Shown here piece by piece: positions 1 to 64,000 of a DNA stretch of 64,000 nucleotides. Numbering within the stretch: position 1 is the first letter of the stretch; each line of letters starts with the position of its first letter. This DNA is from a virus, in IMG/VR virus record IMGVR_UViG_3300032289_001838, positions 17,590 through 81,589 of that record; one strand, given 5' to 3'. The position numbers and the translations under genes are program-made. The notes under the pieces are model-generated. The model was not told where the DNA came from. It saw only the letters and a program-made list of their open reading frames with translations, and searched no databases.

Positions 1-251
1 TGACTATACATCTGATTTTCTAATTTATAACCAGGACTTCTTTTTACTGGTTTAGCTAATTTATAACCAACTTGTGTATAAGTATCTGGTCTTGCGCCTT
101 TTCTAGAAAAAGCAAATGGAGTTCTCGCTGCGTCTCCTCCAACAGCGACCGGTCCAGATGCAACTGCGCCAGTACCAGTGGTACTAGCTTCGTTTTTAGC
201 TCTTAATTTGCTTAAGAGTTTCTTAATCTTGAGTTTTAAGTGTGGCTTCAT
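1..251 (-). CDS. hypothetical phage protein, truncated by the window edge
   Basis: Read by eye: ATG at 251, MKPHLKLKIKKLLSKLRAKNEASTTGTG..., open to the window edge; overlaps the end of the 223..1107 gene. Confidence 0.7.
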   Translation of the reverse strand, partial: MKPHLKLKIKKLLSKLRAKNEASTTGTGAVASGPVAVGGDAARTPFAFSRKGARPDTYTQVGYKLAKPVKRSPGYKLENQMYS

Positions 252-1107
252 TCTTTAACTTGTCGATTTCTTCAACTAATTCATAAGCGTTTAACAATGA
301 AGTTAATTGATTTTCTTTTACTACACCTACAACATTTTTATTAGAAAATTGATTAACTACTTCGGTTATCTTAATTTTTACTATATCAGAATTAATTGTT
401 TGAAGATTTTCTTTTAGAATGAGACTTACTCTTTTATACTCTTCGTTGACAAATTTAGTAAATTTGTTTGAATTACTAATATTTGTAATGTATTCTTTAA
501 GTAGTTTCTTTTGTGCTGGTAACAAATTACTATACTTAGTATTGAAATTTTCGATCAAGAATTTATAGGCTAATAATCTTACTTCTGCACTTTGACTTTC
601 ATAAACATCCAAACTTTCTTCTCCACTCTTCTTTTCTTTAATTAGATTTTCAACAACGTATTCTCTAGATTCTAATAATTCTTCAACATCAAATTTGACT
701 TCTTGTTCAGCTTGGTTTTCAAATAATTTATATACCGAAGCGTATAATTTATAATTTGGAATTTTGTTCTTTAAAAATTCATCAATATTATATTTCTCTT
801 TTATCTCTTTAATAATATTATACTTTTGTTTATTCAATTCACGTTCGTCCAGTTTTGATCGTGTCTGCAGTACTACGTTCAAAATACGGTCGGCAGAATT
901 TGCATCTTTACTGGATTGTTGAAGTATGAAATTATATAATTGTGCTTCTTTACCAAGTTCTTTACTTTCGTGGAAGTATTTAAACATTAAATTTTTAGTA
1001 AACGATTCATCTCTACCCGCCAAAATATCCGCAGTTATTTGGCGAGTAAGAAGCTCAAACAATATTCCAGCATTCTTGAATTTTGAATGTTTTGCTTTCT
1101 TGTGCAT
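223..1107 (-). CDS. hypothetical head-module protein
   Basis: 294-aa ORF directly downstream of the portal, preceded by the TATTTATA motif. Confidence 0.7.
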   Translation of the reverse strand: MHKKAKHSKFKNAGILFELLTRQITADILAGRDESFTKNLMFKYFHESKELGKEAQLYNFILQQSSKDANSADRILNVVLQTRSKLDERELNKQKYNIIKEIKEKYNIDEFLKNKIPNYKLYASVYKLFENQAEQEVKFDVEELLESREYVVENLIKEKKSGEESLDVYESQSAEVRLLAYKFLIENFNTKYSNLLPAQKKLLKEYITNISNSNKFTKFVNEEYKRVSLILKENLQTINSDIVKIKITEVVNQFSNKNVVGVVKENQLTSLLNAYELVEEIDKLKNEATLKTQD

Positions 1108-1159
1108 ATTATTATTATTTATAAATATAGATCAACTATGTAAATATATAGGAATTGTG

Positions 1160-3058
1160 TTATTCTTTTATATTTATTTCGTCCATATAAGATTTTTCAT
1201 CACCTTCTCTCAAAATTTTCTTTTCATCTTCAACTGTATTTAACATATCACTTAAACCTCTAAGTGATTCCAATGATAGAGGAGATTTGTTTTTGTATTT
1301 ATGTGTTACGGATAAATCGGACGTTCTATTATTTTCTAAGCCGCCTAGTGGGTCTTCTCCGAATGGATATTTACCAGCATCCTTTCTTCCGGTTTGATCT
1401 CTTTCTGCTAATTTTGCTGGCGGTTCACTGGGTTTGCTTTCTTTATCAGTTGGCTTGTTCTCACCGGGTGATTTTTCAGTTGGTGACGATGTATCAGCTG
1501 CTTCTGTGTCAGCTGATCCATCTTCTGGTACTGATCCAGTGTCTCCTTCACCTTTGTCTTTAGATTGTAAGAATTTAATTGCTGGATCGTTACCTTCTTC
1601 TTCAATCTGTTTAAATCTATATGTGCCTTTAGCATCGTCAACTAATTGCTTTTGCAAATCAATCATATCTTGGTCACTTAAACCAAAGACATTTTCATAA
1701 ATCCATTTTTTACTGAAGAATTTATTTTCTTGCATGTCTTTGGAGACTTCAACTTTACTCTTCCAAACATCAATCTTTTCTTTTTCAAAGATAGTAGATG
1801 GATTTGTCAATTCTAGTGTAAAGTCTACCAATGATTCATCACGATATCCTTGAGAATATAAGTGAATAACCGCAATCTTATTCAATTCACTAACAATAAT
1901 TCTTTGAATACGTTGAATTGTACGTGCAAAACGAATATCTTCTGCTGCCAATGTAGCTTTACCACTTAAACTTTCGTCGTAACCTAAGAATGCTTTTGGA
2001 ATCTTGAGTGCTGCCATCATCTTATTACGAAGATATTCAATGTCGTCTGTGCCTGTCCATTCAAGACCTGGCAAATTATCAATACTAGTACCGCTGTCAC
2101 TGCCACGAACTGGCAAGAAAAAGTCCTCTACCATGTTTTGTAGATTAAAACGTAAGTTATAATCGCCGGTTTGTTGATCCAAATATGGAGTCTTTTTCAT
2201 TTGGTTCATTATTCGTTCCATATGATTGTCAACTTCATTTGGAGGAATATTACCGATATCAACTTTGAAAATACGTTTTTCGGGAGCACGCATGATACGA
2301 TGAATTAACATTGCGTCTTCCATCAAACTCAATTGTTTCCAAACACGACGAGCGCCTTCCAACATACTCTTACCATATGGTAAAAAGTTACTGTCACTCA
2401 ACAATCTAAAATGTGCAATTTGGTAGTTTTCTAAGTCTTCAAGTTTGTTTCCATAGGGAAGATTAACTTGGAATTTAACGAAATTTTTATTGGTCAAATG
2501 TGCATTTTCTACACGGGTTACATAATATGTACTCAAAGGTTCAACCAAATACACACCATACTCAGGACTAATATGTAAACGAAGATAAAAATCTCCATAT
2601 TTAACCATGCAGCGAGTCCAACTCCAAAGATTGAATTCAATATTTAGAATATCATAGAATAGGTTATGAAGAATATTCTTGATTTCATCATTAGTAGACT
2701 TAATCTGCAAAATATCACCCATTTCATTTCGTGTTGTACATTCATCTGCATAAATGTCTAATGCAGATGCAAGAATTGGATCCATATCCATTGTATCATA
2801 ATCACGAAATAGTTCTACACGACTACTTTGATATGATAGATTGAAATCTCTTGTATATTGATTGTATGAAGTTGTACGTAATCTATTAAAACGATCTCTT
2901 AAACTATTACGATCTGTAGCGTATTGAATCTCGTCGGTATCTACAACTTTTAGTTTCTTACCGCCAATATTACGAACAATTACATCATTTGAAAACAAAC
3001 GTTTCAAACGTGCAAATAATGAACGGTTTCTTAATTCCTGAAATGATTGATCTGACAT
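1160..3058 (-). CDS. portal protein (T4 gp20-like)
   Basis: Motifs ALDIYADECT, LMEDAMLIHRIMRAPEKRIFKVDIGNIP, EDFFLPVRG, ALKIPKAFL, EDIRFAR typical of gp20-family portals. Confidence 0.95.
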   Translation of the reverse strand: MSDQSFQELRNRSLFARLKRLFSNDVIVRNIGGKKLKVVDTDEIQYATDRNSLRDRFNRLRTTSYNQYTRDFNLSYQSSRVELFRDYDTMDMDPILASALDIYADECTTRNEMGDILQIKSTNDEIKNILHNLFYDILNIEFNLWSWTRCMVKYGDFYLRLHISPEYGVYLVEPLSTYYVTRVENAHLTNKNFVKFQVNLPYGNKLEDLENYQIAHFRLLSDSNFLPYGKSMLEGARRVWKQLSLMEDAMLIHRIMRAPEKRIFKVDIGNIPPNEVDNHMERIMNQMKKTPYLDQQTGDYNLRFNLQNMVEDFFLPVRGSDSGTSIDNLPGLEWTGTDDIEYLRNKMMAALKIPKAFLGYDESLSGKATLAAEDIRFARTIQRIQRIIVSELNKIAVIHLYSQGYRDESLVDFTLELTNPSTIFEKEKIDVWKSKVEVSKDMQENKFFSKKWIYENVFGLSDQDMIDLQKQLVDDAKGTYRFKQIEEEGNDPAIKFLQSKDKGEGDTGSVPEDGSADTEAADTSSPTEKSPGENKPTDKESKPSEPPAKLAERDQTGRKDAGKYPFGEDPLGGLENNRTSDLSVTHKYKNKSPLSLESLRGLSDMLNTVEDEKKILREGDEKSYMDEINIKE

Positions 3059-3081
3059 ATATTATTTTAATATATAAGTAT

Positions 3082-4275
3082 TTACAACAACCAAGTTAAA
3101 CTTTCTTTTTTATCGTTTACCGTAAAATCCATCGTCTTGTGATGGTCAGCAACACGACTCACATCCTTTTGAACGGTAACAGGACTTGTTACTTTAGATA
3201 TTTTAGAAATCATTGCTTTGTTATAAGCTATTTGATCATTTCTAAGTCTCAATGCGGTTTCACGAACCCACAAACCAATACCCATAGACATTACCAAGTC
3301 ATCGTTATAACCTCTCATCGCTTCTGCTTTAGGTCCGTTCCATATAAATACATTTAATTCCTCAAACAATCTTTTAGACTTCATAATCACTTGTTTTTGT
3401 CTAAAAAATAACTCTAAATTACTTACTATTAACGGTCTATTTTTACTGGTTGTAGTAAATCCAGCTACTAATTTTTTATCTTGTGTATTTAACTTATTAC
3501 TATACGACTTCTCCACATCTACAATGGTAAGATCTGTTGCACTATAAAATGTATTTTGATAATCTCTATCTATTATCTGTTGAAGTGTTCCCCAACCTAC
3601 GTTATTATTTTCTACAACCAATAAAGCATTGTTATATTCGGTTGCAACAGTCACCAATAAATTACCATAATCTTTGGTTGTTAGTTGACCTCTATATTCA
3701 GCAACTTGTTCCATCGTCTCAATATCGATAACATGAAATGCACTAAAATCTCCACCATCTCCTCTTGCACAGTCTGCTGTTAATAGATAATTTTTACTAT
3801 AATTAGGATAATCCCATATCCATAAATCTTGATTATTACCACGCTTTTCTACGGGATCTTTTATATAGGTCTGTTTATAAAACTCAAGAACATCTACACT
3901 CACAACTTGATTACCTGATGTACTAAAATCACAATTATGTGAAACAATTCCGTCTACATTAAAAACATTACCGCCGGAGACGTTTACTATATCATATAAA
4001 TCAATGGGATTTTCGAATTTTTCTATCGTTATGACAACTACATCTACACCATTTGCTCCCGATATTTTTGATCCGATTTTGATATCGTGAGATCGCAGTA
4101 CTGAATTTTTATATATAAAAGGATGATTGTCCGAACATTTTATTATTTTGCCATTACTCAATAATATTTTATAGTAACAATCCTTTTTTATTTTTCTGAT
4201 TCCAAAAAAATCTTGGTAACCTGTTGGAGTCAAAATTTGAAACTTAGTATTTAGTTTAACATTTGAATCGATCAT
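3082..4275 (-). CDS. terL: terminase large subunit C-terminal (nuclease) part, fused to split-intein C fragment
   Basis: First 114 aa are intein-like (block B SDNHPF, end VSHN/C); then RNase H-like TerL nuclease (TADCARGDGGDFS, VVENN, DDLVMS). Confidence 0.93.
   Translation of the reverse strand: MIDSNVKLNTKFQILTPTGYQDFFGIRKIKKDCYYKILLSNGKIIKCSDNHPFIYKNSVLRSHDIKIGSKISGANGVDVVVITIEKFENPIDLYDIVNVSGGNVFNVDGIVSHNCDFSTSGNQVVSVDVLEFYKQTYIKDPVEKRGNNQDLWIWDYPNYSKNYLLTADCARGDGGDFSAFHVIDIETMEQVAEYRGQLTTKDYGNLLVTVATEYNNALLVVENNNVGWGTLQQIIDRDYQNTFYSATDLTIVDVEKSYSNKLNTQDKKLVAGFTTTSKNRPLIVSNLELFFRQKQVIMKSKRLFEELNVFIWNGPKAEAMRGYNDDLVMSMGIGLWVRETALRLRNDQIAYNKAMISKISKVTSPVTVQKDVSRVADHHKTMDFTVNDKKESLTWLL
3934..4275 (-). 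other. split intein C fragment (IntC, 114 aa)
   Basis: LYDIVNV (block F), GIVSHN followed by Cys+1 at 3931-3933. Confidence 0.92.
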
Positions 4276-5024
4276 ATGTCTATTGTAAATAGTTTACACC
4301 CTAACAAATTTTTAATTTCAGTTTCTCTTTGGAAATCTCTTTGTTTCAATTTACCATTTTTATAGTGTCGTTTTTCGTATATTTCTAACACAACATTATT
4401 TTTCTCATCATATGCATCTAGAAAATAACCAAGTTCTTTAAGAAAAACTTCGCCACCATTTTCAGCGTGTCTAAATGTATATCCGTGTGTATTACCAAAT
4501 TCCTCAATTAGTTGTATTGATTTTTTGTTATAACGAGGTATAATTTGACCTTTTATTTCCGATAAATACTTTAATGTGGATACTCTCATTTTTTGTTTTG
4601 TTTCTGGAGTATGTAGTTTACCAATTTGAGTTTTATGATATTCCGGACATCTACGACAATATTTTGTCCATGTTATTTTTTTCCCACATTGACATTTTAA
4701 TTTTGTCAAATCATAATTATGTTCAACAATAAAACGAATCCGATAAGAAAAATTATACCGTCCCTTGTAACTTTGTTGTTGTTTAAATGCATTTTCTAGA
4801 ATACTCGTATGAAAAAGAATTGATTTATATAGTTTTGGGTTTTGTTTTATCAGAGTTCTATTCTTAGCACGACCAAATAAAAATTTATAATAATTTTCAT
4901 TTAACAATTCGGATTTGGTTTCTTCACGTGAATATAAATCAGTTTCACAACTTAATTGTTTCTTGATTTTATCCCAACCGACCGTTACATAATTTTTAGG
5001 TACACACATATGGGTTGCAATCAC
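4272..5024 (-). CDS. free-standing homing endonuclease (NUMOD3 plus Vsr-like PD-(D/E)xK domain)
   Basis: NUMOD3-like GKLHTPETKQKMR; CxC..CxxC; C-terminal YFLDAYDEKNNVVLEIYEKRHY...RDFQRE; lies between the two terL halves. Confidence 0.8.
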   Translation of the reverse strand: MIATHMCVPKNYVTVGWDKIKKQLSCETDLYSREETKSELLNENYYKFLFGRAKNRTLIKQNPKLYKSILFHTSILENAFKQQQSYKGRYNFSYRIRFIVEHNYDLTKLKCQCGKKITWTKYCRRCPEYHKTQIGKLHTPETKQKMRVSTLKYLSEIKGQIIPRYNKKSIQLIEEFGNTHGYTFRHAENGGEVFLKELGYFLDAYDEKNNVVLEIYEKRHYKNGKLKQRDFQRETEIKNLLGCKLFTIDI

Positions 5025-5045
5025 ATTCTTGTATAATACATATGA

Positions 5046-5879
5046 TTACAATTCTCCGGAATACAATTTTTCTAAAGAAATGTCAAATTCTTTTCCTGAT
5101 GTTTTATCTCTGACTCTAATCGTAGACTCTCCCCATAGACAATCACATTCTTGGGCTGCGCCTTTTACACCAGATAATTCTGTTTGTTTATCTCTCCAAG
5201 CTTGATCTCTTTCTGGATGCAGATGCCATGGTAACCTTATAGTTTTAAAATTGTTCTTACCTTCTTCAGCTTCTACCCACGTTTTATGGAAGAAATTGCC
5301 AACGCCATTTGGAGTACTTAATATAATAGCTCTACCACCAGTGGACAATGTATATTGAGCAGACAGCCAAATTTCTTCAATGCCATCGATAAACGCAGCT
5401 TCGTCAATGATTAGTAATGATAGTGCGGAAGAACGACCAGCTGTACCAGCAGAAGAGACTGCTTTGATTTGAGAACCATTCTTTAAACGCAATGATAATC
5501 TATTATCTTCTACGCATGGTACTTTTAACCAAGATGGCAAGTTATCATTAGCAAATCTAACTTTGGTAACGATTTCTTTTGCGGTTTCTTGTGTAATACT
5601 AATACAAAGAATGTTCTTGTCGTTGTGGAATGTCATTAACCACAAACTATAAGCCGCAGTAAGAGTACTAATACCCATCTGACGACTTTTGAGAACAACG
5701 TTTAACTGATTATCAACAAAGTCTTGTAAAGCGTCTTCTTGGAATGGATATAGTTCAAATCCAACAGTACCACGTATAGGATGTTGAATTTTGACATACT
5801 TCTTCATGAAGTATATAGGATCCTCAATACACTTCTTATACTCTTGTTTTATTATTTCTCTTAGATTTGGCTGACTCAT
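5046..5879 (-). CDS. terL: terminase large subunit N-terminal ATPase part, fused to split-intein N fragment
   Basis: LYPFQ, Walker A KSRQMGIST, Walker B LLIIDEAAF, motif III LSTPNG; ends AQECD/CLWGESTIRV... Confidence 0.95.
   Translation of the reverse strand: MSQPNLREIIKQEYKKCIEDPIYFMKKYVKIQHPIRGTVGFELYPFQEDALQDFVDNQLNVVLKSRQMGISTLTAAYSLWLMTFHNDKNILCISITQETAKEIVTKVRFANDNLPSWLKVPCVEDNRLSLRLKNGSQIKAVSSAGTAGRSSALSLLIIDEAAFIDGIEEIWLSAQYTLSTGGRAIILSTPNGVGNFFHKTWVEAEEGKNNFKTIRLPWHLHPERDQAWRDKQTELSGVKGAAQECDCLWGESTIRVRDKTSGKEFDISLEKLYSGEL
5049..5141 (-). other. split intein N fragment (IntN, 31 aa)
   Basis: CLWGESTIRVRDKTSGKEFDISLEKLYSGEL*: intein block A, then stop. Confidence 0.9.
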
Positions 5880-6483
5880 ACTTTTCTTCGTACTCTTTTA
5901 TTTTAAGATTCAATTCTTCCAATCGAACGTCAATCACACCTATATCCTTTGTCAAATCTTCAAATATTTTATTGTAATCTATATTACCATCCCACTTTTC
6001 AAACGATCCATCTTCCTCAAGAAATGTAACATCTTTATCTTTATTTTCTTCACAGAACTTTTTGCTTTCTTCAAACTTCTTCTTATAGTCCTCTAAAATA
6101 CTACGTTCATTTTTCAAATCTTGAAGTTCATTATACACTTCAAACATTCCGATCAATTTAAGATTTGTTTGGAAATCAATAAAACAGTCATAACAATATC
6201 CCGTCTTTGGCCAAACTCTATCATCTAAATAATTACCCCATCGAACATCCATATTACAACATTTACAACGTTGTTCGTTGATAATGGTAGCACGTTTTGA
6301 AACTCTACGTTTACTTCCATTTTTCCAAACCCATTTTCTACCTTGACTGTCCTCCCATTCGTCACCTTCTTTGCGTTTATTGTTTTCCAAACTGGCATCA
6401 TAGCCAACTTGTACGAATGGACGTTCGCCCGATAAGTAATCTTTTACAATTGATAAATTGCTTTTACCTGATGCTTTCTTCAT
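5836..6483 (-). CDS. hypothetical protein with CxxC pairs and coiled coil
   Basis: 215-aa ORF, CKCC...CYDC, overlaps terL start. Confidence 0.7.
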   Translation of the reverse strand: MKKASGKSNLSIVKDYLSGERPFVQVGYDASLENNKRKEGDEWEDSQGRKWVWKNGSKRRVSKRATIINEQRCKCCNMDVRWGNYLDDRVWPKTGYCYDCFIDFQTNLKLIGMFEVYNELQDLKNERSILEDYKKKFEESKKFCEENKDKDVTFLEEDGSFEKWDGNIDYNKIFEDLTKDIGVIDVRLEELNLKIKEYEEKYESAKSKRNNKTRV

Positions 6484-6501
6484 AACAAATACGTATTTAA
6501 T

Positions 6502-7536
6502 TTATTTCTTAAACTTACTTCCAAGACCTTTTATAATAAAACTTCCTGTAATTTTAAATGGATTACTATAAATACTTGAGTCTCTTACAACTATACCTTC
6601 GTGTTTTTCCAAGTCTCCAATTTCACTGGTAGCATTTTTTAATATTTCATCTCCCAATTTAATTGTGGTTAAATAAACAATGGTATCATTAACTATTTTA
6701 TTTACATCTTGACCGGCGAAATCTTGACTGATATTCTTACTATCAACCGCTTTTAAAAATTGTTCACGGGTAATAAGAGGAGTTTTAAACTTTAATCCTT
6801 TTAACCAATCTTTCAAAGACTTGGTTACAGCTTCACCCATAGGATACAATGTAACTTGTTGCGTCAAAACACTAGCTAGTTTTGGTTCTGATTTGAAAGT
6901 AGTGTCAATGCTACCCAACACCTTAAAACCACTCTTCATAGCAACCTTATTTAATTTGTTTATATAAGACTGCATTGCGGTTTTATCATATGGTATTTCA
7001 ACAGCTTCTCTTGATTTAACACTTCCATCTTTACCAAATGTTTTTGGTTTAATTTCTTTTAATCCGTGGATAGCTAAAAAGTTTCCAATTTCACCATATC
7101 CCAACACATTTGTTTGTCCCTCTACATATTCAATGTTGAATAGTATATTAGGATTATCTAGTAACCCAAGCGTTTTCAATTCGGATCTTGTAGATGGAAT
7201 TGCAGCATCAAAAATATTGATAACTTTAGTACCTATATTAACAAATCCGTGACCAGCTCCAAATCTTGTCTCCAAATCTTCAGGTCTCATTCCTTTGATA
7301 TCCAATGGCTTTGCTGATCCACGATCCATCACAAATTGGCCGTTTATCATACGGATACTTGCATTAACACCGTCAATCTTTACACTACCAGCGCCTTGCT
7401 TCAAAGACTTTACTGCTTTTGCAAATACGTCAACTAATTTAGCTCCTGTATCTACAAAATCAAATGGATGTGCCATATGTCCACCTGCACCACCTTCTTG
7501 TATTACTTCACTTAAAATGTTATTTAGTCTTATCAT
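6502..7536 (-). CDS. phage protein with ATP-dependent ligase/nucleotidyltransferase-like motifs
   Basis: KIDG (motif I), FNIEYV (III), EGIVVR (IV), PFKI (V); N-terminal GGAGGHMAHPFD. Confidence 0.55.
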   Translation of the reverse strand: MIRLNNILSEVIQEGGAGGHMAHPFDFVDTGAKLVDVFAKAVKSLKQGAGSVKIDGVNASIRMINGQFVMDRGSAKPLDIKGMRPEDLETRFGAGHGFVNIGTKVINIFDAAIPSTRSELKTLGLLDNPNILFNIEYVEGQTNVLGYGEIGNFLAIHGLKEIKPKTFGKDGSVKSREAVEIPYDKTAMQSYINKLNKVAMKSGFKVLGSIDTTFKSEPKLASVLTQQVTLYPMGEAVTKSLKDWLKGLKFKTPLITREQFLKAVDSKNISQDFAGQDVNKIVNDTIVYLTTIKLGDEILKNATSEIGDLEKHEGIVVRDSSIYSNPFKITGSFIIKGLGSKFKK

Positions 7537-8293
7537 ATGGTTTTAAAAATGTTTTATCGAATACAGGAATTGCTTTTTTGTAAGAACTCTTTGTTTCATC
7601 AAGAGCATTATCTGTAAATTGCCAATTCCAAAATAATTCATTTGGCGTTTTGAATCCAAAAAATTGTAATACTTCTTTTTGTGTTTGAGTAACATCTTTT
7701 CCATTCCAATTTTGACCAGTAGCAATAAATCCTGAATCTATATCTTTTACTATATTGCTTTCACCCAAAGTAGAATGTCGGTTCTCAATCCAAGTCAATC
7801 TTTCGATCAATTTTTGATAAAAACCATTGGCTTGACCCCATCTTACACTAGCAAAAAATAAAACGACATCACTTTCAAATAACTCTTTACTTATTTTCCA
7901 CAATTCATCATTTTTGTTATTAATACTAGCCCAACAACGAAGATCGCCTGTAGGATTTTTGTCTTTATCTTTTAATGAAGCATCTTTTGTTCCACAATGA
8001 TTTCCCCATTTAGATGATACGTTACCCTCACACGGAAATATGTTTAACTTGGTTGTATCAATTAAAGATACTTTTTCTTTGCCTAATAATTCTTGTATTT
8101 TAATTGCTAATTGTGTGCTTTTAGCGATATCATCTTTGTGACCACTCCATCTATTACTGGTTGTAAGCAATAGTACTTTGTTCTTGGTACGTAAATATTC
8201 TATTGTCTTTTTGTATTTACGAGCATAAAGATCCATATCTTGCTCGCTTTGAGGAAGTTTGGCTTCTAATAATAAATCGTTTAAACTGATCAT
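7520..8293 (-). CDS. flavodoxin-like protein (NADPH-dependent FMN reductase / iron-sulfur flavoprotein family)
   Basis: LLLTTSNR..KSTQLA, IFPCEG...HC...RCW, SDVVLFFASVRWG, KLIERL; start moved to MISLNDLLLE at 8293. Confidence 0.7.
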   Translation of the reverse strand: MISLNDLLLEAKLPQSEQDMDLYARKYKKTIEYLRTKNKVLLLTTSNRWSGHKDDIAKSTQLAIKIQELLGKEKVSLIDTTKLNIFPCEGNVSSKWGNHCGTKDASLKDKDKNPTGDLRCWASINNKNDELWKISKELFESDVVLFFASVRWGQANGFYQKLIERLTWIENRHSTLGESNIVKDIDSGFIATGQNWNGKDVTQTQKEVLQFFGFKTPNELFWNWQFTDNALDETKSSYKKAIPVFDKTFLKPYDKTK

Positions 8294-8312
8294 TTTGATA
8301 ATTGGTATAAAA

Positions 8313-8747
8313 TTATTTGTTTGTTTTTTTAACCACCCCATATCCAGAACCATATGGAGATGATTTACCAGATTCTGGATTTGATGTTTCTTTATTTAAT
8401 TTTATTGTTTTTGCTTTTGATGCCTCTTTACGTTGTATAGCATAGTCTAAAGCACTTTTCAACCTGCTTTTAACATTTGGATCTTTAGCATTTTGATAAG
8501 CTGCTCTAACTCTCTGATGTATAAGATTTATAATTTGAGATTGTCTTTTGTGACTTTTTGATTTAAAACTACTACTAGCTAGTGTATCTTTAATGTCTTG
8601 TGATGTTCTAAATTTTACTCTAACCGTATCTTTCGGATTTTCATCTGTATACAATCTTCTACCAGATCCTTTTGGTTTTTTACCAGTTCCAACCTTTGGA
8701 TCAGACTCAGATAAAACTTCATTTAAAATGTCTGTTAAACTAATCAT
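8313..8747 (-). CDS. basic hypothetical phage protein
   Basis: 144 aa, DPKVGTGKKPKGSGRRLYTDENPKDTV motif; N-terminus MISLTDILNE. Confidence 0.75.
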   Translation of the reverse strand: MISLTDILNEVLSESDPKVGTGKKPKGSGRRLYTDENPKDTVRVKFRTSQDIKDTLASSSFKSKSHKRQSQIINLIHQRVRAAYQNAKDPNVKSRLKSALDYAIQRKEASKAKTIKLNKETSNPESGKSSPYGSGYGVVKKTNK

Positions 8748-9034
8748 TTGGTCAAATCTTCCAATTTACTTTGCATTGTCATACCACGAATCACTTCAGG
8801 TGTGCCGCCGTTGTCTCTATTAAAATAACGTTTATAATTGCTTAGTGCAACGTCTAATCTAGCTTTATCAATTGGTTCTTTTGAAAGAATATCTTTAACC
8901 ATCTTTAAATTGTTGACAACTAAAACATTTGTATCGTTAATAACTTCGTCGATTAATTTTAAAAGAGATGGATCTACTGCTTCTTTAACTTGTGGGTTAG
9001 TTAAATCCTCAACGATTCGTGTTAATAGTATCAT
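8744..9034 (-). CDS. hypothetical protein
   Basis: 96-aa ORF preceded by TATTTATA, ATGA overlap with next gene. Confidence 0.7.
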   Translation of the reverse strand: MILLTRIVEDLTNPQVKEAVDPSLLKLIDEVINDTNVLVVNNLKMVKDILSKEPIDKARLDVALSNYKRYFNRDNGGTPEVIRGMTMQSKLEDLTK

Positions 9035-9050
9035 AATATATAAATAGTAA

Positions 9051-10562
9051 CTATTTTCGATTCCAGATAAATTTCATATGTCCACAATCCCAAATTCTAT
9101 CATATCCATTAATCTGCATATTTTGCCATTCACTCAAATTAATATCAAATTTTTCAAGTTTTTCTTTTAATTTATGTTTTTGAAAATGATTTCTTTCAAT
9201 TGGTACACCTTTGTTTTTGTGAAAATAATGATAACCAGGTAAAGTGTCATCTACAAATGACATACCAATTTGTTTATATAAATTACCTGTAAATAATCTT
9301 TTATCACTATATGTTACAATAGAATTTACATCATAATTTTTTATAAAATGATTGAATAATTTAGAAGCACCTCCTATTACATTTGTATTTAATATATTAC
9401 AATACCTAGATAACTCATATTGATATTTTTTGTCATATCTAGATTTAACAAAAGTCATTAGTGACACCAAAACATTATTATGATATAATCCTAATCTTAT
9501 AGATGATGTATCATTTCCCTGTATATGATTATCAGTCAAAAATGCAGATTTTTCATCATTAATCACTGGTTTTATTTCACATTTGCGTGCAAATATTCTT
9601 TTGGACTTACCAATTTTACTTAATAAAATGCTTTTTATTATATCTTGTTTACATCTCCATTCCCAATCCCATATATGCATCAATTGAATATTTTTATCAA
9701 GTGACAACTTAGTTTTATGTAAATGATAATTTTTATCTTTACCACCAGCAAGTTCACTGTGCCAATATATACCATCACATTCTATGCCTAAATTCAAATG
9801 TGATACTAAAATATCAATTTCATCCCCGTCTAATATATTTCTATCGTGTTGTTTAGTCACAACTCCGTATGAATGTAAAAAATTTAATATTTCAGACTCA
9901 ATGGTAGATTTAAACCTATTATGTGGATTACAGATTAAACATCTGGGTATATTACCAGAATATAAATTATCTTTAAATTCATTGTTACACACACAACATT
10001 TAAATTTGTATAAATTATTATATTCTGTGCCTATATATTCATCTTTATCAAATAGTGGAACAACCACACCTTTTAATCTGTTTCCTTCAAAAATATTATT
10101 TAAAGATTCTTGAATTTTTTGAAGTCGTCTGTTTTCTTTGATATATGATAATTGAGATACATTATCAATATTATTATTTTCTAAATATTGTTTATACTTT
10201 TCAGATTTAAATCCAATTTCTCCAGCATTAGCTCTTTCTTTTGTTTTTTTAAGCGTATTTGGAGATACATTCATACCATATTTTTCATTGTTGGTTTGAA
10301 TCATTTTTTCTCTGTTGTTAAAATTTTCATATCCGTATTTTTTTAATTTAGTTTTTTTTCCTTTCTCTAAATTATTATAGTTTTCATTGCCATATCTTTC
10401 TTTTAAAGTTTCTTTCATTTTGGAAATCATATTATCATATGCACCATTTTCTCTTTTTTGTTTTATTTTTTCTTTAACACTAGGCAATTGTGATGGATGA
10501 TAAACACCATATTTTTTAAAAAATGATTCTCTAATTTTTTTACCTCGTTCAGTCATAAACAA
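9051..10562 (-). CDS. homing endonuclease (Hef-like)
   Basis: N-terminal KKYG..N repeats, CCVC..CLIC zinc ribbon, EIDIL...GIECDGIYWHS nuclease motif, C-terminal ELSRYC...GGASKL...IWDCG. Confidence 0.8.
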   Translation of the reverse strand: MFMTERGKKIRESFFKKYGVYHPSQLPSVKEKIKQKRENGAYDNMISKMKETLKERYGNENYNNLEKGKKTKLKKYGYENFNNREKMIQTNNEKYGMNVSPNTLKKTKERANAGEIGFKSEKYKQYLENNNIDNVSQLSYIKENRRLQKIQESLNNIFEGNRLKGVVVPLFDKDEYIGTEYNNLYKFKCCVCNNEFKDNLYSGNIPRCLICNPHNRFKSTIESEILNFLHSYGVVTKQHDRNILDGDEIDILVSHLNLGIECDGIYWHSELAGGKDKNYHLHKTKLSLDKNIQLMHIWDWEWRCKQDIIKSILLSKIGKSKRIFARKCEIKPVINDEKSAFLTDNHIQGNDTSSIRLGLYHNNVLVSLMTFVKSRYDKKYQYELSRYCNILNTNVIGGASKLFNHFIKNYDVNSIVTYSDKRLFTGNLYKQIGMSFVDDTLPGYHYFHKNKGVPIERNHFQKHKLKEKLEKFDINLSEWQNMQINGYDRIWDCGHMKFIWNRK

Positions 10563-10616
10563 TACTCCTTATCTAATAGATAAATATTACACTAAACGTC
10601 AAAAAGTCAAAAAAAG

Positions 10617-10646
10617 AAAACCTCACTTAGAAATAAGTGAGGTTTT
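10617..10646 (-). terminator. intrinsic terminator after tail sheath
   Basis: AAAACCTCACTTA-GAAA-TAAGTGAGGTTTT hairpin with minus-strand U tract. Confidence 0.85.
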
Positions 10647-10662
10647 GTGAATTATCTAATTA

Positions 10663-13600
10663 TTAGACTCCCCCAGGGAAAACTGCTCCTGTAGGCAAGA
10701 TGTTGAAGTCAAGTATTATGAATTCAGCAGTACGGGTTGGTTGGATATAGATTTGACCATATAGAATATTTCTATCAATTAGGTCAGGAGTATTGTTTTC
10801 AGCATCCATCTTGACTTGGAATGCGTAGATACCGTTACGTTGTTGTACTGATTCCAAGTATGGAGTTACAATACTCAAGAAACGATTTCTTGTAGAAGCG
10901 ACGTTTTGTTCGAATACCAAGTAGTTGCTCGAACTTGCGATAAACTTCTTCAAGTTGATCAACAAACGACGAACATTGATACGATCCAAAGCACTTGGAG
11001 CAATTTGTAGAGTCTTTTGACCCCATACACAAATACCTTGGCCTGGGAATGCTGCAATTGGATTTACACGACCTTCATATAGTGTATCACGTTCAGCATG
11101 GGTTACACGATCAAGTACTTGTACTGCGGTTGGAATACCACCACGGTTTAAACCGGCTGGTGCGTACCATTCAGCAGCAGAATTATCGTTAGCAGCGTAA
11201 ACTGCTGGCAATACTACTGAAGGAGGGACACTAATAATCTTGTTGGTATTAGTATCTAGGATTTTAACCCAAGGATAATAAGTACCTACATAGTTACTGT
11301 CGATATCAGCGACACTGTTGATAGCAGCATCGATCAATCCTACAGTTTGATTACTTGCTGGGAATACTACGTTATCCATGATGTAGAAACAATCTTGACG
11401 AGTACCACACATATCAATTACCAATTCGGTAACATAACTGTGTAGAGAACGGAAGATACCAGGCAACACGATCAAGTTGATATCAAATTCATCGGCGTTA
11501 CTTAATGCTCCGATACATTGCTTGTAAGCAATACTACCTGGACTATTAATATTTGTACAATCTAGACCTTGAGTGTTGCCTGGAGTAATGTTACTACCAA
11601 CGTTGATTGGAATTGCTGGCCATTGACCTTCAAATCCACCTTGAAAGCCTAGAACGAACTTACGTAGTTTTACATATGTAGATTCATTTACAGCGTCGTA
11701 AACACTTGGAATACTACCACTCAAGCTTGGGTTTAGTAGTGAACCAGTACTTGCTGATGTACCTTGAGCATAATATTTAGCGGTAGATGTACCGTAAACT
11801 TTATCTTCAAGATCGAAGTCGATATTCAAACCATTACTATCGGTGCTACCATAGTATGGCAATGGATTGAAATATTGTTTAGTGTTGTTATCTACACCAA
11901 CTCCAAAAGAAGAAGTTGGATATAGAGATTGAATTTCGGAATCAGTTCCTGGAACTGCACCGAACACAGTACCAGATGGATACTTACCAGGAGCTAGACC
12001 ATAAATACTTGCTTTACTATATTGTACGTATGGTACATAGATGTTTGCGGTACTATTGATTGGAGTACTATAAGATTCGAATCCATATGGTATACATGTA
12101 ACAGGATATGCTACATCTGACATTTCAATTCTAATATATCTACTCAAGTTGGCATAGGTGCCATATTGAATGATCTTACCAGCATAAGTAATATAAGCAT
12201 ATCTATCACCAATTCTACGTGCAATGAAATTTGCACTGTCTGGATCTAGATTCAAGTTTTGGAAGATTTCCAAATACTTTGGCTTCTTATCAGTATCACT
12301 ATAAGCACGAACTCCTAGAGTGAATGAACCCCAATCGCTTCCTGGAACTGTGCCAGCCAACTTAACGTTGCTGATTTCAATCTTGTATTTTCTGTTACTC
12401 AAAGTACCATCACTCAACGTGTGTGCTTTGAACAATTGGAACTTGGTTGGTACTGCAGCTTCATTTGCACTGCCTCTGAATGGAGCAATCTTTTGGGAAT
12501 AGATCCAAGGAGTAGTTGCATTTGTAATACCAAATTGACTGTCTCCAGCATTTAAATTAGTACTATATTGATCAACGAACTTTAGAGGTTCGCCTACGAT
12601 TGTACTTCCAGATAGACTATTAGTACCAACTTGCAATCTCCATCCGAGTGTACTGGTCTTTTCAGATACGAACTTCTTAATACTATCTTCGAATAAAACA
12701 TAGTTGTAAGCAGCTTCTACTTTTTGACCAGCAATTTGTTTGTTTGGATTTCCAACTGTTGGATCGATTCCGAATACATCTTTAATATAGTTATTATCAT
12801 TTTCATTCAAACTGAAATCATAATATCCATATGTGCCTGAACTTGTACTACCATTTGTATTTGAAAAGCTGTATCTTAATGCCAAATTATAAACGTTTTC
12901 ATTTGGATTAATTAGACTCTTGTATGGGAATGTGCTACTTGTTAATTGTGATAGTGTAGTGTTATTGAATCCATATACTTCATAATCATTGCTGAATTGT
13001 GTAGAAGCATTTTGGGTATTTGCTAATACTGCCAATATCATATTTTGACGACCCGATGTATTTGGATTACATTGATCTCCGCTATTTGTTCCATTTGGAC
13101 TGAATGTTCCGGAGTATTTTCCAAATGCGCCACTAATTACACCTTTAAGTTCTAATCCGGCGACACATGTTCCTTCTCCACGAATAGAAGCGATACTTCC
13201 ACTAATTAGTACTGGATTACCCGATGATACATTAAATACATCTGTATTTTGATTTATAGTTGCATTCTTTATGTAAGAAGATGACAAGAATGCAACTGTA
13301 GTAGTACTTTCAGCAAAAGCTGTTGAAATTGCTGTTTCAGCTGAAACGTTTTGTCCTTGTACACTTGAAGTTAAATAATAATAACCACGATTTGCATTTG
13401 TAGATAGTGTATAACCAACGCCTTTTCTTACAAGTGTAATTAAACTATTAGCTCCACCAAGTCCACCAATTGCAATCGTTTGACCAGCATATAAAATACT
13501 ACCGCTTAATGTTCCAGTTCCATCAGTACTGTTTGCGTTTACCACACTAGTAGCCGCTTCAGATCCAAATGTTACATTAATAGATCCACTCAATTGAATT

Positions 13601-14637
13601 GTAGAAACGTCATAACGAGATTCATATTGAGCTGAAGCAGATAAGAAACTTGCGGTTGTAAATGTTCTTGCTTGATTTGAAATAAATTTAGCAAAAACAA
13701 ATCCATATACGTTATTTGAGAACGAAGATGTTAAATAAGCGTATGGTTTATCTGTTGGATATGTAGGAGCATTATTACCACTACCACTCGTAGAAGTAAA
13801 TACGGCACTATCAAACAACAATTTATGTTTATTAGCCCCACCCGTACCACCTGTTACAGTGACACTTCCACTGATACGTGATTTTTCAAAGTCAAATCCA
13901 GCTAACACATATCCGGCGCCTGCATTAGCCAATCCACCGTATACGTATCCTTTAGCTAAAACTGCGTTTTTGAATTGCGTACCCAAATAGCTTGGAGTAA
14001 CTTTAAACAATTTTCCTAAACTAGCTGAATCTTGTAATGATTGAGATAGACTGGTTATACCAGATAATCCAGACAAACTTGACAAAAATATATTTAGTTC
14101 TGAGTAAGTTGCTTGTGTAAATGTAGATCCTGATAAAAATTTAGTGGATCCGATATTACCTATTACAGCTGATGAACCTGTGATATTAAGTGGCAAACTT
14201 AGTTGAGTGTAGTTAATATTGGACGTATAATTAGTATCATCCAAATACATAAATGAATCGTTTGTAATAGCACCAGCATCAGCGTTACGGTTCCATACGC
14301 CTGGTTGAGCATAAACGATCAATGGGCTCTTTTGCCAGTAACCAGTAAGACCACCTACACGAACAACGGTAACAATACCTTGTTGTTGTAGATATTCTTT
14401 TGCGGTATATGGTCCGTAATATACTCCGTCAGCAACACCAAACGTACTTTCTAGAGTAGTTACGTCTGAAATGGTTGCTGGGAAGAATGCTGGACCGTCA
14501 GCAAATGGAGCTACTATAGCTCCACCTATATTTGCGACACCTTGTGCGAGTGCCGAAAGATCGTTTTCACGGGTAAAAACCCCTGGACTTACTATATTTT
14601 GTGTTGGTGCGAATGTTCCACCTTCTTGTATTGGCAT
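10663..14637 (-). CDS. tail sheath protein with large Ser/Gly/Thr-rich insertion
   Basis: SPGVFTRENDLS start; YYPWVKI, WYAPAGLNRGG, INVRRLL, YIQPTRTAEFIILDF C-terminus. Confidence 0.95.
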   Translation of the reverse strand: MPIQEGGTFAPTQNIVSPGVFTRENDLSALAQGVANIGGAIVAPFADGPAFFPATISDVTTLESTFGVADGVYYGPYTAKEYLQQQGIVTVVRVGGLTGYWQKSPLIVYAQPGVWNRNADAGAITNDSFMYLDDTNYTSNINYTQLSLPLNITGSSAVIGNIGSTKFLSGSTFTQATYSELNIFLSSLSGLSGITSLSQSLQDSASLGKLFKVTPSYLGTQFKNAVLAKGYVYGGLANAGAGYVLAGFDFEKSRISGSVTVTGGTGGANKHKLLFDSAVFTSTSGSGNNAPTYPTDKPYAYLTSSFSNNVYGFVFAKFISNQARTFTTASFLSASAQYESRYDVSTIQLSGSINVTFGSEAATSVVNANSTDGTGTLSGSILYAGQTIAIGGLGGANSLITLVRKGVGYTLSTNANRGYYYLTSSVQGQNVSAETAISTAFAESTTTVAFLSSSYIKNATINQNTDVFNVSSGNPVLISGSIASIRGEGTCVAGLELKGVISGAFGKYSGTFSPNGTNSGDQCNPNTSGRQNMILAVLANTQNASTQFSNDYEVYGFNNTTLSQLTSSTFPYKSLINPNENVYNLALRYSFSNTNGSTSSGTYGYYDFSLNENDNNYIKDVFGIDPTVGNPNKQIAGQKVEAAYNYVLFEDSIKKFVSEKTSTLGWRLQVGTNSLSGSTIVGEPLKFVDQYSTNLNAGDSQFGITNATTPWIYSQKIAPFRGSANEAAVPTKFQLFKAHTLSDGTLSNRKYKIEISNVKLAGTVPGSDWGSFTLGVRAYSDTDKKPKYLEIFQNLNLDPDSANFIARRIGDRYAYITYAGKIIQYGTYANLSRYIRIEMSDVAYPVTCIPYGFESYSTPINSTANIYVPYVQYSKASIYGLAPGKYPSGTVFGAVPGTDSEIQSLYPTSSFGVGVDNNTKQYFNPLPYYGSTDSNGLNIDFDLEDKVYGTSTAKYYAQGTSASTGSLLNPSLSGSIPSVYDAVNESTYVKLRKFVLGFQGGFEGQWPAIPINVGSNITPGNTQGLDCTNINSPGSIAYKQCIGALSNADEFDINLIVLPGIFRSLHSYVTELVIDMCGTRQDCFYIMDNVVFPASNQTVGLIDAAINSVADIDSNYVGTYYPWVKILDTNTNKIISVPPSVVLPAVYAANDNSAAEWYAPAGLNRGGIPTAVQVLDRVTHAERDTLYEGRVNPIAAFPGQGICVWGQKTLQIAPSALDRINVRRLLINLKKFIASSSNYLVFEQNVASTRNRFLSIVTPYLESVQQRNGIYAFQVKMDAENNTPDLIDRNILYGQIYIQPTRTAEFIILDFNILPTGAVFPGGV

Positions 14638-14729
14638 AATATTAATATCCTTTCAAAGTTATATTTAATGTATAAATATAAACAAAAAATTCGAAGATGA
14701 AACTATTTATTATATCTTTTATGATTTTA

Positions 14730-15602
14730 TTATAATTCTCTTATAACTTTATCAATTTGTTCTTTTACCATGTCAAATGATATCTTTTTGCTACATTCGA
14801 AGTCTTTTTGTCTCGGACAATACATCCATCCACTTAATATACCATCTTTATTATTTATGGACGGATCGTTTAAGCACCCATGACAAACATTTTTATTGAT
14901 GACCCTATAACAATTTGAATTGAATTCGTTGTACGTATCTGTGCAACCTGAAATTAACACTACTTTTTTATTCAATGCCCACGCCATCCAACTGAGACCA
15001 CTACTTAAACCAATAAAAAATGAACAGTTTTTAATTTGATCTATTCTATATTCGATTGGATAATTTCCCGTCTCATTAAATGCTTTTTTGGGAACACTAT
15101 TCCATTTTTCATTGGTACCAAATACTTCATCTTTATCAATAACATATACATCGTATCCCAATGATTTTATGTATTTTACGACAGAATCCCAGCCTGCTGA
15201 ATTATTCCAGTATTTAAGTTGTGCAGTTGAATGAATACTTATACAAACATATTTTTTCTTTTTGTTGAATTTATGTTTAGTGGATTCTTTGATATTTGGT
15301 ATAATTTCTTTATATTCGATTCCTAACTGATCACATGCTAATTTTTGCATGGGTATGTTTGTAAAATGAAAATGAATTTCAAAATACTTATCATACTTTA
15401 TCTCCACATTTGAATCTACGAAATATACATTTGAGTTATTTGATTTTAAAATATTATACCATTTTGTTTTTACATATACACTTCCGCCGTGTATTCGTTG
15501 ATATTCATCTGCATACGGAGAAAATGCAATACTATCTCCTAATGCTTGAGTACAAAAATTAATTACTGTGGTCATTTTTAAGATCTGATATGCATTTATC
15601 AA
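14730..15602 (-). CDS. Aah/TibC-like (autotransporter strand-loop-strand) O-heptosyltransferase-like glycosyltransferase
   Basis: ALGDSIAF, STAQLKYWN, FFIGLSSGLSWMAWA, LISG, Cys motif CHGC...CP...C; true start probably MTTVINF. Confidence 0.8.
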   Translation of the reverse strand: MINAYQILKMTTVINFCTQALGDSIAFSPYADEYQRIHGGSVYVKTKWYNILKSNNSNVYFVDSNVEIKYDKYFEIHFHFTNIPMQKLACDQLGIEYKEIIPNIKESTKHKFNKKKKYVCISIHSTAQLKYWNNSAGWDSVVKYIKSLGYDVYVIDKDEVFGTNEKWNSVPKKAFNETGNYPIEYRIDQIKNCSFFIGLSSGLSWMAWALNKKVVLISGCTDTYNEFNSNCYRVINKNVCHGCLNDPSINNKDGILSGWMYCPRQKDFECSKKISFDMVKEQIDKVIREL

Positions 15603-17691
15603 TTTTTTCTTTAATCATTTCAAATGTTATCATTGATGTACATTCAAAATCTTTATTTCTTGGACACCAATCCCATTTTTTAGCATCAAATTTAAAATTA
15701 ATATCATTCCAGCAACTATTACACACGGATTTATTGTGTACTCTATAAGGTGTGTAAAATTCAGACTTTGGATCTGAAAATCCAGAAATTAAAACTACTG
15801 GTTTCTCAACCATCCAGGCTAACCAAGATAAGCCAGACCCTAATCCAATAAAGAAATCGCAAAAATATAAATCATTTATTCGTTCAGATAGAGGAAAATC
15901 TCCAGTTTTATTTATACTACCAACAGGTATTTCGTTATGATAACCATTGTTTCCTATATTACTAATTTTATCAATTGATACAACGTCGTATCCAATTGAT
16001 TGTAGATATGTCACCACTTTATTCCACCCATCTGGATTGTTCCAAAATTTAGCTTGAGCAGTTGACAGAGATCCAATGCAAACGTATTTTTTATTAAAAT
16101 TGTTTTTTAACTGTGTTGGTTTTAAATATTTGGGTTTTGTTTCGATATAATCAATGCCTAATATTTCTGCGGACATTTGTTGTAAACTTTGAGTTCGCCA
16201 ATCTGTTGGGGCCGAAGATCTGTCATCTACGTCGAAACATCCAATTCTATAAGAAGCAAAGTATTCATCATTTGAAATATGATTGTAATTAAAAAAGTTT
16301 ATATTTGGATATTCTGTACAAAACAATTCTTTTAATGGTGAGTAGAAGTCTACGATACATTTATGTTTCTTCTGAAATAGATCAACATATGGAAGCCAAG
16401 CGATGCAATCGCCTAAAGCGCCTGACTCATTTACAATTTTTACTCTTTTTCCTGTTAGATTAAAATTATAAATTGTATAACTATTGGTTTCTAAATCTTC
16501 CACTTCAATTCTCCAATTAATAAAATATTTAATACTTGGCTTAGCCCACATACCACTTGAAAGTGTTGTTTCATAAATCAACGTATTGTTTTTATTATTA
16601 ATAAACTTTACTTTATATTTTTTTGAATCGGATCCAAAAATCTCAACTTTACATCCATCTTTATAATCTATAATTACGTTATTCGTAATTTCTCTGGGAG
16701 ATATGTGTTTAATAGGAGTTTCGTTATAAATTTTTAAAAGTTGATCTTTCATAGTCATTTGAACATTATACGAAGGTAATAAATTTTTTTCAACAATTTT
16801 ATTCCAATCTTTTTCATGTGCAGTTTTCAATGCGTTATTTTTAAATTCAATATAATTATCAATTACGTGGTTAATTCCTTCAACTATAACATTCGCATCA
16901 CGTGTTATTCTGTATAATCCGTTTAATTGATTATTATCTTCAAATGTGCCTACGATTGGTAATCCACATGACAATGATTCTAATAAAGTTAAATTTGGAT
17001 GTCCCGCCTCGGAAATTGAGGGATGAAGAAAAATCGTATGGTTTTTATAAACATCAACCAATTCTGATTCTGTTAGATTATACAATATTGTCAATTTATC
17101 ATAATCCACATGGTATGTTTCAAAAAAGTGTTTATTATTAAATGGACCAGCAATGGTAATAGGTAAATTGAGTTTTTTTGCTGCTTCTATAGCATAAGAA
17201 AATCCTTTTCTATCTTCAGCTTGATTATGAATAAATCCATTGTTAGCTACACAGAGAAGTCGATGTTGTAAAATTTCATTATTAGATGGAGTAAACATTT
17301 GAGTATTAACTCCATGACTTAGATATTCTACGTTAGGCAAGTCAAAATATTCTACCAAATATTTAGCGGGGACAAATGTTTTTATAGAATGTTGTGCGGC
17401 GAATCTGTTATTTTTATATACCTGAGACTCTTTTCCGTATATGTAGGCATGATGATCGTGAAAAGAAAAGTAATACGGGATTTTTTTATTATACAACTCT
17501 AGTGCTAAATTAGCTAAATGAACATGTACAATGTCATATTTTTTGGGATCAATATCATTTAGAAATAAAACATCACATTCGTGTCCCAGTTTTTCTGAAG
17601 AACATTTATATTCCCATATTATTTTCTCAACAGCTCCCCATCCATTTGGTGGAATTGGATGTATACCTGTGTGTACCTGTACGATTTTCAT
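15559..17691 (-). CDS. GT4 glycosyltransferase fused to Aah/TibC-like heptosyltransferase domain
   Basis: IPPNGWGAVE, RKG, EAGHPNLTLLES; C-half ALGDCIAW, FIGLGSGLSWLAW, CNSCWND...WCP...EC. Confidence 0.85.
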   Translation of the reverse strand: MKIVQVHTGIHPIPPNGWGAVEKIIWEYKCSSEKLGHECDVLFLNDIDPKKYDIVHVHLANLALELYNKKIPYYFSFHDHHAYIYGKESQVYKNNRFAAQHSIKTFVPAKYLVEYFDLPNVEYLSHGVNTQMFTPSNNEILQHRLLCVANNGFIHNQAEDRKGFSYAIEAAKKLNLPITIAGPFNNKHFFETYHVDYDKLTILYNLTESELVDVYKNHTIFLHPSISEAGHPNLTLLESLSCGLPIVGTFEDNNQLNGLYRITRDANVIVEGINHVIDNYIEFKNNALKTAHEKDWNKIVEKNLLPSYNVQMTMKDQLLKIYNETPIKHISPREITNNVIIDYKDGCKVEIFGSDSKKYKVKFINNKNNTLIYETTLSSGMWAKPSIKYFINWRIEVEDLETNSYTIYNFNLTGKRVKIVNESGALGDCIAWLPYVDLFQKKHKCIVDFYSPLKELFCTEYPNINFFNYNHISNDEYFASYRIGCFDVDDRSSAPTDWRTQSLQQMSAEILGIDYIETKPKYLKPTQLKNNFNKKYVCIGSLSTAQAKFWNNPDGWNKVVTYLQSIGYDVVSIDKISNIGNNGYHNEIPVGSINKTGDFPLSERINDLYFCDFFIGLGSGLSWLAWMVEKPVVLISGFSDPKSEFYTPYRVHNKSVCNSCWNDINFKFDAKKWDWCPRNKDFECTSMITFEMIKEKIDKCISDLKNDHSN

Positions 17692-17692
17692 A

Positions 17693-19498
17693 TTAATTGA
17701 GTTCTATTTTTGATAACGACTGTTCTCCAGTAGATTCGTCTAAAATTAAAAATGTGTTAGTATGTTCTGATGATACCACATTATATTTTTTATGGAAGTT
17801 TTTTTCTCCATGTTTTATGGAAATATGACTAATTGTATTTGCGTTATCTAAGTAGTGAGTATTAAATGTGTTCATTCCCCCTGAATCCATATAAAGTGTA
17901 TATGTTCCGCCATTAGTATACACTATGAAAAATTGTACATTTATATTTTTTTCATTTGAAAAATTTCTACACATCAATGAAATTTTGTTTTGCATTATGC
18001 CATTTTTAAAAATATATCCAACATCACTCAGTAATCCGTCGATTAAACTAAAACAATTTTGATGTACATTAAATTGTGTATCTGAGTATAATAACGAAAT
18101 GTCAGATGTATTATGATAATTTATATTTAACATATTCTCATTTTTATAATATTCAACCATTAAATATATAAACGTTTCTAACATCGTACTTTTATTGCAT
18201 ATACCTAAATTGCATAATTCTGTTTTAAAATCCGATTCGTTTTTTATTTGACCAAAAACATTTAAAAATTTATTGCAGTCATAAAACATTAAATGTACAG
18301 AAATATCCGTATAATATGAATATATGTTTCTAATCAAATCAAAATCATAGTTATATTTTTTGATATCTGATATTACGTTTTTTACATTCTCAATAGATTT
18401 TTCTCCAAATAAATCATCAAATTCTATTCGCATTATATATTTGAAATTGTTCAAAGCAGCAACTTCGGCGCCTTTTATCATTGAACGTAATACTGCTAAA
18501 CCATGTTTTTGAACTTCTTTAACACCAAGATACAATGCAAAATCGGTTAGTTTAGTGTGATGATACATTACTTCTATATCTGTGTATTTCTGAGTTAACA
18601 GTTGATTTTCTTTATCATGATAAAATATATCGATTATATCATAGAACCGTTCAGGAAGAACCTTGGGTGAAGTAATTAAAATTTTAAATCCTTTTTGTTT
18701 TAAAAATTTAATATTGTTATATGCGATATCTTCCAAATTTAATTTGGTAAGAAATAAATGTATATGAATTATAACGTTATCCGTATCATGTGTGTTTTTA
18801 ACGATCAACTCACTTGTTTTTACGTTTTTGTCAAAAACTTGTTGACTAGTTAAAGATGTGATCCTACCAACGTTAGTTATTCTATACACGCCGGCACATT
18901 TGTCACGTTCACACTTACTTTTTCCATATTTCAGTATTTCTGAGTTTAACGCCCAATCTTCGTGGATAGAATCATTCATCCAATCACGTATAAGATTTTT
19001 GTAATTTTTAAATACACGACCGAACGTTATATAATTAACTTGACATAAATCTTCACGTGTAACGTCGTCTTTTAAACCACATAAAAATATAGATTCCTCT
19101 TCGGGTGTTAATTTGCCATCGGACTGCAAGTACTTATATCCTGAACAATACATTACATATTCTTTATTTAAATCCAAGAAATTGACAGCTCGTTGTAAAT
19201 AACTATCATCTGTTAAATAATCATCCCCATCCAAACTAAAAATGTATTCTCCATTAGCTTTATCAAACAAAGACTTTAAATTTTTAGTTATACCACAATT
19301 AACATTCGATTGTGTTATTTTTATGCCTGATATATTTGAATAAAGTTCTTTTATTATCTCATAGGTTTTATCAGTAGATTGATCGTCATGAATTAATACT
19401 TCAAAATCAAAATTAAGTTTTTGATTTAAAATAGAATCTACACACGTTTTAACGTATTTTTCAAAATTATAACATGGAATAATAATACTTAATTTCAT
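17693..19498 (-). CDS. GT2 glycosyltransferase with additional C-terminal domain
   Basis: LSIIIPCYN, HDDQSTD, LDGDDY, EDW. Confidence 0.85.
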   Translation of the reverse strand: MKLSIIIPCYNFEKYVKTCVDSILNQKLNFDFEVLIHDDQSTDKTYEIIKELYSNISGIKITQSNVNCGITKNLKSLFDKANGEYIFSLDGDDYLTDDSYLQRAVNFLDLNKEYVMYCSGYKYLQSDGKLTPEEESIFLCGLKDDVTREDLCQVNYITFGRVFKNYKNLIRDWMNDSIHEDWALNSEILKYGKSKCERDKCAGVYRITNVGRITSLTSQQVFDKNVKTSELIVKNTHDTDNVIIHIHLFLTKLNLEDIAYNNIKFLKQKGFKILITSPKVLPERFYDIIDIFYHDKENQLLTQKYTDIEVMYHHTKLTDFALYLGVKEVQKHGLAVLRSMIKGAEVAALNNFKYIMRIEFDDLFGEKSIENVKNVISDIKKYNYDFDLIRNIYSYYTDISVHLMFYDCNKFLNVFGQIKNESDFKTELCNLGICNKSTMLETFIYLMVEYYKNENMLNINYHNTSDISLLYSDTQFNVHQNCFSLIDGLLSDVGYIFKNGIMQNKISLMCRNFSNEKNINVQFFIVYTNGGTYTLYMDSGGMNTFNTHYLDNANTISHISIKHGEKNFHKKYNVVSSEHTNTFLILDESTGEQSLSKIELN

Positions 19499-19504
19499 AA
19501 AATT

Positions 19505-21967
19505 CTACTTGTTTTCGTATACAAACAAAACGTCGTCGTATCTGTTTTTAATATGTCTTAAATCGATAAATTTAGAATTTGGAATTTTTTGTGAGAGATT
19601 AAAAAAATAATCATAAGCCTCCGGTGCAATATCTTCAATGACCAAAATTCCTCCTGGATTGAGCCTATCTTTAAATAACTCCCATGATTTTATTTGATGT
19701 TCTAATGTATGACTCGCGTCATCGAGAACGACATCAAACATTATTGGTTTTAATATAGATTTGTCACAATTGCTTATATCTTTACATATTAACGTAACAT
19801 TATTATCTCTAACAAGATCGTACCGTAACTCTTGAAGTGTAATATCTATGCCATAGATACTTGATTTATTTCCAAAATATTCTTTCCAAAGCTTTATACT
19901 TCCACCATGACAAAAGCCAATTTCCAATAGATTGATGTCTTTGTTTCTGAATTTAGAAAATAAATCTTCATATGTGTCTAGATATGAATGCAGCCAAAGT
20001 TTGTCTGTATGAAAGTTGTTTATATTTTGAATTTCGGTTAGTGTAAGTGGATTTAGTTTAACATCTTTACACGCATAAAGAAAACTGCAATTTTTGAAAA
20101 GATTATCGCCGAATTTAACAGAGTATCCTTTTTCTTTTAATTTTTCGGATAATGTCTTTACTCCTATAGATTTGTCCATGGATTCCACATCATGATATTC
20201 AATTATAAAACTATTTACTTTATCAAAGACATCATCTTCCATATGTCCAATAAGTTCATATTCCATGCCTTCGATGTCAATTTTTATTAAATCTACTTTT
20301 TCAAGATTATGTTGCGTTAAAATTTGTTTTAATGTAATAGAATCAACGTCATAAAAATCAGATGTATTTCTCTTTGCAGAACTGACCAATGTATTATTAA
20401 CGTCTAAATATAATCTCAGTTTATCGTTATTTGTTGATACCGCTAAATTATTTAAAAATACGGAACTATTGTTTTGGTAATTTTTAGATAAACAATCAAA
20501 TGCCGATTTGTTTGGTTCATAACAAAAAACTTTTTTTGCATTTTTACACAACATGTACTTAGCAAATAAACCCACATTAGCACCTATATCAATAACAACG
20601 TTTAAGTTGTCAATATTTAGACTGTTATAGATTCCCTCTACGAAGAATTCTTTATAATTCATATAAATTGGTTCTTCATTTGTAAAATCTACAATTGGTT
20701 TATTAATCGCTATATCTCTGTACTTTATGGTTTGTTCAAATATAATATAACCATTTGAAAAAATTTGAATTAAATATCCGCCAAATGTAGGATCACTTGC
20801 GAAATGAGTAATGTTTAATGGTAAAGGCATCATCCAAAAACTGGTATTTGGATGTGCTTTTTGGAATTTTGACGAGAAGATACAAGCTTTAGAGTCAATA
20901 TCCTTAATGGATATTAATACATTTTCTAAAATTTTGTCGCCATCGTAACTGATTGTTAATTTATTTTCTTCATCGGTTGTAATAATTTTAAATAAAGAAG
21001 AAGAAGATGATGTAGATGGTAAAAACGATTTAATTATTTGTAAATTGTCTTCTTCGGATTGTTTTAACCAAGTTATATTCTTATATTTATCATACATACC
21101 ACAATACACAGGTAGATTGTATAATACTAGAGGTAAATTCCATCCAATAGCTTCTCTAATTACCAATGGACTTGTTTCTTTATCATTAGCGGTTCCTCTA
21201 GATGTAAATAAGAAAACGTCCATTGCATTATAAAACGTATCTACGTCTTTGCGTTCTCCCCACCATTTACAATTGATGGGGAAATCCTTCATTAGTGGTT
21301 CCCAATATGATTTAAAATTGTCAGCTTGATTTCCAATAAAATGAAATTGTACAGGATGATTTAATAGCTGTTTAGCATAACGAATTATTTCTGCTTGATT
21401 TTTTCTAGAAGTAAACAGTCCAACATTTAGAAAATGTATTTTATTGGGATCTAAATTTAGATTTTCAAGTGCGGATTTTCTATTTCCCTTCTGTTTATAC
21501 TCTATAGGATATTCTACCATCTCCATGGGTATACCAAGACTCTCAAATAACCTTTCTTGGTACTTGCTTATAATAAGCAATTTATCAGGAAAAAACATTT
21601 TTTGAGAAACGTCAAAACTACTATCATGTGATGTCTCAAATATTTTATATTTTCGATCTGACACATAAATCTGCTTAGCCACTTTTTTATCACAAAAGTA
21701 TTCGGGTAATTCCTCAAAATGAATAACGTCAGGATTTATATTTTTTATATGTTCAACTAAAGTACTTTTATCTTCATATAAAGTAATTAATCTTGATCCA
21801 AGTATTTCTTTGATTTGACTACGTTGTACAACTAATACTCCTCCAGTTACATCGGTGTATTCTACGCAATAAACCTCGTTTGAATCATTAAGTTCAACTA
21901 TTTTTTTAAGAAGATACTGTGGACATCCGCCTGTAGATAAATGTGGAGCTATAAATAATATTCTCAT
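19505..21967 (-). CDS. multidomain GT4 glycosyltransferase / FkbM methyltransferase / class I SAM methyltransferase
   Basis: HLSTGG, RKNQ, ETSPLVIREA; VIDIGANVG...KIDIEGME; LLEIGFCHGGS...LDDASH...IED. Confidence 0.88.
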   Translation of the reverse strand: MRILFIAPHLSTGGCPQYLLKKIVELNDSNEVYCVEYTDVTGGVLVVQRSQIKEILGSRLITLYEDKSTLVEHIKNINPDVIHFEELPEYFCDKKVAKQIYVSDRKYKIFETSHDSSFDVSQKMFFPDKLLIISKYQERLFESLGIPMEMVEYPIEYKQKGNRKSALENLNLDPNKIHFLNVGLFTSRKNQAEIIRYAKQLLNHPVQFHFIGNQADNFKSYWEPLMKDFPINCKWWGERKDVDTFYNAMDVFLFTSRGTANDKETSPLVIREAIGWNLPLVLYNLPVYCGMYDKYKNITWLKQSEEDNLQIIKSFLPSTSSSSSLFKIITTDEENKLTISYDGDKILENVLISIKDIDSKACIFSSKFQKAHPNTSFWMMPLPLNITHFASDPTFGGYLIQIFSNGYIIFEQTIKYRDIAINKPIVDFTNEEPIYMNYKEFFVEGIYNSLNIDNLNVVIDIGANVGLFAKYMLCKNAKKVFCYEPNKSAFDCLSKNYQNNSSVFLNNLAVSTNNDKLRLYLDVNNTLVSSAKRNTSDFYDVDSITLKQILTQHNLEKVDLIKIDIEGMEYELIGHMEDDVFDKVNSFIIEYHDVESMDKSIGVKTLSEKLKEKGYSVKFGDNLFKNCSFLYACKDVKLNPLTLTEIQNINNFHTDKLWLHSYLDTYEDLFSKFRNKDINLLEIGFCHGGSIKLWKEYFGNKSSIYGIDITLQELRYDLVRDNNVTLICKDISNCDKSILKPIMFDVVLDDASHTLEHQIKSWELFKDRLNPGGILVIEDIAPEAYDYFFNLSQKIPNSKFIDLRHIKNRYDDVLFVYENK

Positions 21968-21975
21968 ATATTCTA

Positions 21976-24900
21976 TTATTTATATACTACTTTACTAAAC
22001 CCATTATCTTTTTTTATTTCGATTTGTTCGTCTACCATGTCTCGCATTTGATCTAAATGACTAATTACCCAAATAAAATCAAATTGATGTTTTAAATAAC
22101 TAAATAAAGCTCCCATTTGTCCCAAATGATCACTATCTGCACAACCAAATCCTTCATCAATACAGATAATATTTGGTCTTGGCAGATTGCTAATATTGAT
22201 TAATGCTACTCTAATAGCCAATCCACTAACAAATTTCTCCATACCACTAGCCATTTCTAGTGGCCAGCGTTTATCATCGTAAACTATATTAGTCATAATA
22301 TTCTTACCATCTGTCTGTAGAGTGATGGTAAATTCAACAAGTTGTTGTAAAATGTTATTAACTTCTTTTTCAATTTCAGGCAATGTTTTGGTGATGATTT
22401 CATATGGAATGCCGTCTCGACTAATAATATTAGTATACAACTTATAAGCCTCGTATGAAGCTTCAAGTTCTTTAACTTTATTTAGTTGATCCGTAGTATT
22501 TTTATATTGCAATTCCAACTTACCCTTTTCAGTGGAAGAGTTAAACAATTTATTATTGACTAATTTAATTTCCGATTCGATATTTTTAACAATAGTTTTC
22601 ACTTCATTAACACTAACGAGTAATTTAGAATTGTTTTCAATAATATCCTTGTTCTTATAAAAAGTTTCAATGTTTTGAATTACCCCATTCAAATCATTTT
22701 GCAATCGGATCTTGAAGTTTTCATCACGTAATATTGCCGTAGACAAAACTTCCTTGATCTTTTCTAATTTAACTTTTTCGGCATCTACACGTTGACATTC
22801 TTTATAACGAGATTCAATATCTCCAAATGAATCCAACTTAGATTTGATAACATTAAATTCTTCTACTAAGATTTTGCCCTTGTTTTTATCAAGTTCAAGT
22901 TCTTCCTTAGTTTTAATAGCATCTTTTACGAATACATTGTTTACACAATACGTACAATTAGGATCATACTTGTGTTCCTCTAACTTTTTTAACTTATCAA
23001 TTTTGTTCTTAACTACAACTTTTAACTTTTCTATTTCAGAAGACTTTTTAGCTTCATCTTCCTTACAGCTTTTATACTGATCATAATCACTTTCTATATT
23101 TTCACAACTCTTCAAAGAAGAAGATAAATCTGAAAGTTGAGTTTCAATTGATGAAAACTTAGTTTTTTTCTGGTTTATATCAGTTTCAAATGTATTGATC
23201 TTAGATTCCAACTGTGTCTTTTCAGATTCTAATTTGGTGATATCAAAATCAAAATTAGTAGTTTTAATGATATTATTAGACAACTCCAGAAGTTTATTAT
23301 TTTGATCTTCTTTCTTGACCTCTAGATCTTTTATATCACAATTATACTGTGATATATTTTTATTATTTAGATCAATGCTACCAGAAACATTTTGTAAATC
23401 TTCAATTAAACTATCTTTGCTGATGTTCTTAAGTAGTGTATTGGTTTCCTTAAACTTATCATTTGCAATAGTGTATAACTGATCAAACACGGTTAGACCC
23501 ATAAATTGACACAATAAGTCTTTACGTTCAGTCTGACCCAAATCAATAAATGATCCAGTTTTACTATTTTGAATACTTAATACTGTAAGAATAAAATCTT
23601 CATATGTACCAACGTAGTCGCGAATAATATCATTCGTGCTTCTACGAGCTTCTCCGTTCAATGGAACTTCTTTGTCATTTTCTTTTTTGTAGAATTTGAC
23701 TTCAACTTTGACATTTCCTTTCTTGTCTGCTTTACCTTCACGCTCAATAAAATAATCAACTCCATTTACCTCAAAATTAAACTTACAACGAAAGCTCATT
23801 TTTTGAGTATTAAGCACGTGTGATGCTTTGTAACCCTTACTGAACTTATCAAAAACACAAAATGCAAGCGCATCCATAATACTAGACTTACCACTGGCAT
23901 TAGGTGCAAATAGTCCAATTGTACCTTTCAATTTGGTAAAGTCAATTAAGTTTCCTTCACCATAACTAAACATATTATCAAATTCAAAAATCTTTGGCTT
24001 CCAACGAATATTCTTTGGAGCTTTATCTTTTGGTATTTCCAAATTAATATTTTTATTCAACTCTTTAACTTTATAAATCAGATCAGCTGAAACACTCTTT
24101 GATAAAAGATTTTCTTCAATTAGTTTATTTTGATAGTCCACATCAAAGATATTATGGATATCAAATATTTGACCAGATTTTAAAGTCAAATCTGTTGTGG
24201 GTTCATCAATTCGATTAAATGTGGTCTCAATAATATCACACTTATTCTTAACTTCATTGATAATTTCTTTTACCTGAGATGGAATAGATTCACAACAAAG
24301 TGTACGAATGCGAACTTTCTTTGGGATGTCACTGATATCAGTTACCAACTTACCTTTATTGATTTCAATTGTATAAAAGCCATAATCATTCTTTAGTTCA
24401 TAGTGTTTATAAACTTTTCTTTTTAAATCCCACATCAAAAACCCATGACCTTTAAGGTCTTCGCCATGATTCTGTTGGATCATAGATCCAGCGTATACAA
24501 TTATCGGCTTACTTTCGTTTTCATCATATTCTTGTAGGATTTGATGTTTATGAATATCACCTAACATTGCAATGTGATGTCCATCAAATAGTTCATTTGT
24601 AATAGCACGATTACTTACAGTGTATCCAACATCAGTAACAGCGTGGTTTACTGGACCGTGGAATAACGCAATGTGATGATCGGTTTCTACACGATGTTTA
24701 GATGGAATATCCTTATATCGAATATACTTATCGGAATCATCAAATACACTGAAATTATTAAACAAGATGTTTTGATAACGATATACTTCGGTATCTTTTA
24801 GATAATAAAGATTTGGGTGATTTAATGCCTGTACAATTGGAGTTAAACAATCTAATCTTGACTTGTTTGCTAACGTAGCATCGTGATTACCAGCTGTTAA

Positions 24901-25161
24901 AATTAACGGCACACGATCCGCGCAACTTTTTAGAAAGTCGCTTCCAATTTTAACGCATTCAGGACTTAAATCTGATTTATTATGAAAAACATCGCCAGCA
25001 ATAACTAAGATTGCATTTAAAGTCTTAGCTTTGTCTAATGCATTATAAAATCTTTCAAATACAGATGTATACTCATCGTGTCGTTTTGTCAAACGAATAT
25101 GAATATCCGCAACATGCATCACACAATTTATTTTATCGTCGGTATTTTTTAATACGATCAT
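21976..25161 (-). CDS. fused Mre11/SbcD phosphoesterase and Rad50/SbcC ATPase (T4 gp47-gp46-like)
   Basis: DIH, GD, GNHD, GDIH; Walker A APNASGKS, CTYC zinc hook, SGMEK signature, IDEGFG, ISH. Confidence 0.92.
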   Translation of the reverse strand: MIVLKNTDDKINCVMHVADIHIRLTKRHDEYTSVFERFYNALDKAKTLNAILVIAGDVFHNKSDLSPECVKIGSDFLKSCADRVPLILTAGNHDATLANKSRLDCLTPIVQALNHPNLYYLKDTEVYRYQNILFNNFSVFDDSDKYIRYKDIPSKHRVETDHHIALFHGPVNHAVTDVGYTVSNRAITNELFDGHHIAMLGDIHKHQILQEYDENESKPIIVYAGSMIQQNHGEDLKGHGFLMWDLKRKVYKHYELKNDYGFYTIEINKGKLVTDISDIPKKVRIRTLCCESIPSQVKEIINEVKNKCDIIETTFNRIDEPTTDLTLKSGQIFDIHNIFDVDYQNKLIEENLLSKSVSADLIYKVKELNKNINLEIPKDKAPKNIRWKPKIFEFDNMFSYGEGNLIDFTKLKGTIGLFAPNASGKSSIMDALAFCVFDKFSKGYKASHVLNTQKMSFRCKFNFEVNGVDYFIEREGKADKKGNVKVEVKFYKKENDKEVPLNGEARRSTNDIIRDYVGTYEDFILTVLSIQNSKTGSFIDLGQTERKDLLCQFMGLTVFDQLYTIANDKFKETNTLLKNISKDSLIEDLQNVSGSIDLNNKNISQYNCDIKDLEVKKEDQNNKLLELSNNIIKTTNFDFDITKLESEKTQLESKINTFETDINQKKTKFSSIETQLSDLSSSLKSCENIESDYDQYKSCKEDEAKKSSEIEKLKVVVKNKIDKLKKLEEHKYDPNCTYCVNNVFVKDAIKTKEELELDKNKGKILVEEFNVIKSKLDSFGDIESRYKECQRVDAEKVKLEKIKEVLSTAILRDENFKIRLQNDLNGVIQNIETFYKNKDIIENNSKLLVSVNEVKTIVKNIESEIKLVNNKLFNSSTEKGKLELQYKNTTDQLNKVKELEASYEAYKLYTNIISRDGIPYEIITKTLPEIEKEVNNILQQLVEFTITLQTDGKNIMTNIVYDDKRWPLEMASGMEKFVSGLAIRVALINISNLPRPNIICIDEGFGCADSDHLGQMGALFSYLKHQFDFIWVISHLDQMRDMVDEQIEIKKDNGFSKVVYK

Positions 25162-26072
25162 AGTTTATTTGTTAATTTATATCTGTATAGTAGACTCTCA
25201 TCCATTATAACACTGCTGCTGATGGTTTGCCAAGTTTTTATATGTCCTATTTCATTTGGATCTTTTCCGTCTAGCAAAATTAGACGAGCCTCAATATCAT
25301 TAGAAATTAAAAAGTCGCAGATTTTCAAACTAGATCCCAAAGCATCATTATCCAACAAAACATTTACATATGGCGGTCTATATTCCATTAGTTTCATTTT
25401 TAACTTCCGAGACATGGTTTTACCAAATAAAGGCACAACATTATACTTTACAGAAAGAGCATCAAATGGACCCTCAACGATAGTGATTGGTTTGGTAAAA
25501 TCTGTAAACAATTCAAATCCTATAATATCTTTACTACCATCACATAGTCTATATTTGAGTTTACTGTTATAAAAGTCTCTACCACAATAAAAATTTAAAT
25601 TTCCATCTTTATCATATGATGGCACTATTACTCTATTAGCAAATTGACCGGATGTACAATATCCGATATTGTACCGTACAATTTCATGTATACTTAAATT
25701 TCTTTTAAAACAATAATTAAGTGCATGTTTGTATATTACATCGCCACTTGATTTACATAACGGTTTGAATTCATCTGGCAAAATGAGTGTTTTTTTCTCT
25801 TCAGAAACATAACTCACTCTTGTCTTATTTTTACATAAAATCTGATAGTATTCGGATGAAGCTTTTAGTTTCTTAAGAAGAGATGTAAAACTCTTACCAC
25901 TAAACCCACATACCCAGCACTGATAATATCCAGTTGTAGTATTAATGTTCAGTTTACGTTTGTGATGATTGCAGTTTGTGCAAAACACAAGTATTTCAGC
26001 GCCACCTTTTTGTACGTGTGGTTTTTGCTTAAACAACTTTGAAAGTGTTTCTATAACCGAACTATTAATCAT
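25158..26072 (-). CDS. DNA primase (DnaG-type)
   Basis: Zinc-binding CTNCNHH...CWVC; TOPRIM VEGPFD, LDND, KDPNE. Confidence 0.9.
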   Translation of the reverse strand: MINSSVIETLSKLFKQKPHVQKGGAEILVFCTNCNHHKRKLNINTTTGYYQCWVCGFSGKSFTSLLKKLKASSEYYQILCKNKTRVSYVSEEKKTLILPDEFKPLCKSSGDVIYKHALNYCFKRNLSIHEIVRYNIGYCTSGQFANRVIVPSYDKDGNLNFYCGRDFYNSKLKYRLCDGSKDIIGFELFTDFTKPITIVEGPFDALSVKYNVVPLFGKTMSRKLKMKLMEYRPPYVNVLLDNDALGSSLKICDFLISNDIEARLILLDGKDPNEIGHIKTWQTISSSVIMDESLLYRYKLTNKL

Positions 26073-26114
26073 TTCATCTCAGAATAACAGATGATTTAAA
26101 TAAAATCAAGTCTT

Positions 26115-26624
26115 TTAATTTTTATATAAACTAGCTACCACAGCATCATACATGTCACCGTTACGTTCGTCCCAATTACCCTTTTTGTTAAGAACAGTAA
26201 ATTTAATTACGTCTGGACAAAGTGATTCTAGTTCTGATTTTACAAATTGTTTTGATTTAACGCCTTTAATTCTACATTTACCAAATAACTGTTTACGCAT
26301 GGTATTAACAGATAACAGATTTACCTTGACTTTAAAGTGTTCTTCAATAATATATGAAAAGACGGCATTATGTCTAGCTAGAGTAATAATCACCTGCTGT
26401 GACGTAAAACCACCAGCAAAACTACTTAGAGCGGCTTCTAAATTAATGACGGTAATATCTTTAATTAACGGATTCTTTTCTAATTCAGATATAACAAAAT
26501 AAGTTTTTTCTTTTGTTGTTTCAAACTTTTTGGTATCAATATAACCAGCATCTAAGACTTTTCCGTCTTTACTAAATGCCCAGCCTGTTACTGATGTTGA
26601 TGAATCCAATCCTAATATAACCAT
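26115..26624 (-). CDS. RuvC-like Holliday junction resolvase
   Basis: ILGLDSSTSVTGWA, INLE, DMYDAVV. Confidence 0.85.
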   Translation of the reverse strand: MVILGLDSSTSVTGWAFSKDGKVLDAGYIDTKKFETTKEKTYFVISELEKNPLIKDITVINLEAALSSFAGGFTSQQVIITLARHNAVFSYIIEEHFKVKVNLLSVNTMRKQLFGKCRIKGVKSKQFVKSELESLCPDVIKFTVLNKKGNWDERNGDMYDAVVASLYKN

Positions 26625-26636
26625 TTAGAATATATA

Positions 26637-27131
26637 TTAACGGACAAATGAACCGTTAGTATATTTGTTACTATTAAAACCTTTGACGTATCTAGATAAT
26701 TCTAAACTTCTTTGACCTGCTACATCTTTGAATTGACTTGCACCTAATGGGGTTTTTAATCTAAAACCAGGATCTTTAGTATATAAAGCGTCTTGAAGTG
26801 ATGCTTGACCGTTCCAGTTTGTAGAAATTTTATTTACTCCGGAAGTTAATACAGGTCCGTTGCTTGTTTTATCGCTATAATTCAAAGCTTTGCTATTAAA
26901 GTTTTCTGTACCTGTATTAGCTCCAACTTTAAATCCAGGATTAACGGTATAATCTACTGACTTCTGAGTAAATCCATATGGAGCACTAACACCCTTGATC
27001 ATAGTGTTAGATCCAGCATCATATGCTGAAAATGCTCCTCCTGCTGGAGATTTAGAAAGATAAAGATCTCCTAATCCTTTAGCTAATGATGTACGATTAA
27101 TTTTTGAAGTATCTGAAGCGATTGTTGCCAT
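26637..27131 (-). CDS. hypothetical (probable virion) protein
   Basis: 164-aa ORF at end of structural operon. Confidence 0.65.
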   Translation of the reverse strand: MATIASDTSKINRTSLAKGLGDLYLSKSPAGGAFSAYDAGSNTMIKGVSAPYGFTQKSVDYTVNPGFKVGANTGTENFNSKALNYSDKTSNGPVLTSGVNKISTNWNGQASLQDALYTKDPGFRLKTPLGASQFKDVAGQRSLELSRYVKGFNSNKYTNGSFVR

Positions 27132-27157
27132 AAATGTCTATTTTATAATAAATATAA

Positions 27158-29818
27158 TTAAGTGTCCCATTTAACCACAATATTAATAGGAATCTCGCCA
27201 GTATTTTTGATTGGTTGAGCTAATTTAGCTATAGCGACCAATTCCGCACCACTATATAATCCAACTGATGTTATATATGGAGCCAAATAAGATCCAGTTG
27301 GATCCAACGAACTACTATAGTTATATCCAAAAAATTCTTGTTTTACAAATTTTTTGATCAACTTCCCTGTTTTCTGGTCCAAGAAAGAAACCATGTCATT
27401 GTAATTATTACGTCTGCAACGCGGATTCAAATAATTCTGATAATTATTTATCGTAAAATCCTGAATAAAATACTTCCAAATAATTGTTCCGTCTTGATAG
27501 TTAGCCGTGCCATCGCCATTGACATCAAAGTTCAACGTACTACATTTAGATTTTAATTCGTTTGTTAATCTATTTGCTTGATAATTTGTATAAGACGAAG
27601 AGTAAAAGTTGAAAATCGACTCGTCGATATCACCGGACACAAAATTATCCCACCATTTTTCTGAGTTATTAACCGTAATTCTGGTATTAATGTATCTTAG
27701 AATTATATCCAAGTTATCAAAATTAAATGTCTCAGTATTAATAACTCCGTAATCAAATGCGGATGATGTGATAGCAGTTGGATTTGTTGAAACATTGAAT
27801 TCGCCTGGCTCTACGCTACAGATATATTGCTTTTCATGCAATGTTATCTGACTGTTATATTTCATATACAAATAGGTATTATTTGTATCGGTTGGATCAA
27901 GTGTTAAGTTGTTTAATATGCTTCCTGTATTATTTATTATCAACTTATTATTGTTATAAAATACATTTCCAACATTAAAATTTGTTTGTAAGTCAGACAT
28001 GTCATAAATGTATGATTTACCGAATATTTTACTAGCTGCATATGAGTATTCTCCTTGTTCGTCAACAAATACTATCAGATTATCACATGCACCTGAAAAT
28101 GCACCTGAAATAGGCACCGATCCATCACAACTCAGACAGTCTTCCATCTGTAAATAAACAAAACTAGAAGTGATATAACAATCGTCACTTTGATATGATG
28201 ATGTACGGAGATACGTTAAATCAGATTTACTGCCTGATTCAGTTATCAACGGAGCGGATAAATAGAAATCGTCGTTCAACGGAATTGGCGATCCAACTAC
28301 TAAATTTGTATCTGAGACTGATACTGAATAACCATAAGCTGTAAATGGTTTTCCTATTTCTTTTCGTTTCGATATAGGATCAGTTGTCATTTGATTAATC
28401 AAAGAAGAACCGAATATTTTTCCGTTTACAATCGACTCTGTTACTTTATAAAGTAACGTTTGTCCACAATATGTTGATTCTCCAAAGTCATATTGATTGA
28501 ACGTTTTATCATAATAATTTATAGAATTAGAAATGAATAACGAACTAAATGGAAAATACGGTTTTGGAGATCCAATCAATATTTTTTTATTATAAACAGA
28601 AACAGAATATCCAAACAAATTATCTTTAAATGTTACGTCGTCTCCATATAATTTATTCAATAATTGAAATCCACTGTTAACGTCATCTGGACACTGTTGG
28701 TTGTTATACACATAAACAGAACCACGTTGTCTCAAAACATTTGATCCTGAGTACTCCCAATAAACCAAATCATTTGGAGCGCCTACGGCTAAAATCGTAT
28801 CGTATAATGAAACGGAATATCCATATCTACTATTAACTTGACTTCCACTTGGAATTAATTCAAAATTCGTATTTTGTATAGTACAATACTGTGAACTTGT
28901 GTTCTGAGATAATACTTGACTTAATTTCCAATTATTTAAAGATCCTGAATTAAAAAATAAATAGACATTAGATTGAGATAGTTGATTGCTTCCAACTACT
29001 AATGTATTTTCATTTTTTTTGTCTAAACAAATTGAATATCCAAATCCATATTGATGTGGATAATTAACGACACTACAACTTAATATTTTTTGAAGAGAAT
29101 ATGTACAATCAGCGTCTGTATATTTATATATGTAAACTGCTCCACGACCGTTATTATAATAAGGAGATCCAACGGCTAAATAATTATTGGTGATAGATAC
29201 TGATCCTCCGAATTTATCTTTAATTGATCCTGTGATAGTACAAATCGGCACATCACTTATGTGATATTGATCAACGGGTACTGAATTCTCCGGCGAATCG
29301 GCAATAATTCCTTTAGTATTATCAAATGTGTAATTAGGATTGATTTTAAATATGTCTACACATGCAAAATTATTTGAATTGCCCAAGTAATAACTAGATG
29401 ACACTCCTGTATCCCCGACTGCTAAAAAGTATGTAGATAAATCAATAGCAGATCCATAATTAGATTGATTTACTTTTAAGTTAGCTGTTTCTACAACTAT
29501 AAAATTACAATTGGATAGAGTGGCATTTTTAGATCCGCTTTCAATTATAAAAGACGCGGTTAATGCTGCACTAGAACTTTGTTCCGTGTAATATGGAACT
29601 AATGCTCCATTTTCTGGAAAAATTGTTTTCTTTAATATTCCGGCTATAGAATAGTTTGTTTTAAAATTATCTTTTTTAATCAAAAAAACTTGTCCTATTT
29701 TACTAAAACCTTCACATGCAGTATATGTGTCCGATGGAGGATTGCCTACCGCAATAAGATCTCCATTGGTAGTTACTACACTGCCGTAATTTTGGTTATA
29801 TATATTTTCCAAATTCAT
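27158..29818 (-). CDS. virion protein with FG-GAP-like beta-propeller repeats and dockerin/EF-hand-like loop
   Basis: Repeated (F/Y)G.SVS......(A/L)VG(S/A)P; DVNGDGTANYQD; C-terminus PYITSVGLY..ELVAIAKLAQPIK. Confidence 0.75.
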   Translation of the reverse strand: MNLENIYNQNYGSVVTTNGDLIAVGNPPSDTYTACEGFSKIGQVFLIKKDNFKTNYSIAGILKKTIFPENGALVPYYTEQSSSAALTASFIIESGSKNATLSNCNFIVVETANLKVNQSNYGSAIDLSTYFLAVGDTGVSSSYYLGNSNNFACVDIFKINPNYTFDNTKGIIADSPENSVPVDQYHISDVPICTITGSIKDKFGGSVSITNNYLAVGSPYYNNGRGAVYIYKYTDADCTYSLQKILSCSVVNYPHQYGFGYSICLDKKNENTLVVGSNQLSQSNVYLFFNSGSLNNWKLSQVLSQNTSSQYCTIQNTNFELIPSGSQVNSRYGYSVSLYDTILAVGAPNDLVYWEYSGSNVLRQRGSVYVYNNQQCPDDVNSGFQLLNKLYGDDVTFKDNLFGYSVSVYNKKILIGSPKPYFPFSSLFISNSINYYDKTFNQYDFGESTYCGQTLLYKVTESIVNGKIFGSSLINQMTTDPISKRKEIGKPFTAYGYSVSVSDTNLVVGSPIPLNDDFYLSAPLITESGSKSDLTYLRTSSYQSDDCYITSSFVYLQMEDCLSCDGSVPISGAFSGACDNLIVFVDEQGEYSYAASKIFGKSYIYDMSDLQTNFNVGNVFYNNNKLIINNTGSILNNLTLDPTDTNNTYLYMKYNSQITLHEKQYICSVEPGEFNVSTNPTAITSSAFDYGVINTETFNFDNLDIILRYINTRITVNNSEKWWDNFVSGDIDESIFNFYSSSYTNYQANRLTNELKSKCSTLNFDVNGDGTANYQDGTIIWKYFIQDFTINNYQNYLNPRCRRNNYNDMVSFLDQKTGKLIKKFVKQEFFGYNYSSSLDPTGSYLAPYITSVGLYSGAELVAIAKLAQPIKNTGEIPINIVVKWDT

Positions 29819-29829
29819 ACTTTATATAC

Positions 29830-30573
29830 TTATGTGGATATTGATCCATAATACAAATATTGTCCTAAACCTGTTATGCCATAATTAACTACACTTTGCG
29901 TATTAGTTGAATAAATTTCAAAATCACTGATAAAATATGATCCGGACAAATATAAATTATTATTACCATCGTCTAAAATATCAGCGACTATATCGCCGGT
30001 CTGATTGGTAATTAACACACTTAATGGTCTAATTCTATCTCCACTCTGAGTAACATTTAATGTATAACTTATAAACTTATCATCCAAATTCAATTTGGCG
30101 TTAGACGTATCATAACTATCGAATCCAAAAATATTATAAGAATTGTTGTAATTATTATAATACATTTTTTTAATAGTATTATAAACTTGACCCTGATATG
30201 TTCCGTCTAAATTGGTTGGATTTGTCTGGGTATTATAGTAAATGCTATCTACTGGATAAAATACGGATCCAGTTGGCAATTTTAAGCCAAGTTGGAATTG
30301 TGGATTGTTTTCGTTATTTATTGGTGAACATGCTAAAAATCCATCATCATTTTCTATTGAGTCATCGCAAGATCCATCATTAACTGTTGCAAATGAACCA
30401 GTAGATAAAGAATTAAAATTATAATCACATTCCGATATAGGAATAATCAATGGAAAATTATAAGTTTCATCACTTGCCAATATCAAGTCAGAGAAAATAT
30501 TATTAGCAATCTTCTCTTTTGCTACTGAAAATGTAGTGATTTGTATGTCTTGATTTTTAAGAAATTTAATCAT
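29830..30573 (-). CDS. putative virion structural protein
   Basis: 247-aa ORF within baseplate/tail operon. Confidence 0.6.
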   Translation of the reverse strand: MIKFLKNQDIQITTFSVAKEKIANNIFSDLILASDETYNFPLIIPISECDYNFNSLSTGSFATVNDGSCDDSIENDDGFLACSPINNENNPQFQLGLKLPTGSVFYPVDSIYYNTQTNPTNLDGTYQGQVYNTIKKMYYNNYNNSYNIFGFDSYDTSNAKLNLDDKFISYTLNVTQSGDRIRPLSVLITNQTGDIVADILDDGNNNLYLSGSYFISDFEIYSTNTQSVVNYGITGLGQYLYYGSIST

Positions 30574-30608
30574 CCCAATATAAATAGGAAGATTTAAACA
30601 TATTTAGA

Positions 30609-31718
30609 TTAAAAATCAATACGACACTTAATTAGCAATTCATTATCAAATGATTTTTGCGTTGGTCTACTTAATTTACCCACGGCTAATAATTCGTTAT
30701 TAGAATCATATAACCCAATTGTAGTAATATAAGTACGTGGATTGCTAATCAGTTCTGGATATATAATAGTACCTTTTGTTTGTCCATCAGTACCATCCGA
30801 AACAAACGTTGGGTTATTACTATAATTAAATTCTTTGTTTTTAACTCTTACAAAGTAATTCGTAGATGGAACAAATTCCGATTTGCGAACTGCCATATTT
30901 TTATTTGATCTTCTGAGACTTAAATAGAATTTACGCAACCAATCTCTCCAATAACTTTTCCAGTTAACTGAGTATTGATTAGTTGTTCTGGAATTGGTAA
31001 TTTCTGGTGGATTTCCAGTAATACCAACTTTTGCGTCCAACTTTAGTGCATTCAATATAACAACACCATTTGTTGGATAGAATAATCCGATACCTTCATA
31101 AACAGCGGATACAGTTCCTCCTTTAGTAAATGGCGTTGGTACGCCATTGATAATGGATCCTGAAATCAAATTATATACATTTTGTTGTGTATTTACAACT
31201 TGGGAATCGTCGATATATGAGAATTGACCTAAAGCGCCAGTAAAATTTAATTGAATTTGGCCTGGATCAATTTGATCTTGGAATTTATCAGCTACATAAT
31301 TTAGTACGAAGATTGCGGAACTATCGGTTGGAGAATCCACACTACCTGAGGCAAAACTAAAGAATGTATCTCCTGGTTGCAGAAGTGTATTTTTGTACTG
31401 AGAGTAAATAACTTTAGTTTCATTTGTATATACTTTTGCTACTGATTGTCCTGTCCAATCAAAATAACTACTACCCGAATTATAATAATCTCCATAAGCA
31501 ATGGCAAAATATTGATCTCCGCCGCTATAAATGTCAATATAATACTGAGCATTTCTTACGTCGAATGGGCCGGATCCAGTCATGACGTTTGCTTGAGCGG
31601 ATGATGATACGAAAGATGATTGAGCTACTGTTAAACTACCAGTACCAAACATACCCGATGACACTTGGTTAATTCTTCCTGATACTATATCGTCTGGAGT
31701 AAATGGTGTGAATATCAT
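30609..31718 (-). CDS. putative baseplate/tail structural protein
   Basis: C-terminus EFNYSNNPT...YITTIGLYD..NELLAVGKLSRP paralogous to the 886-aa protein. Confidence 0.65.
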   Translation of the reverse strand: MIFTPFTPDDIVSGRINQVSSGMFGTGSLTVAQSSFVSSSAQANVMTGSGPFDVRNAQYYIDIYSGGDQYFAIAYGDYYNSGSSYFDWTGQSVAKVYTNETKVIYSQYKNTLLQPGDTFFSFASGSVDSPTDSSAIFVLNYVADKFQDQIDPGQIQLNFTGALGQFSYIDDSQVVNTQQNVYNLISGSIINGVPTPFTKGGTVSAVYEGIGLFYPTNGVVILNALKLDAKVGITGNPPEITNSRTTNQYSVNWKSYWRDWLRKFYLSLRRSNKNMAVRKSEFVPSTNYFVRVKNKEFNYSNNPTFVSDGTDGQTKGTIIYPELISNPRTYITTIGLYDSNNELLAVGKLSRPTQKSFDNELLIKCRIDF

Positions 31719-31724
31719 ATATTA

Positions 31725-32366
31725 TTAAGTTGTGGTAGGAACACTGACAGTTACATTGATTGAAGAATTTCCTCCGCTTTCATTTCCAATAATGGTAATG
31801 TTAGTTGTGGTTGTCTTAGACAAAGAACTATTTGGAATAAATCTAAACTTATTACCTATAACAACCTGTGAAGCTTGTGACGCTAAATCTCCGGTAAATG
31901 TTGGAATAGTTGCTGAGGTAGAGTTTAAACTATTTGTTTCAGTGACTACTAAAGTACCTACGTTTTTATTGGATAGAATTGCTGTATAACCAAGTGTTAC
32001 GTTATAAACTGGAGTTGTACTTGGAATAATATCAATTGCGGCTGAATAAGTACGTGGTACAGAAATTAATGGAGGAGCAATGTTGATGGTTGGCACAGAT
32101 GTTACTCCATCATTCAATGTAACCAATTTATACTTCATGATTTGAGATTCATCTGTGATTGGTTCCATTACGGGAGTATTGCGAATAGCTATATCGTAAT
32201 ATGCACTGCCCATTGGATGATTTGGGTTAAACTGTGTATAGTCGATTTCGTCGTCAGCTAAAGCGAATGCTGTAATGTTCAATCCACCTGTTTTTGCCAA
32301 TACTTCACGACCTTTTTTCGTCAATATCGCGTTAACAGTGAGAACGTTGTTATTAAGATATGCCAT
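31725..32366 (-). CDS. putative baseplate/tail structural protein
   Basis: AILTKKGRE...ITAFALADDEIDY N-terminus; position in structural operon. Confidence 0.65.
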   Translation of the reverse strand: MAYLNNNVLTVNAILTKKGREVLAKTGGLNITAFALADDEIDYTQFNPNHPMGSAYYDIAIRNTPVMEPITDESQIMKYKLVTLNDGVTSVPTINIAPPLISVPRTYSAAIDIIPSTTPVYNVTLGYTAILSNKNVGTLVVTETNSLNSTSATIPTFTGDLASQASQVVIGNKFRFIPNSSLSKTTTTNITIIGNESGGNSSINVTVSVPTTT

Positions 32367-32412
32367 ATATAAATAATTATCAAGTGTTTTCGGTTTTTAA
32401 TCAAAAATTATA

Positions 32413-35400
32413 TTATAAATTCATAATATACATATTCATACTAGCACTGGTACATGTAGAACATGTTAGTGGTTGTTGTATAAACAAGCTATTTGGAGAT
32501 CCAATTGATCCGGTTAAAATACCATACTTAGGGAAATTATCACTTTCAATATCAACTGCCAAATATCCTGGTATTGATATAATAGGAGATGATCCATTTG
32601 GTAAACCTTTTCGATTTACGGTTGTGGTATAGTCATTTTGACCTTTTGTATAAGTGTAGTATGATAATTTGCCACTAGATAATGTTTTTATCCCATTGCT
32701 TATAGTATAATATGATCCGGAAACCGCTTGTCTTTTTAATCTACTTCCAATACGTACAAATTTACTCAAGTGTCGTTGAGAATATCCACTATTCATTTCT
32801 CCGTAATAGATGTCCTTCAGAGAATTGCTACCCGTAATTTGATTATTTAAATCTCCTGAGCCAGAGCCAATAATCTGTACAGATTTATAACTTGATGTAA
32901 ATGTTACAACAGATCCCGTATTATTGTGAGATTGATAATAATCATTCTCAGAATAATTTATTGTATTTCGTACATTATATCCATTTGTATTTACAAATAT
33001 ATATTTTCCATATTTAGCAAATATAAAATCTCTATCATCCACTTTATCTTTGATCTCAAATCTCGAAAAGTTATATGTATCACGATCTGTTTGAATTCCG
33101 TTAACAGAAGAAATGTTTATTACTGTGTTGCTTGATGAGTTAACCGTATCTATTAATGAACATGAAAAGAATGGTTTAATTAAATAAGTCATCAAACTGG
33201 ATGTACTATTTGGATTTAATGCAGTGAAGTCTGCATCTTTATAATTGAATTTAACACGTTCAAGTATAGAAGGTTCCAATAAAAGTCCAGTTTTTAAAGT
33301 ACTGCGAGAAGGTGTTAAATTTTTAACAAAATCAAATATTGAAAAATCAATATAAAACTTATAAGTACTATAATATTCTTGAGGATATATATACTTTTTA
33401 TTTGCAGCAGCAAATTCAGCTTGTCTCAATTTCAACTCAGGATAGTTTCTTGAAGTAAGATATTTAGGATCTCCTATAATATCAGATATACCTTCTTTTC
33501 CTAAAAAGTCTTCGATATTTTCATTTAAATATCGATATGGCGAAATATAATATCCTACTAAATTAGAATCACTTCCAATTATGTCTTTTGTATATGTAGA
33601 GTATTCATATGGTACCAAATTAGAACTTACATCTTGAGTGATTTTATTAATATTAGCATTATCTTTATAATTTGGCCCAAATCTGTTTGAATTTATAGCT
33701 TGTTTGATGTTAAATTTCTCAAATTGATATGGGAAAATATCGGCTGATATTGAATCGCAATATGGCGATCCTCGTTGTACGGTATTTTGATTAAAATTAT
33801 AAGCGTAAAATTTACTATTATATCTATTATTTTGATTTAATATAACCGATGGAAATCCCCACAAGTTTACAGGAGTATCAAAACTCCATAGATAATACAT
33901 GTTTTCATAAACCAAAGATTTTTCTGGTATAGAAATCGAATTTAAGTTATAAGAATGTTCTTGAAAATCAGAATCACTTAATGCATATTTCTGGACTTTT
34001 ATTTTATCGATATTTCCATAAAATTGAATTGAAGATGAAAAGTTTCCTACATAATAACTTCCAGATGAAAAATATTGAGTTTGATCGTACAATATCGTCT
34101 TATCTTTTCTATCCGTGAAGTTAAGTTGACTTCCGTAATATTGATTGACAGTCAATGTGTATGTGTGTGGAACATACTTTTCGGCCGCCGATGAACTTAA
34201 TGATTGAGTTTGATTATATGTTTGAGAAACAATAGGCAATGCATCAAAAATAATATTATCATTTGGTTGCTTTCTCAACATAAACGTATAGAAATCTCCA
34301 TTAAAATAAGGCATTTCTATGCTTTCAATACTAGACGTAATTTGTGTGGAACCAATAGGACAAAGTTCAAAAATTAATTTTGCAGATTCTTTTTGTTTGG
34401 TCTTGTACAAATAAATTTGCCAATCTAAGTTTTTGTTTCTTGTCTTCTTTATTAATGGAATTTTATCTTTGTAATTGTATTTATCCCATTCATTAGATCT
34501 GAATGACATTTCTACAGTTGATACTCCGGTAAATCTTTCTACTACAGATCTTGTCAACTGCGTTGGTGGATATGTACTTCCACTTGTATATTGTTGTCCC
34601 ACAAAATACTTATATTCACTACTTGTAAAATTAAAATTTATATATTGATTGTTGCTATACTTGGTAGCGTAAATTATATCATCAAAGTCATAATAAACAT
34701 TTTTGTTTATCAATATGTTTGGACTACTATATTCCACGACGTTAATCAAATCCGAAGATACACCGAAAATTGATCGAATCAAATTAAATGAGGTAGATGT
34801 GCCTTTAGTTTTATATATGTAACTTAAATTATTAGTTATTCGGTTAAATATAGATTTAGCATAATCAAAATATGAGGAAGATAAACTTCCAGACATCTGT
34901 GTATTATTAAACAATAATTGATTTACATCACTCCTGTTAAACTTAAAATTAGTAACATCCCAGTTGAAATTGTTTAATAATTCTTCTATATAATTTTTTG
35001 GATAACTATTGTTATCATTCCAATTAATTGGATAAGCTTTCGGAAACTTCTTAACAAAAACTAAAATGTTATCAAAGAAATGACCAACCATTGCTGTAAA
35101 CTTTATATAATCAGCATTAGCTTCTTCTGTTTTAATATAATCCGGCAATTGATAGAATAAAGAATTGTAATTACTTTTATCGAAGCTTATACCATCTTCT
35201 ATTTTCTGATCTATACTAGATGGAGAATAAAACAGATAAGATTCATATTCATCTAAACTATCTAATAAAGAAATTTGTTCGTTTGTTATTCTGTTAAAGT
35301 CATTGGAATATGACGCTGATATCGAAGTATTAGACGTTGTAGATGCTTGATTCTTAATTTGACTCTTTGAAGTTTCATAGGAATCATATTTAGAGATTTT

Positions 35401-36861
35401 GCTTTTAGCTATCTTAGTTCTTAATTCAGCAGAAGAAAAATTAATAAAATTACTAAAATCATTATAATCGATCAATAAATCATTTATTTTTTGTTGAGTT
35501 CTAGCTTTAGCGGCGAATAATGTATTGTTATCCGTTGCATTAAACTTGTCGTTCGTTGGATTAACAGATGGTACGGCTACTGTAAAATTGACACTGTTTA
35601 AATAAACCTTACGTGAAACTGGTGCGGTATATAAATTAACTTTAAAATACAACGGCGCCAATGAAATGTTGGAGATCCAACAGGTATCTCTTATAGAATA
35701 CTCAGATGGAAGTGGACTATCCAACTTAATCTGAACATTTATACGATTGTCTACTACATTTAAATAACTTGTGTGAGTTAATATTTTTACTAAATTCCCA
35801 TTATCAAAATTTAATGCGTTCTTATAAAATGCATAAAACTTCAGACTATAATCATTTAATAATTCTGTAATTTTTGGTTGTAACCAATATCTATATGCAA
35901 TTTCGACAAATACATTTATTGTTTCAGCAAGATCTACATCAGTCAAAGTTGTTCTTTGTAATATTGCGTCTTGACTTACTTTTGCCGTGATCAATGAAAT
36001 AGCTGTCAAGATTTCATCTTCGGAAAATTCAGTTTCGTTGTAAGTGTAAACAAAGTTTTTTATTTGTTCTGCAATTCCTGCAAATTTTATATTTTCACTG
36101 ATTACCGTATTGGGATCATTAGATAAATTAACAACTTTATTGTATCCAACATAGACAGAGTTAATAAATTCTTGCAACTGAGCCGAAGACTTAAATCCGA
36201 GAAGTTGTGCGTATTTCAAATAATTGAAATTAGAAAAATTGGCATTAAAAGATTCATCTATAGGATTTCTATCTACGATGGGAATAATATCATCGATTAC
36301 TTGTAAAAAAACAAATTTTTTATCCGCAAATGCTGAGATTTTTACTGAATCTATTCTGTTAGCTTCACTGATATTTGGATCAAATGCATAAGATAATCTT
36401 AACTCAGTTCGACTAGGAGAGATTTCTTTTATGAATAATCTATTAGACGTATTACCAGCAATATTTCTAATTGGGTTATATAGAACATAATACAAACCGG
36501 GACTCAATTCGTCGAACTTAAGATCGAATTGACTGTGTAATAACAATTCATTGCCATATAAAGCATAATTTGTAAATGGATTGGCAACTCTATATGTTCG
36601 TGGTACATCATTTACATCTTTATATGATGATTGTACAATACTGTATGTTGTTTTTGGTATTACTCTGTTAAAAAGAATTGGTTCTTGATTACTATTATAA
36701 ACACTTAATTCTAATATATCATCATTTGTATCTCCGAAAAAGTTTTCAGAGTTTAAAACTTGTTGTTCGTATAAAGATTGTAAATCTTGTTGAAAATACG
36801 AAGCACTTGCTATACCATTAGCAAGATCAAGTTCATTAATTGTTAAATAATCGTAAGGCAT
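32413..36861 (-). CDS. large baseplate wedge-like structural protein
   Basis: 1482 aa; LPDYI, YIYKTKGT..F..I..IFG motif of gp7/P2 gpI-like wedge proteins; LamG-like segment FYGNIDKIKV. Confidence 0.6.
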   Translation of the reverse strand: MPYDYLTINELDLANGIASASYFQQDLQSLYEQQVLNSENFFGDTNDDILELSVYNSNQEPILFNRVIPKTTYSIVQSSYKDVNDVPRTYRVANPFTNYALYGNELLLHSQFDLKFDELSPGLYYVLYNPIRNIAGNTSNRLFIKEISPSRTELRLSYAFDPNISEANRIDSVKISAFADKKFVFLQVIDDIIPIVDRNPIDESFNANFSNFNYLKYAQLLGFKSSAQLQEFINSVYVGYNKVVNLSNDPNTVISENIKFAGIAEQIKNFVYTYNETEFSEDEILTAISLITAKVSQDAILQRTTLTDVDLAETINVFVEIAYRYWLQPKITELLNDYSLKFYAFYKNALNFDNGNLVKILTHTSYLNVVDNRINVQIKLDSPLPSEYSIRDTCWISNISLAPLYFKVNLYTAPVSRKVYLNSVNFTVAVPSVNPTNDKFNATDNNTLFAAKARTQQKINDLLIDYNDFSNFINFSSAELRTKIAKSKISKYDSYETSKSQIKNQASTTSNTSISASYSNDFNRITNEQISLLDSLDEYESYLFYSPSSIDQKIEDGISFDKSNYNSLFYQLPDYIKTEEANADYIKFTAMVGHFFDNILVFVKKFPKAYPINWNDNNSYPKNYIEELLNNFNWDVTNFKFNRSDVNQLLFNNTQMSGSLSSSYFDYAKSIFNRITNNLSYIYKTKGTSTSFNLIRSIFGVSSDLINVVEYSSPNILINKNVYYDFDDIIYATKYSNNQYINFNFTSSEYKYFVGQQYTSGSTYPPTQLTRSVVERFTGVSTVEMSFRSNEWDKYNYKDKIPLIKKTRNKNLDWQIYLYKTKQKESAKLIFELCPIGSTQITSSIESIEMPYFNGDFYTFMLRKQPNDNIIFDALPIVSQTYNQTQSLSSSAAEKYVPHTYTLTVNQYYGSQLNFTDRKDKTILYDQTQYFSSGSYYVGNFSSSIQFYGNIDKIKVQKYALSDSDFQEHSYNLNSISIPEKSLVYENMYYLWSFDTPVNLWGFPSVILNQNNRYNSKFYAYNFNQNTVQRGSPYCDSISADIFPYQFEKFNIKQAINSNRFGPNYKDNANINKITQDVSSNLVPYEYSTYTKDIIGSDSNLVGYYISPYRYLNENIEDFLGKEGISDIIGDPKYLTSRNYPELKLRQAEFAAANKKYIYPQEYYSTYKFYIDFSIFDFVKNLTPSRSTLKTGLLLEPSILERVKFNYKDADFTALNPNSTSSLMTYLIKPFFSCSLIDTVNSSSNTVINISSVNGIQTDRDTYNFSRFEIKDKVDDRDFIFAKYGKYIFVNTNGYNVRNTINYSENDYYQSHNNTGSVVTFTSSYKSVQIIGSGSGDLNNQITGSNSLKDIYYGEMNSGYSQRHLSKFVRIGSRLKRQAVSGSYYTISNGIKTLSSGKLSYYTYTKGQNDYTTTVNRKGLPNGSSPIISIPGYLAVDIESDNFPKYGILTGSIGSPNSLFIQQPLTCSTCTSASMNMYIMNL

Positions 36862-36862
36862 A

Positions 36863-37336
36863 TTATACTAGTGGTAAAAACGGAAAATCATCAGCAAAGT
36901 CTGAAGGAACATTTCCTTGACCCAATTGAATTCGAAGATTTATTATTGTTTTCTTTTGTTCTGCGATCACTTGTTTATCATCATTGTTCTCATACTTTTC
37001 AACCAGTTCATTAACCGTCTGATTAAGAATTCTATTTTCCTCAAGTAGAGTGTTATATTGATCCAAAACTTCAGCGACATTACGTTTCTCTTCTTGTTGA
37101 ACAGTTTGAAGTTCGGTAAAGTCAACTGTATTCGCATCAATGATTTTATTCTCGTTGTACACAAATGTTTTCAATGGAACTTTAACATAATTAACGTTTC
37201 CATTGACGGACTGAGCTACAGAAAATACCAATTGGAAATTTCCAAAAGAATCTAAATTATTTACGAAGTCTCCAAAATTTTTAAAGTTAGAAACTTCATC
37301 TGTAGCCACATCATAGTTTAATTGTATATCCGCCAT
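36863..37336 (-). CDS. hypothetical coiled-coil protein
   Basis: 157-aa ORF, tightly coupled to neighbours. Confidence 0.65.
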   Translation of the reverse strand: MADIQLNYDVATDEVSNFKNFGDFVNNLDSFGNFQLVFSVAQSVNGNVNYVKVPLKTFVYNENKIIDANTVDFTELQTVQQEEKRNVAEVLDQYNTLLEENRILNQTVNELVEKYENNDDKQVIAEQKKTIINLRIQLGQGNVPSDFADDFPFLPLV

Positions 37337-37337
37337 A

Positions 37338-39230
37338 TTATCTTGTTATCTTAAATATTTTTTGAGTGTCTGTAATATCTACAGTACCGTCTTGATATTC
37401 CGATTTTATAAATATTTTCAAATATCTTTCTTGTGGCAATCCGGTTGTTTGTAATTTAAAATAATTACCTTGATTTGGATCACAACTTAACTTTGTATAT
37501 TGATCAAATCCAACTAAAACTTCTTCTGATTCAGCATCTTTAATCATATAATAAGAGCTAGTAGGAAGATACTTCGGAGTAACCATGGATGGCTGTTGAT
37601 AAGCTTTTTGGAAGTTTTTCAACGGATATCTATCTCTAGCGAATACAAATATTTTTGGTAAACTTCCGGCTTTATAAGCTTCTTTTAAGTAATTCAATGT
37701 AATTAAATTTTGAATTGATCCTGAAACAGGTTTCAAACTTCCGGTACTAAATACACTGTCATCCCAAGCTACATCAATATATGGACTATAAATAGTATTT
37801 GTTTCTTTACTAAAAAACTGTAGTAGTCCATTTGTTGGTTGTAATGGAGGAGTCGAAATTTCCAAAGAACTTAATAACATAAGTCCCTGATTCGGAACAC
37901 AACCACATAACCATCCTCTAACGATTTTGGTTATATCCATAGTAACGTCACTTTGTTGTCCGTAACTAAATGACTGACTACAAATTAAACTTGCATTTAC
38001 CAAAGATGGATACTTCGATGAATTGCAAATCCATTTTGGCTTATTTGTGTAAGAAGCTGGTACTTTATAATACCAAGTACCCCCTTGATTTTGAAAACTA
38101 GCACTTGAATACGAAGATGATAATAGATAATTTACTTGTTGATAAGTATTAGATATAGAATTTCCATACCATAACCCACTTCCATCATAGTTTCTATATA
38201 ACCAACTACACCCTAGTTGTGATCCATTATCCGCGTATCTACCATTACCATTTTCCCAACTTTGACTTATAGGATAAGCATATATACTATAATTTAATGG
38301 AAGATTTCTGGACCCACAAGCTTTTAAATTTAAAGTGAATTTTATATTAGATCCACTAATATTATTGTTTGAGATAGATTTACTCAATTCATTTATATCA
38401 AACTTAACAAGCGTTCTAGAAAACTCAGGATAGTTCAAATATGTTGCTGTAGACGGACGAGTAAAAGATCCACTATATTTACCTTTGAAATAACCAGCAA
38501 AATTTGTGACATCTGTGTAATACAATTTACTGGAAGTTAAAGTTTCTATATATAACTTAGAATTTGAACCACTAAAACTTCCTGTAAACGATCCTGAATT
38601 AAAAGCTCTTACTGGAGAATAAAAACTGGAGTTACACGGTATGCCTGTATTTGATTTGCCTAATAGTTTCCCTCTTAAATTTTTAAAGCTGCCTGTACCT
38701 GTCAAAGATGACGTTAACGGACTTGTTGTATATGTCCGTTTGTTTACTTTTAATTTTGTAAAAAAGCTACCAACTCTTACAGATCCAGAAAAACTACCTG
38801 TACTCCAACTACCTGTAAAGAACGAATAACTTGTTATATTCATACTACCTGTAAATGATCCGGATGCGTAATTAGCTGATCCAGAAATATAAAGTGGTCG
38901 TTTTGGGTTAGTAGTTATATTGGACAATCTACCTGTAAAATTAGCAATAAATGATGTATTCGGTATTACAGAAGATGTAAGATTGAAAGCATACCACTTA
39001 CTTCCAGAGTAAATAAATAAAGAAGAGGTGGTATAAGCTAACCAACCTTCGTTACCATAAGATGACGCAGTAATCGGAGCTGCGTGCCAGTTCGGATCTG
39101 TGTATACAGTCGTCGTGCCTTTATTAGAGGCATAAATTTCTAATATTTCATCAATACCAAAATTTTTATTGACAAAATTAGGAGAATTGTTTATGTAGGT
39201 ATCTTGAGATGGATAAATAAATGTGTGCAT
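37338..39230 (-). CDS. putative virion protein (DNRLRE-like beta-sandwich with GSFTGS-rich insertion)
   Basis: PSQDTYI...NFG.DEILEI, SRTLVKFD, FFSKET..YSPYIDVAWDD; many SGS/TGS motifs. Confidence 0.6.
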   Translation of the reverse strand: MHTFIYPSQDTYINNSPNFVNKNFGIDEILEIYASNKGTTTVYTDPNWHAAPITASSYGNEGWLAYTTSSLFIYSGSKWYAFNLTSSVIPNTSFIANFTGRLSNITTNPKRPLYISGSANYASGSFTGSMNITSYSFFTGSWSTGSFSGSVRVGSFFTKLKVNKRTYTTSPLTSSLTGTGSFKNLRGKLLGKSNTGIPCNSSFYSPVRAFNSGSFTGSFSGSNSKLYIETLTSSKLYYTDVTNFAGYFKGKYSGSFTRPSTATYLNYPEFSRTLVKFDINELSKSISNNNISGSNIKFTLNLKACGSRNLPLNYSIYAYPISQSWENGNGRYADNGSQLGCSWLYRNYDGSGLWYGNSISNTYQQVNYLLSSSYSSASFQNQGGTWYYKVPASYTNKPKWICNSSKYPSLVNASLICSQSFSYGQQSDVTMDITKIVRGWLCGCVPNQGLMLLSSLEISTPPLQPTNGLLQFFSKETNTIYSPYIDVAWDDSVFSTGSLKPVSGSIQNLITLNYLKEAYKAGSLPKIFVFARDRYPLKNFQKAYQQPSMVTPKYLPTSSYYMIKDAESEEVLVGFDQYTKLSCDPNQGNYFKLQTTGLPQERYLKIFIKSEYQDGTVDITDTQKIFKITR

Positions 39231-39231
39231 A

Positions 39232-41211
39232 TTATACTACAAGTCCTTTTATGTCAGAGTCTGGAAACTTAACTTCAAATACAGCAGGATCCTTTGGAGG
39301 ATACACTATATTATTTTGTGTTGCTATACTAATATTGTATGCAACGGAAGAATAATTACCATCATCAATAGTTAAGTTTTTTATAAGAATGTCGCTCACG
39401 GATTGAACGCCTTCATTTTGCATTATCTCGAAATTTATTTGACTTAAATTTATCGGTTGATTAAAACTCCATTTATCTATATCGAAAAATGATTTTACAG
39501 ATTGTATACAATTATTTAATACTTCGGATTTATTAAACCCTTTAAATACAGTTATTTTAAATTCAACTCCAATGTTTATTATATAACCATCGATAATATT
39601 AATCTTATCTGTCAGAATCTTATAATTCTGAATATATGTGGTTAAATTTTGAAGAGTTGCTGGGTTTACTTGTGTTAGATTTTTATTTACATCATATCCA
39701 AGTAAATACAAATTATTGGTAAATGGACTATTTGATTGTAAAAATTTCTTTCTATCAAGAGGATTTAATGGAGATAAATTTACAGTCGAATTATTTTCTG
39801 TATTTAAAACGCCATTAATCAATCCAGTGTATTGAACTTCTCTAGTCAAATTACTTTGTACAAACGCTTTAGATATATTGCCTAATTGTGGTGGTAATGC
39901 ATAAACTCTCAACAAGAAATCGTCTTCTGTAACCATACGATTTTGTGTGGAAAAATTCAACATTGCATTTTGTCTAATTTCTTCGTCGGATTCAGCATCA
40001 TCGCCGCCTGTAGCAGCCTCTATATTGTTTACTCTTAAAGAATTTTTTATAGTATTCAATAATATAACTTCACTGTCAGTTAATGATGTAGTATCATTTA
40101 AATAAGAAATTCCTAAAATCTTGTTAATTTCCCCAGAGTTTACGTTTGAATTTAAACCTCCGCCTATAACATACGTTATAGTCAATGTCGTATTAGATGG
40201 AGACATACCATACGACTTTTCTTTTAACACATTGGTATTATCCAATGAGATATTTAAATTTTTTAAATTAGATAATGCTGCCCCAACATTAGTTGGATTT
40301 GGTATAACAATAGTATTTTCAAAATTCTCAGTATTTGCGCCGAATTGTAAAGTAGTCTGATTATTCTCATTAACAACCGTAACATATCTTTTCTCCGTTC
40401 TTAAATACTTTAGAATTTTTGGAGTTTCACTTCTATATGGAGATAAAGTTTGATTGTTTAGTGGCACGTTATCCACTTCAATTGGAATTGTGTCTTGAGC
40501 CAAATAATCTACTTCGTAGTAATTATTATTATTACTATCAACGACACTTATGATTTTAAGAACATTCGTTTCATCTAATGTTATACTATAAAAAGGCACT
40601 TGATCTGTTACACTAACTTGTTTAGTAATTACCGTTCCAGAATAAGCTTTAGCTGCTTTCTTGATTAGATAAAATTGAGGAGCACCTGTATTATCGCGAC
40701 TATACACAGATATTTCTCTAGGCGAAAATTTAGTATCTTGACTGAAGTCTATACTTTCTTCTATTACGAAATTAACTCCTGGCGTACTAGATAGTTGTGA
40801 AAATGGTTGTAATATCAAACAATAACGTTCATCCGGAAGATATTCATTATCTCTGGTACGAATAGATGGTAATAATTGGAATACGTCAACATCGGATGAA
40901 GATGCTGACGAAACTTTTGGTTTGTAACCCAAATACTTAGCAGAATTTATAATATTTCTGCGATCTTGGGCAAATTGAATATAACTTTCGAAGAATTGCT
41001 GATCTGTATAGTAAGATAATACATCTCCAACATAAGCCGCTTGGTCTATAAAAATTTGACCTGGAGAACTTTCACTAAAATCTTTATAACTTTGTGGATA
41101 GTATTGTTTTGTGAAATCAATTAGTTGTTGACGTAAAGACGTAAAATCTCTATTAAGATAATTTACATCTTTTGTATTCGCGTCAAATGTTTTGTTAATT
41201 AGCGTTGACAT
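39232..41211 (-). CDS. baseplate wedge protein (T4 gp6 / baseplate J-like)
   Basis: YLNRDFTSLR, DFSESSPG, YVGDVLSYY, GGDDAESDEEIR, QNRMVTEDD. Confidence 0.88.
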   Translation of the reverse strand: MSTLINKTFDANTKDVNYLNRDFTSLRQQLIDFTKQYYPQSYKDFSESSPGQIFIDQAAYVGDVLSYYTDQQFFESYIQFAQDRRNIINSAKYLGYKPKVSSASSSDVDVFQLLPSIRTRDNEYLPDERYCLILQPFSQLSSTPGVNFVIEESIDFSQDTKFSPREISVYSRDNTGAPQFYLIKKAAKAYSGTVITKQVSVTDQVPFYSITLDETNVLKIISVVDSNNNNYYEVDYLAQDTIPIEVDNVPLNNQTLSPYRSETPKILKYLRTEKRYVTVVNENNQTTLQFGANTENFENTIVIPNPTNVGAALSNLKNLNISLDNTNVLKEKSYGMSPSNTTLTITYVIGGGLNSNVNSGEINKILGISYLNDTTSLTDSEVILLNTIKNSLRVNNIEAATGGDDAESDEEIRQNAMLNFSTQNRMVTEDDFLLRVYALPPQLGNISKAFVQSNLTREVQYTGLINGVLNTENNSTVNLSPLNPLDRKKFLQSNSPFTNNLYLLGYDVNKNLTQVNPATLQNLTTYIQNYKILTDKINIIDGYIINIGVEFKITVFKGFNKSEVLNNCIQSVKSFFDIDKWSFNQPINLSQINFEIMQNEGVQSVSDILIKNLTIDDGNYSSVAYNISIATQNNIVYPPKDPAVFEVKFPDSDIKGLVV

Positions 41212-41612
41212 TAGATTTTATTAGTTTCCAAGTTAAACTCGGTTTCACCCACAGTATTGTTATATCTAAAGGTAATACTTATAAATATCGAATTTTTACT
41301 ATTATTATCTGGTTGAATTGGAGATAGTTCCACTTTCAATATTGTTGTGCCAGGCATAAATTTGTCAACGTCACGTTGAATTACATCAATAATGATATCA
41401 TTTGATATATCATCTCCTATATTATTAAATAATAAATTGTATAATCCAGATCCAAATGTATTATTAAATCTTCTTTCTCCAGGAATAGTTAACAATAAAT
41501 TTTGAATATTTGTACCAATCTGTGAGATAGTATCTTTATTTGTACTAAAATAACCCTGATCACCAAGTTGTATTGGTAATGATAAACCTATAGATTTGGT
41601 TGGAGTAGCCAT
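41211..41612 (-). CDS. baseplate protein gp25-like
   Basis: NLLLTIPGERRFNNTFGSGLYNLLF. Confidence 0.88.
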   Translation of the reverse strand: MATPTKSIGLSLPIQLGDQGYFSTNKDTISQIGTNIQNLLLTIPGERRFNNTFGSGLYNLLFNNIGDDISNDIIIDVIQRDVDKFMPGTTILKVELSPIQPDNNSKNSIFISITFRYNNTVGETEFNLETNKI

Positions 41613-41617
41613 TTATT

Positions 41618-42088
41618 TTACTTTTCACCACGTTTTTTATTCACAGCTTTCATTAGTGATCTATAATCTCTGTTCATAGCACTATAAACACTCTTTACTG
41701 GTTCGGGAGCATTTTCTGGAGCTTTTGTTTCAGTAATTACTTGAGATTTACCTACATCAAGACCACCCATCATACTTACTAGTCCGCCTTCTTGTGGTAT
41801 TCCACCTGTAGTTTGATTCAAAATATCATTCAACATTGGATTGTTTGTATACTTTACAAACTTTTTAGCCGGTTTGACTTCTTCTTCAATAACAGATGAT
41901 TCTTCCATAGTTTCCAACTCTTTGAGAATTTGTTGTTCCAAGTCAGAATCAGCTGATTTTTTCTTGGTCTGAACAGCTTCTTTGGAGAATATTTCAGCCA
42001 ATTGAAGTTTAATTTCAGATTGTATTACATTGCGTACTTCTTGTTGTACCGTTTTCTTGATGAATTCTTTTAATACTTCTATTTTCAT
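41618..42088 (-). CDS. hypothetical protein
   Basis: 156 aa; LNDILNQT and MNRDYRSLMKA segments. Confidence 0.7.
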   Translation of the reverse strand: MKIEVLKEFIKKTVQQEVRNVIQSEIKLQLAEIFSKEAVQTKKKSADSDLEQQILKELETMEESSVIEEEVKPAKKFVKYTNNPMLNDILNQTTGGIPQEGGLVSMMGGLDVGKSQVITETKAPENAPEPVKSVYSAMNRDYRSLMKAVNKKRGEK

Positions 42089-42105
42089 ACTATTATATAT
42101 AATTA

Positions 42106-43779
42106 TTAACCCAACGGAGATTTAGGTAAATTTAATAAATCTGTTGATCCTTTTGTGTTAGATGGTCTTGGTATTTTAACCGTTTTGATACGTGGAGTAC
42201 TAGGCGGTTTTGGTATATTTGGCTTAGGCATCCCTTTTTGGACACTAGCTAATTTAGCTGCCGAAGCTCCAACGGCTCCTCCAGTAACAGCCCCAATTGC
42301 AGCACCTTTTCCTCCCCCAACTATTCCTCCTATTCCAGCTCCTAACCCACCACCGGCTAAAACTCCTCCCGTTACACCACCAACAGATAATCCAGCTCCA
42401 AGTGCGGTACCACTTAATCCGCCTATTAATGCTCCTTTACCACCGCCAGCTAATGATCCCACACCGGCTCCAATAGCACCACCTAATATTCCGCCTTTTA
42501 ATCCTTTAACTAAATTAGATGTGGATTCAACCATACCTGTTTTAGCATTTACAAATTTATCATTTCCAGCTATAGATTCGGGACTAAACTTATCTGGAGA
42601 CCAATCTTTACCCAGTCCATCTGGTTTGATTCCTTTTGGATTTAGTTTATCAACAACACTACCAGCTATTCCACCCGTTACCAATCCAGCACCGGCTCCT
42701 ATTAATGCTCCTTTACCACCACCGGCTAATGCTCCAATACCAGCTCCTAAAGCTCCTCCTCCAATTGCACCTTTAACTCCAGATGATAAATTACTAAGTA
42801 CGCCTCCTGCGGATTCTTGAGCACCACCAATTGCACCTTGTGCTTGACCAGCAGCTCCCTCCAATCCACCTTGAGCTTGACCAGCTGCGCCTTGTACTTG
42901 ACTAGTCAATTCACCGGCCGCACTTTGTACTTGAGACGCAGCATTACTTGCTGCGTCTTGCGCTTGTGATGCTGCTTGTTGTGCTGCATTTGCGTCTAAC
43001 CCCTTTACTTCTTGGGACGGTAGTTTTAAATTAGGATTATCTACTACAGGAGCTTTATTTGCTACACCATTAATTGTTTGTGTAGGAGGTCCTGGTAATG
43101 CTGGATCAGGATCAGGTAAAAAGCAATCTGGTACTAGTTTCTTATCAAGTTGACCCGAAGAAACTTTATTTTTAATTTCTTCAGATGCACGTCTTACTGT
43201 TCCCTTGATACTATCAATTTCATTATTATAAAATAACTCAAACGTATATGTATCTTTAACCCATTCCCGATTAAATGCTTGAATATTAAAATATTGCCTA
43301 AACCAGAGTTGTAAATTTGATAGGATTTTATTATTGATAACATCGTATTGTGCTAAACATGGAAGTTTATCTCCAACATATTCTTTAAATGCAGGATATT
43401 TTTCCAAATCGACGAATACATTTGTTTTAGGAGTTCCTCCTGATTTCGGCGTATATGTTTCTGTAAAATAATTTTGAAAAAATTGAAAAGTTCTATCGTA
43501 TTTTTTATAAATTTTAATATACTTATTATCTCCAATTTGTGCATATCCATTATTCAATAATTCAGTGGGACTATAAAATTCATATAACGATTGATAGGAC
43601 TCCGGCTTTATTTTATTATCATCACTAACAGATGTGCCCTGTGGATTTATTTTAAATACTGCCCCCACACCCGTTTTGTATTTGTTAAAATATGGAATTA
43701 TTTCCAAAGAGTTTTTTGGAAAAGTTCTTCCAGTTGCTGGTTGTAAATTGCCAAATATGTCTACTACTTGTAATGCCAT
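42106..43779 (-). CDS. protein with Ala/Gln-rich helix and extended glycine-zipper repeats
   Basis: Repeats GGALGAGIGALAGGGKGALIG (three copies), AQGA repeats. Confidence 0.7.
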   Translation of the reverse strand: MALQVVDIFGNLQPATGRTFPKNSLEIIPYFNKYKTGVGAVFKINPQGTSVSDDNKIKPESYQSLYEFYSPTELLNNGYAQIGDNKYIKIYKKYDRTFQFFQNYFTETYTPKSGGTPKTNVFVDLEKYPAFKEYVGDKLPCLAQYDVINNKILSNLQLWFRQYFNIQAFNREWVKDTYTFELFYNNEIDSIKGTVRRASEEIKNKVSSGQLDKKLVPDCFLPDPDPALPGPPTQTINGVANKAPVVDNPNLKLPSQEVKGLDANAAQQAASQAQDAASNAASQVQSAAGELTSQVQGAAGQAQGGLEGAAGQAQGAIGGAQESAGGVLSNLSSGVKGAIGGGALGAGIGALAGGGKGALIGAGAGLVTGGIAGSVVDKLNPKGIKPDGLGKDWSPDKFSPESIAGNDKFVNAKTGMVESTSNLVKGLKGGILGGAIGAGVGSLAGGGKGALIGGLSGTALGAGLSVGGVTGGVLAGGGLGAGIGGIVGGGKGAAIGAVTGGAVGASAAKLASVQKGMPKPNIPKPPSTPRIKTVKIPRPSNTKGSTDLLNLPKSPLG

Positions 43780-43782
43780 ATA

Positions 43783-45489
43783 TTAATCCTCAAATTCAAA
43801 TTCAACTTGTACTGGACCTTCACGACGATTTCTACCTTTGAAATCACCCACAACTCCAGCTCCTGTAACAGTATTAATCTCTACTGGGTCTTTACATTCA
43901 CCACCACTACCAGGTGGTTTGACTCCATTGCTACCAGGAGCATATCCACCTCCAGTAACAAATACTCGTCTACTTAACGTTTTATGCAAATTATCTCTTA
44001 GTAATTTAAGCTTAATTTGTTGTACTGGTATTTGTGTTTGATCTGGATTTGCATCATTCGTATTTTCCGCATCAATTTTACCAGCATCTACGTGACCGTG
44101 TGGATGTGGATGAACGTGATGATACCAGTGTACGTGATCCAACAACCAATTGCAAAGATCATACATCCAATCTACAGTTGTTTGACCCAACAAAGCAGGT
44201 TCATTAGTTTCACCGTATTGACCCAAAAATATTTGCGGAGCATTTATAGTAGCAGTATTATTTGTAGTGATAACAACCTGATCATTAGCATCAACGGTAT
44301 ATTCACTATCGGTAGTTACAGCATATCGTTTTTTACTAAAGTGTAGGGTCTCTGCAAATCTACTACTTAATATTAATCTATCAGAATTTATTACAATTTG
44401 ATCACGATCTAAAGTGGGAAACTTAAAAGATGTTGATCCTTTAGGATTAAATCGTGGTTGTTCTTCTGTAGGCTTATTTTCACTATTAACCCCAAATATA
44501 CTTTTGTATACTGTTGTTTGCCAAGTACTTAAAGTATTTCCACTGGTAAACTGAATAGTACCACCATCATTATTAATATCTTCATCAATCTGACCTCCGT
44601 AGTTTTTTTCTTTTTCAGTTATAGCAGGTATAGGAGGTAATTTAGGATGTAACTGTTGTGCGGTTTTTTGAGCAATATTACGTTGTCTATTACGTATAGT
44701 TAGTTTAGGATTTCCATATCCACCATCAACTGAATCTTTAAATAGATTTCCGTTTAAAGCATAAGATGGATAAGCACCTTTATCGTTTGAACGATTATCA
44801 TCATACGCACTAAATCTTATAGATTGTCCGAATCTACTTTCTAGTATAGTGTCTCCTTCAAACTGACGAATACTACGTATGAATGGATTACATATAAAAT
44901 AGTTGCCAAAATACCCCGTTTGATTTTGATTAATAAATGCTGGATGACTTACATAACTTTTGCGGCTCTTGGGTTGTAAGTATGCAATTGCACTTTTACC
45001 ATCGTCACTACTAGATTTTTCAGTTATAAATTCTCCATTCGTTCCCAAAAAGTTTAAACGATTAAATGGCTTTGTATAATAATAGTTGTCTCCTATTTTT
45101 ATGACTAAAACGGTTTCGTTTAACAGTGGAAACTGAGTAATAGTGTTGTCTAAAGGAATAGCCCATGGTAGCTTATCATAAGCAGTTTGTTTTTCCTCAC
45201 TTAAAACACGAATTTTAGCTCTTCCAATATAACTAAAGTCAGTATCTGTTGCTACCGGTATTTTGTTATCATAATTCACTGGTATCTGTTGATATCTTAC
45301 GGTTGGAGGAGGCTGTGAATTTTTATCCGTTGAAGTTTTTCCAAAAAACGGATGCTTATCATCTAAAATAATATCAACCACAACCGCCAATTTCAAAAAA
45401 TTAGCATCTACATTACTAATAGATGTATTCATAACAGTTGAAGTGGAAGGATTTAATGACCTAACTATACTTGATACGTTCGTACTCAT
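43783..45489 (-). CDS. baseplate hub/central spike protein (gp5-like, no lysozyme domain evident)
   Basis: OB-fold GRAKIR...WAIPL...PLLNETV; EGDTILESRFGQSIRF; His-rich HVHWYHHVHPHPHGH. Confidence 0.7.
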   Translation of the reverse strand: MSTNVSSIVRSLNPSTSTVMNTSISNVDANFLKLAVVVDIILDDKHPFFGKTSTDKNSQPPPTVRYQQIPVNYDNKIPVATDTDFSYIGRAKIRVLSEEKQTAYDKLPWAIPLDNTITQFPLLNETVLVIKIGDNYYYTKPFNRLNFLGTNGEFITEKSSSDDGKSAIAYLQPKSRKSYVSHPAFINQNQTGYFGNYFICNPFIRSIRQFEGDTILESRFGQSIRFSAYDDNRSNDKGAYPSYALNGNLFKDSVDGGYGNPKLTIRNRQRNIAQKTAQQLHPKLPPIPAITEKEKNYGGQIDEDINNDGGTIQFTSGNTLSTWQTTVYKSIFGVNSENKPTEEQPRFNPKGSTSFKFPTLDRDQIVINSDRLILSSRFAETLHFSKKRYAVTTDSEYTVDANDQVVITTNNTATINAPQIFLGQYGETNEPALLGQTTVDWMYDLCNWLLDHVHWYHHVHPHPHGHVDAGKIDAENTNDANPDQTQIPVQQIKLKLLRDNLHKTLSRRVFVTGGGYAPGSNGVKPPGSGGECKDPVEINTVTGAGVVGDFKGRNRREGPVQVEFEFED

Positions 45490-45830
45490 TATGCTCCTTT
45501 GCTGATGGTAATAACCTCATCCATTAATTGTTTTCTTTCATCTTCACTTAAAATCATAGCTGGTCCTTCTCCAGTAGCTTCACCTTTAGCAACCAATCGT
45601 TGTACCACGGCTGCTAATTTAACTAACTGTTCGTCGTTTTTAATTCCTACATCATAGTAATCTTTGATAAGAGGCACTATGATTACAGCGTCATTTACAG
45701 TTTTAATTAAAGTTCGTAACTCCGAGATCAAAATATCAATTTGATCTTTCTTATTCTCTGAATTTTTCACTATATCTTTACAAAGACCAGAAAAATTCTT
45801 TCCTTTGTAAATTTCAAAATTTAAGTCCAT
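45489..45830 (-). CDS. hypothetical protein
   Basis: 113 aa, preceded by TATTTATA. Confidence 0.7.
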   Translation of the reverse strand: MDLNFEIYKGKNFSGLCKDIVKNSENKKDQIDILISELRTLIKTVNDAVIIVPLIKDYYDVGIKNDEQLVKLAAVVQRLVAKGEATGEGPAMILSEDERKQLMDEVITISKGA

Positions 45831-45845
45831 ATACCTATAAATAGA

Positions 45846-45871
45846 AAAACCACTCCGATTGGAGTGGTTTT
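45846..45871 (-). terminator. intrinsic terminator
   Basis: AAAACCACTCC-GATT-GGAGTGGTTTT. Confidence 0.8.
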
Positions 45872-45887
45872 ATTGATAATTTAGATA

Positions 45888-46871
45888 TTATAATGTTCCT
45901 CTATTACTATAATTTCTCATTACAAGATTTTGATAACTTTTCATCTTGTTGATAACTTTGGTTATTTGTTGGGTTTTACAATTACTCAATTCTCTAATAT
46001 ACAAATATAAAGTTTTTTTGTTGAAGTTTTCTATTCTTTCACAGTTTCTAAATAGTTCAATTACAGCATAAGCGATATTTAGGTCTTTTTGTTTATTAAA
46101 AATCTTAGTTATATTTGATTCCCAGTAATTTACAATCAACTTCATGAATTCTTGAGTCTGAATATCTTTATGATGTGCGTCTTCTGTTTGTAAACAAACT
46201 GATGATTCGCTTGGCGTTTCACTAATATCTACGTGTTGATTAAATCTTTTATAATTGTTATTGTTGTGAAATATTAAATAGTTTTTAGCTACGATACTAA
46301 AATAACTGAATGCTTTTCCTTTTCCAGCTTGAAATTTATGAATATTCGTTACTAAATGTGAAACAGTTTCTTTTTGAATCTCCAATGGACTATTATCAAA
46401 ATAAGTGAATTTAAATGTATTAAATATATTTTCAACCAATTTGTCAAAACTAAATTTGATTTTATTTTCATAAATCATATTGCGTTTGATTTCATCTTCT
46501 TCCGCGTTGTATTCAATGATAGCATCTTCGGTTTTCTTAGAAAAATATATTTTTTCTTTCTTGTTTCTACCACGACGTTTTTTACGTTCTCCGTTAACAT
46601 CAAACGCAGATTCTTCTGTTTCAGAAACGTTATCTGATATATGTTCCATTTGAATTGTTCTTGGAACTTCTATATTGGAAAGAGTCTTAGGAATCTTTTC
46701 CTTTTTTGTAATAACAATATCGATAGTAATTTTAGGTTTTTTTACCGATTTAACCTTCTTTACTACTTTCTTAATTTTTTTAACACTGTCTTTAATAACA
46801 GCGATCTTCTTTATTTTTTTAGAAGGTTTCAATTTTGTTTTTTTCATTAATATCGGTGGGTTTATCATCAT
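45888..46871 (-). CDS. putative phage sigma factor (gp55-like late transcription factor) with Lys-rich N-terminus
   Basis: IHKFQAGKGKAFSYFSIVAKN resembles sigma region 2; C-terminal helix-turn-helix-like segment. Confidence 0.55.
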   Translation of the reverse strand: MMINPPILMKKTKLKPSKKIKKIAVIKDSVKKIKKVVKKVKSVKKPKITIDIVITKKEKIPKTLSNIEVPRTIQMEHISDNVSETEESAFDVNGERKKRRGRNKKEKIYFSKKTEDAIIEYNAEEDEIKRNMIYENKIKFSFDKLVENIFNTFKFTYFDNSPLEIQKETVSHLVTNIHKFQAGKGKAFSYFSIVAKNYLIFHNNNNYKRFNQHVDISETPSESSVCLQTEDAHHKDIQTQEFMKLIVNYWESNITKIFNKQKDLNIAYAVIELFRNCERIENFNKKTLYLYIRELSNCKTQQITKVINKMKSYQNLVMRNYSNRGTL

Positions 46872-47130
46872 CAGTTTGAATTCTTTTATTTGTTAGTTCG
46901 ATGATATTAAGCAAATCAGTAAATAAAAAGCCAACATCATCATCTTTAACAAATATACCCCGTTCATCAACAAATTTCAACTTATTATATGTATTTTTTA
47001 CAAGCAATTTAAAGTTTAATAACCATGACTCCAATTGGTCTATTTGTTCAAAAGACTTTTTCAGAGCCACTAATAAAAAAATATTCAATATTAGTGATGC
47101 CAATAATACTATTAATATAACATATATCAT
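46819..47130 (-). CDS. hypothetical membrane-anchored protein
   Basis: N-terminal hydrophobic helix, 103 aa. Confidence 0.7.
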   Translation of the reverse strand: MIYVILIVLLASLILNIFLLVALKKSFEQIDQLESWLLNFKLLVKNTYNKLKFVDERGIFVKDDDVGFLFTDLLNIIELTNKRIQTDDDKPTDINEKNKIETF

Positions 47131-47279
47131 TATTTTAATTCGTCAAACGTTTCGTCTTCGTCGTTTAAATCAATGTATTCAGTTAAATACTCAATTGATT
47201 CTTCTACTAAGTCCCAATCAGATGAATCGAATCCTCGTTTTAGATTCTTATATAATTTTAAAATTTCTTCTTCGTCCAT
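47130..47279 (-). CDS. small acidic hypothetical protein (49 aa)
   Basis: Read by eye MDEEEILKLYKNLKRGFDSSDWDLVEESIEYLTEYIDLNDEDETFDELK*, TAATG overlap with next gene. Confidence 0.7.
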   Translation of the reverse strand: MDEEEILKLYKNLKRGFDSSDWDLVEESIEYLTEYIDLNDEDETFDELK

Positions 47280-47328
47280 ATACGTGTATTTACATATATA
47301 GTAAAATAAAGAAAAATTATTTTTTTAT

Positions 47329-48312
47329 TTAAAAACTAAACATTCCTCTTGTACCAGTAGATTTTTTTGCAGATTTTTCTATTATTTTCTCCACTATCTT
47401 TTCAACCTCAACAGGCTTTTCCACTATTTTTTCAACCTCAACAGGCTTTTCCACTATTTTTTCCACGATGATTTGTTCAGGTTTATTTTCGGAAACATCC
47501 TTTTTTTCTTGAATACTTTCTGATTTTTCTTCATCGTAAACTCTATTGGAAGAAATGTTATATGCTAATAGTAGTATTACTGCCAATGGATCAAATACTG
47601 CAATTAATACAGCAATAAACCACTTAACAACATTTTGAATCGTTGTACTAAACTGATCAGCTACAAACTTAAAAGTAGTGATATCTTTTTTCTGACTATT
47701 ATCAACTTTTAACTTGAAAATTTCTCCGTCGATTTTTGAAACTTTATCTCCGTATAATTTAGACTTTTCATTTTCAGATTCCAATTGTTTGTTTAAGTCT
47801 CCAATTTGATCATTAATTTGATTTTGTATATTCTGCAATTGAATAGGATTTCTAGCTATTAATGTATTAGTTAACACTTCGGTTAATCTAGATTCTTGAG
47901 AACTTCTCAATGCATAAATTCTTTCAATAGACTTTTTTACAGAGTCCATTTTTAACTTTTCTTCAATTTTTTGAGTTTCTAATGTAGAGATTTTGTTTAC
48001 GGACAATTCTGTTTCTAACGATGACTTTTGAAAAGCAGCTGTTAAAAATCCAAATATACCCAATGAAGTTATACCCATCAAAGCGAATATAGCTACAATC
48101 ATATAAGTCTTCATCAAAACATTAGATTTATTCCAATATCTAAATAACCAAGAAGTTGTTACAAGTTTACCGAGTTCCAAAGAAGATGCCATTACCATAG
48201 CAGCAATAGTTGCGCCAGAGAATAATAGTCCTATACCATATACACTAAAGTAAGCTGCGCATCCAGCTATCAAAAGTGAAGTAAATAGTACCAAATGTTG
48301 AAATTTTATCAT
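47329..48312 (-). CDS. membrane protein with coiled coil and EKIVEKPV repeats
   Basis: Three N-terminal TM segments, coiled coil, TM with FDPLAV, tandem EKIVEKPVEV. Confidence 0.75.
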   Translation of the reverse strand: MIKFQHLVLFTSLLIAGCAAYFSVYGIGLLFSGATIAAMVMASSLELGKLVTTSWLFRYWNKSNVLMKTYMIVAIFALMGITSLGIFGFLTAAFQKSSLETELSVNKISTLETQKIEEKLKMDSVKKSIERIYALRSSQESRLTEVLTNTLIARNPIQLQNIQNQINDQIGDLNKQLESENEKSKLYGDKVSKIDGEIFKLKVDNSQKKDITTFKFVADQFSTTIQNVVKWFIAVLIAVFDPLAVILLLAYNISSNRVYDEEKSESIQEKKDVSENKPEQIIVEKIVEKPVEVEKIVEKPVEVEKIVEKIIEKSAKKSTGTRGMFSF

Positions 48313-48336
48313 ATATATAAATATCTATAAAATAAA

Positions 48337-48362
48337 AACCCCGTTAATTTAATAACGGGGTT
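48337..48362 (-). terminator. intrinsic terminator after hsp20
   Basis: AACCCCGTTA/TAACGGGGTT hairpin, minus-strand U tract. Confidence 0.8.
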
Positions 48363-48386
48363 AATATAACCTTGATTGAATCTTAA

Positions 48387-48869
48387 TTAATCAATCTTTA
48401 CTTTCTTACTCGTCGGTACCGTTGGTTTCAACTTATTAAGAGTGACCGTCAACAAACCATTTTCAAATTTAGCCAATGGTTCGTCTGTATCAATGATATC
48501 ACCCAGTGTAAAACTACGTTTAAAACTACTATGTTTTAATTCTCTGCGAATGTATCTACGATCTTGTAGATCTGTATCTTCTAGTTTTCGAATCTTTTGA
48601 CCACTGATAGTAAGTACGTTTTCTTGTACATCAACCGATACTTCTTCTTTAGACAGACCTGGAATTTCTGCTAAAATTTCTACACGATCATTGTAATCAA
48701 TCACATCTACACGGGGATAACTTTGTTTTTCAAAGAATCCTATACCTAGTTCTTTTGTGATTTCTGGGAATTGTGAAGTGAATACTTCATCAAACAACTT
48801 ATCGAATGGAGTTAAAAACTCATCACGATTTAAATGGCGAAACGCCGGATTGTATCTAATTACTGACAT
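48387..48869 (-). CDS. small heat shock protein (Hsp20/alpha-crystallin)
   Basis: PRVDVID, EIPGLSKEEV, VLTISG, FKRSFTL, AKFENGLL, C-terminal VKI. Confidence 0.93.
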   Translation of the reverse strand: MSVIRYNPAFRHLNRDEFLTPFDKLFDEVFTSQFPEITKELGIGFFEKQSYPRVDVIDYNDRVEILAEIPGLSKEEVSVDVQENVLTISGQKIRKLEDTDLQDRRYIRRELKHSSFKRSFTLGDIIDTDEPLAKFENGLLTVTLNKLKPTVPTSKKVKID

Positions 48870-48968
48870 ATATTTACCTTTCTTTTTTAATAATTCTATT
48901 GAACTTATTAACCTAATAGCCTCACTCGAGCACTATAGTGAATAACACATCTGTGCCATTCAAGAATA

Positions 48969-48997
48969 TATATAAACTAGTTTTTGAAAAATGTCAA
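48969..48997 (-). promoter_or_regulatory. sigma70-like promoter upstream of hsp20
   Basis: TTGACA-17 nt-TATATA. Confidence 0.5.
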
Positions 48998-49004
48998 GAA
49001 AATT

Positions 49005-50183
49005 TCAGAAATAATATGATGCTTTCAAACCAGATACTTGATATCCGTTTCCATCATATCCTCCGCTTAAAACGTTTACACCACATATAAATGATATTGT
49101 ATTAGTAGAACTGATAACCGATGGTACCAATCCAGTGTGTTCCCATCTACATAAACAACTATCATTATCAACAGTTCCTTGCCATTGTTGTAATACATTT
49201 CCTATACCTGTACTTGGTAATATATTGGGACTTGAAGTACCAGCATTGTATTGTTCACTAACTGAAGTTCCCGCGATTATTCCTGTATTGAAATTAATTT
49301 TACCTTCTAAGCTCAGTCCGTTATCGGTTCTTGCATTTGAACTAAGAAATATTTCAAAGTCGTACCAAGTTGCGGAACTAGGTTTAGTTACCGAAACGGT
49401 TATATCAGTTGGAGGTGTGCCTGTGGTTTGAGCCGGTCTGGTATATACATTGAACAGTCTAGCGGGTCCACTAACATAACTAGAACTTATAGCGTAACTA
49501 GCCGTACCATTGAATGATACTTTTTTTCCCGTGCCTTTGAAGTTTGTAATATTATCTATACCTCTAAAAGATCCTGTAACTAAAGATCCATTAGCTCCAA
49601 TAACCTTTCCGTAATGACTACCACTAAAGCTTCCAGAAGCTATAGCATTTTTACTAAAAAGTTTACCATAATTACTCCCACTAAAGCTGCCGCTAGCTGC
49701 AGTATTTTTGCTTAATATTCTACCCCAGTAACTTCCACTGAAACTGCCACTAGCAATCGTATTTACACTCACAATTGAACCTCTAAAACTGCCTGTAGCC
49801 TTTGTATTTTTACTTACTATACTTCCCCAATAACTTCCGCTAAAACTACCTGTAGCATTAGTGTTTTTACTTATTAAACTACCCCAGTGACTTCCGCTAA
49901 AACTGCCTGTAGCTTTAGCATTTTTGCTTATAACTTTTCCCCAATAACTACCACTAAAACTGCCGCTTGATTTTCCCTTAAAACTTCCAGTAAAACTACC
50001 TGAATATGATCCTGTAAGTTTTCCCATGGAAACTTTTAAATCATTAACGGTACTACGTCTTGACCAAAGTAAAGAACCTGATTCCACTGTCAACAATATA
50101 TCGCCACCGTCTAAATTTGAATATCTAACTAGTTGACTTACTTTAATTGGAGTTACACTGACGTTGTTGCATGGTAAAGGCAT
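49005..50183 (-). CDS. putative tail fibre with tandem GSFSGS repeats
   Basis: About 19-aa repeats A(T/S)GSFSGS(Y/H)WG..ISKNT; FNGTASYA motif; N-terminal domain shared with the two upstream genes. Confidence 0.65.
   Translation of the reverse strand: MPLPCNNVSVTPIKVSQLVRYSNLDGGDILLTVESGSLLWSRRSTVNDLKVSMGKLTGSYSGSFTGSFKGKSSGSFSGSYWGKVISKNAKATGSFSGSHWGSLISKNTNATGSFSGSYWGSIVSKNTKATGSFRGSIVSVNTIASGSFSGSYWGRILSKNTAASGSFSGSNYGKLFSKNAIASGSFSGSHYGKVIGANGSLVTGSFRGIDNITNFKGTGKKVSFNGTASYAISSSYVSGPARLFNVYTRPAQTTGTPPTDITVSVTKPSSATWYDFEIFLSSNARTDNGLSLEGKINFNTGIIAGTSVSEQYNAGTSSPNILPSTGIGNVLQQWQGTVDNDSCLCRWEHTGLVPSVISSTNTISFICGVNVLSGGYDGNGYQVSGLKASYYF
49560..50015 (-). repeat. imperfect ~57-nt coding tandem repeat
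   Basis: Recurrent CC(A/G)CTAAA(A/G)CT on + strand encoding GSFSGS units. Confidence 0.8.
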
Positions 50184-50195
50184 ATATAATAAATA

Positions 50196-50540
50196 TTAAA
50201 CGTTTGGATACAATGGTATTTTGTAAGGATTTCCGTTCAAAAATATTGGTAGAAAATTATCATTTAAAAATGTACCAGCGCTAGGAGATATTACCACGGT
50301 AGATCCTGTGAATCCAGAAGTTATATCCAAACTACCTGTAAATGAACCTTTATATGAAGCGTTTACCGATCCAAAGTATGTTATTAAGTTTCCAAATGTA
50401 GCTTTCTTGGAGTAATATACATTATTAACACTATCGTACTGAGAAATAATCAATAGATCATTTGAACTTATAGTCGAAGAAGCCAATTGACTTATTCTCA
50501 AAGTTTTTACATTTAAACTATTACAAGGACTTATTGCCAT
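50196..50540 (-). CDS. small fibre-related protein
   Basis: RISQL...DLLII...SKKAT N-terminal motif shared with neighbours. Confidence 0.6.
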   Translation of the reverse strand: MAISPCNSLNVKTLRISQLASSTISSNDLLIISQYDSVNNVYYSKKATFGNLITYFGSVNASYKGSFTGSLDITSGFTGSTVVISPSAGTFLNDNFLPIFLNGNPYKIPLYPNV

Positions 50541-50564
50541 ATATTATAAGTATACAATAATGTG

Positions 50565-52076
50565 TTATTTCCAAACTCTAATTTTAAATTTCCATTTACT
50601 CTTGTCAATTGCAGGCCATGTACCACCTGTTTTAGCCGGAATGTATAAATCATTTGGGAAACCTGTATTGCCGGCAACAGATACAGCCGCATAAGTTGAA
50701 TTGGTCCATGTTGAAAATATATTTGCATCTAGTTGATTTGATTCTACGACATTTAAATCAACTTCATCACCGGCTACGTATCCTACCCCAGCATCACTAC
50801 TATCACAGTATAAAGTAGCTCTTATTGATGATGGAGATGCGCCTAATCCGTGTGTGATAGCATAACAATAAGTACCAACTCCTCCTTCGTTTGTTCCACC
50901 TACAAAGTCAGCTACTGTGCCGGTACTAGTATTTGCCACGTGTCCAAGTGAACTTACGTAACTTGCAGTAACGGCATGACTGCCAGTACCCCAAAAACTT
51001 ACAAATATATTTCCTTGTTGTTTAAATCCACCAGGACCACCATAAAAACTACTAGTTATTGAATTAGCTGTTAATCTATTATTTACATTAATACTTTTAT
51101 TGTAAATATATAAATCGGATCCAGCTGAATACGTGAATCCAGGAGCATTTTTAATTACGTATGCACTGTTCCACATTGTCATATCATACTGAGATGGAGA
51201 TCCGCTTCTGCTAATAGGATTGGTCCATCCAACATCATAATTAGTATTAGTATTTTTAGCTAATATTTGATATTGATTACCTCCTATTGGCACACCATTT
51301 ATTGCTGATCCACCAGCAGCTGCATAAGCCGCTGTTAGTGCTTGTATAGCATATGAGCTTGTTCCGTAAAAATATGCTGTAGGTACATTCCCGTTTGGAT
51401 TTGCACTGGTACCATTTTCTAATACTTTGTCACCATTTTGGCTATATACATCTCCTCTTATCGAACCTGTTATATTACCTCTGAAACCTATACTAGCGCT
51501 TATTCTCGTTCCTTTTATAGTTGATTCGGATGAATTTCCTATAGACGTACCATCTATAGTTCCACCATTGACATCAATGCTACTAAATGTACTTGTTCCT
51601 ATAGACGTTATATTACCGGAAAACCCGGTAGTAGCAGTTATGGTTGTTCCGTTGATGGTTGTGGCAGATGATGCTCCTATAACGGTACCGTCTATAGTAC
51701 CGCCATTAACATCAATGCTACTAAATGTACTTGTTCCGGTAGACGTTATGTTGCCTGATAAATTTCCAGAAAAACCAGAGGTTGCAATAATCGTATTACC
51801 CGTCAGTGTATTTCTAACCGCAACTGTATAAAAATTAGACGATTTGAAATCTGGATTGTAAAAACTGCCTGTAAATTTATTATTTGTACTAGTGAAGTTT
51901 ACAGTTTTATTAAATGGATTGAAATTATTAGAACTAAGTATTGATCCACTTAAAGATGCATAACTTATTCGTTTGGTAACACCATTTGACTGTAAAAGAA
52001 ATTCATCGCCTCCCATTATAGATGAAGCTACCGGCAACGATGAAATTAACCTTCCGTTATTAGATAAGACTGGCAT
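50565..52076 (-). CDS. putative tail fibre protein
   Basis: Duplicated GNITS.GTSTFSSIDVNGGTIDGT.IG; F.GT.S.A.TA motifs; ITHGLG H-type lectin-like tip. Confidence 0.7.
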   Translation of the reverse strand: MPVLSNNGRLISSLPVASSIMGGDEFLLQSNGVTKRISYASLSGSILSSNNFNPFNKTVNFTSTNNKFTGSFYNPDFKSSNFYTVAVRNTLTGNTIIATSGFSGNLSGNITSTGTSTFSSIDVNGGTIDGTVIGASSATTINGTTITATTGFSGNITSIGTSTFSSIDVNGGTIDGTSIGNSSESTIKGTRISASIGFRGNITGSIRGDVYSQNGDKVLENGTSANPNGNVPTAYFYGTSSYAIQALTAAYAAAGGSAINGVPIGGNQYQILAKNTNTNYDVGWTNPISRSGSPSQYDMTMWNSAYVIKNAPGFTYSAGSDLYIYNKSINVNNRLTANSITSSFYGGPGGFKQQGNIFVSFWGTGSHAVTASYVSSLGHVANTSTGTVADFVGGTNEGGVGTYCYAITHGLGASPSSIRATLYCDSSDAGVGYVAGDEVDLNVVESNQLDANIFSTWTNSTYAAVSVAGNTGFPNDLYIPAKTGGTWPAIDKSKWKFKIRVWK

Positions 52077-52097
52077 AATATTATATAAATATAATTA

Positions 52098-52811
52098 TTA
52101 CAGAGTTTTTAGTTTTTTTAATATAAATTTAACTAATCCACTTCTCACAATATCTTCTTCGTCAAATCTAAACACATATACGCCATTATTTCTACTTTCT
52201 TCGTCATCAAATATATTCATCATTGGTACAAATCCACTTTTACCATTAATATCACTTTGATCTGGATCACCACAAATGAACAATTTACTAAATTCACCTA
52301 CACGTGTAATTAACGTAGTAAGTTCTTTCTTAGTCATGTTTTGTGCTTCGTCAGCCACAATACACTTAGCGTTCCAACTCAACCCACGTAAAAAGTTTAT
52401 TGGGAATCCATGAATACGTTCTTCTTTTTTTAATTTATCAATATCGTGTTTTGGTACCAATTCTTCCAACTTATCAATAAGTGGTTGAATATATGGACTC
52501 ATTTTTTCATCCATTTCACCAGGCAAAAATCCCAATTTGCTATCGCTACTTTCAACGATACTTCTAACATATACTATTTCACTCACTCTTTTTTGATTCA
52601 ATAAATTCAGACCGGCTAAAACAGATGTATAAGTTTTTGATGTACCGGCTGGACCAGCAATAAAGACACACTTTGTATTCTTATTTTGTAATAATTCTAA
52701 TAATTCTTTTTGTTTTGATGTTAATTCGCGTTTATCGATCTTGATATCATCTCTGATCTTTGCGTTTTGATGAACTTTTGGGCTTGTGTCTTTTTTGTTG
52801 TTTTTGCTCAT
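52098..52811 (-). CDS. phoH: PhoH family ATPase
   Basis: GPAGTSKT, LGFLPG, FLRGLSW, DEAQN, GDPDQSD, DIVRS. Confidence 0.93.
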   Translation of the reverse strand: MSKNNKKDTSPKVHQNAKIRDDIKIDKRELTSKQKELLELLQNKNTKCVFIAGPAGTSKTYTSVLAGLNLLNQKRVSEIVYVRSIVESSDSKLGFLPGEMDEKMSPYIQPLIDKLEELVPKHDIDKLKKEERIHGFPINFLRGLSWNAKCIVADEAQNMTKKELTTLITRVGEFSKLFICGDPDQSDINGKSGFVPMMNIFDDEESRNNGVYVFRFDEEDIVRSGLVKFILKKLKTL

Positions 52812-53106
52812 GTTGTTCTATTTGTTTTTTTAATTTGACTAAACGGTCACAAAATTCATATTGTTCCGTATTCACATAATATTCAAAGACATTATCAATA
52901 TTATCTTTGAATTCCGATTGATTTAATATAACAATAAAATCTGAATTTTTAAAAGAAAATACCTCGACAGTAGGATAATCATTGTCCAACGCATATTGTA
53001 CCGATAATACAATTTGTTCCATTAACTTATTTTTATACGTTTGAATAAATGCTTCCATTTCATCATACTCAAACGGTAAAGACATTACACTAAATGATTT
53101 ATCCAT
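52747..53106 (-). CDS. hypothetical protein with UVR-like C-terminal motif
   Basis: EQYEFCDRLVKL. Confidence 0.65.
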   Translation of the reverse strand: MDKSFSVMSLPFEYDEMEAFIQTYKNKLMEQIVLSVQYALDNDYPTVEVFSFKNSDFIVILNQSEFKDNIDNVFEYYVNTEQYEFCDRLVKLKKQIEQHEQKQQKRHKPKSSSKRKDQR

Positions 53107-53136
53107 TCATTCAATAAATAGAAAAATAAAAACAAA

Positions 53137-53164
53137 AAAGGCGTTACCATTACGTAACGCCTTT
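53137..53164 (-). terminator. intrinsic terminator
   Basis: AAAGGCGTTAC/GTAACGCCTTT hairpin with U tract. Confidence 0.8.
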
Positions 53165-53186
53165 ATTTCGAGTGATTTATTTATGA

Positions 53187-53414
53187 TTAACCAACTTTAT
53201 CTTTTTTCTTTTTCTGAGTCTTTTTTGTAACAATTTCTTTCTCAGTTGTCTGAACAACATCGTTACTATTTAACGTGTTTAATCTAACTCTAGCCGTTGA
53301 TTTCCAAGAGTGTTTTGTGTGTTCGCTAGCAAATTCATATGAATTTCCTTTTGTTAACAAAGAAGAAATTTCTGATTCGGAACTTGCATTTTTAATTTGT
53401 TCTCTTAAACCCAT
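53187..53414 (-). CDS. hypothetical protein
   Basis: 75-aa ORF with AAAGGTAGG upstream. Confidence 0.65.
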   Translation of the reverse strand: MGLREQIKNASSESEISSLLTKGNSYEFASEHTKHSWKSTARVRLNTLNSNDVVQTTEKEIVTKKTQKKKKDKVG

Positions 53415-53416
53415 AA

Positions 53417-53611
53417 TTACCTACCTTTCGTTTCAAGAATTTCTAGTTTACTTCCATCCGGCCAACGTGCAATGATATTCTTCCAATGATCATATTCCAC
53501 TTTAGCTTCTTCTTTATTTGAATATTCTAAATCGGAGACTCTTAGACCATTACGAATAACAACGTATTTATTCTGCCGTTCCATTGATATGTTATTTTTA
53601 ACTACTGACAT
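53417..53611 (-). CDS. hypothetical protein
   Basis: 64-aa ORF downstream of a sigma70-like promoter. Confidence 0.6.
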   Translation of the reverse strand: MSVVKNNISMERQNKYVVIRNGLRVSDLEYSNKEEAKVEYDHWKNIIARWPDGSKLEILETKGR

Positions 53612-53689
53612 ACTATATTATTACTTTTTAAGTGTTTAACTGTTGGTATATAATTAGAAATACAAGATTACCAGTCTCATATTCACTCA

Positions 53690-53718
53690 AGTATATATAC
53701 AGAATACAGATATGTCAA
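53690..53718 (-). promoter_or_regulatory. sigma70-like promoter
   Basis: TTGACA-17 nt-TATACT. Confidence 0.75.
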
Positions 53719-53777
53719 TATTATTTTAATCGATTATAAAAACTTAAAAAATAACGTCGATTATATGTATAAATACT

Positions 53778-54059
53778 ATGAGTGACGTTATTAAGTTTAC
53801 AGAACAAGAAATGCAATCGATAGCTAAATTGCAAAACGATTATCAACAACACATCTTTACTTTGGGTCAAGTTGATTTGGAGAAAACCGATTTGGAACAA
53901 CAAATTAAAGAATTGACACTTCGTAGAACCGAAGTATTTGAAAATTGGAAGAAAACTCAACAAGAAGAAGATAATTTACTAAACTCGTTGAGTCAAAAAT
54001 ATGGAGATGGAAGTCTGAATTTAAAAGACGGTACGTTTAAACCAGTACCTAAACAATAA
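53778..54059 (+). CDS. hypothetical coiled-coil protein
   Basis: 93 aa ending KYGDGSLNLKDGTF; followed by terminator. Confidence 0.75.
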   Translation: MSDVIKFTEQEMQSIAKLQNDYQQHIFTLGQVDLEKTDLEQQIKELTLRRTEVFENWKKTQQEEDNLLNSLSQKYGDGSLNLKDGTFKPVPKQ

Positions 54060-54063
54060 ATAA

Positions 54064-54089
54064 AAAACCCGGTCGAAAGACCGGGTTTT
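54064..54089. terminator. bidirectional intrinsic terminator
   Basis: AAAACCCGGTC-GAAA-GACCGGGTTTT between convergent genes. Confidence 0.9.
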
Positions 54090-54092
54090 GTT

Positions 54093-54278
54093 TTACTTAG
54101 TTGGATCTCCAATTGAAGCTTCTTCTACAATCGCTTTAATTTCAGATTCAATTTCTTTCATACGTTCTTTATAGCCAGCGGCTACATCCTTGAAATCTTT
54201 CTTAACGTGTAAGAGATCTTCGGTTAGTTGATATACCTTCTTTTCAGCTTCAGCCTTTGTTAGTTTAATATTACTCAT
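54093..54278 (-). CDS. small coiled-coil hypothetical protein
   Basis: 61-aa ORF, ATGA overlap with upstream gene. Confidence 0.65.
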   Translation of the reverse strand: MSNIKLTKAEAEKKVYQLTEDLLHVKKDFKDVAAGYKERMKEIESEIKAIVEEASIGDPTK

Positions 54279-54685
54279 AACTGTTTTAAGTCTATAATTT
54301 TGGTTACTGCTTCTATCGGTATATAACTAGTAACATAATTGCCTGGATCTACATTTTTTAAATCGGGTAACTTACTTTTATCCACTACTACTATAATACC
54401 CTCTCCTTTGTCTCTGTAATTGACCAACGCAAACCTAGCTGCCAATTTAAAATCACTTGCTAGATAACTACCTGATATGTTTCGGGTATTCCCTCTACCT
54501 TTTGAAGTAACTTTACCATTAGTCTTTAAAATATTATACTCTTTCTCAGACATCCCTCTGTAAAGTTTAGTACTATCTGTAGGAATTTTATCCAACTCAT
54601 CAGCAATGTATTGCAATTTTCCAGTTGGTTCCCATACTAAATAATCATATATGCTAGATTCGTATAATAAACTGTATCTTTTCAT
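54275..54685 (-). CDS. hypothetical protein, possible ADP-ribosyltransferase-like fold
   Basis: KLYRGMSEKE, SYLASDFKLAARFA, YIP; start moved to MKRYSLLYE. Confidence 0.55.
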   Translation of the reverse strand: MKRYSLLYESSIYDYLVWEPTGKLQYIADELDKIPTDSTKLYRGMSEKEYNILKTNGKVTSKGRGNTRNISGSYLASDFKLAARFALVNYRDKGEGIIVVVDKSKLPDLKNVDPGNYVTSYIPIEAVTKIIDLKQL

Positions 54686-54710
54686 TATGCTATAAATATA
54701 CTTATTTATA

Positions 54711-54926
54711 ATGGAAGACATTAATTTTCACCAAGTTAGTATAAACAATCACGATATAACTGTTTGGGCAAATAGATTTGTGGTACTAAGACATCCAGAA
54801 AAATGTGATCTATATGAGGATGATTGTTGTAGAGAACGAATCACAAAGTACTTGATTGAAGAAGGTTATATCAATGATAGTGGAGTGTTGATTATTGATA
54901 GCTATATTGATTTTGAACCAGAATAA
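54711..54926 (+). CDS. hypothetical protein
   Basis: 71 aa with YLIEEGYI motif; TATTTATA immediately upstream. Confidence 0.65.
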   Translation: MEDINFHQVSINNHDITVWANRFVVLRHPEKCDLYEDDCCRERITKYLIEEGYINDSGVLIIDSYIDFEPE

Positions 54927-54928
54927 AA

Positions 54929-55315
54929 TGGTGGAGATGGCGGGGAGTCGCACCCCGCGTCCATAAAAAATTATTACTGCCAGACTACACGCTTATATAT
55001 TTTAAATTGTTAGAGAATAATAATGAAAAATATCTAAAAATATTACCCTTAAGATTTACTAATATCTCGACCATTTACGCAAATCAAATATTTGGTCCAG
55101 TCCAATAATTTACACCCAACACGAATATCAGACTTCATCGTATTGAATGTGCAACAACTTAGGCTGCAAGGGCTACAACGTCATCGTAAGAGAAGTCATA
55201 GCTAACTACGTTATCTTCAGCAGTTAATGTTTTGATAGGTGTATTAAAGAGGCCAACTATCATCCTCTACGTGCCTAACAATAGATATTTATCTATGTCG
55301 AAACTACGCATCCCC
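54929..55315 (-). ncRNA. ssrA: tmRNA
   Basis: 5' GGGGATG...TTCGAC; 3' T-arm and CATCTCC-ACCA with G3:U; tag ORF 55221..55159 AEDNVVSYDFSYDDVVALAA*. Confidence 0.95.
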
Positions 55316-55335
55316 ATAAAATTTTAAAGAACTAA

Positions 55336-56655
55336 TTATAAGTAGTTAACTTTTCTGTATATATTCGGATCAAAATAATGTTCATACCATGAACTAACAT
55401 TTTCACCATAATAATTTATCCATCTGTGTACAGATTTTCCTATCCAAAGTTCCATCTCAACCTTATTATTAAGATAATACAATTTAGATTGTGTCAAATT
55501 AGGTAATGTATTTATATAGCTAGCACTACCCCACCAAAAGTTTCCAGAATAATAATTTTTATACTCAAAATTTAAAAATTTAAACCATGTCAAATATAAA
55601 GATCCACATAAATCAGATTTATCTTCTATTAAATTCAACAAAGAAGTTTTCCATTTTTCAATAACAAAATATTCTAAACAATGCCTCCAAGAGGTCACAT
55701 TTTTATATACAAAATCAGACTGATGTCTTGATGATCCCTTTGTATGGTAGTATAAAATATAACTACTTGGATTTAGTCTACAATAGTTTTGTAAATTGCA
55801 TAATGTATTATATTCTAGATTATTATCTATATATCTTACAATTTCTATTTTAACATCTGAATCTATATTGTCTATTTGTTTTTTAAATTTATAATAGTCA
55901 TCGTGCGATTTTGAATATACGCCAAAATATATTTTGTCAGCCCGCGTATATAATCCTGAATTTTTTAATTTTAAAAGTTGTTCATTAACGATGGTATCCC
56001 AATCATTGTCCAAATAATTGTGTACAAATACAGCAACATTAGTGTTTTCTAATATTCCAATTCCCCCCCATGAACTGTAACTAATATCTTTTACTATATC
56101 GTGGAACAAGTTATCCGTTCTGTATAAATTAGTCTTTTGTTCATGAAAATATTCATACGTTTTTTTATAAAATTTCTTAATATCATTCCATAAAATATCC
56201 ACGTTAATATTATTTTTTTTATTTTGATCACTATTAATGATATCATGAAATCCAATATGACCATCTGGTGCTAAAAATTGTTTATATTTTTCATAGTCAC
56301 TTTTAACCCCGTCGTAACTATGATCGCCATCAATAAAAATGAAATCAAATTTAATCCCCAAAGACTTTATAAAATTGACTGTATCGTTCGATTTAGAATC
56401 GGAAATCAAATAATTATAATTTGGAAATTTTTGTTTAAGTTTATCAAAATTTTCGTTATGTTTTATATCAATTGTAATTACATTTTCAAATATATTACAA
56501 AATCCAACAGTTGTTCCGCCATAGTTAGAACCTATTTCTAACGCGTATTTTTTATTTGCTTTGGAGCTCAATAATTCTATTAATTGTTTATATTCTTCTG
56601 GTTTTTGTTCAATGTTAAACTCTATACATTGATCCCATAATTCTTCGAATTTCAT
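55336..56655 (-). CDS. class I SAM methyltransferase fused to glycosyltransferase-like domain
   Basis: LEIGSNYGGT, FIFIDGDHSYDGV, FHDI; C-half YILYYHTKG, YSGNFWW. Confidence 0.8.
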   Translation of the reverse strand: MKFEELWDQCIEFNIEQKPEEYKQLIELLSSKANKKYALEIGSNYGGTTVGFCNIFENVITIDIKHNENFDKLKQKFPNYNYLISDSKSNDTVNFIKSLGIKFDFIFIDGDHSYDGVKSDYEKYKQFLAPDGHIGFHDIINSDQNKKNNINVDILWNDIKKFYKKTYEYFHEQKTNLYRTDNLFHDIVKDISYSSWGGIGILENTNVAVFVHNYLDNDWDTIVNEQLLKLKNSGLYTRADKIYFGVYSKSHDDYYKFKKQIDNIDSDVKIEIVRYIDNNLEYNTLCNLQNYCRLNPSSYILYYHTKGSSRHQSDFVYKNVTSWRHCLEYFVIEKWKTSLLNLIEDKSDLCGSLYLTWFKFLNFEYKNYYSGNFWWGSASYINTLPNLTQSKLYYLNNKVEMELWIGKSVHRWINYYGENVSSWYEHYFDPNIYRKVNYL

Positions 56656-56658
56656 AAT

Positions 56659-57459
56659 TTATCTAGCTGAATTATTAATTTTATATGCACTTAATTCTGG
56701 GTTTTGACCAGTATGTAATGATGTAAATGCTTTTGACATCATACTCTTATATCCTTTATCTTTCCAACGAATTGAAAACTCCAATTCAACGCTTGTTTTT
56801 TCACGGTCATATGTTGTTGAAAACTCACCCACAGACAATAATTTTTTAACATCATGTACTCCTGGTCTTAGAGAAAAATATGGCCAGTTAATATAATACA
56901 TCCACCAATCAAGACCAGTATGCATAGCCATTACATCATCTAAAAATAAAAGATCATTAATTGGCCTATTCTCAAAATAAACAGTCTCCCAAAACTTTCC
57001 TATTATTTTTTTCGGATGCATGTCAGCTGGAAAATTTTTCCAACTCTGGAAGTATCCAATATACCCATATTCTTTATGTTCTTCCATAATATCAATAGGT
57101 TCTCCTATTGTAAACATATTATAAAACTGATGGTCATCTTCCAAATGAAAGACATAATCAGCTTTAGAATCTATTAATCCCTGTCTCCAATGATTTAATA
57201 TCCTAGCGTGTCTATAATTGTCAGGAAAAGATTCCTTCTCAAAAAAACGAAAACTAATTAATTTATCTGGTATATATTTTTTGTAATATTCCATTGCAGT
57301 ATTACGTTCTTCCGATGTTGAAGAATCATCATAATAATGAATTTCATCTATTACATGCTTGTCTGTACAAAAAATGCCAAAACTTTTAATTGCAGCTTTT
57401 AATAAATTAATTCTTTTACAAGCAGTTGTAGTCAATATAACTTTTTTGCCTTTATACAT
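56659..57459 (-). CDS. GT-A fold glycosyltransferase-like protein
   Basis: TTTACKR, YDDSS, VFHLEDD, FSLRP, HTG. Confidence 0.7.
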   Translation of the reverse strand: MYKGKKVILTTTACKRINLLKAAIKSFGIFCTDKHVIDEIHYYDDSSTSEERNTAMEYYKKYIPDKLISFRFFEKESFPDNYRHARILNHWRQGLIDSKADYVFHLEDDHQFYNMFTIGEPIDIMEEHKEYGYIGYFQSWKNFPADMHPKKIIGKFWETVYFENRPINDLLFLDDVMAMHTGLDWWMYYINWPYFSLRPGVHDVKKLLSVGEFSTTYDREKTSVELEFSIRWKDKGYKSMMSKAFTSLHTGQNPELSAYKINNSAR

Positions 57460-57474
57460 AACACATTATAAAAT

Positions 57475-57511
57475 TGGAGCGGGTAGCCGGAATCGAACCG
57501 GCACATCACTT
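57475..57511 (-). pseudogene. orphan 3' half of a tRNA-Gly-like gene
   Basis: AAGTGAT-GT-GCCGG-TTCGATT-CCGGC-TACCCGC-T-CCA; no matching 5' half adjacent. Confidence 0.8.
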
Positions 57512-58363
57512 CACATATAAGTATGTAAAATTTTTCCCATATTTATCTTTTACATACTTTAAAATTTCTTTTAATTCCAATTTGTGAAAAACTTTTAATT
57601 TGTGTGGAAATTGTAATTGTTTTGCGTCAAATTGTTTTGAATGATATCCTTTTATTTCAATATAAACGTCGTCTATTTTAAAATCCGGATAATATTTTTT
57701 TATTGTTCCGTTATACGTATATTCAAAACTATCTGTATTTCGTTTAAATTGTACACCGTGTTCTAAATTATATATTACCCACGCCAATTCCCAACTACTA
57801 CCGCAAAAATATCCTTTATACCAACCTCTTTTACTAGTCCCACTATTTATACGATATCCACCAAATCCTTTATTTTTAAGATAATCTGTTTTTTTAATCC
57901 ACTCATTTTTACATTGTCGAGAACAACAATTTCTATTCTTTAAAGATGGTATCACTTCAAATTCTATTTTACAAGTCTCACATTCTTTTTTAATTTTTTC
58001 TTTTCTATTCCAACCACAAAATTTAGAATTGTTCTTTGCCAACTTAGCTAATCTTTTTTTATCATCGTCAGACCATTTACAATGGCCTCCATTTTTTTGA
58101 GTATAAATCGCAGTACATTTTACAGAACAATATTTATTTTTATTTTTATTTTCAAAATCAATTATATTCTCACAATTTATACATTTTTTTGGACTGCTAT
58201 AATAATCTGTTTTTCTTTTTTCTAAATATATTTTTTTTAATTGTGTATTAAAAAATATTGAACATTTATTAGAACAAAAATGATTGTTAGTTCTTTTTAT
58301 TTCACTTTCGTATTTGACAAACTCAACATTACAGATTTTACAATTTACTAGTATCTTACTCAT
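57506..58363 (-). CDS. homing endonuclease-like protein (Zn-finger repeats plus PD-(D/E)xK domain), copy 1
   Basis: Repeated CxxC...(F/Y)CSxxC; SSWE, YYPDF, YIEIKGY; start taken at MSKILVNC. Confidence 0.8.
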   Translation of the reverse strand: MSKILVNCKICNVEFVKYESEIKRTNNHFCSNKCSIFFNTQLKKIYLEKRKTDYYSSPKKCINCENIIDFENKNKNKYCSVKCTAIYTQKNGGHCKWSDDDKKRLAKLAKNNSKFCGWNRKEKIKKECETCKIEFEVIPSLKNRNCCSRQCKNEWIKKTDYLKNKGFGGYRINSGTSKRGWYKGYFCGSSWELAWVIYNLEHGVQFKRNTDSFEYTYNGTIKKYYPDFKIDDVYIEIKGYHSKQFDAKQLQFPHKLKVFHKLELKEILKYVKDKYGKNFTYLYVK

Positions 58364-58420
58364 ACTAATAAATAGTAACATTCGGAGCAAAAAGTGATCT
58401 TTGATTACGCAAAATTAAGA

Positions 58421-58496
58421 TGGAGCACTAGGTCGGGTACGATCCGACAACCTTATCGTTGGCAACGATACGCTCTACCAATTGAGCTACTAGTGC
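58421..58496 (-). tRNA. tRNA-Gly(GCC)
   Basis: Cloverleaf, anticodon loop TTGCCAA, U73, CCA; atypical T-loop ATCGTAC. Confidence 0.9.
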
Positions 58497-58604
58497 GTTA
58501 AAATTAATCAACATAGAACCTACATTTTATATCACTTTTTGCATGAAATTATAAAATTTCATCCCATTGACAACCATCGTGGAGGTTGTGATATTTCTGT
58601 CAAC

Positions 58605-58677
58605 TGGAGCAGATGGGAGTTGAACCCACAATCTTCACTTTGCAAAAGTGGTGCATTGCCAATTATGCTACTGCCCC
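58605..58677 (-). tRNA. tRNA-Ala(TGC)
   Basis: GGGGCAG/CTGCTCC with G3:U70, loop TTTGCAA; CCA not encoded. Confidence 0.88.
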
Positions 58678-58685
58678 ATTTAAAA

Positions 58686-58714
58686 ATCTTACACCAATAT
58701 ATAATATAAGTCAA
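58686..58714 (-). promoter_or_regulatory. sigma70-like promoter inside tRNA array
   Basis: TTGACT-17 nt-TAAGAT. Confidence 0.55.
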
Positions 58715-58731
58715 ATCAAAAAATAAAAAAT

Positions 58732-58908
58732 TGGATGACCGTGACTTGCGAATATACGAGGATTTCACTAAGCGTTCCATATTTCAATCAAGTCCAACGG
58801 CACTGTGCGCACAGAAACCATAAACTTAAATCGAATGTCTATCTCGTCAACTTCAGTCTCATCTACCTCCTAATGGCAGAGTGCTATAATTCTATACACC
58901 AACGATCA
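58732..58908 (-). ncRNA. tRNA-like RNA with T-arm replaced by a long hairpin (unknown class)
   Basis: Acceptor TGATCGT/ACGGTCA-T-CCA, D stem GTGT/GCAC, anticodon arm CTGCC-ATTAGGA-GGTAG, then about 120-nt irregular hairpin. Confidence 0.7.
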
Positions 58909-58923
58909 AATCTAAAACTTATC

Positions 58924-59035
58924 CCAGACACCTTGGCGGTTTTATGGGCATATTTAACCCACAGATTATTAGCCGAACACAGCCGTTGGTTATTGTTTCG
59001 GACCTAGCCAAGTTCAAACCTCTACCAATGTCTGA
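58924..59035 (-). ncRNA. candidate structured ncRNA
   Basis: Nested stems TCAGACAT/GTGTCTGG, CTTGGC/GCCAAG, CCGAA/TTCGG, GTGGGT/GCCCAT. Confidence 0.5.
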
Positions 59036-59044
59036 TATATAAAA

Positions 59045-59120
59045 TGGTCGGAATGACAGGACTCGCACCTGCAACCTCCTAGCTCCAAACCAGGCCGTCT
59101 ACTATTGACATTACATTCCG
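59045..59120 (-). tRNA. tRNA-Pro(TGG)
   Basis: CGGAATG/CATTCCG-A-CCA, loop TTTGGAG; T-loop TGCGAGT. Confidence 0.88.
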
Positions 59121-59126
59121 AATAAA

Positions 59127-59230
59127 TTGTTGTCGGTGTTTGATGAATGGATCTTTCGATCACTAGTTCTTACTCTTGTAACTGATGATCACTCATTACA
59201 ATTTCTCTAAAATTACACCCTTAACCGACA
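59127..59230 (-). ncRNA. candidate structured ncRNA
   Basis: Closing 7-bp stem TGTCGGT/ACCGACA plus ACAA; inner stems ATGAGTG/CATTCAT and GATC-GAAA-GATC. Confidence 0.45.
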
Positions 59231-59239
59231 TATATAAAA

Positions 59240-59313
59240 TGGTTGGGGATGATGGAATCGAACCACCACAAGCAGATTCAAAGTCTGCCGCACTACCATT
59301 ATGCAAATCCCCA
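59240..59313 (-). tRNA. tRNA-Gln(TTG)
   Basis: TGGGGAT/ATCCCCA, loop CTTTGAA, TTCGATT, CCA. Confidence 0.92.
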
Positions 59314-59319
59314 GTTAAA

Positions 59320-60162
59320 TTACTTTTCATAAAGATTGATAAAATCTTTTCCGTATTTTGATGTCACATAATCAATGTACATCTTAATTTTGTGTTTGTC
59401 AATCACATTTAATTTAAATGGAAAAGAATTTATTTTTGCTTTATTTTTATTATCTAAATAACCTTTTATTTCAAAATATTCATTTGTTGATTCAAGAATA
59501 AAGTCTGGATAAAAATTATAGCTCTTGTTGTTATAAACATATGGAAATCCAGCAGTATTTCTTTTAAATTTAATATTATGTTCTAAATTGAATATAACCC
59601 AAGCTAATTCCCAACTACTATTACAATAGTATCCTTTATACCATCCTTGTTTACCTCTTCCACCTTTTTCACGATAACCTCCTCTTTTACCTTTCAAAAG
59701 TCCGTTTACTTTTACATATTCATTTCTACAATTCTGAGAGCAATATATCTGTTTTGATTTTTCTGTTTTTAAAAAATTATTATTACAATACGGACATAAT
59801 ATAGATTTACGTGTTTTTACTCTAATCTGTTTTTTTGCTAATTCAGATAATCTTTTTTTACCTTCTATATCCCATTTTTTGTGACCCCCAAACTTTTGGT
59901 TTTCAATAGCTGCACATTTTGTAGAACAAAATTTATTATTTCTTCTAAAATATTCTAAATTAGTATTACAATATCCACACTTATTTGGATTTAGATTATA
60001 TTTTTCTACTCTATATAGTTTTAATTGTGGTGAAATTGTTTTTCCATTAAACTCTACAGAACATTTATTAGAACAAAAATGATTGTTAGTTCTTTTTATT
60101 TCACTTTTATATTTTAAAAACTTAATATTACATTTTTTACAATTTACTAGTATTTTACTCAT
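59320..60162 (-). CDS. homing endonuclease-like protein (Zn-finger repeats plus PD-(D/E)xK domain), copy 2
   Basis: Paralog of 57506..58363; SSWELAWVI, FYPDF, YFEIKGY; start taken at MSKILVNC. Confidence 0.8.
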   Translation of the reverse strand: MSKILVNCKKCNIKFLKYKSEIKRTNNHFCSNKCSVEFNGKTISPQLKLYRVEKYNLNPNKCGYCNTNLEYFRRNNKFCSTKCAAIENQKFGGHKKWDIEGKKRLSELAKKQIRVKTRKSILCPYCNNNFLKTEKSKQIYCSQNCRNEYVKVNGLLKGKRGGYREKGGRGKQGWYKGYYCNSSWELAWVIFNLEHNIKFKRNTAGFPYVYNNKSYNFYPDFILESTNEYFEIKGYLDNKNKAKINSFPFKLNVIDKHKIKMYIDYVTSKYGKDFINLYEK

Positions 60163-60224
60163 ACTAATAAATAGTAATTTTGGAGCGTAAAGTAACTTTT
60201 GAATCAAAATATTTTGTTTGATTC

Positions 60225-60299
60225 TGGTGCAGTAGGAGAGAATTGAACTCTCATTTCAAGTTTGGAAGACTCACGTAATAGCCATTATACCACTACTGC
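60225..60299 (-). tRNA. tRNA-Gly(TCC)
   Basis: GCAGTAG/CTACTGC, loop CTTCCAA; discriminator A rather than U. Confidence 0.85.
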
Positions 60300-60384
60300 A
60301 TTTTAATAAATTATTAGATGTTCAGTCATCAAATATTTGATGTGTACTATGAACCACGGACAGGTAATCTAATTTCTCATAGCG

Positions 60385-60474
60385 CGGAGGCGAAGGGTGC
60401 TGCCCCCTCAGTGGCTTTTAGACCACGGCAGTTTAGCAAACTGCTGTAGAAACCTGACTATCTACGTCACCTCC
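60385..60474 (-). tRNA. tRNA-Ser(GCT)
   Basis: GGAGGTG/CGCCTCC-G, loop TTGCTAA, long variable arm; atypical T-loop GGCAGCA; no CCA. Confidence 0.85.
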
Positions 60475-60518
60475 ATAAAATCTTTTGACAAACTCCGATT
60501 TCTTCAAGGAACAATATC

Positions 60519-60547
60519 AATATATCAGTTCTCGGTTCCAATGTCAA
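60519..60547 (-). promoter_or_regulatory. sigma70-like promoter inside tRNA array
   Basis: TTGACA-17 nt-TATATT. Confidence 0.5.
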
Positions 60548-60567
60548 GTGGAGTTGTATTTAAAGAG

Positions 60568-60651
60568 CGGAAGCAACAGGAATCGAACCTGTGAGGGTTT
60601 ATGGCCCCAGCTGTTTTCAAGACAGTTTCCTCGACCTGCCGGACTACTTCC
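60568..60651 (-). tRNA. tRNA-Ser(TGA)
   Basis: GGAAGTA/TGCTTCC-G, loop CTTGAAA, long variable arm, TTCGATT. Confidence 0.87.
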
Positions 60652-60662
60652 ATAAAATAAAT

Positions 60663-60740
60663 TGGTGGACCAGGTGAGAATCGAACTCACATCAGACTGA
60701 TTGCAAACCAGTCTCGCTTAGCCTTAGAACATGCCAGCCC
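60663..60740 (-). tRNA. tRNA-Ala(TGC), second copy
   Basis: GGGCTGG/CTGGTCC-A-CCA with G3:U70, loop TTTGCAA. Confidence 0.82.
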
Positions 60741-60747
60741 ATAAATT

Positions 60748-60832
60748 TGGTAGGTGTGGTAGGATTCGAACCTACATAGGATACAATATTTTAAGTATTG
60801 CGGTTGTTCCAGTTTCCCTTATCCACACACCC
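60748..60832 (-). tRNA. tRNA-Leu(TAA)
   Basis: CAATA-CTTAAAA-TATTG, TTCGAAT, A73-CCA; enlarged D region, 8-nt variable region. Confidence 0.85.
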
Positions 60833-60839
60833 GTTAAAT

Positions 60840-60917
60840 TGGTAGTTACGACTGGATTCGAACCAGCACTATTCTATTTTTGAGATAGACGACTCCTTCC
60901 AGTTGGTCTACGTAACC
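60840..60917 (-). tRNA. tRNA-Leu(CAA)
   Basis: TCTAT-CTCAAAA-ATAGA, TTCGAAT, A73-CCA; 5-nt variable loop. Confidence 0.87.
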
Positions 60918-60925
60918 ATTGAAAT

Positions 60926-61009
60926 TGGTGGGCATAGAGGGACTTGAACCCCCACGGATTTCTCCACGAGCTTCTAAAACTCGCATGGCTGCGATTACAT
61001 CATATGCCC
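60926..61009 (-). tRNA. tRNA-Leu(TAG)
   Basis: CGAGT-TTTAGAA-GCTCG, long variable arm, TTCAAGT, CCA. Confidence 0.9.
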
Positions 61010-61019
61010 AATTAAAAGA

Positions 61020-61104
61020 TGGTCGGAGTGATAGGACTTGCACCTACAGGTCTTTCGATCCAGTTCCCAAAACTGGCCCGCCCCTATTTACGGACTACAC
61101 TCCG
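61020..61104 (-). tRNA. tRNA-Pro(TGG) with long variable arm
   Basis: CGGAGTG/CACTCCG-A-CCA, CCAGT-TTTGGGA-ACTGG, 12-nt variable arm, T-loop TGCAAGT. Confidence 0.8.
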
Positions 61105-61111
61105 ATTAAAA

Positions 61112-61187
61112 TGGTAGGTGGTATAGGATTTAAACCTATGACATTTTGCGTGTAAAGCAAATGCTCTATCAACTGAGCTAACCACCC
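61112..61187 (-). tRNA. tRNA-Val(TAC)
   Basis: TTTGC-TTTACAC-GCAAA, A73-CCA; T-loop TTTAAAT. Confidence 0.9.
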
Positions 61188-61326
61188 ATTTAAAAATTGT
61201 TATATACTTTATGTCATTATCGCCAGATGGGTTCTGTATTTCAGCATAACACCCAGTGACCGATCAAATGTTTTAACTTATGTTGGGGACATCAGATAGA
61301 GTTTCAACCCCGTTCGTTATATTTCT

Positions 61327-61354
61327 AATATACCACACCTTCTCAAATTGTCAA
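61327..61354 (-). promoter_or_regulatory. sigma70-like promoter for tRNA array
   Basis: TTGACA-16 nt-TATATT with TG upstream of the -10. Confidence 0.7.
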
Positions 61355-61359
61355 CACCT

Positions 61360-61401
61360 AAAAATCAAAAACCCGTCATTCTTTTTTTGAAGTGACGGGT
61401 T
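61360..61401 (-). terminator. intrinsic terminator upstream of tRNA array
   Basis: AACCCGTCACTTC...GAATGACGGGTT followed by TTTGATTTTT. Confidence 0.8.
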
Positions 61402-61429
61402 GGTTCTTTAAGAGCAAACAACCTCGCCT

Positions 61430-61483
61430 TCAACTTCCAGATGGGAGTTGACTGGCTTGACTAGGTTGTGAAATTAAATTCAT
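61430..61483 (-). CDS. candidate 17-aa leader peptide
   Basis: MNLISQPSQASQLPSGS* embedded in alternative hairpins before a terminator. Confidence 0.4.
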   Translation of the reverse strand: MNLISQPSQASQLPSGS

Positions 61484-61531
61484 ATTGTTACTAATATATA
61501 GTATTCAGAATGACTAATCAATAAATTTTTA

Positions 61532-61759
61532 TTATTTTCCAAACAATTTTTTATACCAAGCACTTCCATTACTTCCATTTGAACCATTGGATCCGTTAGA
61601 CCCACGTGATCCATTTGACCCACTTGTTTTAGAAGTTCCACTTGAACTGCTTGTGTTTGATTTTAATTGTTGATTGTTTCCATTTGATCCGTTTGAACCA
61701 TTTGAACCATTTGAACCATTTGAACCATTTGAACCACTGCTTCCTGTATTATATGACAT
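61532..61759 (-). CDS. small (Ser-Asn-Gly)n repeat protein
   Basis: 75 aa, two SNG tracts, amphipathic C-terminus AWYKKLFGK; TATTTATA upstream. Confidence 0.7.
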   Translation of the reverse strand: MSYNTGSSGSNGSNGSNGSNGSNGSNGNNQQLKSNTSSSSGTSKTSGSNGSRGSNGSNGSNGSNGSAWYKKLFGK

Positions 61760-61806
61760 AAAAATAAACCTTTCTTTAATTATAAATAGATTATTAAAAA
61801 TGAAAA

Positions 61807-61830
61807 AACCCGCTTATTTCTAAGCGGGTT
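61807..61830 (-). terminator. intrinsic terminator after outer-membrane protein gene
   Basis: AACCCGCTTA/TAAGCGGGTT with U tract. Confidence 0.85.
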
Positions 61831-61853
61831 ATCATACACTATTTTAGTCTAGA

Positions 61854-62564
61854 TTAGAATGTCAATCTCAAACCACCGGAATATACTACATCACCACTAA
61901 ATTCACGGGTTGCCCAATTATAATTTCCAACCTTGAAATTATTATCATACCATCCAACAGTAGCAAATGGAGTCAATACACCAAATGAAGTTTCAAATGG
62001 ACGAGTCAATGATGCCTTAGCATTTACAGCAGTATAATCACTATTAGCTCCGAATATCTTACCATATTCAACAGCTGGAGTAATTACAAAACCAAATGGT
62101 AACTTTTGAGCACGTTCCAAACCAACAAATGCACCCTTTTGATCTAAATCAATATCAAACGCACCACGTACATATGGAGTAGCCAACTTGTTTGGTAGAG
62201 CCAACTTAACACCGAATTCAGTGCTGTTTGGAATACCAAAATTACCAGCTTGGTGACGGGTTACAGTCGCATCGGCACGGGCAGAAAATACATCCTTCCA
62301 CACACTAACTTCCTTACCAGTACCCAACGTCCAGTGTGACTGATCTTGGTCACCATTGGCCAAAAGAGTACCACCCAAGTATACATCAGCATACTTTAGA
62401 CTCTTTACAGCACCTACACCAACGAATGCTGATCCTTCAGAACGAGCAACACCGTTTACAATGTATTGGTTGTTATACCCAGCTTCTACTGAGAGATTTG
62501 AGTTATCTCCGGCAGTAACCGCTAGAGCTGTCAACAATGACACTAATACTAATATTTTCTTCAT
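61854..62564 (-). CDS. outer-membrane beta-barrel protein (putative porin)
   Basis: Signal peptide MKKILVLVSLLTALAVTA, alternating beta strands, C-terminal GGLRLTF; AAGGA ribosome-binding site. Confidence 0.8.
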   Translation of the reverse strand: MKKILVLVSLLTALAVTAGDNSNLSVEAGYNNQYIVNGVARSEGSAFVGVGAVKSLKYADVYLGGTLLANGDQDQSHWTLGTGKEVSVWKDVFSARADATVTRHQAGNFGIPNSTEFGVKLALPNKLATPYVRGAFDIDLDQKGAFVGLERAQKLPFGFVITPAVEYGKIFGANSDYTAVNAKASLTRPFETSFGVLTPFATVGWYDNNFKVGNYNWATREFSGDVVYSGGLRLTF

Positions 62565-62712
62565 ATTTAACTATCCTTTATTTTGTTTGTTTATGTTTAC
62601 TAACTACGTTAAGAACAGCTTAACGTTATCCGGAAAAATCAGTAAAATGTATTTTCCGAAATTTATCAACTATATATAGTTTATATAATTTTATAATAAC
62701 TTGTTTATTTAG

Positions 62713-63033
62713 TCAAGCAGATTTTGTTCGCTTTAGTCGTTTATTCAAAACTTTATCTTTTTCAGGCAAATAAACATACGAAGCCTTTAAACTTCTTTTG
62801 CTCTCGCCTAATACCGTTAACGTTTCTTCATGTACATCCAAAGTCTTTATAATAGCGTTCTTAACGAATCGAAAACTATCGGTACCAACAACCTCAATAC
62901 AAATACCATACGTTAGATCTCTATATTGGACATCAGTTGCGCCATATTTAGAACATAACATATCTTTAATCTTTGTCTTTTTGTCTTCACTAAAGACTAA
63001 ATTCGCCATATCAATTTTACTTAGTTCATTCAT
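62713..63033 (-). CDS. hypothetical protein
   Basis: 106-aa ORF right after a consensus promoter. Confidence 0.7.
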   Translation of the reverse strand: MNELSKIDMANLVFSEDKKTKIKDMLCSKYGATDVQYRDLTYGICIEVVGTDSFRFVKNAIIKTLDVHEETLTVLGESKRSLKASYVYLPEKDKVLNKRLKRTKSA

Positions 63034-63044
63034 ACTATATTTTT

Positions 63045-63072
63045 ATTATACTTGTTACCGTCGCATTGTCAA
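63045..63072 (-). promoter_or_regulatory. consensus sigma70 promoter
   Basis: TTGACA-16 nt-TATAAT. Confidence 0.8.
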
Positions 63073-63134
63073 TAAAAAACAAAACGATTAATTTTTACAT
63101 TAATCGTTTCACTTTATATAAATTTATTTGATTT

Positions 63135-63560
63135 TTACTTCTTTTTAATTTTATCTACAACCTTTTTAAGTTTTTCAGGCTGATTTTTTTGTAACCATTT
63201 GAAATAATCTTCTTTCTCTCTACGAGACAATTCACTATCTCTATAAAGATTAGCATATTTTTTCACAATATCTCTAAATGGATCACCACTTTCATTTGTC
63301 TTCTTAAGTCTGTCGATTTTTGCTTTTAACATCTTTTTATACTTCTCTATAGAACCATAATCTTTTGCTCTACTTGGATCTGGATTCTTTAACAACTTTT
63401 CCAAATCTTTAATATCTTCAACTTTATCGTTTTCAGATAAATGAGCAGTCAATTCATCACTTTCAACTTCAGCGGCATGATTTGGTTCACCCTTATAATC
63501 TTCAGCAAGAATTTCTTTGGTCAAACTCTTAATTAACTTTTTTAAATCGTTCTTAGTCAT
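63135..63560 (-). CDS. charged hypothetical protein, possible capsid-internal protein
   Basis: MTKNDLKKLIKSLTKEILAE N-terminus; TATTTATA upstream. Confidence 0.7.
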   Translation of the reverse strand: MTKNDLKKLIKSLTKEILAEDYKGEPNHAAEVESDELTAHLSENDKVEDIKDLEKLLKNPDPSRAKDYGSIEKYKKMLKAKIDRLKKTNESGDPFRDIVKKYANLYRDSELSRREKEDYFKWLQKNQPEKLKKVVDKIKKK

Positions 63561-63580
63561 ATATTATAAATATATTAATT

Positions 63581-63754
63581 TTATTTATTCTGCTTTATAT
63601 TCTCACACCAACCATTTCTATGTTTAGATATCCAATCAACCAATGCATGTTCAAATCCTATATCATTGCTGTTTTTTTCACTTTCTATCCATTTATGTTT
63701 TTCTATTTCTTTTTTCAATTCAAAAAACTTTTGATATAGATTAAATTCATTCAT
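63581..63754 (-). CDS. small DUF4032-like protein (57 aa)
   Basis: Read by eye MNEFNLYQKFFELKKEIEKHKWIESEKNSNDIGFEHALVDWISKHRNGW... Confidence 0.75.
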   Translation of the reverse strand: MNEFNLYQKFFELKKEIEKHKWIESEKNSNDIGFEHALVDWISKHRNGWCENIKQNK

Positions 63755-63773
63755 ACCAAAATAAGTAGTTTGG

Positions 63774-63974
63774 TTATCTCAACGGTATATACAAATCTCC
63801 TGTCAATCCTTTTTTACTCAAATAACTAGCGTCACTCACTGCCAATGGACTCTTTACATACCCATATTTCTTACTCAATATCTTACGTAACTCTTTACCA
63901 GCTAACTGTATTAAATCTAATTGTTCTTGATCACTACTATATTTAATTTTACCAGCAAGTCCAGTCGGTAACAT
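63774..63974 (-). CDS. hypothetical protein (may extend beyond the window)
   Basis: 66-aa ORF from the ORF track; true start may lie upstream of the window end. Confidence 0.5.
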   Translation of the reverse strand: MLPTGLAGKIKYSSDQEQLDLIQLAGKELRKILSKKYGYVKSPLAVSDASYLSKKGLTGDLYIPLR

Positions 63975-64000
63975 ATTTTCATACTGTTTATATAAATTAA

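Follow-up and report, generated by a model that had tools for sequence, protein, structure and literature searches.

Phage-encoded, non-decoding tRNA-shaped RNAs whose T loop is interrupted by a near-invariant module

The window analysed here is a stretch of 64,000 nucleotides of a viral record (IMG/VR IMGVR_UViG_3300032289_001838, positions 17,590 to 81,589), and it carries a tRNA array of a large freshwater phage. Within this array, and on the same strand as the tRNAs, lies the gene for a tRNA-shaped RNA of 177 nt (minus strand, 58732-58908; RNA position i corresponds to window position 58908-(i-1)), whose parts are collected in Table 1. The coordinates assigned to this element by the original prediction were exact, and the helices and tRNA-like layout that it listed are all present there on the minus strand. 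The CCA of the element is followed by a U-rich spacer, as are the neighbouring tRNAs, and then by a promoter-like site, which is not significant alone because the consensus scan found 4 such sites in the region against 3.8 expected; a TTGAC..TAAGAT block precedes tRNA-Ala also at four other loci (L003, L004, L014 and L015). The same scan detected nothing resembling a terminator on the minus strand of this region. The same array contains an intact tRNA-Leu(UAG) at 60926-61009, and Rfam assigns a genuine tmRNA of the phage to 54929-55315. No Pfam match was obtained for the four flanking ORFs, and those of about 295 aa are present or absent independently of the element. When the array was compared with INPHARED phages by blastn, only tRNA-sized or ORF fragments were matched and none of them covered the element, the best matches being Lak phages over the 295-aa ORF.

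Table 1. Parts of the tRNA-shaped RNA in 5' to 3' order of the transcript, and the promoter-like site downstream of it
Feature	Window position	Strand	Remarks
Acceptor stem, 5' strand UGAUCGU (RNA 1-7)	58902-58908	-	Pairs with 58736-58742
U8 and G9 connector	58900-58901	-	U8 in 36/36 relatives
D arm: stem GUGU/GCAC, 11-nt loop AUAGAAUUAUA without GG	58881-58899	-	Near-invariant in the family
Anticodon-like hairpin: stem CUGCC/GGUAG, loop AUUAGGA	58863-58879	-	Covarying stem
Connector AUGA, 4 nt, variable-loop position	58859-58862	-	Read from the sequence
P1, 5' strand GACU, in the place of the T stem	58855-58858	-	Pairs with 58743-58746
J1/2, GAAGUUG	58848-58854	-	Kept also in distant frames (GAACUUG, GAGUUU, AAGUUAU)
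P2, 5' strand ACGA, closing stem of the module	58844-58847	-	Covaries; partner 58756-58759
Module part 1, GAUAGAC, with candidate first T-loop pentad AUAGA	58837-58843	-	In the pattern of 76 viral loci
Optional distal hairpin, 53 nt (RNA 74-126)	58783-58835	-	Helices TTCGAT/ATTGAA to CTGT/ACAG of the original prediction
Module part 2: GGAAC, 5-nt loop, GUGAAAUCC, with candidate second pentad UGAAA	58760-58778	-	
P2, 3' strand UCGU	58756-58759	-	Partner of 58844-58847
J2/1, AUAUUCGCA	58747-58755	-	Near-invariant in the family
P1, 3' strand AGUC	58743-58746	-	Partner of 58855-58858
Acceptor stem, 3' strand ACGGUCA (RNA 167-173)	58736-58742	-	Partner of 58902-58908
Discriminator U174 and encoded CCA (RNA 175-177)	58732-58735	-	Sequence and relatives
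Sigma-70-like promoter TTGACT-17-TAAGAT	58686-58714	-	Between element and tRNA-Ala; consensus scan

The element retains the top half of a tRNA, that is, a 7-bp acceptor stem, U8, a D arm, a 4-bp stem standing for the T stem, and N73 followed by CCA. Its anticodon arm has decayed to a hairpin with a variable loop, and its T loop is interrupted by a closing stem with the near-invariant module G-AUAGA-C ... GGAAC ... G-UGAAA-UCC. Compared with canonical tRNA (RF00005), the 7-bp acceptor, U8, N73 and the 3' CCA are present, and the canonical T arm and G18 G19 are absent, as the 4-bp stem encloses 108 nt and the D loop has no GG. ARAGORN, by which the family is placed inside tRNA arrays on the tRNA strand, called no tRNA at the element. 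A search of the whole window with Rfam 15 at gathering thresholds gave nothing there, nor did a search of 58300-61400 at E <= 10, which included RF00005, tmRNA and Y RNA. In the literature, searched as full text with supplementary motif lists outside reach, no description of the RNA or of the module was found. The element is thus a member of a widespread class of non-decoding, phage-encoded tRNA-shaped RNAs absent from Rfam 15, and the earlier proposal of a tRNA-framed non-coding RNA with a layout outside the known families holds, with no match to a known family having been found.

That the element is real is settled by comparison, its folding energy being ordinary. The minimum free energy is -43.8 kcal/mol against -42.1 +/- 3.9 for shuffled sequences (z -0.42; 59 of 200 shuffles equal or exceed this stability), so the energy test is uninformative for this RNA; the ViennaRNA centroid gives the same nesting of helices. 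Two core arms of 19-20 nt are exactly conserved in 27 and 35 IMG/VR loci, and matches to these arms gave 24 distinct family sequences with lengths of 122-127, 147-148, 171-174 and 176-177 nt. A covariance model built from the short relatives (R1) matches the window end to end at the element on the minus strand (108.6 bits, E 2.7e-27), and at E <= 0.001, in a search of 38 sources, it collects 36 distinct full-length relatives of 113-177 nt, which lie in phage tRNA arrays. Six distant frames are included in this set (L121, 55.6 bits; L089, 53.9; L055, 46.1; L066, 43.4; L098, 40.8; L112, 24.4).

In the alignment of these relatives, which was fitted to R1 and is accordingly biased towards the structure, pairing is seen in 98.3% of the 893 cells that belong to five helices (acceptor, D, anticodon-like, GACU/AGUC and ACGAG/CUCGU), and 22 of the 25 pairs have changed on both sides, a number reached by 0 of 500 shuffles; slid registers give only 26-52% pairing. 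The homologues therefore show the compensatory changes that the original prediction had named as a check. MAFFT across all size classes misaligned the core, and P3 and P4 were left out of the counts because R1-fitted alignments placed long inserts in the wrong loop. All seven acceptor pairs are paired in 100% of cells and six have changed on both sides; the corresponding values are 93.1% and 3/4 pairs for the D stem and 98.9% and 5/5 pairs for the anticodon-like stem. In P1 all four pairs have changed on both sides (e.g., GGGU/ACCC, GGCU/GGCC and CCAG/CUGG), and AUGG/CCAU occurs as a variant of P2 within the family. The GAA of J1/2 may perhaps pair with the UUC of J2/1, as is weakly suggested by 93.5% pairing against 91.3% in shuffled alignments and by three cells changed on both sides. 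The connector at the variable-loop position is AGGA, AGAA, GGGA and others in the relatives, and J2/1 of distant frames reads AUUCAAA, CUUGUA or GGUUGUA.

The anticodon-like hairpin does not decode, because its loop is 5 nt long in 4 relatives, 6 nt in 9, 7 nt in 13 and 8 nt in 10, with 21 different sequences among the 36. The window copy does have the 7-nt loop with U33, R37 and the nominal anticodon UAG that had been pointed out, but this canonical loop is peculiar to the subtype of the window, and a decoding loop is not conserved in the relatives. With loops so variable in length and sequence, the earlier suggestion of a decoy for anticodon nucleases is not supported, and nothing in the sequences speaks for the 6S-like role that was also suggested. 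The rod of about 120 nt that was described in place of the T arm stands only in part: its helices are present, but the distal 53 nt are dispensable and the constrained part is the basal module. These 53 nt are absent from the 113-130-nt forms, and forms of 147/148 and 171/174 nt have unrelated hairpins in their stead; the long hairpin that the window copy carries here is a peripheral, optional expansion. A carrier for a hairpin effector, as originally worded, is likewise unsupported, since the long hairpin is dispensable and it is the small basal module and the D arm that are near-invariant. Contigs with short-form relatives, which skip 58780-58833, were found in two riverine metatranscriptomes of different studies, with word depths of 52 and 6.8; as contigs they give neither RNA ends nor strand, RNA libraries may contain DNA, and stretches of the window that no contig covers carry no evidential weight. 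One contig of 125 nt looks circular, which may reflect a circular RNA, a tandem gene or an artefact.

The module has the layout GAUAGAC-(linker or hairpin)-GGAAC-N3-9-GUGAAAUCC and is closed by a covarying stem. Its last part is invariant in 36/36 relatives, the first G of GGAAC can be replaced by A or U, and GAUAGAC varies in the family to GAGAGAC, GACAGAC, GA-AGAC and GAUAGAU. The DNA pattern GATAGAC-N3-33-GGAAC-N3-9-GTGAAATCC was found at 76 viral loci, where the module sits in other tRNA-shaped frames, trails tRNAs or immediately follows the 3' end of a GOLLD RNA. At least four of five closing pairs are formed in 33 of 63 distinct viral copies, against about 7% computed by chance. In 18 diverse copies the closing pair is A-U in 7, G-C in 6, U-A in 5 and unpaired in none, a score matched by 0 of 500 shuffles. 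At L033, L064 and L068 the module lies directly 3' of a GOLLD RNA scored by Rfam, about 13-22 nt past the end of the Rfam model; the loci L081 and L092 have the same conserved upstream block as L033, the GOLLD setting there being a reading of the sequence. At six further loci (L057, L119, L096, L080, L082 and L095) it follows tRNAs or tRNA-like genes by about 20-30 nt. Rfam at gathering thresholds gave no family overlapping the module at 16 module-bearing loci. The module stays near-invariant despite a wide spread of G+C (0.42 in the window, 0.59 in L072 and 0.29 in L033).

Among known RNAs, the tRNA-like domain of tmRNA and the bacterial and phage Y RNAs (YrlA) are non-decoding, keep the acceptor/T-arm half and are handled by tRNA enzymes, and some RNAs of these types are phage-encoded near tRNAs. 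Both typically keep a canonical T arm and have lost the D stem or the anticodon arm; the element is the opposite, as its D arm is kept and its T loop rebuilt. Identity of the element with tmRNA or Y RNA was rejected, no Rfam match being present at 58732-58908 at E <= 10. Species 1 and 2 of phage T4 (rnaC, 139 nt, and rnaD, 119 nt), which adjoin a homing-endonuclease gene in the T4 annotation, are, like the element, small RNAs other than tRNAs that are encoded within a phage tRNA cluster, in the same orientation as the tRNAs. In contrast to the rebuilt T loop of the element, the 3' end of T4 rnaC is preceded by a normal T arm, CCGGGUUCGAAUCCCGG, and a covariance model of the module (R2) finds no match on the RNA strand of rnaC or rnaD, its sole overlapping match being on the opposite strand (E 2.0). 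GOLLD RNA (RF02032) is also located in phage tRNA islands; the element itself has no similarity to it, the module lies outside the Rfam GOLLD model, and no mention of the module was found in the part consulted of the GOLLD cryo-EM preprint (10.1101/2024.12.08.627333).

Comparison of these sequences leads us to an account that we hold to have slightly better than an even chance of being correct: the element would be transcribed with the tRNAs and excised as a stable RNA, whose working part would be the module folded as an interlocked double T-loop. After co-transcription with the tRNAs, the 5' end would be cut by RNase P and the 3' end by the tRNA 3'-end machinery, and a stable small RNA would persist; the acceptor stem, the invariant U8 and the encoded NCCA (34/36 relatives; N73 is U in 32, A in 3 and G in 1) appear to fit maturation by tRNA-processing enzymes. 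In the module, the 5' bulge pentad A(U/G/C)AGA and the pentad UGAAA, the latter on the 3' side of a short apical hairpin, would form the two interlocked T-loops and thereby a flat stacking platform of the kind used on the tRNA elbow by RNase P, the L1 stalk and T-box Stem I. This platform might replace the missing D-loop/T-loop elbow, so that elbow-reading machinery would still accept the RNA, or it might stack on the elbows of real tRNAs.

The invariant core of a double T-loop is AG..A followed by UG..A, according to the part consulted of Lehmann (2013, PMC3664808). In Escherichia coli 23S rRNA these are AGGAUA at 2114-2119 and UGAAA at 2167-2171, M1 RNA has the order AGAGA, P12, G-UGAAA, and in the T-box consensus of Rfam an AGAGA bulge is followed by a stem and then by a loop whose end is G-UGaaA. 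The module has the same pentad order as RNase P J11/12-J12/13, the L1 stalk of 23S and the T-box Stem I apex, AG..A or A.AGA and then UGAAA, and the same topology, with the 5' bulge first and a G-preceded UGAAA at the 3' side of the loop. AGAGA itself is contained in the GAGAGAC of two family members. The optional hairpin between the pentads resembles P12 in RNase P and H78 in the L1 stalk, and the setting is tRNA-related in both. The module differs in having an inter-pentad stem of only about 2 bp and mostly U, not G, at position 2 of the first pentad, and it sits inside a tRNA-shaped RNA, whereas known double T-loops sit in tRNA-binding RNAs. R2 gave no match to the L1 stalk of E. coli 23S or to M1 RNA (rnpB; best E 3.3, elsewhere) or to the double T-loops of six Thermoactinomyces T-box leaders (best E 0.099, elsewhere), and since R2 thus misses known instances, the resemblance rests on the two pentads and the topology. 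The first pentad is ambiguous, as AUAGA lacks its U in L044 and L051; if AGAC+N is chosen instead, the fifth nucleotide is A in no more than 24 of 63 viral copies. Equally compatible is the ordinary secondary structure adopted in R1, in which GGA pairs with UCC and AC with GU and GAAA is bulged out. In addition, the platform may not sit at the place of the tRNA elbow, because the stack of acceptor, P1, P1b and P2 exceeds the 12 bp that a tRNA minihelix has.

A wider form of the double T-loop account, which is tentative and which we think somewhat unlikely, would make the module a fourth natural class of elbow-docking double T-loop, portable on three chassis (the tRNA-shaped RNA, a hairpin behind tRNA genes, and GOLLD RNA at its 3' end) and gripping tRNAs during infection. 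Such gripping could chaperone or sequester tRNAs of phage or host or load them, perhaps onto GOLLD cages.

It is rather unlikely, in our judgement, that the module instead binds a dedicated protein of phage or host, with the tRNA frame as a scaffold and the T-loop-like pentads coincidental. A sequence near-invariant across very different G+C is typical of protein or tertiary recognition sites, and a closing stem that varies freely and portability between three chassis also accord with one; however, such a motif could equally serve RNA-RNA stacking, a non-systematic look revealed no conserved neighbouring protein gene, and the flanking ORFs of about 295 aa, without Pfam match, come and go independently of the element.

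We give still less probability to a decoy or sponge for host factors that read the tRNA top half (acceptor end, CCA, elbow) during infection, such as acceptor-modifying or acceptor-cleaving defence toxins, host RNase P or the CCA-adding enzyme; the module would then only stabilize the fold or be the handle recognized by the target. No defence or toxin gene is linked at any of the loci inspected, N73 is U, A or G depending on the family, which speaks against a single enzyme that reads this nucleotide, and the module also stands behind tRNAs and GOLLD with no acceptor frame, a setting in which a decoy of the top half would be meaningless. On the other hand, the conserved parts are exactly the top half and NCCA with the anticodon end free to vary, the RNA is present in metatranscriptome contigs, and counter-defence tRNAs are well established in phage tRNA arrays.

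If the element acted in cis, marking the tRNA operon for processing or termination without being a free-standing RNA, this would accommodate the U-rich tract and the promoter-like site kept after it in relatives, as well as the module hairpins that often trail tRNAs; we consider it very improbable, because such a signal needs no 7-bp acceptor, U8, D arm or NCCA, which are yet kept through compensatory change, and because of the absence of a terminator-like site in the minus-strand scan. Hardly credible is a decaying tRNA-Leu(UAG) pseudogene with a T-arm insertion, or an intron-bearing tRNA spliced to normal, to which the AUUAGGA loop with U33, R37 and UAG and the intact tRNA-Leu(UAG) of the same array could point, since it is contradicted by compensatory changes in all five helices of the 36 relatives, by a near-invariant insert core, by loops of 5, 6 or 8 nt in 23 of the 36, by the lack of any call from tRNA detectors, and by the product of excision, which without P2 and the module is not an ordinary tRNA but a 4-bp stem with a 16-nt loop and no T arm.

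That phage tRNA clusters contain additional small RNAs has been known since T4, and the roles of the stable T4 species 1 and 2 are described as still unexplained in the portion consulted of Uzan and Miller (2010, PMC3014915). The present class offers a large, covarying and widespread family for that old problem; its minimal form of 113-127 nt suits structural work, and its candidate active site of about 30 nt is sharply defined. If the double T-loop account is true, phages would have copied or reinvented the device by which cells grasp the tRNA elbow, one mechanism would join tRNA-shaped RNAs with tRNA trailers and GOLLD RNA, and direct experiments on the management of tRNA pools by large phages would be suggested. 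At the least, a family and a module missing from Rfam 15 will be overlooked, or miscalled as odd tRNAs, in the annotation of large phages.

In bacterial and archaeal genomes (596 Gb) the module pattern gave 35 matches, against about 59 estimated by chance, with at least four of five closing pairs in only 5 of the 35 and most matches in apparently coding sequence; for these reasons no cellular distribution is claimed. An automatic search for 7-bp acceptors found pairing in 73 of 77 module copies, mostly by chance, and was used only together with NCCA and an R1 match. A few of the cellular matches look real by eye (L127, L131, L134, L138, L146, L147 and L152); these matches lie in short contigs that resemble phage and show a closing stem or an acceptor frame, and L138 is the contig of the viral locus L058.

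The reality of the element, a 177-nt tRNA-shaped RNA gene, is settled by comparison with its relatives. All features listed in the original prediction are present on the minus strand of the 177 nt, and the same helix nesting appears in the ViennaRNA centroid. The folding energy leaves the question of its reality undecided, being no better than that of shuffled sequences (z = -0.42; 59 of 200 shuffles were at least as stable). Neither ARAGORN nor Rfam made any call at window 58732-58908, and the Rfam search gave no known family even with matches up to E ≤ 10 included, as the original prediction had expected of an undescribed RNA; tmRNA and Y RNA were dismissed because there is no such Rfam match at the element.

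The first relatives were reached through two flanking ORFs of ~295 aa. One viral locus (L002) has a copy with 99.4% identity, two (L004 and L005) have a 127-nt form without the middle of the rod, i.e., the ~120-nt hairpin in place of the T-arm, with acceptor strands altered yet complementary, and the element is missing from three (L003, L014 and L015). Two exact patterns from the rod base matched 27 and 35 IMG/VR loci, and the 24 distinct sequences obtained fall into four size classes. A covariance model of the family (R1) was made from seven short forms; its match in the window spans exactly 58732-58908 (108.6 bits), and a second R1 search found 36 full-length matches at E ≤ 0.001, six being much more distant frames of different G+C. 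Pairing was counted in these 36 relatives for 25 pairs of five helices, omitting the two innermost helices, in which long forms are badly aligned by the fit. The compensatory changes sought by the original prediction were abundant: 98.3% of 893 cells were paired, and 22 of the 25 pairs had changed on both sides. None of 500 shuffles matched any of five measures, and sliding the registers by 1-3 columns lowered the pairing to 26-52%. The alignment was fitted to R1 and is biased towards the structure; the margin is large, and the earliest compensatory changes had already been seen in plain MAFFT alignments. Support for the GAA/UUC helix was weak.

Within the family, U8 is kept in 36/36 and N73 followed by CCA in 34/36, along with the D arm and the 4-bp stem that takes the place of the T stem; even the distant frames retain recognisable versions of the joining strands, GAAGUUG and AUAUUCGCA. 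The most conserved part is a motif of the T-loop region, GAUAGAC-(3-8 nt or hairpin)-GGAAC-(3-9 nt)-GUGAAAUCC, which we call the module. The claim of a long rod holds for the window copy, where its helices are present, but the 53-nt distal hairpin is an insertion, missing in short forms. It follows GAUAGAC-A and precedes the 4-nt linker AUAU that leads to GGAAC, and unrelated hairpins are found at this site (147/148-nt and 171/174-nt classes, L104, L120).

In a literature search covering the main text of papers, no description of the element or the module was found. The closest known kind comprises tRNA-like domains generally and the small RNAs of phage tRNA clusters, such as T4 rnaC and rnaD, which are treated as unexplained in PMC3014915. 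A relationship to these two was rejected because both are without the module; T4 rnaC, unlike the element, retains a normal T arm. A pseudogene or intron-bearing tRNA was rejected because of the covariation in all helices and the near-invariance of the insert core; excision of the insert, which the original prediction had named as a possible route to an ordinary tRNA, would yield a 4-bp stem closing a 16-nt loop. A decoding tRNA was rejected on the basis of the anticodon-like loop, which has 5, 6, 7 and 8 nt in 4, 9, 13 and 10 of 36 relatives, respectively, with 21 different sequences; even in the window's own subtype, UAG has become UGG in one member.

The module extends beyond the family. 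R1 matched a free-standing module in L033 whose closing stem is wholly changed (ACGA/UCGU to UUGUU/AACAA), and a pattern combining the three motifs with gaps was found at 76 IMG/VR loci. At least four of five pairs directly close the module in 33 of 63 distinct copies (~7% computed by chance). The closing stem covaries in an 18-sequence alignment (innermost variable pair A-U 7, G-C 6, U-A 5, mispairs 0), with a score reached by 0 of 500 shuffles. The copies lie in three settings (see table), and no Rfam family covered the module in 16 loci. In bacterial and archaeal genomes (596 Gb), 35 pattern matches were found, roughly the chance expectation, and the few that look real are all in phage-like contigs; therefore, the module is a phage feature.

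Features of the element, of its surroundings and of other module-bearing loci (window positions unless a locus is named)
Feature	Position or loci	Strand	Details	Basis
Acceptor stem		minus	7 bp, then U and CCA	sequence
U8		minus		sequence
D stem		minus	4 bp, loop without GG	sequence
Anticodon-like stem		minus	5 bp, 7-nt loop AUUAGGA	sequence
Connector after anticodon-like stem		minus	4 nt	sequence
Nested helices		minus	GACU/AGUC, GAA/UUC, ACGAG/CUCGU, then long hairpin	sequence
tRNA array	58421-61187	minus	10 tRNAs called	ARAGORN
Extra tRNA	59048-59120	minus	47.5 bits, missed by ARAGORN	Rfam
Extra tRNA	60751-60832	minus	44.3 bits, missed by ARAGORN	Rfam
tmRNA	54929-55315		109.7 bits	Rfam
False 'tmRNA' call	60663-61079		spans several tRNAs	ARAGORN
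~295-aa ORFs	57506-58390; 59320-60207	minus
Promoter-like block	58686-58714	minus	TTGACT-17-TAAGAT
~115-nt unit	58919-59040	minus	directly upstream of element
~100-nt block	L004 7177-7270; L014 443-549; L015 5626-5723
Setting (a)	L055, L066, L089, L098, L112, L121		other tRNA-shaped frames, 7-bp acceptor + NCCA	R1-confirmed
Setting (a), further	L058, L067			own script only
Setting (b)	L057, L119, L096, L080, L082, L095		module hairpins ~20-30 nt after tRNA or tRNA-like gene with aberrant anticodon loop
Setting (c)	L033, L064, L068		module ~13-22 nt past end of GOLLD model	Rfam
Setting (c), further	L081, L092			by sequence
GOLLD RNAs	L033 2255-2722; L064 1359-1821; L068 1883-2311; L083 578-1065		194-212 bits
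tRNA-like genes	L057 728-799; L119 2537-2604; L096 5749-5823
RNase P RNA	L059 3063-3440	minus	bacterial class A, full-length (model 1-367), 170.3 bits
Module copy	L059 3814-3849

The GOLLD RNA of L033 has an embedded tRNA, and the module hairpin might belong to GOLLD as a 3' element outside the Rfam model. The tRNA-like genes of L057, L119 and L096 have a normal T arm, but ARAGORN found only two anticodon letters in them and so assigned no anticodon; with the module hairpin ~20-30 nt after each, they are a second architecture in which the module accompanies a tRNA-like RNA that does not decode. In the viral contig L059 (264,912 bases), an RNase P RNA is encoded within the tRNA array, with a module copy a few hundred bases away.

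We next consider what the module may be. As described by Lehmann et al. (PMC3664808), a double T-loop docks the tRNA elbow in RNase P, in the L1 stalk and in T-box Stem I, with an invariant core of AG..A and, after it, UG..A. The 23S RNA of E. coli carries AGGAUA (2114-2119) and UGAAA (2167-2171), and its M1 RNA carries AGAGA, P12 and G-UGAAA in that order; in the Rfam T-box consensus, an AGAGA bulge precedes a 6-bp stem and a loop whose end is G-UGaaA. The phage module has a 5' bulge G-A(U/G/C)AGA-C, an optional hairpin and a short hairpin with the loop end G-UGAAA, identical to these in pentad order and topology. Basing on this agreement, we propose that the module might be a self-contained stacking platform, which in the tRNA-shaped RNA would either replace the elbow, as might explain the D loop without GG, or stack on the elbows of real tRNAs. 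The module can be explained just as well by plain secondary structure in which GAAA is bulged; the first pentad of the double T-loop is ambiguous, and a search with a covariance model of the module alone (R2) left the L1 stalk, M1 RNA and six T-boxes all unmatched. The double T-loop reading is tentative, if quite possible, and that the module grips tRNAs seems rather unlikely.

Concerning expression, 24 public runs contain parts of the 931-nt query stretch 58400-59330, 20 of them recorded as RNA, mostly riverine or freshwater metatranscriptomes, and contigs of four runs were aligned to it. Short-form relatives, with 58779 joined to 58834 and 54 nt skipped, occur in two riverine runs of separate studies (word depths 52 and 6.8). 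A contig of a freshwater run omits the entire element (58729 to 58925), in agreement with its presence and absence in genomes. These contigs, which show neither ends nor strand and come from RNA libraries that can contain DNA, give a hint that the family is expressed. A 155-nt contig of one run (X2; short-form relative, 58736-58910) carries an identical 30-nt sequence at each end, with 58910 joined to 58736 via three other letters, a pattern expected in a k=31 graph from either a 125-nt circle or exact tandem repetition; this junction was not found in any fetched genomic locus.

The source record (81.6 kb, G+C ~31%) has a CheckV completeness of 27%, and the phage genome is therefore probably ~300 kb. 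The two ~295-aa ORFs among the tRNAs are paralogues that share 68% of their nucleotides, contain CxxC motifs and matched no Pfam family; in relatives, the ORF at these sites is present, missing or exchanged for another, which suggests mobile endonuclease-type genes. The promoter-like block separates the element from tRNA-Ala, and its conservation in L003, L004, L014 and L015 suggests an internal promoter of the array. Within the stretch, word depth in the metatranscriptome contigs peaks at the ~115-nt unit (up to 205, 46.5 and 129 in runs X1, X2 and X8), and another conserved block of ~100 nt is found at the same place in relatives. Both are present in L052, and both probably represent additional small RNAs encoded in the array.
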